This document shows, in pieces, positions 1-64,000 of a DNA stretch of 64,000 bases (positions are counted from its first letter, which is position 1; every line of letters starts with the position of its first letter). Source of the DNA: Takakia lepidozioides (Eukaryota > Plantae > Bryophyta); assembly GCA_030704615.1 (NCBI GenBank), contig CM060734.1, positions 59,396,001-59,460,000 of the forward strand, read 5' to 3'. Below the pieces are notes generated by a model, which was given only the letters and a program-made list of their open reading frames with translations, was not told the origin of the DNA and made no database searches. A program made the position numbers and the translations under genes.

Positions 1-32
1 GACAGTTAAGTGACCGGCCGATAGTTAGTTAA

Positions 33-1032
33 GGACTCGGCCACACCTGCCATCTAGTTAACTTGGCACGTCACGGTTAACAAATCGTGCTGCTGCCCGG
101 TTTTCTTTCCTGCCCGCGCGAACCACTTTCTCTCTCTCAGCCTCCACGGTCCTCCCTGCAATCCTATTTCTTCACTGGTACTTCTCTACTTGGTCACTGG
201 CATGGACACTTCTCACTGCACCGCACACCTGCATTCCAAAATGGTGTCTTTTTCTTTTCCACATGAGTTACGAAGCTTCCCTGCTCAAGAAAAAGGTGGT
301 TTTCTCTTGGATCAAAGGCTGATACATGTGTTGTATGCTTCAGTTTCAAGTCTGTGGCACAAGTAGACACTTAATGCTGTGAACATATGTAGGTCTTTAG
401 CTGAGAGTGCGGGGTGGTTGGTTGTGTGGTACAGACATATGTGCAGCAGCTTGAATCAAGTGGCATCAAGTTGAATAAACTTGAGCAAGAAGTAGCTTAA
501 GTTTAGGGGGTTGGATGTCATGGCAGTCGGCCCAGGCAGGTAAAGGACGTGCACATCAAGAGGAGGTTGTGCGGACTCTCACTAACATGCTGGAAACTGG
601 AAATGTGCGTTTCTCCTTTACATTAATGAAGCTGTTGTGATAATCACAATGTGAATGCTCCTGCTTAATTTTAGTCAATGCCAAGGCCTGGGCCTCTCCA
701 ATGGACCTTGGTACACACTTCCTTTGCTCTCCCCTCTGCACTCTATGCCATCGCGAGCGCCTGCCCTGCAAGAACCTCTCTACTCTCCCCGCCATCGCGA
801 GCATCTGGCACCTGCAAAACCTCTCCGCCACTGCCCAATTTTTAATTGTTGACCGAGATTTAACACCTCCACGGAGAAGGTGTTTCACCCACTCCCCCTT
901 ACAGCGTTTAACAGTTGTTATTCGGTCTGTTATCTAACCGGCTTCTAAATCGGCGTGTGCGGCTGTCTCCCTGCCGCTAACGTTCATTACCTAACTTGAT
1001 TGACGTACTAATTGGCAGGTGCGGCCGGGGCC
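33..1032. mobile_element. Non-autonomous DNA transposon/MITE (PIF-Harbinger- or Kolobok-like)
   Basis: Imperfect ~20-bp terminal inverted repeats: GGACTCGGCCACACCTGCCA on the left and TGGCAGGTGCGGCCGGGGCC on the right. TTAA flanks both ends (29-32, 1033-1036). No intact ORF inside. Confidence 0.7.
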
Positions 1033-2703
1033 TTAAGTCTGTCCTATATGTATATCCTAGATTTGACTAGTGACCATGATGCTTGATCACCGCTACTCTA
1101 AGGTTACTATCATTTAAATAGCCATGCCACTCTTGTCTACGTAGCTTATACAATCAACCTGCTATCACCTAAATCTGCATGAACGTGGCTAAATCTCCTC
1201 TAGCAAATTTCAATTGGACTACACAACATTTCGAGAACTGGAGTCCCAAAACATTTTTCTCTAAGATAATTTTTTTTTTTCTGCAAATTAGCTGTCAGGA
1301 TCGATCAGCCTTCAGATTTGATAACGGAGGCATACACATTGTTCATGTAGACTTCTCCCCTCAATTGTTGCATTCTTTTTCTCTTTTTTTTCCACTGCCC
1401 TCTCATCCACCTCTTCGTCCCTTACATAGGCCATGTCCACCGCCAAGCCTCGCAGCCTTTTCAAATGGAAAAGGGGACAAGAATGGTGCAAATGGACAAA
1501 ATCAAACCATGGGTATCTCTCGATTTCATTGTTCAGGAAATTTTCTTGTTGAAAAGTACTGCACACACAGTCAGTCATGGAGCCTTCGGAAAGAGAGCTC
1601 TCCTTGCAACACTTGCTTTTATAGTTTACTGTTGTGAAGGTTATGCAGGCTTTGGGAAAATTGCTTTGCAAATATGTCATGCACCTGTTGACTTCATGAT
1701 TCATGGCTTCACACAGGCTAGACGTAGGAGGTTGCTATAGAGCAATGTGGGAGATGGAGCCATCATAAAGAGGCGGAGATTGCTCTCTCCGATTTCGAGT
1801 GCAATCGGTTGTCCACCGAGAAGATTTGGGGCCTGCTACTAGGGTAAAACACCCTATGACCGTTATAGTTCCTATGACCGTTCATCTCATAATTGCTTGG
1901 GTCAGGCCTGCATGAGCGACCATGGCTGGGCCCAAGACTGCTCATTTTTGCCACTTGGCAAACAGTTGTTTGATAGAACCCCCAAGAAATATGAGTGGTC
2001 ATAGGGCTCAAACTTCACACAAGCATTCGGATTTCAACTTTGAAACCCCATAACTTTGTGTGGATTTCATGAAATCAGGCACTTCCAAATGTGTTGGGAT
2101 GCCCCAGATGTGGGGCATCTTATCAATTTATCCGGGGTAAAAACGACAAAAATTCACCGTTAGATCTTCCGCCATCTTTAGATAAACGGTCATAGGGTGT
2201 TCTACCCTACCGTGGGCCCAAATTTGTGATGCTTTGTCCGCTGAGGTCGCAAGTAGATAGATGTTATCTAGGGTGGGCACATTTTTATGCAGTGGAAAGT
2301 TGCCGCCTTCCAACTTCCCCCGCCGTCTGGCCTCTGGCCTCTGGCCCACCCTCAAGTACTTTGCGGTATACGTAAGACGTAAGCAAGGTGGCAGCGGGAA
2401 GGTACGAGAGCATTGATGAGGGCCCACACATTTGGACATGTTTATTAGACTTGGAAGCAAGCGGGCAGGTGGATAGATCTGAGAGTTTCGAGATCAGGGC
2501 CCTGATGGAGTGGAAAGAATCCGTCTCTCTGAGTTGTGGCATTAATAAGTGCTGCTATCAGCACCGTGAATTGACATCCTGTTCCCAACTCTTCTTCTCA
2601 AGGTAGCCCTTCGTTCAATCGGATTACTGCGATATAGAAAGCCAAGAGGTACGACTCAGCCTGCCAGTTGGTTATCGGTTCAATTCACTTGAGAACAGAA
2701 TCC

Positions 2704-5700
2704 ATGGCGGAAAATGTCCTGACTTTATGCAAAGAGACTATAGATTCAGCCGAGTACCTCACTTCAACCGAGAACGAGAAAGATTTGCAGATCAACAGGC
2801 AACAGTGTAAGCTTCTGGCAAGGAAAGTCTCAAGAATCCAAGCGACAGTAGGCAAGATCCGTGAAATCTTATCTGAAGAAGGAAGTGCCAGTCGTTTTCA
2901 TGCTGCAGATTACTGGGAGCAGGCCATCAAGGAGCTGTGTCGCGTACTGAAAGCTGCCGAGGCACTAATCAAGGATTGTTGCTGCAATGATCGGTGGCTG
3001 AAAGTAGCGATCAGGCAGGGTGACAAGAGGGAAGATTTTGCGGAATTGTTGCACGATGTAGACTGGTGCACTTCAATTCTATGCGGCATTTTTTTCGAGC
3101 AAACCTGTCAAGACACGCTGTATATTGATGCACGAATGTGCGGGGGAAGACTTAGCATCACTGAATCCTTCACTCTGGAGGCAGCGGCAAAGGACGACCT
3201 AGACAGCCTCAAGGCCTCTTTGAAGCTCCTGAGAGACGATCATGTTTGCATGGAGAGCTGCAAGCAACTCAACCAAACTGAGCAATGTCTTGCAACGCAG
3301 TTGTTGGGGAAATTGCAAGCCCAGGCCTTGCCAACCAACCGAAGTGACGTGGATACATCTCCACTCATTTTGTGGGCGAACGCTGGAGAGCTTGATGAAG
3401 GAATTAAGTTAGGAGAAGGTACGATGGGGAAGGTGTATGAAACTATTTGGGGAGGAGAAAAGTACGCAAAGAAGAAGTTTTTAGGCACGAACAGCTCATT
3501 GTTTAGGGAGGAGGTGGCTGCTCTAGCGGGACTCGATCATCCGCACATTATGCGACTAGTTTGTTGCACTCCGAGCAATCGTGATACCATCCTGATGGAA
3601 TTAATGGACAAGGACCTTCATGCCCTATTGGAGGACAGATCCGGCCCACTTTCGAATCTTCCAGCGGTTGACCTCATGCTGCAGATCGCCGAGGGGATGA
3701 AATATTTGCACGCCAAAAGCATCGCTCACCGTGATCTTAAGTCATTTAACGTTCTTGTCAGATTCGCAGATCTTCCGGCTTCTCTAGGAGAAGATGCGCG
3801 CCTGTACGCAAAGGTAGGTGATTTCGGCTTGTCAAAGATCAAGAATGCGAGTACCAGATACTCACATCAGACACTCGATGTAGGTTCCAGACAATGGAAG
3901 GCTCCGGAGGTTTTTAGTGTGGAGGATGAAGAAGATCATCCTAGCAGGTTTCACCCTCTGAAAACAGATGTTTACAGTTTTGGGATTGTCTGTGCTGAGA
4001 TACTGGCAGGAGAGGAGCTATTTGGAGGGTCTTTATATGGGCTTCAGAGGAGGGTGAAGAGGGGTGAGAGGCCAAAGCTGCCGGAGAGTTGTCCAGCCAG
4101 GTTGGCTTTCTTGATTAAACACTGTTGGGATGGCGACCCTCTCTTGAGACCTGATTTCTTAAAGATTTGCAGAGAGCTGAGATACATCAAATGGCTCCTT
4201 CTGAAAGGTTAGTGACCGTCATGTTCTCTTGATTCCTGTGAAATTGCTTTCAGAACCAGATATGTATAAGCTTTCTTAAATAATGGACACTAGTTCAATC
4301 GACAAGAGTCCCTGGTGAAAATAGTGAGGGAACTCTACAAAATGATCATCTTGTGCTCATCTTCTTCATTCAATCTTGAAATAGTGATGCACGGATCCAT
4401 TGCCATGAGCAGTAGATTAATGTGGAAATTCTGAAGGCTTTGATAATTGTTTATACTTAGGACCTCTTAGACTTGGATTTTCAAGAACTGCACCAAACTC
4501 CAAAGCAACCATTCTGAATGTGTAAGCTGTGACATCTATGCACCACCTGACCACTTCCCTCCACCATATGGTGAATGATCAACATTAAAGGAGTGACAAC
4601 AGAGACCCTGAACTTACACAGTGAACATATAGTTATTTATCAAACTGCTGACCTTAGTCACGTCCTTCTGATTTCTATGATTCTACAGATGATGAAGTGC
4701 AGCTGGAGAAATTAGATCCAAATGCTTTTCATACTAAAGCAGTTCAGGTAGGTGAAGACAACGAAATTTTATTTCCCTGGGAGTATTCACATTGGTCTCT
4801 CAACATTGGTAGATAAGATTGTAGTGTGGGACTTATGTCATGGAACTTTAGAGAGCAGGTCTGGATTTTTGTTGGGGCATTCAACTTGAATGCCCAGTCT
4901 TGCCATGTGCAGCATCTCAACTTACTGCAGTCTTTCTTTTGGTGATGTGCATATGCACATCCCAAATCACCAAGTTCTGTACATGTTGTTGCATTATTTC
5001 TTGCCCTTGCTCCCTCCTTGTGTCTATGTGTCTCTTCAACCAAGAAACATTTTAGATGTTGTCAAAGGAAAATCTCAATAGAAGTTGATATCATAGTTGT
5101 GATCTCTATGTTGGTGTATTTTATATCAGGTACAAGGTCCTTGGGGAGGTGGAGGTGGAGGTGCTTTCTTTGATGGTATTGCTACATCGGTCAGAGGGTT
5201 TGAGCTCAAATTTGATGCCTGCATATGGTCTATCAAGGTGAAATATGATGTCAATGGAACAATATTCGAGGGTCCACGTCATGGTTACCACGATGGCAAC
5301 CAATTTAAAGAGGTTTGAGTCTTACTTATGCTCCAATTAGAAACTTACTGCAGAAGCATTCCCAGCCATTCACCTTTCTCTTTCACCAAAACCTTCATCC
5401 CATCTCATTTTTCTCCTCATTACTTGTGTACGGATTGATTCAGTTTTCCTTGTTGTAGCGGTATGCGAGTCAATTCACAATTTACGTACGTTTTGGAGAT
5501 GTCTACCGAGTGGCAAACTTCAGAGAGTATGCAATGGTATATGGCACTAAAAATACCTCTAATTGTATCTGCAAATGGTGTTATCTTTCTACATGTGCAT
5601 AGTATGGAATCATCTTGCATGACATTCAATTGCTGAAGGAAGAGCCTGGAACAGGTTTCAATCCTAATATCTTGATTGGATAATGCCCCTAAGTGTAGCT

Positions 5701-5982
5701 GTTTTATTGATTTGTATCCAGATTTTGTTCTCCCCAAATGAGTTCCTTGAGCAAATTGAAGGTTCATTTGGCATTACACCTATTAGGGGAGAGGATCCCA
5801 ATTGGCAAGTTACAGGTATTACTTCTCTGACACTTTTCACCAATGTAGACACCTATGGACCATATGGCCTTGAAGGGCATACCAAATTCAGAACAAATCG
5901 GGGAAGGGTGGTGGGTTTCTTTGGGAGATGTGGCATGACTATTGATCAACTTGGAGCATTTTTAGTCCAAGATGAGATTTGA
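2704..5982 (+). CDS. MLKL-like (HeLo/DUF1221-type N-terminus) protein kinase fused to a C-terminal jacalin-related lectin; 4 exons, 668 aa
   Basis: Exons 2704-4207, 4689-4747, 5130-5312, 5722-5982, all GT-AG and phase-consistent (2007 nt). The N-terminus INRQQCKLL...WEQAIKELCRVLKAAEALIKDC...WLKVAI resembles the plant MLKL N-terminal domain. Kinase motifs: LGEGTMGKV, YAKK, HRDLKSFN, DFG, APE, DVYSFG. Jacalin motifs: GPWGGGGG, ITSLTLFTN..TYGPYG, VVGFFGRCGMTIDQLG. Confidence 0.85.
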
Positions 5983-8472
5983 ACAACTTTGAGGGTAAAT
6001 GATAATGTAATAAAAGTACGCCCACAAGAATTATATATATGAATTCTGAAAACTCAGTTTCATTGAAGATGTGAGGTAGAGTGTGGGGAGGAACTCTCCA
6101 GTTTTCGTAGTCATTTCAGAATCACAAGCACGAGTGAATTACAAGTGTTGAATCCGCAATTCCAATGATTGTTCATTGCTACATGAGATAGTGAGGACTC
6201 AGTGGAAGTTCCTAAGTTACTAAGGATGTCACTACAGTATTGAGACCTGAGGGTTTCTTTGTTTAAAGAATATGCCTTTCGCCAGTTTTGATAAGTAACA
6301 TTTCCTTCTCAGATTGTTTTAACCTGGATATCATAGGGTACTTCAAAGGGAGGTGTAACTCTAAGTTACTTGAAGTTAAACTATATAAGGAGTCAAGTTA
6401 GTTGTTCACATGTGATGTAACCAATCGCTTCCACATCATCAAACCTCTGAGAGAGAGTGCTGGATGACATCTGTGGCGAAGCAGCCCACTTGCGAGGAAC
6501 ATTCAAGCATGGTTATAAAGCTTGAGCAATGCGAGTCCACACTGCTACCCACAGCAATGAGTCAACACTATACGAACAACCCTCTCCAAAGCAGCACAAT
6601 GATAAGATGGCAATGCCAAACATGTTCAGTATCATACAACGCAATGCCCAAATGCTTGCAACAGAGAGCGAGGAACTGTATAACAGACCCACAGTTCAAC
6701 CAGGTAGGGAGTTTTCTGGATGCACACCCTCTTGGAGTTGCCAAAGTCTGCTGTGAAGTCCTTTCCCTTGTCTGTAACTTTGACACCCACAATATTGTCA
6801 CTCTCCACTTCTACAACTTCAAATACGCCGCCAGCCCACACAGAATTTTTTTTTGTGATCTGACAAAAAACTTCTGGACAGAAGAGAGTCAAGAGCAGGG
6901 GAGGCATGCAAACTCAATGCAAACTCTGACCACCACCTACATTTCTGTCAAGGAATGTAAGATGGTGAGTGCAACCATCAGATGCAACACATGCCATTCC
7001 AAGGAACATCGGGCCTACTTGCCTTTGATCACCTCTCAACAATGACAAGAGAGGTCTAGGTCATGATCTCCGTGATAAGATTACAAGTTCAGGATTAACA
7101 TGTTAAATAAACAGAGTGTTAGAGCTTCAAAATATGTTTTAAGACTTTTACCTCCACTCTACAGCCTTCTTCATGTAACATGAGTCAGTTTATGAAATTC
7201 AGAGAGAACATTGGTCAGAGACCAACGTTTCAATGGGCACAGCAACAGTACTGAATCATCACTTCCCTATATACAGCTGAGCTACATATTACTTCTACAT
7301 AGGATGGCATGTTGCAGGCAGGAGTGAAAGAGTCAAAGTGACATCTCACACTATACCTTCTCATTACCACATTCTAAGTGAATTGTATTCAGTTCATCAA
7401 TTTGAAAGCTCCTCAATTGTGTGTTTGCCGGCCACCCATGATGAGCCAGCTTCAATTACTCAACCAATCACTGGGGCACAGCGGACTCAGGTCAGAGCAA
7501 TTTTGTGCAAAGAGTGTCAATCCTGTTTCTTTATCTCTGAACCTGGCAATGTCAGTTATGTGACTAGGGCCAATAGTGCAATAGAGATTGATGGAGAAAT
7601 GTCCCGCGGAGTTTACAATGACCAGACCAAGTTCTTCTCCAGCTGTTGTTGGGTAGAGCGCTGTCCACCTCCATGGTAATATAGTTGAGCGTGCATCCGT
7701 GGGGGCAGTGCAGTTTTCATTTCTGCAGTGTTACAATGCTTGGGTTGCTTTGCATCAACATAGGCTTACAACGCCGCCCAAGGATTTATCGATTACCTGT
7801 ACTTGTTTGACGCATACCAAACATGCCATGAAGTAGCAGTTCCTGTGCATACATTTCACCCTGTCACGTTTTCTGAAGTAACTTCCCCACTTGATAGAAC
7901 TTATAAGGAACTGGTGCCGTGCAAAACACATTATTGGGATGCACAATGTGGAGTACCATAGCTATCACACTATGAAAGTGCAGGTGCAAGCTCTTTTTTT
8001 TTGTTCAAAAGGGTAACACCCACACAAGTTTGTTATGGAAATCAACTGTTCTGACTAGACCATATTCTTAATGTACTACAATTTGAGCTAATCACTGCAG
8101 AAGGGAGGAAGGGTAAACAATAGCGGCACCACACTGATGTTCTCGGAAACAAAGGGAAGAGCTCCTTGCAGCTTTCGTAGAAAAGCCTAATTGGGAGCTA
8201 TATTTTAACTGTTTACTGCAGGTTCGAGTCTGAAAAATTTAGGGAGTTGAAAAAAAGGCAGCAGCCAGTTCCGGGTCGCTTAGGCCTTTAAGCCTTTAAT
8301 GGGTAAACCACAAAACCGCCTTAGTTACCTCTGAGGTCAAAACTTTCTGTCAGGGCCAACAATGGAATAGACACCTCCAATAAGATGGTAAAGGAAGCTC
8401 CAAGCAAGTGTTACCAAGAGGTCTTAACCTGGTCAGGCTTTAAGTTGTTTGATTGTCCTTGTCCACCTATAA

Positions 8473-11400
8473 CTATGTGATGGCATCCTGCAATACATAG
8501 CTTCTGGTGCTTGCTCCAAACTTGAGAGTATCTCCACCGTGCACCCGCTTTCTCTCTCCAGTGAGCACCTTCTTGCCATTCACAAAGGTTCCATGAACAG
8601 AATCCATGTCTTGTATGCTCACCTTTCCATTTTCCCCACAGCTTATCCTTGCATGCTACAAGAGGGCCAGAGCTGTCAGCATCTTCCTCTCTCTCTCAAC
8701 AACCGCAGTAAAGATTTCTGTCAAACTTCTGCACCTCCCTAACATGATTGCTACACCCATCTATAAAATACCCATGTCTATGTAGCGTTCAAAGATCTGT
8801 ACATGGTAAATCCGAAGCCAAACATTGCATACATAACAACATCAGCAATTCAGTGCCCACCATTTCAATTCTCGAAGCCAGTGATGAAGCAATCCAACAT
8901 TTTCATGCCCCGTCCTGCTAGAAGCCTGTGTTTGGTGCATGATTGCCCAAATCCTCTTCATGACTAAAACATAAACTGACAGCCTACTTTGGAAAACTTG
9001 CAATCCTCTACGGTAAAGATTGTTAAGAACGCAATTGCACACATTCATGACATTCATGATGCTGGAAGCCATACCTGACGTGAAATAGAAGCATGGTCAA
9101 GTATGACATCGCAGGTTGAAGCACGCCCAAAAACAAGCTCTTTCTTCTCGGTCAGTGCCACTGTTCCAACCACCATCCCTTCCTGGCAAGTTTTCAACAG
9201 CCATGCAAACCATTTAGTTGGTGAAGAAGTATGCTCACGACCAAATTCCTTCTTGCTGATTTCAATTACCTTGTAGGATCTCATTCTTTAAAATATGTGA
9301 GATTCACAAAGGCGAGGTAAGGTGTAAGCACCCAGACAGCAGACCCCAAAAACTTAACTGGTTCAGCCTTAAAGGCTGGCACTTTCTGACTACCTCTCAG
9401 CATAGAGGCACAAGGTGACTCAGCAGCAAGTTTTGGAGTTCCTTTGAAAATGTCCATTAATTAGGAGTACATTGCATTCCAGATTCATCAGGATAGCCCT
9501 ATTCCTGAAAAATTGCTCACATCTCCTGCAACAGGCAAGATGTGTCTTCTTCCAGGCCCTGCTGACCCATGAAGACCCTGCAGATTACATTATCATCCAC
9601 TCTCTCACACTATTACTTCCACAGAAAGTGGATTCAGACAATGTAAGATACAAATAAGATACCCAAGTCCAATTGAGAAAAAGAGTAACAAGCCTTATAG
9701 CAGCAAATTGCCCTGTTGGTGCCCTGACACCTCAGAAGAATCTAATTTTATAAGAAAGCTTACCTTTACCACATCCAGGTAAATATCACCATACTTCTGG
9801 GCAGCTTTATCAGTTGAGGCTGCCTCCTCAATAGACAGTGGGAGAGCAGAGGCATCTCTCAATTGAGGGACTGTAACCCCTGCAGGAGCTCCACTATCAT
9901 AAGCAGAATCACGAGGTCTGACAGGAGCTAAACCCAGGCTTTCCTCATACTTGCTCAGCACAGATAAGAAACCTTCGTTTGGGGAAACTTGCTTCCGTTG
10001 CTCCTTCAAGAATCTGATAGAGAATGAGATGAATTAGCATGTCTTTGACAAACTATGCTGTGGAGTTCAGATATATTCTGTGTATCCACACTCTACAACG
10101 TCCAGATCAGCTAACCTACAGATACCGTGTGTACGGCTTTGAAAGAGTTCAGATGAAGCCAGCATGAAGGAAGTTGAAAAGAAGGAAGAAAACCAACGAC
10201 TAGCCATACTCCCCACTCATGACCAACAACTCATCTTGCACAGGACCATCGCACCTAGAGATGTTAAACAAATTACCAGTGCACAGGTACAAGAAGAAAG
10301 AGGAGATGATTTGAGCGTGTAAAAACTTCTCTAAAAACTGAAAACATTTTGCAAGAATTTGCTTCTTTTAGGAAGAAAGGAAACACACACAAGAAACATT
10401 TTCAAACACCTCCAGTATCAAACTTTAGATATTTACTGACTCGAGAGTGTAGTTGGCTTTCCATTGCCGCACCCGCATGAGATAGGCCGCACACAGAGTA
10501 GCTGACCGACTGGCACCAGCCCCACAGTGCACCAACACCCTGGCTCCTGAATTTTGAGCTCCCTCAATAAACTCAAACATGGGATCGAAATACTGGGCTA
10601 TGTCAGCACCTGCCTCATCTGCACCCATCATGCCCACACAAGTAAATGAAGTTCATCACTTCTGCCTGACTTAAGCTAAACCTGTTCCATAAGCATGCAA
10701 TTCAACCTGAAATGACTGCTGTAAGCAATTTGTAGGGGCACTATCTGTAGTTCACACAGTGAGAGAAGCTATAACAATCTTAGATTATGTTGCTCAACAC
10801 TGCCTTTGGACAATTTCATTATGCTCAGTAGCAAGCATCAACATCATCTCTGTCAGCCAGATGGTGTGCACTGGGAACATGGGTGCACTAATGCAGGGAT
10901 TAAAATGACCGGTTTCATACCTGCAAGGTCACAGTATAATTGCACAAATTTCTTTTGAAATTTTACAGGCTCCGTGTGTATTGTCAGGATGTGTGTGATT
11001 TTAAGATCCTCCAGCCGGCTTTCAGCTTTGGCATGTGTCAGATCCCCCAAATACAATAACCCTGGCACAATCTGACAAGCAAGTAAACCCAGTTTGAAAT
11101 CAATGCTTGTAGCAGAAATTATCCACAAACCTAGCATCTCTTAACCAGCTGCAGAACAGCTTGACTGAAACTCGAAAGTTATGGGTGCTGCATTTGGCAA
11201 TCAACATGTTCTTCTGGCCTTCTCACTTTAATTGTTTGCCTTCCTACTAGCCATTATCTGTAGCTTGTCCAGCCTTGGTCTGTTCTTGAGCATCTTCCCA
11301 CTGTGCTTCATCTCCAGGTTCTGATAATATGCCCCTTCTAAACCCCTAAACCCTGATATTCCCCAGGACAGCACAACTCTTACTGGCCTAATAAACTAGA

Positions 11401-12508
11401 TCCCCAGTCAGAGCTACAGTCAGGAGCTAACAGTGCAAATGATAGTGGAACAATGACACATTAACCCGTCCACTTAGCCGGTACATATTTGGCTCTGCTG
11501 GGGCATCGTCACGACACTTGCAAGAGCAGATTGGCTACACAATGTTCACATGGCCTCCCCTTCCGTCCAATTTGGCTGGCAGTCAGCTGCAAATGTGACC
11601 TGGTTAAGTTGACGGTAGACTCACTACAGCTTTAGCACTGCTTGCCCACTCCTACTGTCAGGTGAAACAGGTACCAAAGCTTTGCCTTGCTGAAATGGAT
11701 GGTAGCACTCCCACTCCCTCCAAGAAAAGAAAAATGTACCAACAAGCATTCATTCCCCAGTAAGGTGATGAAGAGAAAGGAAAGCGGAAACTACTCCACA
11801 GCATGAAGCATGGAACGTAAGGACAGACCTCAGCTGGATAGCTAGGAATCACTGCAGCCTTAGATGATTTGGTGACGAGGAAGGGGTATTGCCTTGCAAA
11901 TAAGGAGAAAGCATCCTTGGACTCATCTGATAGTGATCCCCCACCAACCACAATGAGTAACAGAATCCAGATGAATCAAACCCAACTTTGCACCCTAAAT
12001 AGAACAGGGAAATACACAGTAGCCCCAGCACAGAAAAACTTAAGAGGGTCGAATAAGCGCTAGCCACATTCTGCAAACGCCCGCTGAGCATAGGCCAAAC
12101 GAAAACCAACCCACCATCGCCAACCTCCAAAATCTTGACAGACTTGACGAGCCCTTCCTTCAACAGAAACTCCACTACAGGGTCTTTATCTCCGTCTTCA
12201 TCGCCCTGTCGACTTCTCTTCCGTTCCCTCTCTCCTTTCTCCAGCTCACGGGCCTTGCGCCTCTTGCTCCCATCAGTTCCAGGACTATAGTAAGGGGTTA
12301 CAATAAGAATATTTCGATCCCACCAACAGTTCTTAGACCATGTTGGAGGTCCTGGACCAGCCACTCTCTCCAGAGTGCGCCCATTCCCCGACAGCTCCAC
12401 ACATACGGATCCCCGAATATGGCGGCCCGCATATGCACGAGCTGATCTTGTGTCCAGCACCAGCAGGCGCGAGTCACTCATCAGGGCGTTGAAGGCACGC
12501 CACGCCAT
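8473..12508 (-). CDS. Rhodanese-domain dual-specificity protein phosphatase with C-terminal FHA domain; 7 exons, ~453 aa
   Basis: Exons 12508-12115, 11926-11829, 11071-10921, 10618-10441, 10013-9764, 9182-9075, 8655-8473, all GT-AG and phase-consistent (1362 nt). Rhodanese: LLVLDTRSARAYAGRHIRGS...FARQYPFL. DSP: IVPGLLYLG, VLVHCGAGASRSAT, AYLM, SPNEGF. FHA: VFGR..CDVILDHASISRQHA, DMDSVHGTFVNG, LKFGASTRSY. The start codon is the least certain part. Confidence 0.85.
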
Positions 12509-13898
12509 AACTCGTGCTGCACAACTACATATCCGTCTCCAACGTGAGTAAGTATCAAAACCCACCCTTGTGCATCATCGCGTAGACTGTTTACAAGGCT
12601 CCACCACCGCTTGAGACGGTGTATATAAAGAGGGGAAGGGCTACATTTTACATGTTGCTTTTGCCTCCATCTCACTTGGGCAAGCAGGCCCATGAAGAAA
12701 AGTAAAGTTGGAACCTAAACCATCTTCAAATGAATAATAAGGCTCCATGAAAAGTTCTCAACCATGTGACTAAAACCCTTTGCCTAGTCCTGCCTTAGGA
12801 TGATAAAACAAATGCACAACAAGGCTCTGGCCCACCTGTGCATTGACCTCTGGGGCTGGGGTTCAGACGACTATATGTTGTCTCTCTCAGCTTTAGGGCT
12901 GGGGCTGTGCCCCTGTTTGCCTTCATGGCCTCCTTAAGGAGGTTTACTTCTCCCCCTCAAGGCTTATTCACTAAATTACATGCAATAAGTGCAGATTGGA
13001 GACTCGATGAATGTCGTAGAGATAGTCGGGGGCCCTGAAGCACAAATTTCAAATTCACCCTATAATCGGAACAATCAAAAAGAAAAAAGAAAACATTTGT
13101 ATAGTTATTTGTAGCTTTGCATCCATCATCTTCCTTGCTTCTTCAGGTTCCAGTCAAATTGACTGGATTGTTGTATAAAATTGGGATGGTATGCATTGGT
13201 TGCCTAGCATTGAGGGCAAAAAAATAAGGGTCCTGCAATAAGGGAGAGAGAGAATCTCCAGTGACACCCAAACTGCATGCCACCTGTGAAGAGTTTACTT
13301 GTCCACAGTGTACCTCCAATCTATGACTAATCCAGGCCAACATTGGAAAGCCATCTCAACTCTTGTTGGAGCTGTGCTGTGAAGCTGAAGCCCTGACGTT
13401 CTTTACTACGTCCTGAAGTCAGATCCCAATGCAATTGGCGTTGGCGCTAAAGAATAGGTTGGGTGACTAGGGTAGAAGCACCTATCATGGCTTAGTATAT
13501 TGCTACATAGAGGAAAAAATTTGAATAGTATACTTGGTGGGGTCCCATAGTGTCATTGGAAAGCTCTTTAGTAAGGCTTGTTTTTGTAGTTCGCGGCCAA
13601 TGATAATTTCGCCATTTTATGCATCTAATTGAGGGAAATGACCCCATTGATCGCATGTGGCCCACCCTGTTCCAGATATGGTACAATTGCCATGGTCCAT
13701 AATATTCTATATGTGCTGCAAGTTGCATCCATTATGGCTCATTATGATTCATGTTTGGCCCATAAGATATTTGCAGGAGCGAAAGAATGAGCGAAAGAAG
13801 GGACTATCCTAAAACAAATCAATTGCATTATATCAATTTTGTGAACACCATGTAATTCATGGAAATCGTTGCAGATTGATCAGAGATTTTCAACAGTG

Positions 13899-14154
13899 TG
13901 TTAGAATTGAGCAAGAACATGAACAAGAACTAAAGTCTTAGACTAAAACTAAAACTAAAGCTCTCCTCCCAACCATAGAAGTCACCATCATACTCTTACA
14001 CTTAGGCTAATGACTTCCACTTCCACTATGGTGACCATCCACATTCTAGCCATTCACCTTCCAAATGTGAGTTAAACAAGATAGTCTCTTAAACTTCTAA
14101 ACCTTTGGCCTTCAAGACTCTTAGTCTTTTAGATATGTTTAATTACTTCCAACA
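13899..14154 (-). repeat. 3' LTR of copia element (256 bp)
   Basis: TGTTAGAATTGAGC...TTACTTCCAACA; matches 18165-18470 except for a ~50-bp indel and scattered substitutions. Confidence 0.9.
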
Positions 14155-17100
14155 CTCCCACTCAATTAAACCATATCATTGAGCTACTTCATTTGTCTTT
14201 GGAGAAGAGACACCAAGTAAGGTTGAACACTTCATGTGTTTTATTTGTGGTAGACTCTTTGTCAAAACATCCGCAACCATATCTCCTGTAGCACAATAGA
14301 TCACCTTGATATCTCCCTTGCATACAACTTCCCGTATGTAGTGATGTTGCACTTCAATGTGCTTCGTCCCTGAATGATACTTCGGATTCTGACTCAGTGC
14401 AATCGCACTTTGATTGTCACAATAGAGATTCGTAGGTAGTGATTGGAGATGACCCAAATCTCCAAGCAACTTCCGTAACCAAATAGTCTCATTTGTTGCT
14501 TGTGTAATGGACATGTACTCAGCTTCTATTGATGCAACGCTGTTGCAACTTGTTGTTTGCTAGACCAAGATACAACTTCACCTGTCAAGAAGGGTTGTGG
14601 TGAATTTCCTAAGGCAGGAAAGTCAAGTGTTAGAGAAATTCAAGGAGTTCAAAGTACTTGCAGAAAAACAAATTGGAAAGTCTCTTAAGATTTTGAGATC
14701 TGACAATGGTGGTGAGTACATCTCAAAGGCTTTCAATCAGTTTTGTCAAGAAAATGAAATATCTCGACAGCTTACTGTTTCATATACATCTAAGCAGAAT
14801 GGTGTAGTTGAGCGGATGAATAGATCACTGCAAGAATCTACAAGGAGTATGTTGAAAGAAGTGAATCTTTCAAATCATTTTTGGGCAGAAGTTGTTGGCA
14901 CTGCAGCATATCTTCACAACAGAATACCTACAAAATCAGTATTGGGAAAAACACCAGAAGAGGTATGGAGTGGTCAGAAGCCTAGTGTGGCTTATTGTAG
15001 GATTTTTGGATGTCGTGCATATATCCATATTCCTACTCAGAAACGAATGACACCCCAAATCAGAAAGATACATACACAGAAAGTATGAATGGATATAAGT
15101 TGTTCAATGAGATAACTAAGGCTATCAAACACAACAGGGACGTAGTGTTTGATGAAGGCTTTATACCCTCTTTGGTAGTGGGAGAATATGACATAGAAAT
15201 GAGCTTAGAGCCATTACATCATTTCCAAGAGGAGTCTTATGAGGAGCCAATACAAGAGATGGCTGAAGCATATGATAGAGGTGTTCAACTTGATGGAGTT
15301 GATCAAGGAGTCGAACTTGATGAACCACTTGTTGATATGGACTCTAGAGATGAAGTTGAAGATGTGTCAATTCTAAGGAGACCTCAACGGGAAAGAAAAA
15401 CTCATAGTAGGCTGATTACATCTACGAGTGTCATTGAAGCTATGGAAGAAGCATCACAAGTGGTTGAACTGGCTACATATGAGGAAGCAATGTGCTCTCC
15501 AGACAAACTACAATGGGAAGAAGCAATCAACTTAGAGTTGGATTCATTGATGCAAAACAAAGCATGGACACTCACTAGGTTGTCTGCAGGACGAAGAGCC
15601 GTTGGTTGCAAGTGGATCTTTAAGTTGAAATACAAAGTTGATGGATCTATTTACCGGTACAAAGCTTGTCTTGTAGCTAAAGGCTATGCACAAGTTCAAT
15701 GAGTGGATTACAATGAAACCTTCTTACCAGTGGTGAAGATTTTTTCTTTCAGAGTGTTGTTAGCTTTTGCAGCTCAACATGATCACGAAGTTCATCAAAT
15801 GGATGTTAAGACGGCATTTCTGAATGGAGAACTACAAGAAGAGATCTACATAAGACAATCTGAAGGGTTTGTACAAGGAGGAGTGATATTGTGTGTAAGC
15901 TGCAAAAGAGTCTGTATGGACTCAAACAAAGTCCTCGAGCTTGGAATGCCAGGATCAATGCTTACCTCTTAAAGGCAAGATTTGAGCCAAGCATTTCTGA
16001 CACAAACATCTATGTGAAAAAGATGGGAGAGCAATTTGTGGTCATAGCTCTATATGTGGATGACACAATCATTGTCACCAACGATCGTCAAAGGTTGTTG
16101 CCAGAAACCAAAGCATTGTTGAGTGTTGAGTTTGTCATGACTGACATGGGTGAGATTTGGTTCTGTCTTGGTATTCAAATCAGCAGAGATCGAGTGAACC
16201 ATATAGTATTGATGCATCAACAACAATACATTGAAACCATTCTACAAAAGTTTAAGTTGGAGATGAGTAAGCCAACATCAACTCCTCTCGAAGTTGGTTT
16301 GAAACTTATGAAGGATATGGCACCTAAGACTCAAGAAGAGCAGGAGGATATCAGGAAGACTATTTATCAAAGCGCAATCGGCAGTTTGATGTATTGCATG
16401 GTTTGTATTAGGCCAGACATTGCATATTCAGTGGGAGTGGTCTCACAATTTCTTTCAAATCCTGGACAAACCCATAAGAAAGTAATGAAGTGGATATTTC
16501 GATATCTAAGAGAAACATCAACCTCTGGTCTACTCTACAAGAGAGTGGAAGATCCAAGCTTGTTGGGGTTTGCTGATGCTGACTGGGCATGAGACGTTGA
16601 TAGTAGAAAATCAACTTCAGGCCATTGTTTTCTCATCAATGAATGTCACAAAGTACATTGCTCATCCAAATGATGTGGTTTGCATTGGCCCGCACACATC
16701 AGAATGTACAATCTCCAATATACTTGTGGCTCTTTGTCCACCATCCTTAGGAAATTGACCTCGATGTTGCTTCCCTTCCACGCAACCTTTGCATAGACGC
16801 ATATCGCTCATCTCCTTCAATGGTAGTCCTTCCACAAGATGGCTTGAGAGTTGCATCTATCTCAACTTCTTAATGCTCACATGACCTAACCTTCTATGCC
16901 ACAACTATGTTTTTGACATGACAGGTGTAGATCCCAACTGTGATAAAAATGTGGTAAGAGCACTAGAAACATGATGTTGTAATCTATACAAACAATTATC
17001 AAGAATAGCTCTTGCTACCACAGCTCTTGAGCTATCTGTGATAGTACAACTCTCATCTTAGAATACCACTCTGTATCCCTTTACAACAATTTAAGAACAT

Positions 17101-18164
17101 ATTGTGTAGGTGAAAGATATCTATAGGATAAGAAATGCTCTCTCTCTGAATTCATATGTTGAGATGTTCCTGAATCAACATACCACACATGCTTCTGTCT
17201 AGTAGTGGCTGAGAGAGATACAACAAATAGAATAGCGTTCATTTGATGAGTAGTTATGTTCCCTTGACCCTTTCTGCTGCGCTCATCTACAATGCGTTTT
17301 CTACAATCCTGGATCGCGTGACCAAGTTTCTTGCAATAAAATCACCTTATTTTGGCATTTTTGATCTTTGAGCTAGATTGAGGTTTCTGAAACCTCTGGG
17401 ACTTCTGAGACACATGTGAAGGGAGTCTTCTATTCAAGACTACTCCAGTCTTGCCTGTGAACAAAGCTCTCTCTACCTCTGTAGACGTACCTTGACTTTT
17501 TCTTCTTGTTTCTTCCTTGAGGAGAAGTCCTATGACAACATAAATAGTTAAGTTGGTCTGTCCTGCTAGAGACACCACAAAATCATCATAGGATTCAGGT
17601 AAGGTTGCCAATAATACCACTGCGGCGTGTTTATCAGTCACATTAGTTCTCATAGAGACTAGTTGATCTCGCAACACACAAAACAAATTCAAGTGTTGTT
17701 CAACTGAGTCTGACTCGGTCATCTTCAGACCATTGAACTTTTGCGTCACATACATTTGCGATGTGACATCCTTCGTCTCATATATGCTTGTTAGCTTGTC
17801 CCAAACATCCTTAGCATTCTTAGCACTTATAATGAGATGCAATTGATTGTCTCTCAAGCTTGTGATGATGCTAGTTTTTGCTTTCTGATCTTTCATATCC
17901 CATATGGCTTGGCCAACAATAGTGTCAGGTCTTGGGACTGATCCATCAACCACTCCCCATAGATCTTTGTCTAGAAGGACCATCTTCATCCTAAACTTCC
18001 AGGTTTGATAGATAGCTCCATTGAATCGATCTTCCACTCTCACATCTAATGCACTCGTCATAGACATAGAAGGAGGATTGCTAGAAGACAACGCTCCAGC
18101 CATGATCAAGTTCTCTCAATCTCAACTACCAACTCTCACCTAGAGAAGAATGGTTCTGATACCA

Positions 18165-18470
18165 TATTAGAATTGAGCAAGAACATGAACAAGAACTAAA
18201 GTCTTAGACTAAAACTAAAACTAAAGCTCTCCTCCCAACCATAGAAGCCACCATCATACTCTTACACTTAGACTAGTGGCTTCACCCCCGAGCTTGTACA
18301 AGAAGGCTCTAGGAAGTCCTACTTGGTCACTTTCACTTCCACTATGGTGACCATCCACCTTCTAGCCATTCACATTTCAAATGTGAGTTAAACAAGATAG
18401 CCTCTTAGACTTCTAAACCTTTGGCCTTCTAGACTCTTAATCTTCTAGATATGTTTAATTACTTCCAACA
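18165..18470 (-). repeat. 5' LTR of copia element (306 bp)
   Basis: Direct repeat of 13899-14154, adjacent to the PBS, followed by TSD CAGTG. Confidence 0.9.
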
Positions 18471-19645
18471 CAGTGAAGACTTATATTGATGCAAACAAGC
18501 ACAAATCAGAATCTGCTAATCTGGATTAAATCATTGATCAAATCAGAATCAGTTGATCTAGATTAATTCATTGATTAGTAAACTACTCACACCCTTTGGC
18601 GTTGAATTCTTCGTTTCTGCAACCTTGCAGCTCTTGCTGCAGTCTCATCAACTGTACTAAGACGAAGTTGCGGTATATAGGGATTGTCGACAGTCTAAAA
18701 AAATTAGTAAAGATGGCATCCTGTGAAACATATCACCTATTCAACGCAACTTCCTCTGCCTTTAAGCGAGTTTTTCTTTTTCTTTCGAGCTTCTGGCATG
18801 CAACAAGAATTTTTCTAGATGCCGATAGTGTCGCGGCCCTTTGCCTTGAGGGCAGGGGGTCGGGACGCAGAGGGGTTGCCCCTGTGGTGGGGGCGGTGGC
18901 AGCAATAGGTACGGGGGACTGAAGCACCCTTGAGTGCCCAAGGCACTCAAGGAGGCGGAGGTACTCACTAGGTAGAGCCCCGTACACCGGGTTGCGGTGG
19001 GGGTGGCTCCACAAGAGGTGGTGGTAGCTTAGTGGGACTTAGTGTGGGTGGCATAGGACTCACCGTGGGGCGGAGACCTTGTGGTGGGAGTCGTGGGGAG
19101 TCTTGGGACTCACCACGGTCCAATGGGGCCGTGGTGGGTGGGCCAAGATTCACCGCGACTCATCACCGGGAATCGAGGGTCTTCGTGGTGGTTCGCCATA
19201 AAATGGCATGGTTGTTTGTGAAACCCCCGCGGACGGTCACAGAAGTATATATAGGGAGTAGTAACCTCGAGAACGGTGCAAGCCCGTTGGTGACCAAAAA
19301 CTAGTGAGTAAGCGAGCGAGCCGGAAAGCGACCAAGGAGTGGGGAGCTATTCCGGACTGCCATCTACCAAAGGGAAGCTTCGGCTGCTCACCGGGACATA
19401 ACGGTCCCTTTTTTTCCCCCAACAGACCCTCCACCAATTTGGGCCTAGTGGAGTTGGCCCGGCGACCAGGTTGGGAGTTAGGCGTGCGCATCAAAGCGAG
19501 TAACTATGACTTGAAGGGGAGCTTACCGAAGTGAGGTGCGCAACAGATAGTCTATCCCTCTCCACTTTTTTGCGCTCTCTTTCCCTGAGTAAAGTCTCTT
19601 TTTGTTGTGTTTTTTCTCGAATGTGTTGAATGTACTGGTCACTCG

Positions 19646-21120
19646 TTACCAAAGCACTACCAATAGTTTGGAAACGAGTTCTACAAAAGCAGCAGGTTGT
19701 GCAAATGACGTATCCAGAGACGAAGACACTTGCAAATTAGCCTCTAGTGGTGCTTCAACTTCTAGCTCTGAATTACTGGTAGTATTCAAGAACTGACTTG
19801 TTGGAATATCACTATCGACTTGTGACTCTAGATGTGCTTCTACTTCCAGGTGTGAGAGATCAGGCATGTACACATCATTGATATCTATCACATTCTCATG
19901 GAAGGAGTTTGTGATTACAGTAGCCTCACCATCCCTACCATGCATTGAAGTTGAATCCATAGACAGCAGCCTCGCCACCGCATCTTCTTTGTCACATTGG
20001 GATGGCCCAAAACACCCGTCCATGGCACCAACGTTGATGGGCCATATGCTTGTCGTTCTGAATCCAGCACGAATATTTGATGGGGTCAAAGCACTTTGTA
20101 GAGCTTTGCTAGCAATAGTCGCTAGGTGCTCTTTTTCCACTTCGCTTCTATGTTGCGTCATAAACAGACTGCGCTCTTGCTTGAAATATCGTTTGAAAGG
20201 CCCAAAACACGCAACATCCAACGGTTGAAGCTTATGGGAAGTGTGTGCAGGAATTGTGAGGATATCAAGTCCCATCCTTGCAGCTTGTTCTATGGTTGCT
20301 TCTGAAACGTGGCTTGAATGATTATCTAAAATCAACAGGTGACGATTAGTCAATGAAATCCCACTGGACACATTTCGTTGAAAATGAGACAACCAATTTG
20401 CAAAGAGCTCTGCTGTCATCCACGCTTTTGTCCGGGTTGCGATCGTTGCTCCCACTTCACAATCTGCAATGTAGTTTCTTCTTGGTATGCGAGATTTCCC
20501 TTTGAATACATAGAAATTGGGCAGTGCATGTCCAAATGCACTCACGCAAAGACAAAATCATCACCCACTCTCAAGATTTTGGCAGAACCCCGTACACGTC
20601 TCTAGAACCTTTCCTCGCCAAGACTCTCATGCCTAATGTGCGGCCTGCTTGTATGCCCGTTTCATCAGTATTCCAAATTTGACCAGCTTCATAGTGCTGC
20701 TCTCTCTAAAACGTCGGCCAAATTTGAATAGAATGGATTGATCATCCCTACATACATTCAATGCACGACTTCTTTCCAGTCCTTCGGCTGTTCTCATCAC
20801 CACTTCTAGATGTATGAGTTGAAACCTCTTCCACCATGTTCGACCAGGATTCCCGTTGGTGAAGTATATGGTCTGTTAGAAACCAAAGCAGCGACTCTAG
20901 ATTTTAGCATTGATAGAGTAACACACATGCCGACATGTTGGGCTCGTATGATCCAAGAGACGAGGTCTTTTTCTTCTTCCGTCGTCAATATTGTTGGTGG
21001 CCCAGATTTCTTTGACATGGTGATGCCGTCCAACCATCTTCTAATGCTGGAGACTGGAATATGAAATTTTTGTGCTGCAGCTCGAATAGAAGGCAAATTT
21101 TCATCCTCCACTTCGGCCAC
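19646..21120 (-). mobile_element. pogo/Fot1-like (Tc1-mariner superfamily, DDE_1/CENP-B type) transposase, frameshifted
   Basis: psq-like HTH SIRAAAQKFHIPVSSIRRW; CENP-B-type HTH LTTEEEKDLVSWI; WNTDETG near 20660-20680; LLILDNHSSH; IPAHTSHKLQPLDVACFGPFK. Split across frames. Element ends not identified. Confidence 0.85.
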
Positions 21121-21631
21121 TGTTTCAGTGCATCCCTACTGATCGAGGGCTTTCCAACGATACTACAATCGTGGCCAAAGGCCGTGCGGTTTGGGAGATC
21201 TCAACGACACTACAAACAATATGTCTAAGCCCAAATGCAACCTCCACTGTCCTTCCAACACTTGATTTTATAATTTAGTTGAATTTTTAGTGAATAAAAT
21301 TGTTTATAATTCCATAAGTCTCGGACCCATCGTTGTCCCGGGAAAGCCCACTTTGCTACTTTTCATGAATTTCTTGTGACCAAAAACACTTGAAATTCCA
21401 AATCTCCCCACGTGAAGGGCCAATCATTGCTCCGGGAAACGCACTTTGCTATTTTTCACGATTTTCCAACGACTGAAAGTACTTGAAATTCATTTTCCAC
21501 ACCGCAGGTCCAAAAATTATGAAACCAAGCCGGTGCACCCCTCCTCATCGAGGGCTTTCCAATGGCACCAAGCACCAGGGCTGGGGCCTCACGGTTAGGG
21601 AGATCTCAATGACGCTACCAAAAAAAAAAAC

Positions 21632-21823
21632 TGCCTCGCTTCATATATTGACGGGTAGCTTGTGCCGTTGGCCCATGTGTGAAGAATTGAAATCTAAGAC
21701 CAAGTGCAATTTCATATGTATCCAAGTGCCTCGCTTCATATATTGACTAGGGTAGCTTGTGCCATTGGCCCATGTGTGAAGAATTGAAATCTAGGACCAA
21801 GTGCAATTTCATATGTATCCAAG
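21632..21823. repeat. Tandem duplication, 2 x ~95 bp
   Basis: TGCCTCGCTTCATATATTGAC...TTTCATATGTATCCAAG starts at both 21632 and 21727. Confidence 0.9.
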
Positions 21824-24800
21824 TGCGTCTCCTATGTCAAGGCCGGGGGTTGGTAGAACGTGAACACACCGGTGAGCACAACGACGTGAGCATAAACCCA
21901 CGGTCATGGGGATTTTATGTTTTTAAACCGCGGTCATAGGAGTTATATGTGTTCAAAACGGAATAAAACCCCAAAACCCTAATGAGAAATATGCACCCAT
22001 AACGTATATCTACAATCTCCAAGTTCCACATATCTATAGCTTTGCTCTCTGGCACCTTTTTTTCTTGCCAATAGGCGGCAAAATTAAAGTAGGAGCTTGA
22101 GGTTTACGAGCAGGTTTTTGAGGTACACTGCTTTGTTTCCGTTTCACTATCTCGAGGATGGTATGACATTGTGAATTAACGGTAGGACAGTCTGCAACAC
22201 TTCGTCTACTAGGAGTCACTGGTCCTCTTCGAGTACCACATACCATCCTGTCCACTTTCTAGCTATATCAATCTGTGATGACTCGTGTCTATCCACTTTC
22301 TATATCAGACTCTGATGACTCACAATCAGTGGTATCCCTTTCACTATCAGTAAAATCGTTCACATTAGTATCTATAATGTTAGACTCTCTATAAATACAA
22401 CAATAAGCAGGAAACAATCTAGGCTTAATGCATCTACAACGTAATGCATAAACTCTAATAGCATCTATAATTGACAATTGATTTTTCAAAATAAGAGGAC
22501 AATGACAATGTGCAGTAGGCAAGTATTTGATAAGTCTGTACTTATCACTATAGCATATTTCACAAGAGCACATAGGGAAACCACGTTCCCCTTCTAATGA
22601 GGTCATTGCAAGTATGGAAAGAGGACTCACTTATGCACAGTGGCAACATATATACTGCATGAATTTTTTGCTAGATCCATGTGAAACACGTAAATCAATG
22701 GTGCATCTTGTGTGTGATCCAATGGCTCTCGCCAAAGCTACTTGATCCTTGTGAAATTAAGCGGCAAAAGCACACAAGTTCAAGCTTGATTGATCACTTT
22801 TGAATTTGGCAGGATCCTTTGGTTTACTGTTTATGTAGTTCTAGACATGGCCCACTACAATCGCTCTGGGCCCACGGCCTCTTTCATAGTGAGCCGTCTT
22901 GTTTCAATTTTGGTGCAGTCATGAGTTAAAGTTGGGGCGCTTTCTCCTACCAACCACATCCCAAATTAATAGAAACTAGTGTGAGTCATGATTGGTGCAG
23001 TAGATGAGCATAGTTACCACTATTTTTGGTCAAAATGATTCATTTATTAGGGCATACATGGGGCCTGGTTCACAATAGGTGCTTCTACCCTATTGCACAT
23101 TTGGAGCAGTGTTTTTTTTTTGGCGAAAAATCGCCAAATGGCGACCTCAAAACATTAAAATGGAATATTTTGTCGTAAATTCCCAATTTTTTCATGGATG
23201 AAATCGCCAAACTCCTACAAGGGAAAAAAAAAAAAAAAAAGAAAAAAAAGGGATGAATTCGCCAAATGTGGATGATATAAATGGATAAAAGTACATAGGA
23301 TGATGATTCTATCCAAATTTTCAATGGATGAACAGAATATATAGCTATTTCTTGTAACCACTCGTGCTATTTTTCAATTTAAAAAAATTAAAAAAAAAAC
23401 TGATTTGGAGAGGTCTAAATTTATTCATATTATTTGGCTTTTGAGTGGTAAAGCACCACAATATTCAACATCAATAAGAGCACTTCAGTGGCAAGCTGAG
23501 AGCATGCAAGTTCTCATTCACTTCCCTAAGAATTGTAGATGTTTGTTTCAGACTAATGGAAGATGGAAACGACATAAGAAAGAGACACTTTATAGATTGG
23601 AAGTGACAAAAAAATGTCCTCACAAAGGCGTTCATGACTATCTTCTTTTACTTGTTTGAAATCAAATCAATTGGGTATACATATGAGTCCATGATGTATA
23701 ATCAGATGTCTCATCATCGTAGAAAGACAAGTCAACCATTTTTTTTTTTAAATCCCAACCCAAACTGAACTTGATTTTCTAAACTTGTAGTGTGAAAAAG
23801 AAGGGGCATACATCCCCTTCTGTTCAATTCTAAATCGGTTCCTTCTAGTGTAGCATCCGCTTGCTAGTCCAAGACCGACACACAGCTTAAAAGCCCTATG
23901 TATTGTTCATGATCAGAGTTCATGTGTCCTCATCCACGCCGCAGCGGAAGAGAAGACATGGATGGGACTGGGAAGCTTCTCCATTTTTATCTCTCAGATT
24001 ATATAGGCAGGGCATGCAATGTCAATAAAATTGTTGTGATGTTACGTGACCCCAACTACACTCTATGTCAGTGAATGCATAGTCCCATGAGGCAATTTCA
24101 CTTCTTGCAATGCTTGTCTGGAACTCCCTTAGATGATCAACCAAAATTTGAGAAGGCATCAAGGATCTACCACAAAGTGCAGGTCTGATAAGTCATCTAC
24201 AACTTATGATTTTCCCTCTTTGTCTCTCAATTGACCATCCCATTCATTACCCCTTTTACTGTGCAGCTCTCTCCTTTCCCAAAACTTTTTTTCTCCCCTT
24301 TCAGATACAAGTACCCAGCTTTAATTATCCAACAATCAGCCTAGATCTAAATACAATGTCGACGCGCCCAGCCAGATATCCAGTGAAATCATCTTGGAAA
24401 TTTGACTTGGAACACACAAGCATCACCACTTCCTACATGAGTCCTTCTCTCATCTCAAAGAGCAAAGAAGCATCACACACTCAGTGACAGTGGGAGGGAT
24501 GCATCTACCCTCTATCAGCACTCCAGTAGACCCATGCATCATCTCCCATTCTCTCTACATCCTCCCTGGTTTGAAATCAGGCCGACTCCATTCCATTTTC
24601 AAAAGTGTTACCTCCTACATCACTCTCACTTGAGAGCCTTTCACAAAAATATCAACAACTATCCTAAGTTCCAAGAAAAAGAAACCCTTCAACCTCTGAC
24701 TTAACTGATTTATCCTCAAACTGAAGTGGTGGGTTGCTTGCATGAACTGACACCCACCCTCCTTGTCAGCAGCTCCACACTGCCTGCTGTCACTGGCCCT

Positions 24801-26101
24801 CACTGGCGCTTTTCTAAAATCAAAGATCTCCCATGCTGGTGCATTCGCCACCTTTCTTGCCTTGTCATAAACAGAATCGACCTGCTCGGGTTGCCCTGCC
24901 CGCAATCAACTACTGCCGTGGCTCTTGGCAATGCGTCCCACAGTAAAATTTATTGTGCTTCCGTACTGGCGCTTCCCAACACTTACCATCGTGGCTTGAT
25001 GATCCGCTAGCATTCCTGCCAACCTACCTTAAAGCAAAAACACATGCTAACACAGAAGCTAGTCCGCATCTCAGATATTTCTCTGTTCTGTACATGCATC
25101 CTTCATTAACCCTATCTACAGGTGATTCGAGTCATTTACCAACTTAGACTATGGAGAATGTGATGTGATATTTTGTGAACATAAGCCAGATTGAGTGAAT
25201 TCTTGGGTTACCTTGGTGCTTGTGAATATCTATGATAAGACACAATATGGAAATTAAATAACTAAAGAATCACTTGCCCAATTTATTTGGAGTTTTTTAG
25301 ACATGCTGAGGTCATTGAACCAAATTACTTCTATTTTTGGTTGAGCATCATCGATAGTATGACAGAGACATTATGAGGGTATGAATCGATATTTTGGAAG
25401 TTTGTAGTGTGAATGCAGAGGAGTAACATTAAAAAAAATTGTTGTTACTTGTTCAGATTCTGCATTTCTACAAGACAGGGGCTCTGATACCAGTGGGAAA
25501 GAAGTTGAGCTATCCCTGTGAGTTTATTTCATCCATTGAATGGACAGATTTTATCCCTGATTTATCATCCCAACGATGGCAGAGTACTTCCACATTTGCC
25601 AGGTTATTTCAAGAGTTGAGGAAAGGATTTGTCGCCTTGATGGAAGTAGGTAAGCTATGAAACATTGGATTTTTTCATCCATCGGATGAATGAAGTTCAT
25701 CCATGTTCTAGGAACATCATGGGAACATTGGGGAACGCTCGGCCAGGATATAGCCTAAGTACCTGCGATTTTTCATCCATCCATGAGTATGAACGAATGG
25801 CCAGGTGTGTTTTTCATCCGGGAGATGAATAAACTTCATCTGTGCGCGATGACGGGGAATGCCCTACGGGGTGCCATGAGCAGAAGAACGAGCAAGAGTG
25901 TGTGTAGCAGGGAGTGTAGGCAGGAAAACACTTGGTGGATTCTGCTGCGGGCAATGGAATGAGCAGGGAGAGTAGGCAGGAACACAAAGAGTAGATTCTG
26001 TTGTGTGTTAATGGTACCGCCATCTTCGTGGTAATGATCAATTTCTGGAGGAGATGCTTACAGGGAGATTGGTGTGGCATGCGATGGAGCAATCAGTTAA
26101 T

Positions 26102-26316
26102 GAGGCGCTGCCGTCACTACTATGGTGATTGGGTAGCTTAGGGCTTGCTGGAGGATGATCGTGCAGGGAACAACTTGGAGATTTGTGCTCAAGCCAGGTG
26201 AAGGGAGGCGGTGTCGTCACTACTGTGGTGATTGGGTAGCTTAGGGCTTGCTGGAGGATGATCGTGCAGGGAACAACTTGGTGATTTGTGCTCAAGCTAG
26301 GTGAAGGAAGGCGGTG
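26102..26316. repeat. Tandem duplication, 2 x ~103 bp
   Basis: GTCACTACT(A/G)TGGTGATTGGGTAGCTTAGGGCTTGCTGGAGGATGATCGTGCAGGGAACAACTTGG is repeated with period 103. Confidence 0.9.
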
Positions 26317-28432
26317 CAGTAATCGTTTCGCAGCTTTGAAGAAAGGGAGTGCTGAAGGACGATTCATGAAGGGCAAGGTCAAGTGCTACTGACAGAAGTA
26401 ATGAAGGCATAGAAGCGGTGCTACCTATGATTCAATCGCTGAAGGTGTAGGAGTTGCCGGGAAAGCAGCTCGAGGGAAAGGGCAGTAGTGCCGCCGTTAC
26501 TTTCATGACCACGATGACAGGGAGGATGAAGGGAACAGATCCGTTGTGTGTTTATGCTTGCTTCTTGCCAATTTATGACGGTTGAAAACCAAATCCTCTG
26601 GGAACGCAGATAGTCCAAATTCCAGAATGGTGGAGCAAGAGGGACAGTAGAGAGCTCAAATTTTAGAAAGAAAAGAATCAGCCTTCTGAACTTGACTCGT
26701 ATGTTGTTCACTAAATCAATATTTTAGAGGGGTCATCATCAAGTTTGGAATACCTTAAACATATACATCAAATGTGCATTATGCAATAATTGATCAATGC
26801 ACATGTCTAAATGCTTACAATCCATATGCCACAAGTGCATTAGGATGACGAGAGTGTATTGTCCTTGATACAATGCTCGCATTTTACATTGTTGTAGGCT
26901 CGGACTCCAGTCGGAGGAGGCCTTGTTCTCAGATGCATCTAAGCTATTTTCCCTTCTCCGCTTATGCCTCCATTTTACGCAGGCCTTGTCAGCGTTAGGT
27001 CTGACACGATCTAACATCACAGACGCAGATAACGTGGGTGAAACGAAACATGTTTATGCCATTTGTACATTAAATAATTATACCATGATGAGTCATTATT
27101 GAGATTGTTTAATTTGAGAAACACCATGATATCAATGTAGGTGGTCGGGTATGTCATGGCTTTGGGTTTGAGATAAAAAAAAAACTAAAAGAATTGGGAC
27201 CACCATCTCTTACTGTCTCAATATTAACAAAATAAAAATAAAAATAAAAATGAGACTGCTAGTTCTTGCGGTCTCTATTTTAATTTAAAAAAATTAAAAT
27301 TTTGATCAACGTCGCCCGACGGTGATGGACGCTCAACTGTCGTTGTCGCCCAGCTGTCATGTCAAGTTAAATTAAACACAGTATGAAACTAACTAGAATA
27401 AATCTAGTTATTTGTATTTCACAATTGAAAATAGTTCAAGTGTTAAGTTAGATGTCAGGTTTAGCTTGACACTTGAAACATATTATCTTCACGTTCGTCA
27501 GCCGTGCGGCTCATCTATCTTGAGTGATCTCTAAACTAAACTCATATTGTCGCATGACACCCCAAACACAAACACAATGATTCATTAAATGGTCAAGCCT
27601 GGGGCACCCTATGCTATGGAGAATCCATCCCAACCTACTCCCCCATACTGCTCATTCACATCCTTACATCATCCTCGGCACGCAAGAAGCTCTCGGTCGT
27701 GCGTCCTTGCACATTGTCGAGGTAGCATCAGCAGGGGGCAGCATTGTGAAGAAAGTGGCTTAATTAGAGCTTGTTACACAATATTGTGGCAGACTACTTT
27801 GTTGTGCATATATGTGTGGTGTGGTTTGGATAACGATGTAGTTGTATAGCGATACGTATGCGCACGAATATCGCTCTACGGTCGTCCGAAGTTGGACGGT
27901 TGTCTATCATCCGACAACTTGTTTAAAAAAAAATAGAAAACAAAAAAAATGTCATGTGTGTAGTTCACGTAGGCTGCCACCTCAACAATGATGAATTTGA
28001 TCGCGTGAAAGTAAAATAATAATAAAATTACTCAACATAATGTCGGTTTGGGACGTGACGTAAGTCATGACGTTGACGTGTTTGTGCTGCGTCACGTCAC
28101 AACTGGGCGTTTCCCAGATAATCTTGTCATCTTTTTGCTTTGGCGTTCTCTCCTAGTGTTGGAAGCATTTGGTCGCTTGTGTGTAGGTTATTATTGATTG
28201 TTCCTATCAAAATTACATCCATTGTAAGTGTGTAAGACATTATAGATATCCAAGACATTGTTCTACAATGTAAAGTAACCCAACTAATATCGGATATGAA
28301 AATGATACATGTGTTTTGTAACATGTTTTGCATATAATTATTATTGAAAGATTCCCAAAACTTGTGATATAAGTTTAACTTGCATAACATGTGATGCAAA
28401 CAACTTCAAAGGATTAAGTGATATACCACTTC

Positions 28433-29114
28433 AGGGTAATTGCAGCCTACGGTGGACCAAAAATATTGTCACAACACTGCTTTTTTTTACCTTGATTAGT
28501 TGTAAATTATCATACTCTTAAATGGCAATACTAATAGTAAAAAGTGACTAAGCTATGAAGGCTCAACTACATATATTTCCCCTAATCCAAGTCTCATAAC
28601 CAAAAAAGCAAATAGTTAGAAATTATGGACTTTTGAACAAGTCCATAAGGATTGTTATAGTCCATATAAATGAACTTTTTTTTAAAGCATGATTCATAGA
28701 AATTTAGAAAAAGGGACTTGACCAAATGTGCTTTGAGGGATAAAGAATCTAGAATGAAAACATCCACTCAAATTTTTTAAGTAAAATAAACTTTATGTAC
28801 TATTTTGAGCCTTCAAAATAACTATTTTCGTAAAGTCCTTTACATATAGAATTCTTTGAAATACACTACCTCATTAAATATATAGACCAAGGGTAGACCC
28901 CCGGGGTGGATCAAGGTCAATTTTTTTCTTAAAAACTATGGTGATTTGAAACTATCGCGATTTGAAAATAAAGTCTTTAATGGTCAATAATAGACAGTTG
29001 AGATCGTAAATTGAAGTGAATCCAATGGTTGAGGATTCGCCACATCCCCCTTTATGTACTTTTAGGGACTCATGATGTGTTTCATTTTGGTCCACCGTAG
29101 GCTGCAACTACCCT
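28433..29114. mobile_element. Non-autonomous TIR element (MULE-like MITE)
   Basis: 30-bp TIR with one mismatch, AGGGTA(A/G)TTGCAGCCTACGGTGGACCAAAA, at 28433-28462 and 29085-29114. AT-rich non-coding interior. No TSD recognised. Confidence 0.75.
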
Positions 29115-29629
29115 TGTTGCCAAGCTTTATTTGGTTTGATACCAATGCTCAAATCAATTTGTTGCTTTGTATGGACTTCATATCATTTCGCTTCTTTTGT
29201 GTAGAATGTAACAGAGCTTTAACATCGATTACTATGTGCGGGCTATGGCCATCTGATTCATTTGCATAGTTATACATATATGCTCAAATTGGAGATAACA
29301 TTTTATATTCATAACATTCCTATAGTAGAATAACAAATCTCTAGTGCATATAAAAATGAAGTTCATAAACGAAGTAGAATTATTTATGCATGTATCTATC
29401 CATTCTGCAAATGAAATAAGGATCTGATCTTCTCTCTTATGAGTTACACAACGATAAATCATATGCTATTATAAGAAATAATGAGTGATGGGCAACCACA
29501 TATATATCACTCAAATTGCATCTCATGTTCTTGCATATTGTAGCTTAGACACTTCTTCTAAGGTTGCATAAGAAGTTTTTGAAGACTAACTTTGCAAGCT
29601 CTAATTCAACGCAAATGTAAATCTACCTT

Positions 29630-32600
29630 TGATGAAGTCTTACAGTATTTACTCTTGGCACATTTTTCAGTTCTCCTGCAGTATATTCTCTCTTCACATC
29701 CTTTGTAAATTGATTAGGGCAATACTATCTATTCGACTCTCCCAAGATAAAATCCTACACACAGTAGCCCCAGGTTTCGCCGCCCACTTCAGAGTATCAA
29801 TGAGCCCTTCACAATCACGAGGTTGTTCCTTTCACACGTGTGCTCTTGTCATCCACTGATGTTCTTTGCAAGTTACTTGAGCACAAAACTATGTGCAACA
29901 TGTCATTCAATATGTATCATGTGATATGCAAGACACCTTATAATAATCTAATTTATGATACATATTACATACATCACATACTTCATACCATCCACCGTAT
30001 ATGCATATTTAGTATGATGCATATATGCATGTCATATGGAGGAATGTTACACATTCCTCCATTGGGGTCATTTCATCACATAAATTTACAATGGATACAC
30101 AAAACTTTGCAAGAGACCCGGACATTACAAATAAACACAAATAGCCATTAACACAGCATCACTCATTCCTTCACTCTACCACCTAGCTACGAGAGCTTTG
30201 TCAGTGAAAATGACCTAACCACGTTAGATAAAATTGCTTGACGTTTGTAGCTTGAAGAAAGCCGCAATTCAAATCGTCGTTGAAACCAAGATGAAGAGGC
30301 TTTGATCATGAAGTTTCGCTAGGTCCTCAAGTTTTGAAGAGAGAACGAGCGCTCAAGAGGATGATGACGCTTTTTTGATGGACAATAATTAAACTTTGAC
30401 CAGTCGAATTCAACATTCAAGCCTAGCTATTGTGATAAGTGTGGAATATATGGCCATTGGGCTACCGAAGCATTGCCTTACAACCCTTACAACCCGTAAT
30501 GCCATGGGCTTACAAAGATATTTAACAGGATTTCCGTTGAGAGAGCACAAGCAATGTCCATTTTGCATGGGGCTACTGTGGCTCTGGCTGTCCAAATGGT
30601 TTCATGTCATCTTTCAGCTTTGTTGTCTGATTTGATTCAAGCAAGTGGTTGTTCGGTTTGATTAGCTTACTGTACTTATTTTTTCATTATTCTGTTTTCA
30701 CAAATCTTCCCTTGTTTTGGGAACTTTTCTGGCAATGTTCTGCACCCGTAGCCTGAGATCATTCATCTCGTCTTGGGTTAGCTTTCTTGGTGCTTTCCCT
30801 TCCACCGGCCCTTGTGTTAACCACTTTGCAAAAGATGATTATCTACCAAGTTCTGAGTAGCAGCACAGAGATCTTGCTCCTCCTTGAGTCTGTACGCCTC
30901 CAATTGATGTTGCAAATTCTCCATGCGCTTCGCATGAGGCTCAACCAGAGCTGCATAGGCGGCTGACAGATTATTGGCTTCTTTCCAGGCCATTTCACTC
31001 ACAGAAAGTTCATTCTCCCGCACTGTAATTGTTTGCTGCAATTCATAGATGTACATGTCCTTCTGGGCATCGACATGGTGCAACTGCTGAATGGTATCCT
31101 CATTGCGACAGATAGTAACCTTCATGTCAGCAATGAGTTTTCATTGCTCCATTGTCTCTGTCTCCGCCGTTATACACCGCTCAGCTTGGTTATTGACTTC
31201 CAGTGCAACCATCTCCAGATTAGTCATTAGTGTGGCACACTGTATGATCATTTTCTGATGGACTGCTTCCAATGCTGTATGAAGCAACTTCACTTCATGC
31301 AACTTGCCCTCATGCTGAACCTGCATCTGATTAGCTGTTGCTTATGTACTTCATGCAACTTCTCCTGCTCAAGACCTGCTTCAATTAAATTTTCCTTCGC
31401 AAGCTGTAGGGCGGCTTTAGTGTTCTCCAACTCTTTCTGCAACTTGAGGTTGGTCTCCACATCCACCCTGCTTGCACACTCAGTGGCAATTCTTGCCTCA
31501 AGCTCTTGCTTGAGCTCCTCCCACAATGCTGCCAATTGAGTGGAAGGAACATGAGTCTTGACATAGGTGCCCAATAGATTGAGAGTCCTGCTTATGGAAC
31601 TCATAAGCATGGTCTGCTGTGGGTCTTCATGGAGAACTTGCTGTTGTTCTTCCTGATTCTCCACAGTTTGATGTTTCACAAACCAGTCAGACCATGATCC
31701 CACAGGATCTTCTTCCTGAGCAACCTCATCTTCCACAGGTGCCGCAATACCCTTGCCCTTTACCCCTTTAACCTCCGCCATAGGTTTGGGCATAACTTGC
31801 ACAGTAGGGATTTCCTTGGGTAGACTCTGCATCTTTGGTATTATGGGTTCTCCGACCATGCCAAAGTTTTCATAGAGAAGGTTGCCCTTCTCAATTTCTG
31901 CCACTACTTGCTCTGTAGTGGGGATGTCCAATCCCTCTCTCTCCATAGTAAGAGGCTCGGGTGTAACAGCATGTCCGGTCTGAGTTACCACTGGGGCAAC
32001 ATGATCAGTTTGTTGTGCCGGCTGTGGTACTGAGGTGACTTCTTCATCCCTCTCTAATGACGTAATAACAGCTCATTGTGCTGCTGTACCTCATCCTGCG
32101 CAGGAGCTATGGAAACATCATCTTGAGGATTCTTTGTGGCCAGTGGATCCGCCATTACAGGTGCATCCCTCTTCTGTCTCTTGGACTGGTGCTGCCTCTC
32201 TAATCCCCTTTCACCTTGTGAAGAGCCTTGCTTCTCAACTACAGTTGTGGCTGTCTCAAACACCCCCATTACTTTGCGTTCTTGCACATCAAGTAAGCAA
32301 GAATCAAAGATAATCTGTGCAATAATTGGGCCAGACATAATGATTGGGGACTTGGCAGTAGTATTCTATAATCGTTTCATCTCCTCCACCATCTCTGCCC
32401 AAGCTACATCTTCTCCTCTCAAGGCTTTCAAAACCTCCTCCGTGAAAGATCTGCTAAGATACTGTTGGTTCTGTTTCATGGCAAACAAAATGTTGAGTAC
32501 CTGACCAATTTCCCTCAATCCTGGATACTCAGCTTTGGTGCAAGTGAATCCCTGATTCCTGAAGAAACTTGCTTCTTCGAAAAGATCCCCTAATTGTAAT

Positions 32601-35160
32601 CTTACCCTGGAGCATCCACGCTCACATTAGCAGATGGTAATTCAAAAAGTTGTTGCAAGTACTGCGGAGTAACTTGTATATCTATGCCCTTCACCTGGGT
32701 AACTCCTGTCATTGGCTTGAAGTTCTTGATGAACTGGATCATCAAATCCCGATGATGCAAATACCACTCTTTGCGCAACAATCCCTCCAACCGCAACTCC
32801 TTCAGCAGCTGCACTGCCTGTGGTGTGACGATTGTTTGCCTCTGTAGAATTGTCGTGCTCTTCACTCGGAGATCCTCCATCTCTCTAATTCGCTTCATTC
32901 TGGACAAACAAGAAGGCCTTGTTTGGAATAGCTGTAGGAAAGCTTGTAATGCGTACAGCATGAAAGTGTGATTAGCACAGAATGGAACAGACAAGTGGCT
33001 GTAAGCCTCCGGGGCTTGCAAATAGTGAGTGAGAGAGAAAGTACTTCCGGCCCGTCCAACCTTGCGTCACTGCGTAAGAAGTAAAGCTAGTGTATAGTCT
33101 GTGATATCCGCCATAGCTACAAAGCTATAGCTTTGATTGCCCCTCCCGTCGAGACACTGGTTATCCGGAATAACACCTATTCTTCCACTCATAATCTTCC
33201 TCTTCATCTGAATTTTGGTCATATTATCTGCTGCATCCGCACATACTTCTTCCACATGATATAGTTCATGTTTCCTTACTTTAATTGAATCCTCCAATTC
33301 CATTCTCCTTCCTCTCCTGTTGAAAGGCGTGATAAGTGATCTGCCACAAGATGCAAACATCCAGGCTTGTAAACAACTTTGAATTCAAACTCATGCAAGA
33401 TAATCAACCATCTTGCTATCTTGTCACTTATCAAGGGTTTGTTCACCAGATAAATCAAGGCCTGATGATCCACATAGAACATAAACTTCCTTCCTAGCAA
33501 GTAATGCCTGAACTTCTTGACTGCATAGATCATTGCCAAAGCTTCTCTGTCAGTAGTGCTATAGTTCCTTTCAGCACTGTTCAACAATCTGCTAGCATAG
33601 TACACAGCTGAATCTATGTTTCCTGTGACATTTTGGGCTAACACAGCTCCCGAAGCTTCTCCCAAGGCATCACAGTGTATATGAAATACCACATGCCAGT
33701 GAGCGTTAATCAACATAGGTGTAGTTGTTACTGACATTGTAAGTGTCTCAAATGCCTGCTGGCATTCAACTGTCCATGCAAACACTGCATCCTTCTTCAA
33801 AAGCTTGCTCAATGGTGCTGCCATCTGTGCATACCGTCTGATAAACCTTCTGTAATAACTGGTTTGTCCAAGGAATCTCCTTGGAGCCTTAATATTTACT
33901 GGTGGATACTTTAATGGCCTCAGTCTTTCTAGGATCCACAAATAGTCATTTCTTACAAACAATGTGTCCCAGTAGTACCCCTGAGTTCACATAGAAAGTA
34001 CACTTTTCTAGATTCAGACCAAAACCTTTCATCCTGCATCTGGCCAAATGTAATTCCAACTTCTGCAAGTGCTCATTCTTAGAGCTGTATACACTGAAGT
34101 CATCTAAGAACACTTGCATGAATTCATCCAAATACTCATGGAAAGATTCACTTATCACTCTCTGGAAAGTTGTTGGTGCATTACAAAGTCCAAAAGGCAT
34201 GACTTTGTATGCATAAGCACCATAATCTGTGATGAAAGTAGTCTTTCCCTAGTCTTCTTCAGCTACTTGTACTTGGTTATACCCACTGAAGCCATCCATG
34301 AATGAGTACATCTCATGGCCTGCCACAGTGTCCAGTACAGCTTCTATGAATGGCAAAGGAAATGGATATTTCTTTGTACAATCATTCAACTTCTTATAGT
34401 TCACACAAACTCTCAGTTTGCCATTCTTCTTGGGAACTATCACAATGGGTGATAGCCAAGTTGTATACTCTATTGGGTATATGAACTTAGTCTCAGCCAA
34501 CTTCTTAATCTCCTCCCCAACCTTCTATGCATAGTTGGGATTCACCCTGTATCTTGCCTGTTTGATTGGTACTGACCCTGGTTCCAGTTCAATCTTATGC
34601 TGGCAGATCTCAAGTGGTATCCCTTTCAGATCTTCATAGCTCCAAGCAAATACATCTTTATATTTGATAAACAAGCTCTTAGCTTCCTCAGAGAATTCTG
34701 GCTCTAAGTTAGCCCCAACTTTCACCATTCTTGGTTCCTCCTCAGTTCCCACATTAACTTCTCTCACCTGCTCTTCAGTTGTGATTGTCCATCCAGCCAC
34801 TACTTCATCCTGTAAACTCACAGTGGCTGGTTCCTCTAAGATTTCCATTTCTCCCTCTCTTTCTTCATAAAAATGTGGTGGGTAGCTGTTTGTTTCCCCC
34901 TCAATTGGTGTTGCTGTTATTGTACCACAATATATACCCTTTAAACAACTTAGTCCTCCCAGTTGCATTTCTGCAACTTGCTCCCACTCTGGGTGTGCAG
35001 CAAATAGAGTAGAATCCTGCTCTTCATCAAGTCCTCCCCTCCAGTCACATTCTCTGACTCCTCGAGATCTTCTGGTAGCAGGTAGCCTACTAGATTTCTT
35101 AGTGGTGACCTGTATCTTTTGCTTCCCATCATGCACAATCAGTAACTGGGAATTCCAGTC
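29630..35160 (-). mobile_element. Ty3/gypsy LTR retrotransposon remnant (5'-truncated; RT, RNase H, extra 3' ORF, probable 3' LTR)
   Basis: RT: WLSPIVIVPKKNGKLRVCV, MDGFSGYNQ, MPFGLCNAP, FLDDF (34500-33946). RNase H: HCDALG, ERNYSTTDREALA, VDHQAL (33962-33276). Integrase core absent. Probable LTR ~29630-30053 (TG...CATCA on minus) after a purine-rich tract. Confidence 0.85.
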
Positions 35161-35925
35161 ATGGAATACCCACTACAATAGATCGCGGTATATCTGACTG
35201 TCGAGCCGCGGTAGTCGTGATTTTCGTGACTTTCACCATGACTTCCATGTATTTTTGGACCAAATGGGGCTTCACGTAGTCATTGAAATGACTTTGTGAC
35301 TACGTAGTCGTCCGGAGGAGTATGTTGGTAGACGTCGTCATGACAACATGGCTCCGCACGAGACGGAAGGGTGGTCAACGATGATTGACCAGCGCGAGCT
35401 TGCCACCAATAGTCGCCGGAATGAGTCTAGATGAAGGTGGATGTTTATCACAGTCATCCCAGTCACTGTAGATTAAATAGATGAATGTGAATGGATGATA
35501 TATCATATGCCATTCAGTTTGACCGTCCGTTCATTCACATGATTCACAGGTTTAAGCCAAGTGGTTGCAGCACTGTGATATCACACAGGATTGACACCAT
35601 GGCCGTTTTTTGGGATCACTTTGCATATAGAGGCATCATTGTTTGCTACATGGTCGTGCTCCAAAGGGAAGCGGCCATTAACCGCATGAATGGTCAGGTT
35701 GTGAAAGGCCGTTGTGGTATGAATATGGGGCGCCAAGGTTTAAAAAAAAAAAAAAACGTGTGGGAAAGGCAGGATCTCCAATCGTTGGAGGCATGATTGT
35801 TGAAACAAGGGCCAAAAGGTATGCAAAAAAATAAAGCAAACTGACTCTCTTGGAAGACAGAATGCACGTTCCCTCTGCAGATGTCGTTCTCACACAGTCA
35901 TTTCCTGATAACCGTTCCCTGTGAA

Positions 35926-36313
35926 TGTTATGACGGGTTGTGCCAAGCTGTGTCGGGCTGTGTCTGTGCCGAGCTGTGACTAGCTGTGTCGGGCTGTGTC
36001 GGGCTGTGACAAGCTGTGTCGGACTATGATAGACTGTGATAGGCTGTGATAGACCGTGATAGTCTGTGATAGACTGTGATAGGCTGTGACTGACTGTGAT
36101 AGGCTGTGATAGGCTGTGTAAGGCTGTGACTGACTGTGTAAGGCTGTGTGAGGCTGTGTCTGACTGTGTGAGGCTGTCTACTACCCCTAAGGCATGTGTC
36201 TGTCACCCCTAAGGTCTATATTGGTTTGAGTCTACCACCGTAGGTCTACGCAAAATTAAGGGTACCCCACAAAACCCATAAAACTGTCTAAGTCCTCAGA
36301 CAACCCTCTAACA
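35926..36313. repeat. LTR-like insertion with ~10-bp GGCTGTGA(T/C)A tandem repeats
   Basis: TGTTA...TAACA ends; decamer repeats at 35935-36180 resemble those at 60640-61500. No TSD. Confidence 0.5.
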
Positions 36314-36314
36314 T

Positions 36315-37146
36315 ACTGGAGAGCCGGGTTTTGGCTTGGCGGGGATGCTCCTGGATGACGGTGGATGTATGGTGGTCCTTGCCACAAGAGGGAAGACCAC
36401 AGAGAATGTTGTGGCAAGGTGGACACCGAAAAGTGCCAACCCGGTCCTCCTCAAAAAATGGTTATGCATCAATACGCAGGGGTTGCGAACAGAGGGCCAG
36501 AGTGTAAGTTATCAATCTATTACCTTCATTTCATATCGTGGTGTATCTAAACTAGACCTTGGAGTTGATCCCTCTTTTGTTGGATGTGCAGACATTGATG
36601 TTTGAGGCATATTGTTTTGTGAAGAGAGGGTCTACGTTCAAATTCTGCAACGACGGTCGTCTTGTTGATGCCGCTGTGGACCCTGTTACCTACAATGTCC
36701 TCTACAACTATGTGCCCCACTCCAGTATGCCGAAGGACACAAAGATAGACAAACCGTGGCGGGTACGGCCGGACCCGGAGCCCTGCTTTCATCCAAACCC
36801 TCATGGAGACGTGCTTTGATGTCCAAGGGCGGATTATTGACCTCACATGTGGCACGGGTAAGCTTTCATGTGCACAGTATGTCCCTTGGCCCGATTGCAA
36901 TTGCATGCCGCATGCTACTAACCGCCCGCTTTGTCCCTCAGGTGCTTCAATGTGGGCTGGGACGTTGTCCGACAGGCATGTCTTCGCCTTCGAGCCAGAT
37001 ACTGCCCTCCACAACTCAGAACTAGCAGTGGCTAACGTCTGCCGAAAGAGGAAGAGACATCCTCGGAGGATGAGGAAGAATCCGAGAAGGAGCAGGGGGA
37101 GGTACAAGTTGGGATCGAGGCCGAGGAGCCCCCGGTTTACGAGTGA
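36315..37146 (+). pseudogene. DNA amino-methyltransferase (N4-cytosine/N6-adenine, beta-class-like) gene remnant with two spliceosomal introns
   Basis: Introns 36504-36591 (GTAAGT...TGCAG) and 36858-36941 (GTAAGC...TACTAAC...CTCAG). The spliced product reads FGLAGMLLDDGGCMVVL...KKWLCIN...TLMFEAYCFVKRG...KPWR/RSPAFIQTLMETCFDVQGRIIDLTCGTGASMWAGTLSDRHVFAFEPD, then an acidic tail. Frameshifts near 36765 and probably near 37040; the N-terminus is missing. Confidence 0.65.
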
Positions 37147-37777
37147 GTGGTCGCATTGTAAGTTGCCTCCTGATTTCGTGAGGCACCTCCCATCGCTCTC
37201 TTATTTGGCTTGATGGTCGGTTGAATCCTCTGTGGGTGAAAGAAAAGCTAGCTGCTTTCATAACACAAGGTCAATGACAATGTGGTGAAGGTACCTTCTT
37301 CAACATATGTCAGCCTGTTTTGCGGCCCGCTTATCAGTGTCCTCCCTAGGTTTCCGTGTTGAATTAGTTAGCTCGCTAGGTGGACCTATGGTGGTTTGTA
37401 GTGATTTGACATGTTACTGGCAATGTGGCAACATGAAAGTATCAAAAAACAGATAAAAGAGTCAAGGAGAAGCTTTGGAATAAACATTTCTCGGAACCCA
37501 GTCAAGGGTGAGACAATCGAGGCAGAAAGATGAATACCTGTTAGATTACAAAGAGAAGCAAACAACAACATGGAATGCAAAGCTTTGTTGGAAATTGTCA
37601 TTCTCTCTCTCCCAGCACATTTTTGAAGTCTTTGAAGCAATTCAACATAGGAACTAGTGCGTGATGAGGAGGGTTGCTTGCTAAAACGAATCTAGGCTGT
37701 CATTATCAGCTGCTAGCAGCAATGCGAGGATATATTCATCGTTTGTGTAGAGGCAGTGATAGCTGAAGGAGCAGGGA

Positions 37778-40160
37778 TGGAGTGTGGGTCCAGATTCATC
37801 CAAGAGGGCCGGATTTCAAGCACAAAATTACCTATGATTCACTGTGGATCTATAGCTACGTCAAGAAACCTGCATGGGTAGATGGTCAACTGGAAGAGCA
37901 ACACAGCTGATGAAATTAGGCACCTCGACCATGACCATAGCTTCTGGAAGAGGACCAAGAGAGGGAGTCCACAATGCCTCTTCTGGCACTTCTGGGCATG
38001 TGAGGATGCTATGCAAGGCAGTGCCACTGACAGAGGCTCTACAGACTTTAAATGAAGGAGACATTTCAGCAGATGCAGATACTTATATCTGTCTCCTGCA
38101 TAAGTGTATCAAGGTGAAAGGCCTGGAAGCTAGAAAATAGGTGCACGCATGCTCACATTATCCAAAGTGGATTCAAGCCAAATGTATTTCTTCACAACAC
38201 CCTTGTCAACATGTATGTTAAGTGCGGAAGCATCATGGATGCTCACCGAGTGTTCAACATAATGCCTCAACGATGTTTGATCACGTGGAATATAATGATG
38301 GCAGGATTTATCAAGCATGGGTGTGGTAGGAATGCTTTGGAGATATGAGCAAATGATGCGGGAAGGGGTGAGGCCCAACCACATCACGTTTGTTTGCGTT
38401 TGCAATGTGTGTGCGAGCCTGGCAGCCTTGGGAAAGGGCAAAGAGGTCCACGGTGACATCATCAAATATGGAACTGTACCAAATGTTGTTCTGAACACTA
38501 CCCTGATCAAAATGTATGCCAAATGTGGGAGCATCAAGGCTGCGAAGGGAATGTTTGACAATATGGCTGAACGAGATGTGGTGTCGTGGAACATGATGCT
38601 CGTAGGATATGCACAACAGGGGCACGGGATGGAGGCTTTGGAGACCTATGAGCAAATGATGTGGGAAGGGGTGAAGCCCGATCACATCACGTTTGTTTGC
38701 GTTTGCAATGAGTGTGCAAGCCTGGCAGCCCTGGAAAAGGGCAAAGAGGTTCATAGTGACATCGTTAAAGCTAGGATTGTACCAGATGTCATTCTGAACA
38801 ATACCCTCATGGACATGTATGCCAAATGTGGGAACATTGAGGATGCGAAGGGAGTATTCAATAATATGGCTAAACGAGATGTGGTGTCGTGGAACGCTAT
38901 GATCACCGGATATGCACAGCTGGGGCGCGGGATGGAGGCTTTGGAGACCTATGAGCAAATGATGCGGGAAGGGGTGAGGCCCAACCCCATCATGTTTGTT
39001 TGCATTTGCAATGTGTGTGCAAGCATGGCATCCTTGGAAAAAGGCAGAAAGAGGTCCATGGTGACATCATCAAAGCTGGAATTGTACCAAATGTCATTCT
39101 GAACAATACCCTCGTGGACATATATGCCAAATGTGGCGGCATCGAGGATGCAAAGGGAGTGTTTGACCATATGGCTGAACGAAATGTGGTGTCTTGGAGT
39201 GCTATGATTGCAGGATATGTGCAGCATGGGTGTGGGATGGAGGCTTTGGAGACCTACGACCAAATGATGCAGGATGGTGTGAAACCCAACCACATCACCT
39301 TCGTTTGCATTTGCAATGCATGTGCGAGCCTGACAGCCCTAGAAAAGGGCAAAGAGGTCCATGGTGACATCGTCAAAGCTGGAATCGTACCAAATATCAT
39401 TCTGAACACTGCCCTTGTGGACATGTATGCCAAGTGTGGGGGCATCAAGGATGCAAAGGCCGTGTTTGACCATATGGCCGAACGAGATGTGGTATCATGG
39501 AGTGTTATGATTGCAAGATATGTGCAGCATGGGCGCGGGATGGAGGCCTATGAACCTATGAACAAATGATGCAGCAAGGAGTGAAACCCAACCATGTCAC
39601 ATTCCTTTGCGTTTGCAATGCATGTGCAAGCGTGGCAGCCCTGGAAAAGGGCAAAGAGGTCCATGGCGACATCGTCAAAGCTGGAATTGTACCAGATATC
39701 ATTCTGAACAATACCCTCGTGGACATATATGCCAAATGTGGGAGCATCGAGGATGCAAAGGGAATGTTTGACCATATGGCCAAACGAGATGTGGTGTTCT
39801 GGAACACGATGATGGCAGGATATGCCCAACATGGTTATGATATGGAGGCTCTGCAACTAATGGAAGAGATGCAAGTGGAAGGCTTGAAGCTGGACAATAT
39901 CACCTTTCTATGTGTTCTCTCTACATGTAGCCATGCTGGTCTAGTGGATGAAGGCAAATACTACTTCCACTCCCTTAGCCAAGATCATGGCATTACTCCA
40001 GCAGTGCTCATGGTGGACCTTCTTGGCCGTGCGGGGCGATTGGATGAGGCAGAGGATTTCACTAAGAAGATGCCAATTTAATCAAATGCTGTGGTTTTGA
40101 GGGCCTTGTTCGTGCCTGCAGAATCCATTACAATGTGGAAATGGCTGAACGGGCGGCATC
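37778..40160 (+). pseudogene. PLS-class pentatricopeptide repeat (PPR) protein pseudogene with partial E domain, no DYW
   Basis: Repeated P-L-S triplets (VVSWNAMI.GYAQ.G.GMEAL / HITFVCVCN.CASLAALEKGKEVH / VILNNTLVDMYAKCG.IEDA) with ~303-bp period. P2/L2/S2-E motifs: TFLCVLSTCSHAGLVDEG, MVDLLGRAGRLDEAE. Stops at ~38138 and ~40079, and frameshifts near 38300-38340, 39045 and 39560. Start approximate. Confidence 0.85.
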
Positions 40161-41133
40161 ATGGGGGGATGCTGCTTTCAGCTCCGCAGCCAAGCCTCTT
40201 AATCTGCTGCATGCTGTGAGACCAACATAAGAAGACATGACGCTCTGGAGAAAGCTGGAATACTCTGCCACACCTACAAGTAACTGAGAGAGGTGCAGAA
40301 CATAATTTTTTTGGTCCCACCCACACATTCTGTCAGTAGTAAGACTTTCAGAATTTTTACAGTATAACATAAAAGAACCAAACGAAAGTATGAAGTCTTA
40401 ACCTCATTCACTGCGTACCACAACAATATCACCATGCATAGCAGCAACTAGCTACTTCTACTGCCCACTGACTTCATAACATCCAAAGGATAACATTTAA
40501 ACTTATGCAGATTTTTCCTCATCCAAGCAGCACAAGCCGGTGAAGAGACTAACCTTCAAGAGTCGCCTCAGCTGTCTTTGCTCATCATAGGCTATACCAA
40601 GTGAGCATAAATCCAATGTGAACCAGACCCACCTTTCCTCATCTAAAAATGGTTTGGTAGAAGAAAATCACTGAAAGTAGTACTAAGGTAAGTGTCAATT
40701 GTGTCTTTTAATTTCTGTAATTCTATCATGAAAAAACTCTTTCGTGATCATCTACACTTGTTTCAAGTTCATATTGACACTAAGCGAGATTCCATTTTCT
40801 GGGGTGCCACGTACCAGGGTGGTAATTGAAAAACATACTAACAATCATTTCACAAAGCCAATCATGTAGTATCTCCTCTTTTGTCATCTCTTGATTGTCC
40901 GATGGCAAGGTCGCCATTAATCAGAAAGCAGACCCATTACTCAAGACCCATTATTCGGATTGGACAGGTACAAAGATTGTTGGTCCAAAGTTTGGGAGTT
41001 CAATCCATCTGATCCTCCTCAGTGGATTCATATAAACTCTATAGTCTGGACAATGCCGGCCAGAAAAAACACGTCATATAATAGTTCCAAAAGATCACTC
41101 TGGCCGAGGCGGAGAAAACATGAGCAAATTTAG

Positions 41134-41469
41134 ATGAGGTCAATCCAGACAGTGAAGACAATGCAACCTCTGTCAGAGGACCTGTTCCAGAAGGACATTA
41201 TGTTAGGCACTGTTATGGACCATTTCTCGACTTTGACTTCTCCAAACATTAGGAATCAGGTGAACGCTTTAAGAATGGGCTCTGGGAGCCAAGGTTATAT
41301 GGACAATATTATGGATTTGAAGAAAATGAGCATGTCACAGCAGCTCATGTGGGAAGCTCTCATTCGTGTTATGGCCTCCAATGGTCTCCCATCTCTTAAT
41401 TTTGTTGGTTTCATGGCCAACAATGCTCAAGCTAACTTCAACGTTGTCCGCATTGTATTTGAGACATAA
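41134..41469 (+). mobile_element. Degenerate DNA-transposon (MULE-like) transposase fragment
   Basis: NFVGFMANNAQANFNVVRIVF resembles the FMAD.AQA...AV..V motif of MULE-type transposases. Short and internally deleted. Confidence 0.4.
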
Positions 41470-41494
41470 AGCTTATGTTTTTCCTCCACTCTCC

Positions 41495-41930
41495 ATTTGT
41501 TTCTATGCACTCATGTCTCAAACGTTTTAGGAATCTCGAGAGGTTATCCGACGCTCTTAGTCTTTTAGATTTAACTTCTTCCTCTTCTTTGCGGGTTTCT
41601 CTCTCTCTTTTTCTTTTTTTCGACTCTCCATTTGTGTTTCTGCACTCATGTCTCAAACGTTTCAGGAACCTCGAGTGATCATCCGACGTTCCTAGTCTTT
41701 TACATTTTATTGCTTCCCCCGCTTTGCGATTTCTCTCTCTCACTGCACTCATGTCTTTTGGTTCTCACCAAAGTGTCTTCTCCTCCACAGATTCGCCCAT
41801 TGTCGCATTCTTGGACCAAATGGTCGTAATGTTGAGTTTAATACCGTTGCACTCCTTGCCTCAAACGTTTTGGGAACCTCGAATGAGCATCCGATGTTCC
41901 TAGTCTTTCTGGTTTTACTGCTTCCACCTC
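41495..41930. repeat. Degenerate repeat, 3 copies of CTCAAACGTTT..GGAA(C/T)CTCGA...CCGA(C/T)G.TC.TAGTCTTT
   Basis: Copies near 41517, 41652 and 41860. The minus strand reads as Lys/Arg/Glu-rich repeats (SKRLRASD.LSRFLKRLRHEC). Confidence 0.7.
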
Positions 41931-42464
41931 TTTGCGGAATTCTCTCTCCCACTGGACCCATTTTCTTTTCGTTGTAGATGCTGACAACTGGTTTTGCTGT
42001 TCTCACTGGTGGCATGTAAGCTTTGGATTAGAAATATCCTTGGACGTTTCTTCTTTGCAGTTGCCACCATACTACCATGAAGATGGATTTGTCTTACTTC
42101 CTCTACAGTTCATGATTAACTCCAGGAGCTATGCAGCTGTATCCAAGCATAATTGTAGCACAGAGAATGCGATTGGCTACAAAAGAGGATGTTTGATGTA
42201 GGAGATATTAGAGCATTGTCCCAACCAACATGAGATTGTAAGAGATTCCTAAGAAATGTCTGTCCGGATATGGAGGAACTATAAATTGTGGGATTTCTAC
42301 TTGGTGTTTGGTGTCATTACATGTGCTACCTTGTGTAAGAGAGCTTTAGGAAATGCAACCCCAAATTTCAAGGCTTTCTCGGAAGGATGTGAAGCTGCAT
42401 CATTCACCCACAAAAACAATAAAAAAAATAAAAAATAAAAAAAATAAAAAAAATAATTTTCTAT

Positions 42465-45200
42465 CGCTGGCGCATGGCGGCGCCATTCGATCCCGCCAAG
42501 CGGCGGGACGTGGAGAGGCGCCGCCCGAAAAAGGTCATAAAAAACAGAAAAAAAAATAAAAAAAATCCCATGTGGCTGCGCCATGTGATTTTGCCACGTA
42601 GCGCGACGGGGACAGACACCGCCATATATATGAAGAAATCTTGGTTTGTGGATGAGACGTTGGTTGCGTCCATAATGGTGCACACATGACATACCATTAT
42701 GGTGCTCTATAACTGTGTTTTTTCTAAAATTAATAGTGGTCATTCTTTTTTGGTTCCTACTTAAGAGGGTCATCCCATATGTATGCTCATTTGCAACATG
42801 CCGTCCAAACTTAGAGTGGAGAGCAAACTGGAGTACTGGCGCGAACGTCAACAACAAGTGTGATTTCAGGTTAATGTTGGGGTGTTCTAAGGCCACCAAG
42901 AACATGGCTCGACCCAATCGCTATGGTAACATACAGTCAGCGACCTTGTCGCTCTCCTTGCTCTTCTTTTTCCTCTCCTTCGAGCTCCTCCATGCTCTGT
43001 CTACTCTTTGGGACCAACAAAAGGCGCCGATGGAGCACATCTTCCCGATAACCACCACCTAGAGTCTCTCCTTCAGCACTACCATTTGGACGTACCTAAC
43101 TCACATGCCTCATACACACAAGAACAACCCCCGGAAAGCATTTGACGGACGACCGCATCTCGTGAAGTATTCCCAACCCTAGAGTTCATTAGGAGAGTTC
43201 GCAGCTGCTGAACTAGAACGACCCCACGCACGCAGCAGCAAGCATTTCGCCTTGGCTTCGGCGCCGTGGAGCTAGCAACAAATATAAATCTACCAAGTAA
43301 TACCAACCTACCTATCAAACAATACAAACCTAGCAAATAGTACCTACTAACCTACGTACATTCCACTAGTATAAGAGGCTTACGCCTCCAATTTGAGTTC
43401 ATTTCATATGGATTACTGTAGCAGTTCGACCTCTCAAACTCATGAAGTTTCAACAAAACGCGTACAACATAGCTCAAGGTATGTTTCTAATAACACTTCT
43501 ACATATATTATCTGCAAGTAGAAGATGAGGAGATAGCGTACGCAACACCCCTATATTCCTGAAATATCTTACATTTCGTAAATATGTCCAAATCTTAAAC
43601 CTTAAACCCTAAAGAGGTCGTTGCGTACGCAACACCCCCTTAGTCAACATGTATTATTATTAATTTTTCATTTGACAAGGGGTGTTGCGCATGCCCATAT
43701 GTTCGACAATGCTCTTTCTTCCCTTTTTATATTCTCCTTATTGCAATAACATACAATGACATAACACAAAACAATATAGCACATTGGCAGCTAGTGCAAA
43801 ACTAGAGACAATGCACTGTGCGTAGCATGCAAAGAGGGAAGGGGTGACGTTCAAAGCATGTACAGTGCAGGTGGCAAACGGAAGTGTAGGCGTAGAATAG
43901 ATGACCGTCTATGGCGAATGGAAGAAGCTTATGCCACAAGGAATGGACATACAAAAATGCTATGCAACTGCGATGAGTGTCATGGAGGAAAAGTACTCTT
44001 GTTGGAAACAGTGAGGAATCATTACATGATACACGGGAGAGATCCTCTTCTCCAACGCTGTTCTCTTCCGGTAAGATCGTCACTTTCCCTTCAGCACTTT
44101 AGTTTGAATTTTGAATGCAACGATCATCTTCTCTATATGTCGACATTTCGTTGGGTGATTGTAGTCAAGAAGTCATAAGATACAGACGTGAGTATGACTA
44201 CGCCACTTCCGTTATCACTTTAATTAATGCACATGTCGTGTTTTCATTGGTCATGTGTAGTCATGTAGTCATATATGACTAAGTAAGTGACTGCAACTAT
44301 GACTTCAATGGTTACAAATGTCGTGTTTTGATTGGGTGTATATTCATAAGATACATACGTAAATATGACTGCATCACTGCAACGTCACCGTGCCTCCTAT
44401 GTCATAATATGAACAAGTGTCACATCGTTGTTGGTCCACTCACAAGATGACTATTGTGATGCAAGGATGTGAATATTCAGACGATGAAGACGAAGGCCCT
44501 GCGGCACAGCGGGAGCCCAATGTCACAATCCACAATGCAAACTGTCACTCCAAGTTTGGACGGCGTTGCAAATGAGCATTCAATGGTCTATCATGTGTGC
44601 ACCATTATGGACGCAGCCAACAATCCAAAAACCAAGATTTTTTCATATATATGGTCGCGCTTGTCCCCGTTGCGCCACGTGGCAGAATCACATGACGCAG
44701 CCACATGTTTTTTTTTTTTTTTTTTTTTTTTTTTTCCGAGCGGCGCCTCTCCGCGTCCCGCCGCGTGGAACCGCCATGTGCCACTGAAAGAAAATCGTTT
44801 TGGGTTTTAATTAATTAATTAATTAAAACTACTCTTATACTCTTATTATTGCAATAACGTATAATAACATAACGCAAAACAATAAAAATCCACAATGCAA
44901 ACTGCAGGCTATTGCATATGCAACACCCCCACACTAACCTGAAAGCACACTTGTTGTTGACGTTCGCGCCAGTACTCCAGTTTGCTCTAAGCATACATAT
45001 GAGTGACCCTCTTATATAGGAACCAAAAAAAAATGACCACTATTAATTATAGAAAAAACATAATTATGGAGCACCATAATGGTATGTCATGTGTCCACCA
45101 TTATGGACACAGCCAACGTCCCATCCACAAACCAAGATTTTTCATATATATGGTGGCGCCTGTCCAGTCGCGCCACGTGGCAGAATCACGTGGCGCAGAT
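42465..45200. repeat. Dispersed repeat present in inverted orientation (42465-42887 vs 44921-45200, plus partial copy 44540-44785)
   Basis: CAAACTGGAGTACTGGCGCGAACGTCAACAACAAGTGTG and ATCTTGGTTTGTGGATG...CATAATGGTG...ACATGACATACCATTATGGTGCTC recur as reverse complements. Confidence 0.8.
43858..44070 (+). mobile_element. CACTA transposase-associated Zn-binding domain fragment
   Basis: MLCNCDECHGGK...ETVRNHYMIHGRDP fits the C-x-C-x2-C...H pattern at CACTA transposase N-termini. It is followed by a GTAAGA donor-like site and GTAGTC/GACTA repeats. Confidence 0.5.
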
Positions 45201-47011
45201 TTTTTTTAAATAAATAAATAAATAATAAAATTAAAATTAAAATTAATTAATTATAACTGTTCTTATACTCTTATTAATTTTTCATTTGACTAGGGGTGTT
45301 GCGCATGCTACACCCATACGTTCGACGATGTTTTAAAAAAAAAAAAAAAACATTATTCTCCTTATTGCAATGACGTATAACGACATAACACAAAACAATA
45401 AAAATCCACTATGCAAATTACAGACAAAACCAGATGACAAGTGAACGCCTCATTGGCCTATCGAACGAATTTCGATTGATCTCATATGACGCTAGGACGT
45501 ATCAGAGACATTACACGCCCCATTAAAAAACAGAATAAAAAAAAAATTGTGAGCACGCGAAATACAGTCCAACAGGTCCCAAAGCAATAGCAGATCCAAC
45601 GGAATACATTCAACGGGTAAACGGATGGTTGCCCATCCAAATCATTTTTGTTTGCTTCCAAACTTTGCCAGTACGTTCAAGACACCCTCTCACAGGTCCC
45701 CGACTTATACGAGATCAATCGAAATTCATTCGATGGCTCAACGGATGGTTGGCCATCGAAATTATTTTGATTCGCTTTGAGACTTGGCCACTGTGTTCAA
45801 TGTGCCATGTAAGAGGCCCCAAAGTAATATGAGATCAATCGAAATTCGTTCAATGGGCCAACGGATGGTTGCCCATCCAAATGATTTTCGTTCGATTTGA
45901 GACTTGGCCAGTGTGCTGCTTGAGCATGTCTGTGTAGATATATTTAGTCCGCGGGGGTGTTGTGAACTTTGTGCCGACCCGTGCGGTCGTAGCTGTAGGA
46001 GTACTTGAGGAAGTAGTGTCATTTTCTTCATTTGGACATAAGTAGGTTCGCTTGGAGCCTGTTAGCGAATAACAAAGAGCAGACAAAGCTATGATCTCTT
46101 TTTTGTATTGCAATACACTAGAAAACATATATATCGTGAAACTTTCCAAAACTGGTTCCATTTGAGCAGCATGATGAGGCGAAGGCCATGGTAGCAAATA
46201 GAGAGGTCGATAAAGAGAGTAAACTGCTGAGAGAAGAGAGGGAGATGGGAGGTACGATGACAGCCGAAGAGTGCTTCGCAGACGTAGTAGTCAAGGATAT
46301 GATAGTGGAAACACCTATTTGAAGGGTTAAATAAGACTAGGTAGGTAGAAAGCTGGCGGAACCCTACATGATTAGTCATGGCTAAAGACACTGCTAAAGC
46401 ACGGATGTGGACAAGGCGGGAGGGCGGAGCTCCGTCGAGCTCTCTCACTGGCAGAATTAGAACAATATGTGAAGCAAACAGGATTGAAATGGAGATATTT
46501 TACTGATGAAGAGTATGATAAGTGGATGAAAGATATCCCAAATGTTGTTCCACAGAAAGGATGGAAACTAGACATGTCATATATGAAATAAAAGATGGTT
46601 GGAATTCTTGGATGCATCATGATATACTATTATAGATGTTTATCCCTTATGATTTTCATAAATATATATTTACAATATATATATATATATAATAATTATG
46701 TAGATAAATGTCTGATGTATGGATAAAAGAGTACCCTCAGATATTGAAAGACTTGAAATTTACAATGTTTCATGCCAGTGATGACAAAACTTTTCGCACC
46801 GTAGTTATAAGGTATTGATGTAAACTCAGAACTACCATCAATGATTCTATTGCAAATGAAAAAAAAAAAAAAAAAACCTTTAGCCAAAGTCGACACAAAC
46901 AAATATCATTTCACCATTCAGCTACAACCTCTTATTGGAGATACGCCATTTCAATTCTCCTACAATAAAAGTGGACAAACCATTGTCCACTTTTAACGAA
47001 TACAGTATTTC

Positions 47012-47667
47012 TGTTGTGCGCATACATATCGCTACACAACTACATCGCTGTCTAAAACCACACAACACATGTGCACACCAAACACTAGTCTATCACTAGT
47101 CCACCACTAGTGCACCACTAGGCTGCCACTAGCCACCACTAGTGCAGCCACTAGTCCATCATAATGATAAAGAAAACAATGATACAAGCACACAAGCTCT
47201 CTCAAACTCACATACTTGCACATGAAACATCATTCATATATTAAGTTGAGCCAAGTGCACCCCACGCCATGGGGAATCCACACTACGGCGCCATAACTAA
47301 ACGCAGTGAGGCTCAACTCGAAAAAGATGAGCCCACCGCGATCTGTCGTGAAGATAACAACGTCAGATGCCCAAACATGTATTGGCCTCTGGATTGACAC
47401 TTGGGTCAATCCCAAATGTCAATATATAAAAGCTAACTATTTCCTAGCTAACTTCACACTAGTGATAAAATAACTTGACAGCTGTCGTGCGCATACATAT
47501 CGTTACTCAACTACATCGCTGTCCAAAACCACACAACATATGTGTACACCAAACACTAGTTTATCATTAGTCCACCACTAGTGTACTACTAGGCTGCCAC
47601 TAAACAACCGCTAGTCACCACTAGTGCAGCCACTAGTCCATCACTAGGCTGCCACTAGTCCATCACA
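47012..47667 (-). repeat. Nested LTR fragments: short LTR copies 47012-47163 and 47483-47667 flanking a piece (47164-47480) of a second LTR family
   Basis: TG(T/C)TGCGCATACATATCG...CCACTAGTCCATCA(C/T)A occurs twice, with a further partial copy on the opposite strand near 27800-27868. 47230-47480 is the reverse complement of 58776-59030. A PPT-like TAGGGGGGCGCT precedes the 47667 LTR start on the minus strand. Confidence 0.75.
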
Positions 47668-49140
47668 AGCGCCCCCCTAGCTGGCGCTTAGGTCCCTCTA
47701 AGTCCAGGTAGTTACAAGATGTGATAGTGGCCATAGCCACACTAAGTCCTCCACCACTGTCCCTACTACACTCAAATTTGATAGATCAAGAGGCCGGGTA
47801 CAAGAGTTGCCCTATCGTTAGTCGCCGTCTTGCAACCTGTGAACTTGAGCCTGAGATCTCGGGTATTGACTCCTATGAGCTTGGCCTCCCATGTCTTGTT
47901 AGCTGCCACTAGTCATTTCCACTGCCACTATCCCAAGCATGGACATAACCAATCTCCATCATGAACCCTATCAAGAGGTGGTGTCAAGTATCTCATGTGC
48001 CAACCTCTTGAGCATCGATCACACACTAGCATAGTGACAACACCACGAGCATGCCCACATAATGCAACGCAATCCTGCAGGTACCACTGCAAAGTTGGCA
48101 TCTATCCTCCTATCCATATGTGGAAGGTGACATGACGCACAATTGTGCACATGGTCTTTTCATACCAGACCATCTCGACCCTCCAGAATCAACACTCCTG
48201 AAGGCAACACCTCCCTAACCCTTAGAATCACACGTCTTGCTGTGACATCCAAGGTCGTAGGTGCTGTCTGCTGCAGATACACATAGTCCCCGGGGTGGAA
48301 ACGCCGAACATCTGGCCGATATCCCCCTCCACGTATTGTGACATATCTCAATGTGTCTTGGTGTTGGGCAATAACAAGATTATCAAAAGCCATAGGTATG
48401 ACTTTCTTGAACAACTCTGCCCATTGGGCACATGCTTGTGTCCACACATCCGGATCATCAAGGTTGAGGATTAGTGCAGCCTCCCTGCGAATAGATGCAG
48501 ACAAATCAGGCTCTTGGCCAAAGAGAAGGAAATATGGTGAGAATGAAGCAAGTGATGTTTGCTTGCTAAACCTGTAGCCCATGGCTAACCAAAGTACCTG
48601 AAGATCCCAATCTCCTAGGTGTCCATTGTGCAAGCCATACTTGCGCAAACCCCTCTTCACCATCTGCACCATTCTTTCTACCAAGCCATCGGCCTCAGGA
48701 TGATCCCGAGAAGTGGTACGGTGGTCTATCAAGGCTTTTACACAAAGCCTGAAACTCTCACAAGAACTCTCTCCCTTGGTCCGTGAGTACCTCAGCTGGA
48801 GCACCGAATCGGCTAAGCACACGATCCAGGAATGCATACGCAGCCCCCTCACTAGCCTTGTCAGGCAATGGAACCAACTCAATCTACTTAGAGAAGTGCT
48901 CCACCATCACCAACACATATATGTGGTGACGCATCGTTAGTGGCAACGGCCCTGCGAAGTCAAGACTCCACATGTAGCCCAATCTCATGATGGGTAAAGG
49001 ATGCAACTGTGGCGTAGGGGCGTTGAATGAAGCACGAACCTTCTCATACACCATGCACCTAGCCACAAACTGTTGCACCTCTGTGTGCATACCACGCCAC
49101 CAATACTGCCCCTACAGTAGACTATGAGTGCGTCGCACTC
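47483..49140 (-). mobile_element. Ty3/gypsy 3' remnant: integrase + C-terminal PHD finger + 3' LTR
   Basis: Integrase Zn finger/core: VQQFVARCMV, PLPIM..WSLDFAGPLP, VMVEHFSK, HPEADGLVERMVQ. Then RC/LCGH...MLVCDRCSRGWHMRYLTPPLDRVHDGDWLCP (47935-48070). Degenerate. Confidence 0.85.
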
Positions 49141-50243
49141 CAGAGATTCCTTTGCCCAGGCTTGGAATTACGCAATGTCAGTTTTTCATATCCCTCAAGG
49201 TGGCACGTCACGTCCAAAACATTCAGCTACAACACAACCCACATCAAGAAACTTCTATTGGACACTCGCTGTGATCTTGCTGCGCAAGAACGTCCACCAA
49301 AACTATCCCTCGTTACTCGATAACCCCGATATTATTATACCCAACAGCTCTAGACACTGTTTAAGAGCAACACCACAATGCAATGCTTTCACCCATCCAT
49401 CATACACACACACACACACGAGTAGTTCCCATCTGTCTCTAGCCATGGACATAGTCGCACCAGCCGGCCTGTGCGCGGGGAGGATAGATGCGTGCCGAGA
49501 TCACAGTTACCGGGATGAGGCGAGGATGGATGTCGAGCAAGGCTGAGGATGAGAATTTCTTGGGTCTCGATAGAGAAGAAAGGAAGATCTCTTTCCCCGA
49601 CCTGCTGCAACCATCGACGTCAGCACTGGAGTAGAAACGCAATGCTGGGCACTCTATTTTAGCAAGAAAGCTGGCATCGTTTTGTAAGTCACTTTTACAA
49701 GTCGGAGTGCCCTTGAAATCTTGGGCGATTAAGAAAGGGGAGAGCTTGGAGGTGTATACAGTGACAAAAGCAGTGGTAGCCTTCGGTTCACCTAACCAGA
49801 AGTCGACCTGAGTGGGAGTAGCTGGCAGGGTTCGGAAAAATTGTGGAGTCGAATGGTGGATTATATGCAATGGTGTCAGGCACGATGTGGATGTAGGCAC
49901 GATTTCGATCTGGAGTTGATGGGAGATAATGATGGCATGAGTCTGAGAGGATACAATGGGAGTTTTCGGGTTGCAGTAATTCCAGATCGCGCAGGACATT
50001 CACAGTGTGAGAGAGACAAACATACAGAGGTAGCATTGAGCCGGGTCAAAAGAATCAGCTTGCACGTTGCAGGAGGAATGACCAATGAGAGGCTCACAGA
50101 TTGGGAGCAAGTAGTGAGGTTTTAGAGGGGAGACCGAAAAGGCAATCAATCTGGCGTGGGGATCGTTGAAGAGGGGTTTTGGCTCCGGGGGTGCGCGCAA
50201 CTGGGCAGCCTTTATTGGTGTAATTCACCGGCCTCGCATCAGC

Positions 50244-53200
50244 ATGGCATGGAATGTGTTCAAGTTTTGTTCTGGCCTGCGGGTGGTGGGTTCCATCATG
50301 ATTCTGGTGGTCCTTGGCGTGGTCGGCCTTTCCTACTATTCGGTTGTAATCGCCAACTATGCTCCTGACCTCATGAGTGGCGGGTCAGAAGCAGCGACGG
50401 CCGTACTGGTTCTCATCGTCTTTCATGCGCTGGTGATCTCTCTCTCTTTCTCACACACACACTCAAAATGGGACTGTCATGAAGGTACATTCATTTGACT
50501 GTTTCCCAAAGCCCATGACCTCGTAGGGAAGTCAGTGCAAGGGATTGAGACCAATGTTAGTAAGGCCACAGGAGGAATGAACTCAGAAGTGGACGAGCTT
50601 TGAAGCCTTGCACAGATGTTCTCCCGGTCTCACATTTGATCCCCACAGAACGCTGTATGTGCTCGCATGAGTTGGGCATGTCTGGCTGAAAGACCATCCA
50701 GTGGATTTCCACACATAATAAGTGGGTATCCAGCTGTGCTCTCACGTCTTCAGTCTGTCTTATTGTGCATAGGTCCCTTTAACTGGGGGATTCCAAGCCA
50801 TTGTGAATTGAGAATCATTGTGGGGCTTATAAATTCAAGCTCACAAACCTCATCAAAGCCTTTTGTCGAGCTTGCTCAGAGGTTAGCAGTGTGCAAAAAC
50901 CTCATCACGCACACTCTGTTGTAGCTGGGCTGAGTGTGAATACTATAATGTACCTCCTTATTGGTGCTTCTGTGCAATGGGTATCCTTTGAGATGGCCGC
51001 AGAACTTATCCTGGCCATCAGTTGAATGAGTATAAATTTGAAAGGGTCAGGAAAATCAGTATCTTGGTATCGTGTTTTCTGATTTACTGACTGACACAGC
51101 AAATGGCTGAGGGAAAATTTATTTGTAACTGAGAAAGTGTCTTGAGCAATTTGTTGTCAATACGTGGGTGCAGTTGTTAATGCTACTATGGTGCTATTTT
51201 TCCGTGGTCTTAACCGATCCAGGCGGTGTGCCACAAGCCTGGCGGCCTATTCAAGATGACGAGGACTTGGAGGTGCAGACAGTGCCATTGGCTTTAACGC
51301 CTTCCCCTCCCTCTTCAGGTGTGAGTTTACCAAGCACAGGGACATCCCTTTATCAAAGTCCTCGTGTGCGCTATTGCCGCAAATGCTGTCAGTTCAAGCC
51401 CCCACGCTGCCATCATTGCTCTGTGTGTAAGTCTTCCTGCAAAACCTGGTATACTTTCATTGTCATTCTAGAAAAGGACCCTAAGAGGTTCCTTCTGTTC
51501 TGTAAATACTTTCAGGAGACTAATGCAAGTCTCACTAATGTTATTGTTGAAGGGTATGCTGTTGTTACAGAATCAGGAAATGGGTATTGTATACTTGACA
51601 GCCTGTTTACTCTACTAGATGTGTTCCATTTGCCTCAAAGTGCTGTGATTGATTGAGCATTCTGAGTACGTTGTGAACTCCTGGAAGTCCTGTCAATCCT
51701 ATGTGGCCAATGCTCTTTGTAAGCAGCCCATTGTTGTTGAGTCCTTATAGTTGCCACTCCACAAGCACTTGTCCAGAGCCCCACTGGTCCCAAAATCGCT
51801 TGAGGAACCGAACAAGCAAGCCTGTCTATGGTATAAGAACAACTATGCCACTGTAGGCATGCTACGTGTTGTAGTAACTGTTGCATTTGTGTCCAATGTA
51901 GTAAGAGATCAAGTGGACAAGTGATGGATGGGATGGAATAGCAATGGACAGGTGGGCGATGCATTTTGAAGATGGACCACCACTGTGTTTGGGTGGTCAA
52001 CTGTGTTGGAGCTCGTAACTACAAGTTCTTCCTTCTTTTTCTTGTAAGAGCTGCCCTAATTGTGATGTCGGTCTTATTGTGGGGCTGGTAAGTTGTTAAT
52101 GTTTGGCCAACCCTTACTGGGGTGAAGGATCCACTGTGCCATGCCTGACACATGATCTTGTTTTACTGCCCTTTGCAATGGAACATTATAGTGGCCATCT
52201 CTCTGCCCTCTGGAGCTTGATTAGATCCTAGTTCACATGGGTCAATTCTGATTGGGAGAGAGTTATTTCTTTTCATTGTTGCACCAAGTGTATGTTGCAG
52301 TGGCAGATGGAAGTTCTAACAGAAGTTGGGTTGAATGATGTAGCTGTATACATTCTTGGAGACTTCATTGGTGACAGCAGCACTGACGCCGAACTTTATA
52401 GCTTTTTTCAGCGATGTGGAAGAGGAAGTAGCCCTGCCTGGGACCCTTGCTACGACCTTCCTTAGTTTTGGTGTGCACTTGAACATGCTGAGTTGAATCA
52501 CAGGGATAAAGTGCATCATAGTATATATATCAGACACGTGTTGTGTGTGTTTGTATATCTCTGTATGTGTCCCTTGTGTGTGTAAGGACTGTATCGACTG
52601 CTTACGAGTGTTTGGTTGGCTACAGTGTTGAACTTGGCTTTTGCACTTAGTGTGTTGGGCTTCCTCATCATGCATGTAGCATTGGTTGCGGACAACACAA
52701 CAACTATTGAGGTGCACCATGTGAAAACCCTATGTTAGGCCTCCTTCATTCAGCCGAACAATTTCCATTTTATTGCAGACACTCGTAGTCCTTTTCAACC
52801 AATTTGTCACATTGTCTTTTTGGGGAACACTGGTCATAAGTACTTGATCCAGGCTGTATGAGATAGCTAGACAAATGGAGCTGAGATATGGATCCGTGCT
52901 ATCCAACCACACCGACAAGAAATTGAAGCTATAGTATGATCTTCAGTTCAAGTAATCCCATCAATTTGTAAGGATCTCTCTGAGTGGTATTGACTATTTG
53001 CGATTGACCATCTCATGCCTGAGTTCCATCTTTTGTTAAATGTGGTCAGGCATATGAAAAGAAGGCTTCCACAAGATGGCGATTTGATGTGGGCCGGAAA
53101 AGGAACTTCGAGCAGGTGGGTTGAGCTTTTTCCATCCATGAGTGATACTCTGGAGTATTTTGATCCTCTTCCAGTCCTTCTAGTGAGTACTGAGGGCACG

Positions 53201-54181
53201 CTTCCATGTTGACCCGTCCCGGTTCTTAACATCAGCAAGAAAAAGGGTATTACCTGTTTAATTTGCCCAACCACTTCCATACACCCATTCTCCAAGGTTA
53301 CAAGTCACACTTTCCTGCTACAAGCCACAAACAATCCTGGGTACACAACCCCATAACACACGAATCCTGCCATAACATATGACAACGCAGAAATTACATC
53401 AAAAGGTAACTTGCTGAATAGGTGTACCGACCTGCAGGTCACGCTGCCCAGATCCCGTGCGGCCCACCATCCCGCATTTTGTGGGGCATTGGGTTGCATG
53501 GGACTGAGCTTGGGTTTTTCCTAGAACAGGTACATGGAAGGGCCATTCAAGCTTGTCAGACCCATGATGATGTCCAAAATGGGCACAGGTGCTCCACATG
53601 GAAGTGTGACCTAAACCCATTTTGGATGCCAGACCTTTGGGACACTCTGCTGTGTCAATTAGCTGATTGCTGGCAAAAGGTAATCATTCTTCTGGCCCTT
53701 GACATGGCAGCTCAATTCTTGTGATGCATTTGACATTGCATCGAAATGTGCCTACATAGCAAATTGGACATGGCAACTCTTAGCTCTCTCGAGGCAGTCA
53801 AGTAAAAGTGATGAATGTGCCGTCTTTTACCAGAGAGCTTCTGTCACTCTCTCCCTCACATGCATGGTCTCTCCTTTGAAAATCAAGCACAGAGCAAATG
53901 TACCTCTACAGTTTTCGAACTGCAGCTTATCTTAGAGGCAGCACCAGAGGCAATGCGTTGCTGGGTTCATAAAGCAATGTAAATTTCTAGGATGCAACCT
54001 TTTTTACAGCTTTTCATTCCACCATTGTTTGAATTGTTGCGGTGGTTTCTATCAGGTGTTTGGCACAAGGAAGCTTTACTGGGTGCTCCCCCTCTATGCA
54101 GAGGATGACCTAAGGAAGTTGGTGGCACTTCATGGTCTTGACTACCCAACTAGATTAGACATCGAGAGCCAAGACTTATAG
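50244..54181 (+). CDS. DHHC-type protein S-acyltransferase (PAT12/13/14 clade); 7 exons, 312 aa
   Basis: Exons 50244-50432, 51174-51426, 51952-52043, 52344-52470, 52626-52711, 53050-53115, 54056-54181 (939 nt, GT-AG, phases consistent). Motifs: [68 protein letters not shown]. Confidence 0.95.
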
Positions 54182-56563
54182 ACTTAAATTGTGGCAGAAC
54201 TAATCTATCTGTTTGATTTATCGAGGCCATCAAATGAGTGGTGGTCAAACCACCCCTCTATTTTTTCAGGTAGAACCTCCAGATAATGTGAATATGATCT
54301 TTACAATCACTCAAACAAGCAGCTGATTGTATGAGCCTCTCCCTTCGAAGCAGAGGAGGAAGTAGTGACTCATAACAATATGGAGACAGAAGTTTGTAGT
54401 GCAAATGATTAAGTATTCCCACTTCTGTGCTGGTATTTCGGATGCAGGGACAACACTTGCATCATCTTACTGTGTTTGATTCATGGTGTCCAAGTTCCAC
54501 GTCCCTCTCATCCTCTCATCCATTACTTCAACCAACAGATATCTTAGACCCAATGCTCTTCTTTGCTCTTCTTGAAAGTGGAGAGACGAACAGACTGGCA
54601 TCTGAGATTGTTAACAAGCTTTTAATTGTGAACTGTTACCTACCGCCAAAACTGACACACCTGACTAATTTACTATTAGTAAACAGGAAGCATGATGGCG
54701 TCGTTAGTTGACGAGAGCCTCTCTTGTCGCCGAGGGAGGGCTCTTCTTCTCATCAATTTGCTCCTTTTGGTCATCACATTTGTGTTTTTTTTTCCTCTTC
54801 ATTTTTTTAGTTCGGGCTGTGCTCCAGGGCAGGCGTGCAATCAGTGTGGGGCTTATTGACAACCAACATGTAGCCCAGAGGTAAAGGGCACATACCACGT
54901 TGGATGTGGTTGTGGGTTCAAACCACCGTCTGGTGTGTCATGTAGGTGTCCACCTTCCCGCCGGAAGGCCGTAGCCCTTCAGGGTCAAGTGACACTATAA
55001 GTTACGTTCCCTTGGGGAGGCATCATACTTTTTTTTGGGGGGGCTTATTGAAACGATTATATATATATATATACATAGAATATAGATATGTTATAAATGT
55101 ATTATATTTATCTATCAAGTTTGGTAGTTTGATTTGTTTTGTTTGTAGCGTTCTTGATACCGCTGGAAAGCGCTCCATGAGTAGGGGTGCACAGAGGCGG
55201 TTACATAATTTTTGGACTTACGATGTTGGAGATATTAAATTTTAACTATTTTTGTCACTGGAAATTCATGAAAATAGCAAATTGGGTTTTCTGGAATATT
55301 AAATGATTTTACAATATGTGTTCATGATCCAGAGACATTCTCGATGGTTCTCCCTCATCAATGTTGGCACTTATCACGGTTAGCCCATGACCATATTGCT
55401 TCGACATGGCTGCTCTCATGTCATTGCTCCATCACGCCGTGCACCTTGCCTCGCTCGACTTTGCTTGGACATACAACTTATAGTTACCGGTCTCCCCCTA
55501 CACGCCACTCCCCCTACTGCTCCCTCACGTCATTCACTTTGTCGAATTTACATATTGTCAGATCCCGAGCATAACCATCATAAGTAAACACAATTAGACA
55601 ACACGGCTGACGCACTGGCCCCTTAACAATCGTCACAGCAGACACCAGAGGTGACATCCGCAATGCTAGCCTAAACACTCTACATAACATCATCCCTACT
55701 ACAGCTATCCACCACTATTTCAAAGAAATCCATCTTACCGCCATATGATCCCTCATAACTCTCATGACTAAAGAACGTAAACATGAACAAATTCATGCAT
55801 AAGATTTTAGTTTCAGGTGTTACGACACCTTTGTTCTTATAGGGCGCACCCTTGGAAGAGGCCAGTAGCCGCAAGGTGACATGGCTCTTAGTTACGCCGG
55901 TTCTTGCAGAAATCTTCTCTCTCTCCTCAAGGGCACATACTGAATATAGTATATGAGGAAATTTGCAAATCCCACAAAACATTGCACGTCTCGGACTGAG
56001 GCTAGTCTAATCTACTTAACAATGGTTTGTGTTCTCTTCTGATCTAGAACGAGTCATTTGTTGAGAATAATATAGCTCAGAAATATGACTTCAAATTGAT
56101 AAAAAAGATGTTTTTTCAACTTGATATATAATCATCTTTATGGTAAAACAAAACGTACGTGACGGCCATGTTTCTCTTCGTTCGGTGAGAACAACACCGT
56201 ATTCATTAAAATATCACGCTTCAATACTTTGGTAGAATGGACTAAAAGAAATATTTAATGTAAAGTCGGATTAGACGTGACATGACGCGATGTTGACGCG
56301 TTTCCCTATATCGCATCATATGGACAAACAAACAACCGAGCGAAAAACATAGTCATTGCACGTCTATTTATGAACATCATGAGACAATCAAACATTTAGC
56401 ACATTGACAAGAGATACGAGAAAACATCTGGTGGGCGACTTCATCAAGAAGATTCGAGACTATAGCTAATCTAATTTGCATAAGAACATTTAGTGGTTAC
56501 CAACGTTATCATTCGTCCTTACACTTGCACAAGCTACCATACTTTGGAGTTCATTCTCTGTTG

Positions 56564-56865
56564 AATTCCAACATGATATTAAAGCAAACGCAACACATCC
56601 AAAGACGCAAGTGATCAATTGAAGGACGTTTCTCAACATGTTGGAATTCTATAGAGAATAGGAATCAAAGATGAAATAATTTCATGATAGCTCTCTATCT
56701 AATCATAGGAACACAACGAGCTCTGTCGGCCACCCTCATAGCTCTTACTTTACTTTTTTTATCCCTATTTTCTGTTGAATTCCAGCATATTATCTGAGAA
56801 ACCTTCAATTGATCATGTGCTCGAGTCTTTGGATGTGTTGCGTTTGCTCATATCATGTTGGAATT
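56564..56865. repeat. Long imperfect inverted repeat (~100-bp arms, ~100-bp spacer)
   Basis: Arm 56564-56662 (AATTCCAACATGATAT..AGCAAACGCAACACATCCAAAGAC..TGATCAATTGAAGG..) pairs with 56764-56865. Confidence 0.85.
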
Positions 56866-57399
56866 GGCGCTCTCCACCCAACCATATGAACACACGAAGC
56901 TAAATCTATTCTCTGAACTCTTCCCTAATCATACTCAAAGTCCATGCTTAAAATGTTTAACTTGGTAACTTGTTGAGTGGGGGGTTGGAAATCAACTCAT
57001 TGCTAAATTATTTCTACTCCGAGTTATTCATGCAATAATGGTAGTGATGACAATCATATTAATACTAGTGATAAGTCTCCATAGCTTAAGTTAACTTCAG
57101 TTAGTAGCGACTTAGGTATATCTAGTACCATAACGCTGAACGTAGCTTGTTCCTATGTTTGGGTGGGTAATGGAGATCATTTTATCTTTGATCTGCACTA
57201 GAACAGGTTAGGCTAAATAACCTAATTTAGGTTGGGAGTTCGTGCCTTGGCTTTGCATAATTTAGGCGATCTAGCAGTAGTCGCAAGTAGTCCCTTAGAG
57301 ATGGTGCAGATAGGTAGTGGTCCTTCGGGATGGAGACCAAGAAACACCATTGCACAACATTCATGTTTCCTTGGGGAGGCCTCATCCCCATTTAGAAGG

Positions 57400-58775
57400 G
57401 CCGTAAAGGCGTATCGCATGGGGCACATCCCAGAACAAAACAGTGAGTAGGAGGAAGAGCAGGATGAGGCCCGTCATGGACTAAGAAGAGAAAACAAGCT
57501 AGAGGAGAGATGATGCTGCTATCAAGATAGTTGCCTAAAGCCTGGCAGAGGGACCACTGTCTGAACGGAAATACTGTGGACTTCGCCAAAATACGAGTGC
57601 AAGCAAGAAGTAGTGCTAAAACTGTGGGGTGCATTGTGCTTCATCAAGCCCCAAAGTCTAGCTGTGCCTTAGACTTAGAGGACCCCTGCTTCTGGTGGCG
57701 CCAGTTGATGTCTAGTGCCTCGGAGTCAGCAGACGATTTTCCAGGGCCCGGGGACGTCGTGGTGCCAAACAATCCTGGATTCATCGAGCCTGGAGCAGAT
57801 GATGTTGCCCTTTGCCCAGGAGAGATAGAACTCCGGCGCTTCCTATCACTGCACCTGCTGGTAGCTGAAAGCAAGGACATCCACGCCTTACGCCCCTCAG
57901 TCATCAAATCAGCATACAACTTGCCAAGGAGCGATCTGATGTTGGGGCGTTTCCTCTGACCAGTAGACTAGTGAACATCTAGCTTTCCAAACTGTCCATA
58001 GAGCATGACCTCTGAGGGTGGCCCAAATTGGGCATCTGTCCCATGATATTCCATTGTGCAAATTGAGCAGCAACAAAGGGTCAGACAGAGGGGGCAGTAC
58101 TTTCCAGTTAGAGTAAAAGTTCCCCACATATCCCCATAGCCTGGAGGAAAGATTACACTGGATGAGGCAATGCTCCAGCGTTTCCCTTGCCCCAGAATTG
58201 CAGAGTAGCCAGTTGGGGTCTCCGACAATGAAGTAGTCTGCTACAGGTAAAATACGACTAGCAATTTTCTACAAGAAAGTACTGACTTTCGCCGAGTGGT
58301 GCTTGGCCCAGATACCACCCCACACCCTGTTCCAGCCCTGGCCAGAAATATTAAGGGACCATTTGTTGTTCCATTTGACTTTGAAATCAGTTTTTCCCAA
58401 AAGCATCATGTAGCCTGCTTTGACTGTATATCCCATGAGGGGTTTTTCTTTCTCTATCAGACCATTTCCACTCCCCCGGGTCCATCTGCAGTATGCTTAG
58501 AGGGAAGCATAGGAACCAGAAAAGGGGAGTTTTAGAGGCCCAACAAATCTCTTCACCTGGTATGGGTGGTTTTGGATCAGGGTTACCCGTTTTTACTTCT
58601 AGGACTCTGATCCTAAACGCCTCTTCATGGTGCATCTCCCCCGTCCCAAGAATGGCCAGGAGCCCGCCAGGAGAGGCTTGGAATACAAAGCCTATCCAGT
58701 GTGAAGAATTGGAGGTAGTGGCCAGCAGTACAAAGTTGCCATTGCGTTTGGATGTACCAAACCAGCAGGGGAGGT
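57400..58775 (-). mobile_element. LINE (L1-like) ORF2 C-terminal remnant
   Basis: Minus-strand fragments CCCSIC.ME..H and IWATLRGHALWTVWKARCSLVY fit the zf-RVT/W-x-I-W-x2-R signature of L1 ORF2. Fragmented, and cut at 58775 by an LTR start. Confidence 0.55.
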
Positions 58776-61700
58776 TGTCAAGTTATTTTACCACTAGTGT
58801 GAAACTAGCTAGGAAATAGCTAGTTTTTACATATTGACATTTGGGATTGGCCCAAGTGTCAATCCAGGGGTCAAGGCAGATTTAGGCCCTGGAGTGGTTA
58901 TCTTCACGGCAAGCACGGGAGGCTCATCTTTCTCGAGTTGAGCCTCACCGCGCCTAGCTATGGCGCCGTAGTGTGGATTCCCCATGGCGTGGGGTGCACT
59001 TGGCTTGACTTGTATTTGAGTGATGAGGTTATATATGCATGAATTTATGCTTCAGCTTTGTGAGCTCGCATGAGCTTGTGCTTGTATTCTTCTTCTTTAT
59101 CACTCGAGAAAGATGAGCTCGTATCTGTGAGTGCCCGATACGAGTTAGTTGTAGCACTTGTGGTTTTTGCTTGAGAATGAGAGAAACCAAGTTGTTATGC
59201 AAGGAGCACCGTGGAGCTCTTGGTTGTTAGAAGCGGAGGCGATGTGGGTTACGAGGTAGTAGACCTTGGCATTCGATCTTCAGCTTCATTGATGATAGCA
59301 CCATGCTGCAGGTAATTCCAGAGCACCTTGATGGTTTCAGATTGTGTACATGCATGAGTAAGCACGATTGGGAAGAGGACCAGTCAAGAGCAGGTTATAG
59401 TGGCTTTGATGGCAAAGCTGAGAACTGGACTTGGGAATGCGAGCTTTCATTGTGTGAAGGATTGCAAGACCAAGTGAAAGGGCTGATTTGGCTTGGGGCA
59501 AATCAGTGCACTTTGTGGAGTATGGTGAGATTGGGTTTCAATCTCGAGCTTCAGCATTGAGAGGGCTCTTGTCATGGCAAGAGCAGGGCTGGAATAGGAG
59601 CTAAGAGGTGCGGCAAGGCCATGGAATGTGTACCTAGGGTTTCAGAGCTTGGAAGAAGAGCTCTTGCACCACAAGAGAAGTGTCTTGTGGCTGGAAATGT
59701 AAGCCTTAGGGTTTCAGGAGCTTGGCAAAGGCTGTGGAGTGCTTAGTCTTGTCTTAGAGAGCATCAAGGAGCCAAGGAGCCAAGATAGGGGGCCGATATC
59801 TCTTGTGTGAAGAGGTTGCATGTGTGGAGCATGTATTCAGCTCATTGAAGCTTCCATCTTCAAGCTTGGAGGGCAAGCAAGGAAGAGGGAAGGGCTGACT
59901 TCCCTTATGTGAGGGCAATGCATGTGTGGAGCATGCTATCAGCCTGGTGAAGGCTTGCACTTTCAGGTGTGGGAGTGCAAGAAAGGAAGGAAGGGGCTGG
60001 TTTCCCTGTAGGGCATGTGGAGCATGCTTTCAGCCTGCTGAAGCTTGTATTTTCAGGTTTGTGGGTACAAGAAATGAAGCAAAAGAGCTGATTCTCTTAT
60101 GGTGAGAGTGGGGCATGTGTGGAGCATGCCTTCATCCCATTGAGGCTCTTGTTTTCAAGCTTTAGAGAGCTAGAACGGAAGGTCTAGGGCTGGTTTCCAC
60201 TTGGAGTGAAAGAAAAGCACTTGTAGGGCCTATGTGAGTTGGGGTTTCAACTTCAAGCTTGAAGGGAGCGCAACTCTTGAAGCAGCAGGTGTAGGGGGCT
60301 GGAATAGGCTCTAAGACAGATGCTATGGCCAAGGAGAGTGCTTGAATGAGTGCTCACAAGGGCTGGGAACCAGTAGGGCTTGGTTGTTTGCCATTGAGTT
60401 TAATGGCGTGTTTGGGGAGGCTAAGTGAGAAAGAAGGCTTGGTTTGTGGCAACCACCTCATGGCTTATGGCTACTATGGTGGTGTGTGGGAGCCGAAAGA
60501 GCAAGAATACCTTGCTGATTTCCTCACAGCCGCCATAGCTCGGTGGAAAGAAGCCTAGAGTCCAAGAGACACAAACCCTAGCTTGGCGTGGCTAAACCCT
60601 TGGAAAAATGGCTAAACTGCCAGAGCGGCCATGGATGGGGCTATGACGGGCTGTCCCTGTGGCCTTGGGGGCTGTGACGGGCTGTGCCGGTGGCCTTTTG
60701 GGGCTGTGACGGGCTGCGCCAGTGGCCTTCGGGGCTGTGACGGGCTGCAAGGGGCTGTGCCGGTGGCCTTCGGGGCTGTCACGGGCTGCGCCGGTGACTT
60801 TCGGGGCTGTGACGGGCTGTGAGGGCCTGTGCCGGTGGCCTTCGGGGTTGTGACGGGCTGTGAGGGCCTGTGACGGGCTGCGCCGGTGGCCTTGGGGGCA
60901 GTGATGGGCTGTGAGGGGCTGTGCCGGTGGCCTTTAGGGGCTGTGACGGGCTGTGTCAGGCCGTGCCTAAGGCCTTGGGGGCTGTGAGGGGCTGTGGCGA
61001 GCTGTGATGGGCTGTGACAGGCTGTGCCCAGTGGCCTGTGAGGCTGTGACGGGCTGTGAGGGGCTGTGTCAGGCCGTGCCTGAGGCCTTGGGGGCTGTGA
61101 GGGGCTGTGACAGGCTGTACCAGTGGCATGTGGGGTTGTGACGGGCTGTGCGGGGCTGTGACAGGCTGTGCTCAGTGGCCTGTGGGGCTGTGATGGGCTG
61201 TGAGGGGCTGTGAGGGGCATTGACAGGCCGTGCTTGAGGCCTGTGGGGCTGTGAGGGGCTGTGTCAGGCCGTGCCTAAGCCTTTGGGGCTGTGACAGGCT
61301 GTGCCCGTGGCCTTTGGAGCTGTGATGGGCTGTGCCCAGTGGCCTGTGGGGCTGTGACGCTGTGCGGGGCTGTGACAGGCTGTGCCCAGTGGCCTGTGGG
61401 GCTGTGACGGGTTGTGACAGGCTGTGGCGAGCTGTGACGGGCGATGAGGGGCTGTGACAGGCTGTGACCAGTGAGCTGTGTGGGCCTGTGCTGGTCTGTG
61501 GTGGCCCGTGTTGACCTGTGGACGGCCTGTGCTGACTCGTGGAGGCACTGGTGGACTGCCTAAGGACTGGCATGTGGTCTTGAAGGCCGAATTTTGAAGC
61601 TCGTGGAGGGCGGTTTGAGGAGTATCTTCATGATATTCCCATGGTCATGCAAGTGAGGGAAGAGAAGAGAGGAAGAGTGTTGGGATGAGGGCATGCTGGG

Positions 61701-64000
61701 GTTAGGCATTGCTTTAGCTTCTCTTCCTCGTAGTTTCCACCCTCTCATTAGGCCAAGACCTTTCCGTAGGTGGAGGCAAGAGTCAGTCCGGGTTTGGGCT
61801 GGGGTGTCTTTGCAGGAGCAACACCGTGGAGTTGTTTTTGGTGTGGGGGAGTCGTCGTTCTGCTTGACTGTGCGCCATGCTAGTTTTGTGTGGGCGCTTG
61901 TTTTTATAGGTGATTGGTCCGGATTTGATCACCGGCCAGTCCTAGAGCATGATGTCGATGGTGAGGCTGGGGTGATGACCAGCCAACCATAGGAGTGCTT
62001 GCGGTGGATGCAAGTACATGTGTAGGCTATGTTAGGAACTTAGTATTCCAAACCATGAGCCGCAACAGGTTCTCTACCCGGTTACCTTGTGGAGAGGGGG
62101 TTAGGGACATGTTCATGACCGGTTGAGTGTCAACACGGAGGTGCCACTAGTTGCTGGGGACAGTGCCGGTTCGAGCACTAGCGATACTAGTGGGTACACG
62201 AGACGAGGTATGCGGTTTAGGCCACCTTCACCTCCTGTGTCTTCTACGAAAGGTTCTGATTCGGATTGTGAATCAGGAGGACTCATACCGGCGGTGCAAG
62301 TTGTTTCTTTGCCATTGTTGTGGGACACAATGGAGGAGATGTATGGAGCTACCAAGGGGCCACGAAGGTACTCTGGGGCGGTGGGCACCATCGAGTTGGA
62401 TGATTTTATCCAAGAGTTTGATAGTTGGTGTGATTTGCAGCAAATGCGCAGTCCACAACTATTTACGTCTTTCATGGCATGGAAGGGGATGTTTCAGCAC
62501 CTTGAGGGGCCGCCTATGGATGGTTACCACGAGTTCAGGCGGGGGCATGAGGTTGAGATCGAGGAGTGGAGGATGTACTGGTCACCCGACTATGTCTCCA
62601 TCACTAGGGGCACTAGAGCCACGAGGGCAGTGGCTACACTTGCCGCTGCACCGGCAGCTTCAGCAAGTAGCAGTGGGACTAGTGGGACTGGTGGTACAGT
62701 AGCTACGACGTCCACCCAAGCCACTACCGCACCAACACTAGCACCCGTGCCTGCCTTCAACCCTGTTGTGGAGTTCTTCGAAGAGTTGAGAGGGAACTAC
62801 CAAGGGGTGAGGACAGAGAAGTTGCGGAGCTTGCAAGAGTTCCAACGGAAGCCGACCGAGAGCTTGAGGGAGGCTTTCACTTGCATGAGGCACTTGATAA
62901 ATGTAACCCAAGGGGTTACGGAAGCTCAGGCAGTCCAATTCTGGTATGGGATATTGGACAAGGAGCTGAGGAGAAGGGTGCGGGATGCAACTCTCCTATA
63001 AGCGGCCCAACCCACCTTAGCAAATGTGTTTTTGCTGGCAGAGCGGATAGAGCTCAACATGGTGGAGGAACGAGTGGTCATGATCGGATTTGCTAAGGAG
63101 ACACCACGGGGTAGTGGTGCTCCTAGCCAACCACTACCTCAACGTGCTCAAGGCAACAAGGGGGCTCAGGTGAAGCTCAGGGAAGGGCAGAGAGGACCTC
63201 AGATGCAGGGGTCTCTCCTTCATTTGCTGGCCAACAACGGGCAGATGTGGTGTGCTGGACATGTGGAGGACCCCATGTCAAGAAGGATTGCCCAGAGGGA
63301 GGCAAAGGGCCGGCACATGCACAGCCTGCACAGTTGCAGTGTGGGCATTGTGGCAAGCACTGGCATGGAGAGGCCCAGTGTTATGGTTTGCATCCTGAGT
63401 TGCGCCTAGGCCAGTTCCAAGGGAACAATGGTGACCGGGGGCGAGGTGGAGCAGCCCAGAGAGGACGAGGTGGCCAGCCACGAGGTGCAGGCCAAGGGCA
63501 AGCTCAACATGGCCAAGGACGCGGAGGTCAGGGTGTTGACCAAGGCATGGCCAACCGGCTTCAGCAGCTAGAGCAGAGGCTCACTGCAATGGCTACAGCT
63601 CAGGTGGTACCGGCTCTAAGGCCGGATGGTCCACCTCCTGCTCCTGAGGGAGGAGATATGGGAGGCATGGGATTCATGTGTGGAGCAACACTACCACTAG
63701 TGCAGGTGGAGTTTGTTGCAGCCGTGACTCGAGGAGCAGCACGAGTTCCTGAGCCACGAGGTGCAGAGGTGGAGTTGGATCCACAGCGTGGGGAGGCAAG
63801 CCGTCAGGCTAGGCTTCCTCAGTCATTCACATTGGCGGAGACAGTGTCGACGCCATCCATGGCACCTAGTTCTCGCCCGACTGTTATCGAGGCGGAGGTT
63901 ACTATGCCATTGGGGAGAGCTACACGGGTAGCACCACTACCTAGTGTTGCCAAGGCTACGGCAGCTAGTGTGCTACTAGGAGCGGCCACATCTGTGTGCC
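58776..64000 (+). mobile_element. Ty3/gypsy-type LTR retrotransposon 5' part (LTR, long repetitive leader, gag), running off the window
   Basis: LTR start TGTCAAG at 58776, homologous to 47230-47480. Gag-like ORF 62123-63001 (IELDDFIQEFDSW, LQEFQRKPTESLREAF) continues past a stop to zinc knuckles CWTCGGPHVKKDC and CGHCGKHWHGEAQC (~63250-63390). Confidence 0.75.
60640..61500. repeat. GC-rich minisatellite of ~10-bp GGCTGTGACG/GGCTGTGAGG units in retrotransposon leader
   Basis: Dozens of GGGCTGTGA(C/G) units interspersed with GTGGCCT(T/G) units. Confidence 0.9.

Follow-up and report, generated by a model that had tools for sequence, protein, structure and literature searches.

The window, by which we mean the whole 64,000-nucleotide stretch of Takakia lepidozioides DNA that was analysed, contains at 36314-37146 a dead copy of an intron-containing gene that is present in high copy; the copy is truncated at its 5' end and comprises the rear two-thirds of that gene. 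The copy lies between two inverted 8-mers, CACTACAA from 35171 onwards and its reverse complement TTGTAGTG up to 37403. To the left of the 8-mers, a Gypsy pol gene (RT and RNase H; minus strand, 33276-35170) is cut at 35170 by a CACTA end. To the right lies a frameshifted PPR gene (37950-40081) of five 303-nt units, the upstream DNA of which forms a repeat family that shows high depth in the presumed RNA runs. For this part of the window, positions 34700-37900 were compared with the public sequencing runs X1, X6, X7 and X8; X1 is DNA and may derive from the source sample, and X7 and X8 are presumed to be RNA, which is a guess. The features of the interval, including the exons of the putative methyltransferase (MTase), were as follows.

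35171-35465, plus strand: CACTA-type left terminus in the Gypsy pol gene, with CACTACAA and subterminal AGTCRY repeats in both orientations; CpG-rich
35466-35853, no strand: low-copy non-coding spacer with an A-run; summed X1 depth of 83-207 over 35449-35769 and no depth in X6-X8; lacks any notable ORF
35854-36313, no strand: distinct repeat in high copy, containing a GGCTGTGAC-type 10-mer array at 35934-36177
36314-36503, plus strand: MTase exon A, 5'-truncated, with motif V-like YW, VI-like LLDDGGCMVVL and VII-like KKWLCIN; one extra base at 36329-36336
36504-36591, plus strand: intron 1, GT-AG, 88 nt; removal deduced from the start and depth of X7 contig 20
36592-36857, plus strand: MTase exon B, with VIII-like FEAYCFVKRG, a variable region, X-like RSPAFIQTLM and motif I IIDLTCGT; extra base at 36761
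36858-36941, plus strand: intron 2, GT-AG, 84 nt; absent (spliced) from X7 contig 20
36942-37146, plus strand: MTase exon C, with helix A, motif II RHVFAFEPD, a III-like helix, the acidic tail and TGA; base missing at 37033
37225-37290, no strand: segment assigned by depth ratios and contig joints to the PPR-upstream repeat family right of 37403
37396-37403, minus strand: second CACTACAA 8-mer, with 0 AGTCRY and no TSD; a candidate right terminus at most

Gene model and introns

In an earlier note on this DNA, three ORF fragments had been joined through two canonical introns, and both introns were confirmed in the window sequence. Intron 1 begins with GTAAGT, ends with TGCAG and lies in phase 0, while intron 2 begins with GTAAGC and ends with CTCAG. 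The TACTAAC branch point that had been reported for intron 2 is present at 36916-36922, with the acceptor 20 nt away; the same motif was counted five times in the whole window, both strands included. All of the motif peptides that had been quoted were recovered in the same order, from LLDDGGCMVVL, KKWLCIN and FEAYCFVKRG through RSPAFIQTLM and IIDLTCGT-G to RHVFAFEPD, followed by the acidic tail, which ends with a TGA at 37144-37146. The SAM-binding motif I (IIDLTCGTG) and the acidic motif II (RHVFAFE) are in register over intron 2. This intron splits the last Gly codon of DLTCGTG, as had been claimed; the further claim that the motif is thereby hidden did not hold, since the intron is stop-free and in frame and DLTCGTG can be read without splicing. 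A 186-aa ORF runs antisense to the MTase exons (36547-37107), and nothing marks it as a gene.

Splicing, lesions and the gene family

Contig 20 of the presumed RNA run X7 joined 36592-36856 straight to 36941-37149 and thus had intron 2 removed. Its match starts at the intron-1 acceptor (36592), and its depth of 20.9 recurs at 36336, so that exon A appears to be part of this contig too; we infer that intron 1 was removed from it as well. X7 and X8 also hold an unspliced, more diverged subfamily over 36461-36827 (40 differences, 26 gap letters), which points either to intron 1 being retained or to DNA in these libraries.

Both X7 contig 20 and an unspliced multi-copy X6 contig (depth 195) are without the extra base at 36761 and possess the base that is missing at 37033. 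These two frameshifts are therefore lesions of this copy, which carries a third at 36329-36336, and the copy is dead, as had been reported, with three private frameshifts. Because contig 20 is spliced and free of two of them, a spliced, at least partly open paralog exists. Upstream of 36314, the gene copies of X6 run on into other DNA, and an X6 loose end lies at 36330. Since these copies continue upstream with different DNA, the copy in the window is cut at 36313/36314; the N-terminus, and motif IV with it, was lost at the position that the earlier note had given.

The summed contig depth over the exons in X1, which is not a copy number, was 3-7 x 10^5, whereas contigs identical with the unique spacer reached 50-80. 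Each exon variant was carried by dozens of distinct, diverged contigs, and the gene family is therefore large. The RNA/DNA depth ratio in the MTase exons was very low (0.0001-0.002). The run contigs support a real, apparently transcribed, spliced and multi-copy gene family, and in this respect the description of the gene as eukaryotised was borne out.

Identity of the encoded protein

Judged from its sequence, the protein very probably has the permuted fold of a beta-type amino-MTase. Among the ESM Atlas neighbours of the C-terminal ORF, PF01555 (N6_N4_Mtase) was present in 23 of the 30 nearest clusters (0.90-0.91, top 0.91, recognition 2567), with shared-feature counts of 148-154 compared to the 170 typical of true members. 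A beta-class profile was derived from 89 phage beta-class MTases, and its ungapped blocks were scored separately against all six frames of the window. Block VI ranked 6 of 66,746 (p 9e-5), block VIII 197 of 76,260 (p 3e-3), block X-I 5 of 38,612 (p 1e-4) and the helix A-II block 26 of 53,823 (p 5e-4); block VII was not significant in this scoring of the window. The order of the blocks is that of the beta class, and their spacing was 55 aa from VI to VIII (median of the phage MTases 52) and 28 from X to helix A (median 28).

The blocks were also combined into a splice-aware chain of four, for which the strict rules (block distances as in the phage proteins, and no introns other than GTRAG..YAG) were fixed after the locus was known. 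In this strict chain the locus was the top site of the window on either strand, scoring 15.26 against a null maximum of 14.67 (0 of 150 shuffled windows), and the catalytic-side blocks precede X-I-II, which close the domain, as in the beta class. A four-block chain with loose gaps was not significant, its score being reached by 53 of 60 nulls. The protein stops ∼70 aa past motif I, too early for the remainder of an unpermuted fold to follow; so short an end past motif I is found in the permuted class only.

Database searches were run with the separate exon pieces. No match to any of them was obtained in Pfam (pieces of 27-136 aa), in PHROG, among PDB sequences or in viral, metagenome and GTDB contigs and phages, and the protein-database homologue search by exon piece, with a length window that left out full-length relatives, was blank. 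The locus was not found by hmmsearch with an HMM of the 89 phage beta-class MTases, and local alignments of each exon to phage beta-class MTases were no better than shuffles. AlphaFold prediction of one piece, run without an alignment, gave a pLDDT of 39.5, too low for use. Several candidates were rejected: the three protein-representative matches (MucBP, YHS, BNR) are repeat proteins, the AEP-like Atlas matches of exon B alone had low recognition (1438), and EPPVY of the acidic tail, considered as a gamma-class motif IV, does not have the form xPPY and lies two residues from the end of the protein. The beta-class call of the earlier note is thus supported in its layout by the Atlas, the blocks and the chain, and found no curated-family or sequence match; PF01555, against which the note had proposed to check the peptide, was seen in the Atlas neighbours and not in the Pfam search of the separate pieces.

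The gene could instead encode another class I SAM-dependent MTase (gamma-class HsdM-like, RNA, protein or small-molecule), or bear a chance likeness to one, and be an amplified captured host fragment. The absence of sequence relatives of the exon pieces from these searches would agree with this, and the sole match in a curated library was the NCBIfam trans-aconitate MTase, a class I small-molecule enzyme (E 0.012). Motif I IDLTCGTG occurs in real class I MTases and is common in small-molecule ones, and the matches of a DNA scan for it were bacterial class I MTases or chance frames throughout. However, a rival profile, for which small-molecule MTases sharing IDLTCGTG were used, showed no fit to the flanks of the motif (p 0.36 and 0.70), whereas the beta profile fits them. 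The top local match of the X-I piece was a gamma-type protein (L228, E 0.005), but it had been selected for the motif. Motif I is located near the C-terminus, where strands 3-7 cannot fit after it, beta-type blocks VI and VIII stand upstream at the right spacing, and the Atlas indicates PF01555. An MTase of another class, or a chance likeness, was considered very unlikely.

The two 8-mers and the DNA between them

The positions of the two 8-mers agreed with the earlier note, which had taken them to bracket one element. CACTACAA was observed eight times in the window, with 2.7 expected, and the chance of a partner within 2.3 kb is ∼13%. The inverted identity between the two ends stops at 8 bp. 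The lack of a TSD, conceded in the earlier note, was confirmed, the flanking triplets being ACC and ATT, and the remaining six CACTACAA sites of the window likewise gave no TSD pair. The flanks are unrelated, with Gypsy pol on the left and PPR upstream DNA on the right, and the 5' half of the interrupted Gypsy element was not found past 37403.

The left end looks like a genuine CACTA end inserted in the Gypsy element. Contigs matching Gypsy pol stop at 35161-35171 in three runs. The first 300 nt of the end contain 10 copies of AGTCRY, the maximum of the window (mean 0.44), for a motif chosen with the end already in view; when 6-mer repeats at the left end were tested without this bias, the result was not significant (127/1000). 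At the right 8-mer, subterminal AGTCRY repeats number 0 compared to 10 at the left. In favour of a real boundary, the matches of two low-depth X6 contigs begin at 37405, one base away from the right 8-mer. A TnpD/TnpA transposase ORF was not seen in 35171-36313, among the long ORFs of the window that were scanned or beside the gene; non-autonomous CACTA copies do not need one. A 30-nt stretch at 35415-35444 that resembles exon A (E 0.13) was attributed to chance.

Because the spacer and a different high-copy repeat intervene, the left CACTA end is not joined to the MTase gene. The GGCTGTGAC-type array of this repeat (35934-36177) is ∼68% alike to a second one at 60640-61500, which precedes a gag-like ORF at 62123. 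Other copies of the repeat pass through 36295-36313 into non-MTase sequence, and 56 loose ends of X1 are located at 36295. On the other side of the gene, the similarity within the MTase family ends at 37162-37191 in three diverged contigs. The RNA/DNA depth ratio was 0.09 at 37262 (RNA 1660, DNA 18,216) and 0.05-0.12 at 37482-37530 (at 37482, RNA 1969, DNA 18,516), which is some hundredfold off the ratio in the MTase exons. In addition, 37250 is connected to 37465, and 37321 to 37691, by contig joints. The DNA before the right 8-mer therefore belongs with the PPR upstream repeat, to which it is tied by depth and contig joints.

The stretch 35171-37403 is most simply read as several fragments piled up and joined through deletions, and not as one element. 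In order, it would consist of a CACTA left end in Gypsy, the spacer, an unrelated retroelement-like array, the MTase fragment and PPR upstream DNA. The alternative is one internally deleted CACTA element with the MTase, its TSD lost via an adjacent deletion that arose from alternative transposition of the right end. A left end that appears true and sits at the Gypsy breakpoint, two X6 contigs that begin one base off the right 8-mer and the occurrence of PF01555 genes in Plavaka elements of the EnSpm/CACTA type would all fit a single element. The missing TSD, ends that match over 8 bp only and a right side without subterminal repeats argue against it, as do the foreign repeat that separates the left end from the gene, the depth and joints that link 37225-37321 to the PPR region and the end of the family similarity before the right 8-mer in three contigs. 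A single element was therefore regarded as unlikely, although it keeps an appreciable chance. The claims that the 8-mers bracket one element and that the locus shows a CACTA element carrying an MTase were not upheld; a foreign repeat lies between the left end and the gene, and 37225-37530 is tied by depth to the PPR region. The best explanation of the whole is a dead MTase fragment of beta layout in a pile-up, from a family that would be a transposon accessory gene, and we assign it a probability of roughly 0.7.

Other features of the window

A foldback-like element at 42496-45140 has several inverted arms of 61-137 nt (82-96%) and GCCACGTGGC palindromes. It also contains 8-9 AGTCAT/ATGACT repeats at 44170-44450, a motif that it shares with the CACTA left end. 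An LTR-like sequence is present twice in opposite orientation (47243-47480 and 58776-59011, 88-91%), and one of the two adjoins CACTAGTCCAC 11-mer arrays. An ORF at 2668-4212 encodes DUF1221 (HeLo-like) and a kinase. On the minus strand, a DDE_1 transposase ORF of the pogo/Tc1 type (19646-20545) is unrelated to the MTase locus.

Proposed role of the family

The MTase family is most readily understood as an accessory gene of a DNA transposon, of the CACTA and/or Mutator type, as in algae; such a role would fit because of the high copy number, decay, introns and low expression. For the family as a whole, apart from this locus, a link to CACTA may exist. By analogy with Plavaka PAG2/PAG3, Ectocarpus Sola1 and VANDAL, a transposon with an intact copy would express the protein, which would bind repeats of its own element and use its Rossmann fold and SAM to flip target bases. 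The flipped bases might then be methylated to 6mA or 4mC, for which the chance appears a little below even, or, with a slightly smaller chance, merely be occupied by a catalytically altered protein. Either methylating or occupying them could shield the element from 5mC silencing. The copy at 36314-37146 itself does nothing. The full proposition, that a land-plant CACTA family expresses an active intron-containing beta-class MTase and writes 6mA or 4mC on its own elements against host silencing, is at present improbable. If it were true, a plant genome would contain a high-copy source of 6mA/4mC marks.

We also considered that this copy may be a pseudogene of a domesticated 4mC writer of the host, similar to Marchantia DN4MT1. 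DN4MT1 is a beta-class enzyme of a seed-free plant, and spliced paralog transcripts exist here; but DN4MT1 is represented by two tandem genes, whereas the exons here recur in dozens of diverged contigs, with a summed depth that is very high, unlike the one or two host genes of DN4MT1 or N4CMT. The very high repetitiveness, the many diverged subfamilies and the low RNA/DNA ratio fit transposon cargo, and an annotated relative was not found. A host writer is thus the most improbable of the readings considered, and a transposon accessory gene is preferred.

Comparison with known systems

Blocks VI, VIII, X, I and II follow each other in the same order and at the same distances as in the bacterial and phage beta-class amino-MTases, phage ParB-MTase fusions among them. 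Motif I is DLTCGTG in the protein described here and DPFxGSG in theirs, and the introns, the acidic tail and a score below hmmsearch significance set the protein further apart from them.

Two eukaryotic host systems were compared. The Marchantia genes MpDN4MT1a/b, two sperm-specific host genes with TSPPY, methylate genic CG (10.1101/2021.02.12.428880). They share with the present family the beta-class motif order in a seed-free land plant, but the family here is highly repetitive and the motif IV region is cut from this copy. Bdelloid N4CMT is a single allelic pair with SPPY and a C-terminal chromodomain, and it silences transposons (PMC8885841). It, too, is a eukaryotic gene that has spliceosomal introns and encodes a permuted PF01555 domain; the present family differs in its acidic tail and high copy number, and its likely role is the opposite.

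Two further systems are algal transposons. The Plavaka element (EnSpm/CACTA superfamily) of Bostrychia moritziana carries PAG2, in which PF01555 is combined with SET, and modification of the element's own DNA or chromatin was proposed by the authors (10.1101/2025.02.11.637652). As a PF01555-type DNA methylase domain that is cargo of the CACTA superfamily, in high copy and with mostly degenerate copies, PAG2 would resemble the present family. Compared by description, it differs in its red-algal host, the SET fusion and the ParB-2OG oxygenase PAG3 alongside; here, the MTase domain is followed only by the acidic tail, with no SET before the stop at 37146, and the N-terminus is lost. The Ectocarpus element Sola1-1_Ec32 has a gene of 1104 aa for ParB and an N4C/N6A methyltransferase (PMC12477816). 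It belongs to a brown alga and to the Sola superfamily, and the N-terminus, where ParB would sit, is cut from the copy in the window. For the algal elements, the authors proposed that the proteins bind and modify the element's own DNA (PMC12477816; 10.1101/2025.02.11.637652).

The closer precedent is thus the algal transposon accessory MTases, and not the host genes DN4MT1 or N4CMT. A land-plant report of a transposon-borne amino-MTase was not found in the literature searched, which was itself limited in coverage, and the algal transposon amino-MTases have been described by domain prediction alone. The locus in the window is a poor exemplar, as it is dead, cut before the catalytic motif and has unmatched ends. 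The family itself would be a land-plant member of the kind known from red-algal Plavaka and brown-algal Sola transposons. If a land plant has such a family, spliced and in high copy, the range of this kind would include the embryophytes; the family would also provide an anti-silencing mechanism that is distinct from VANDAL and open to testing, and would suggest an entry route of 4mC/6mA writers into plant genomes.
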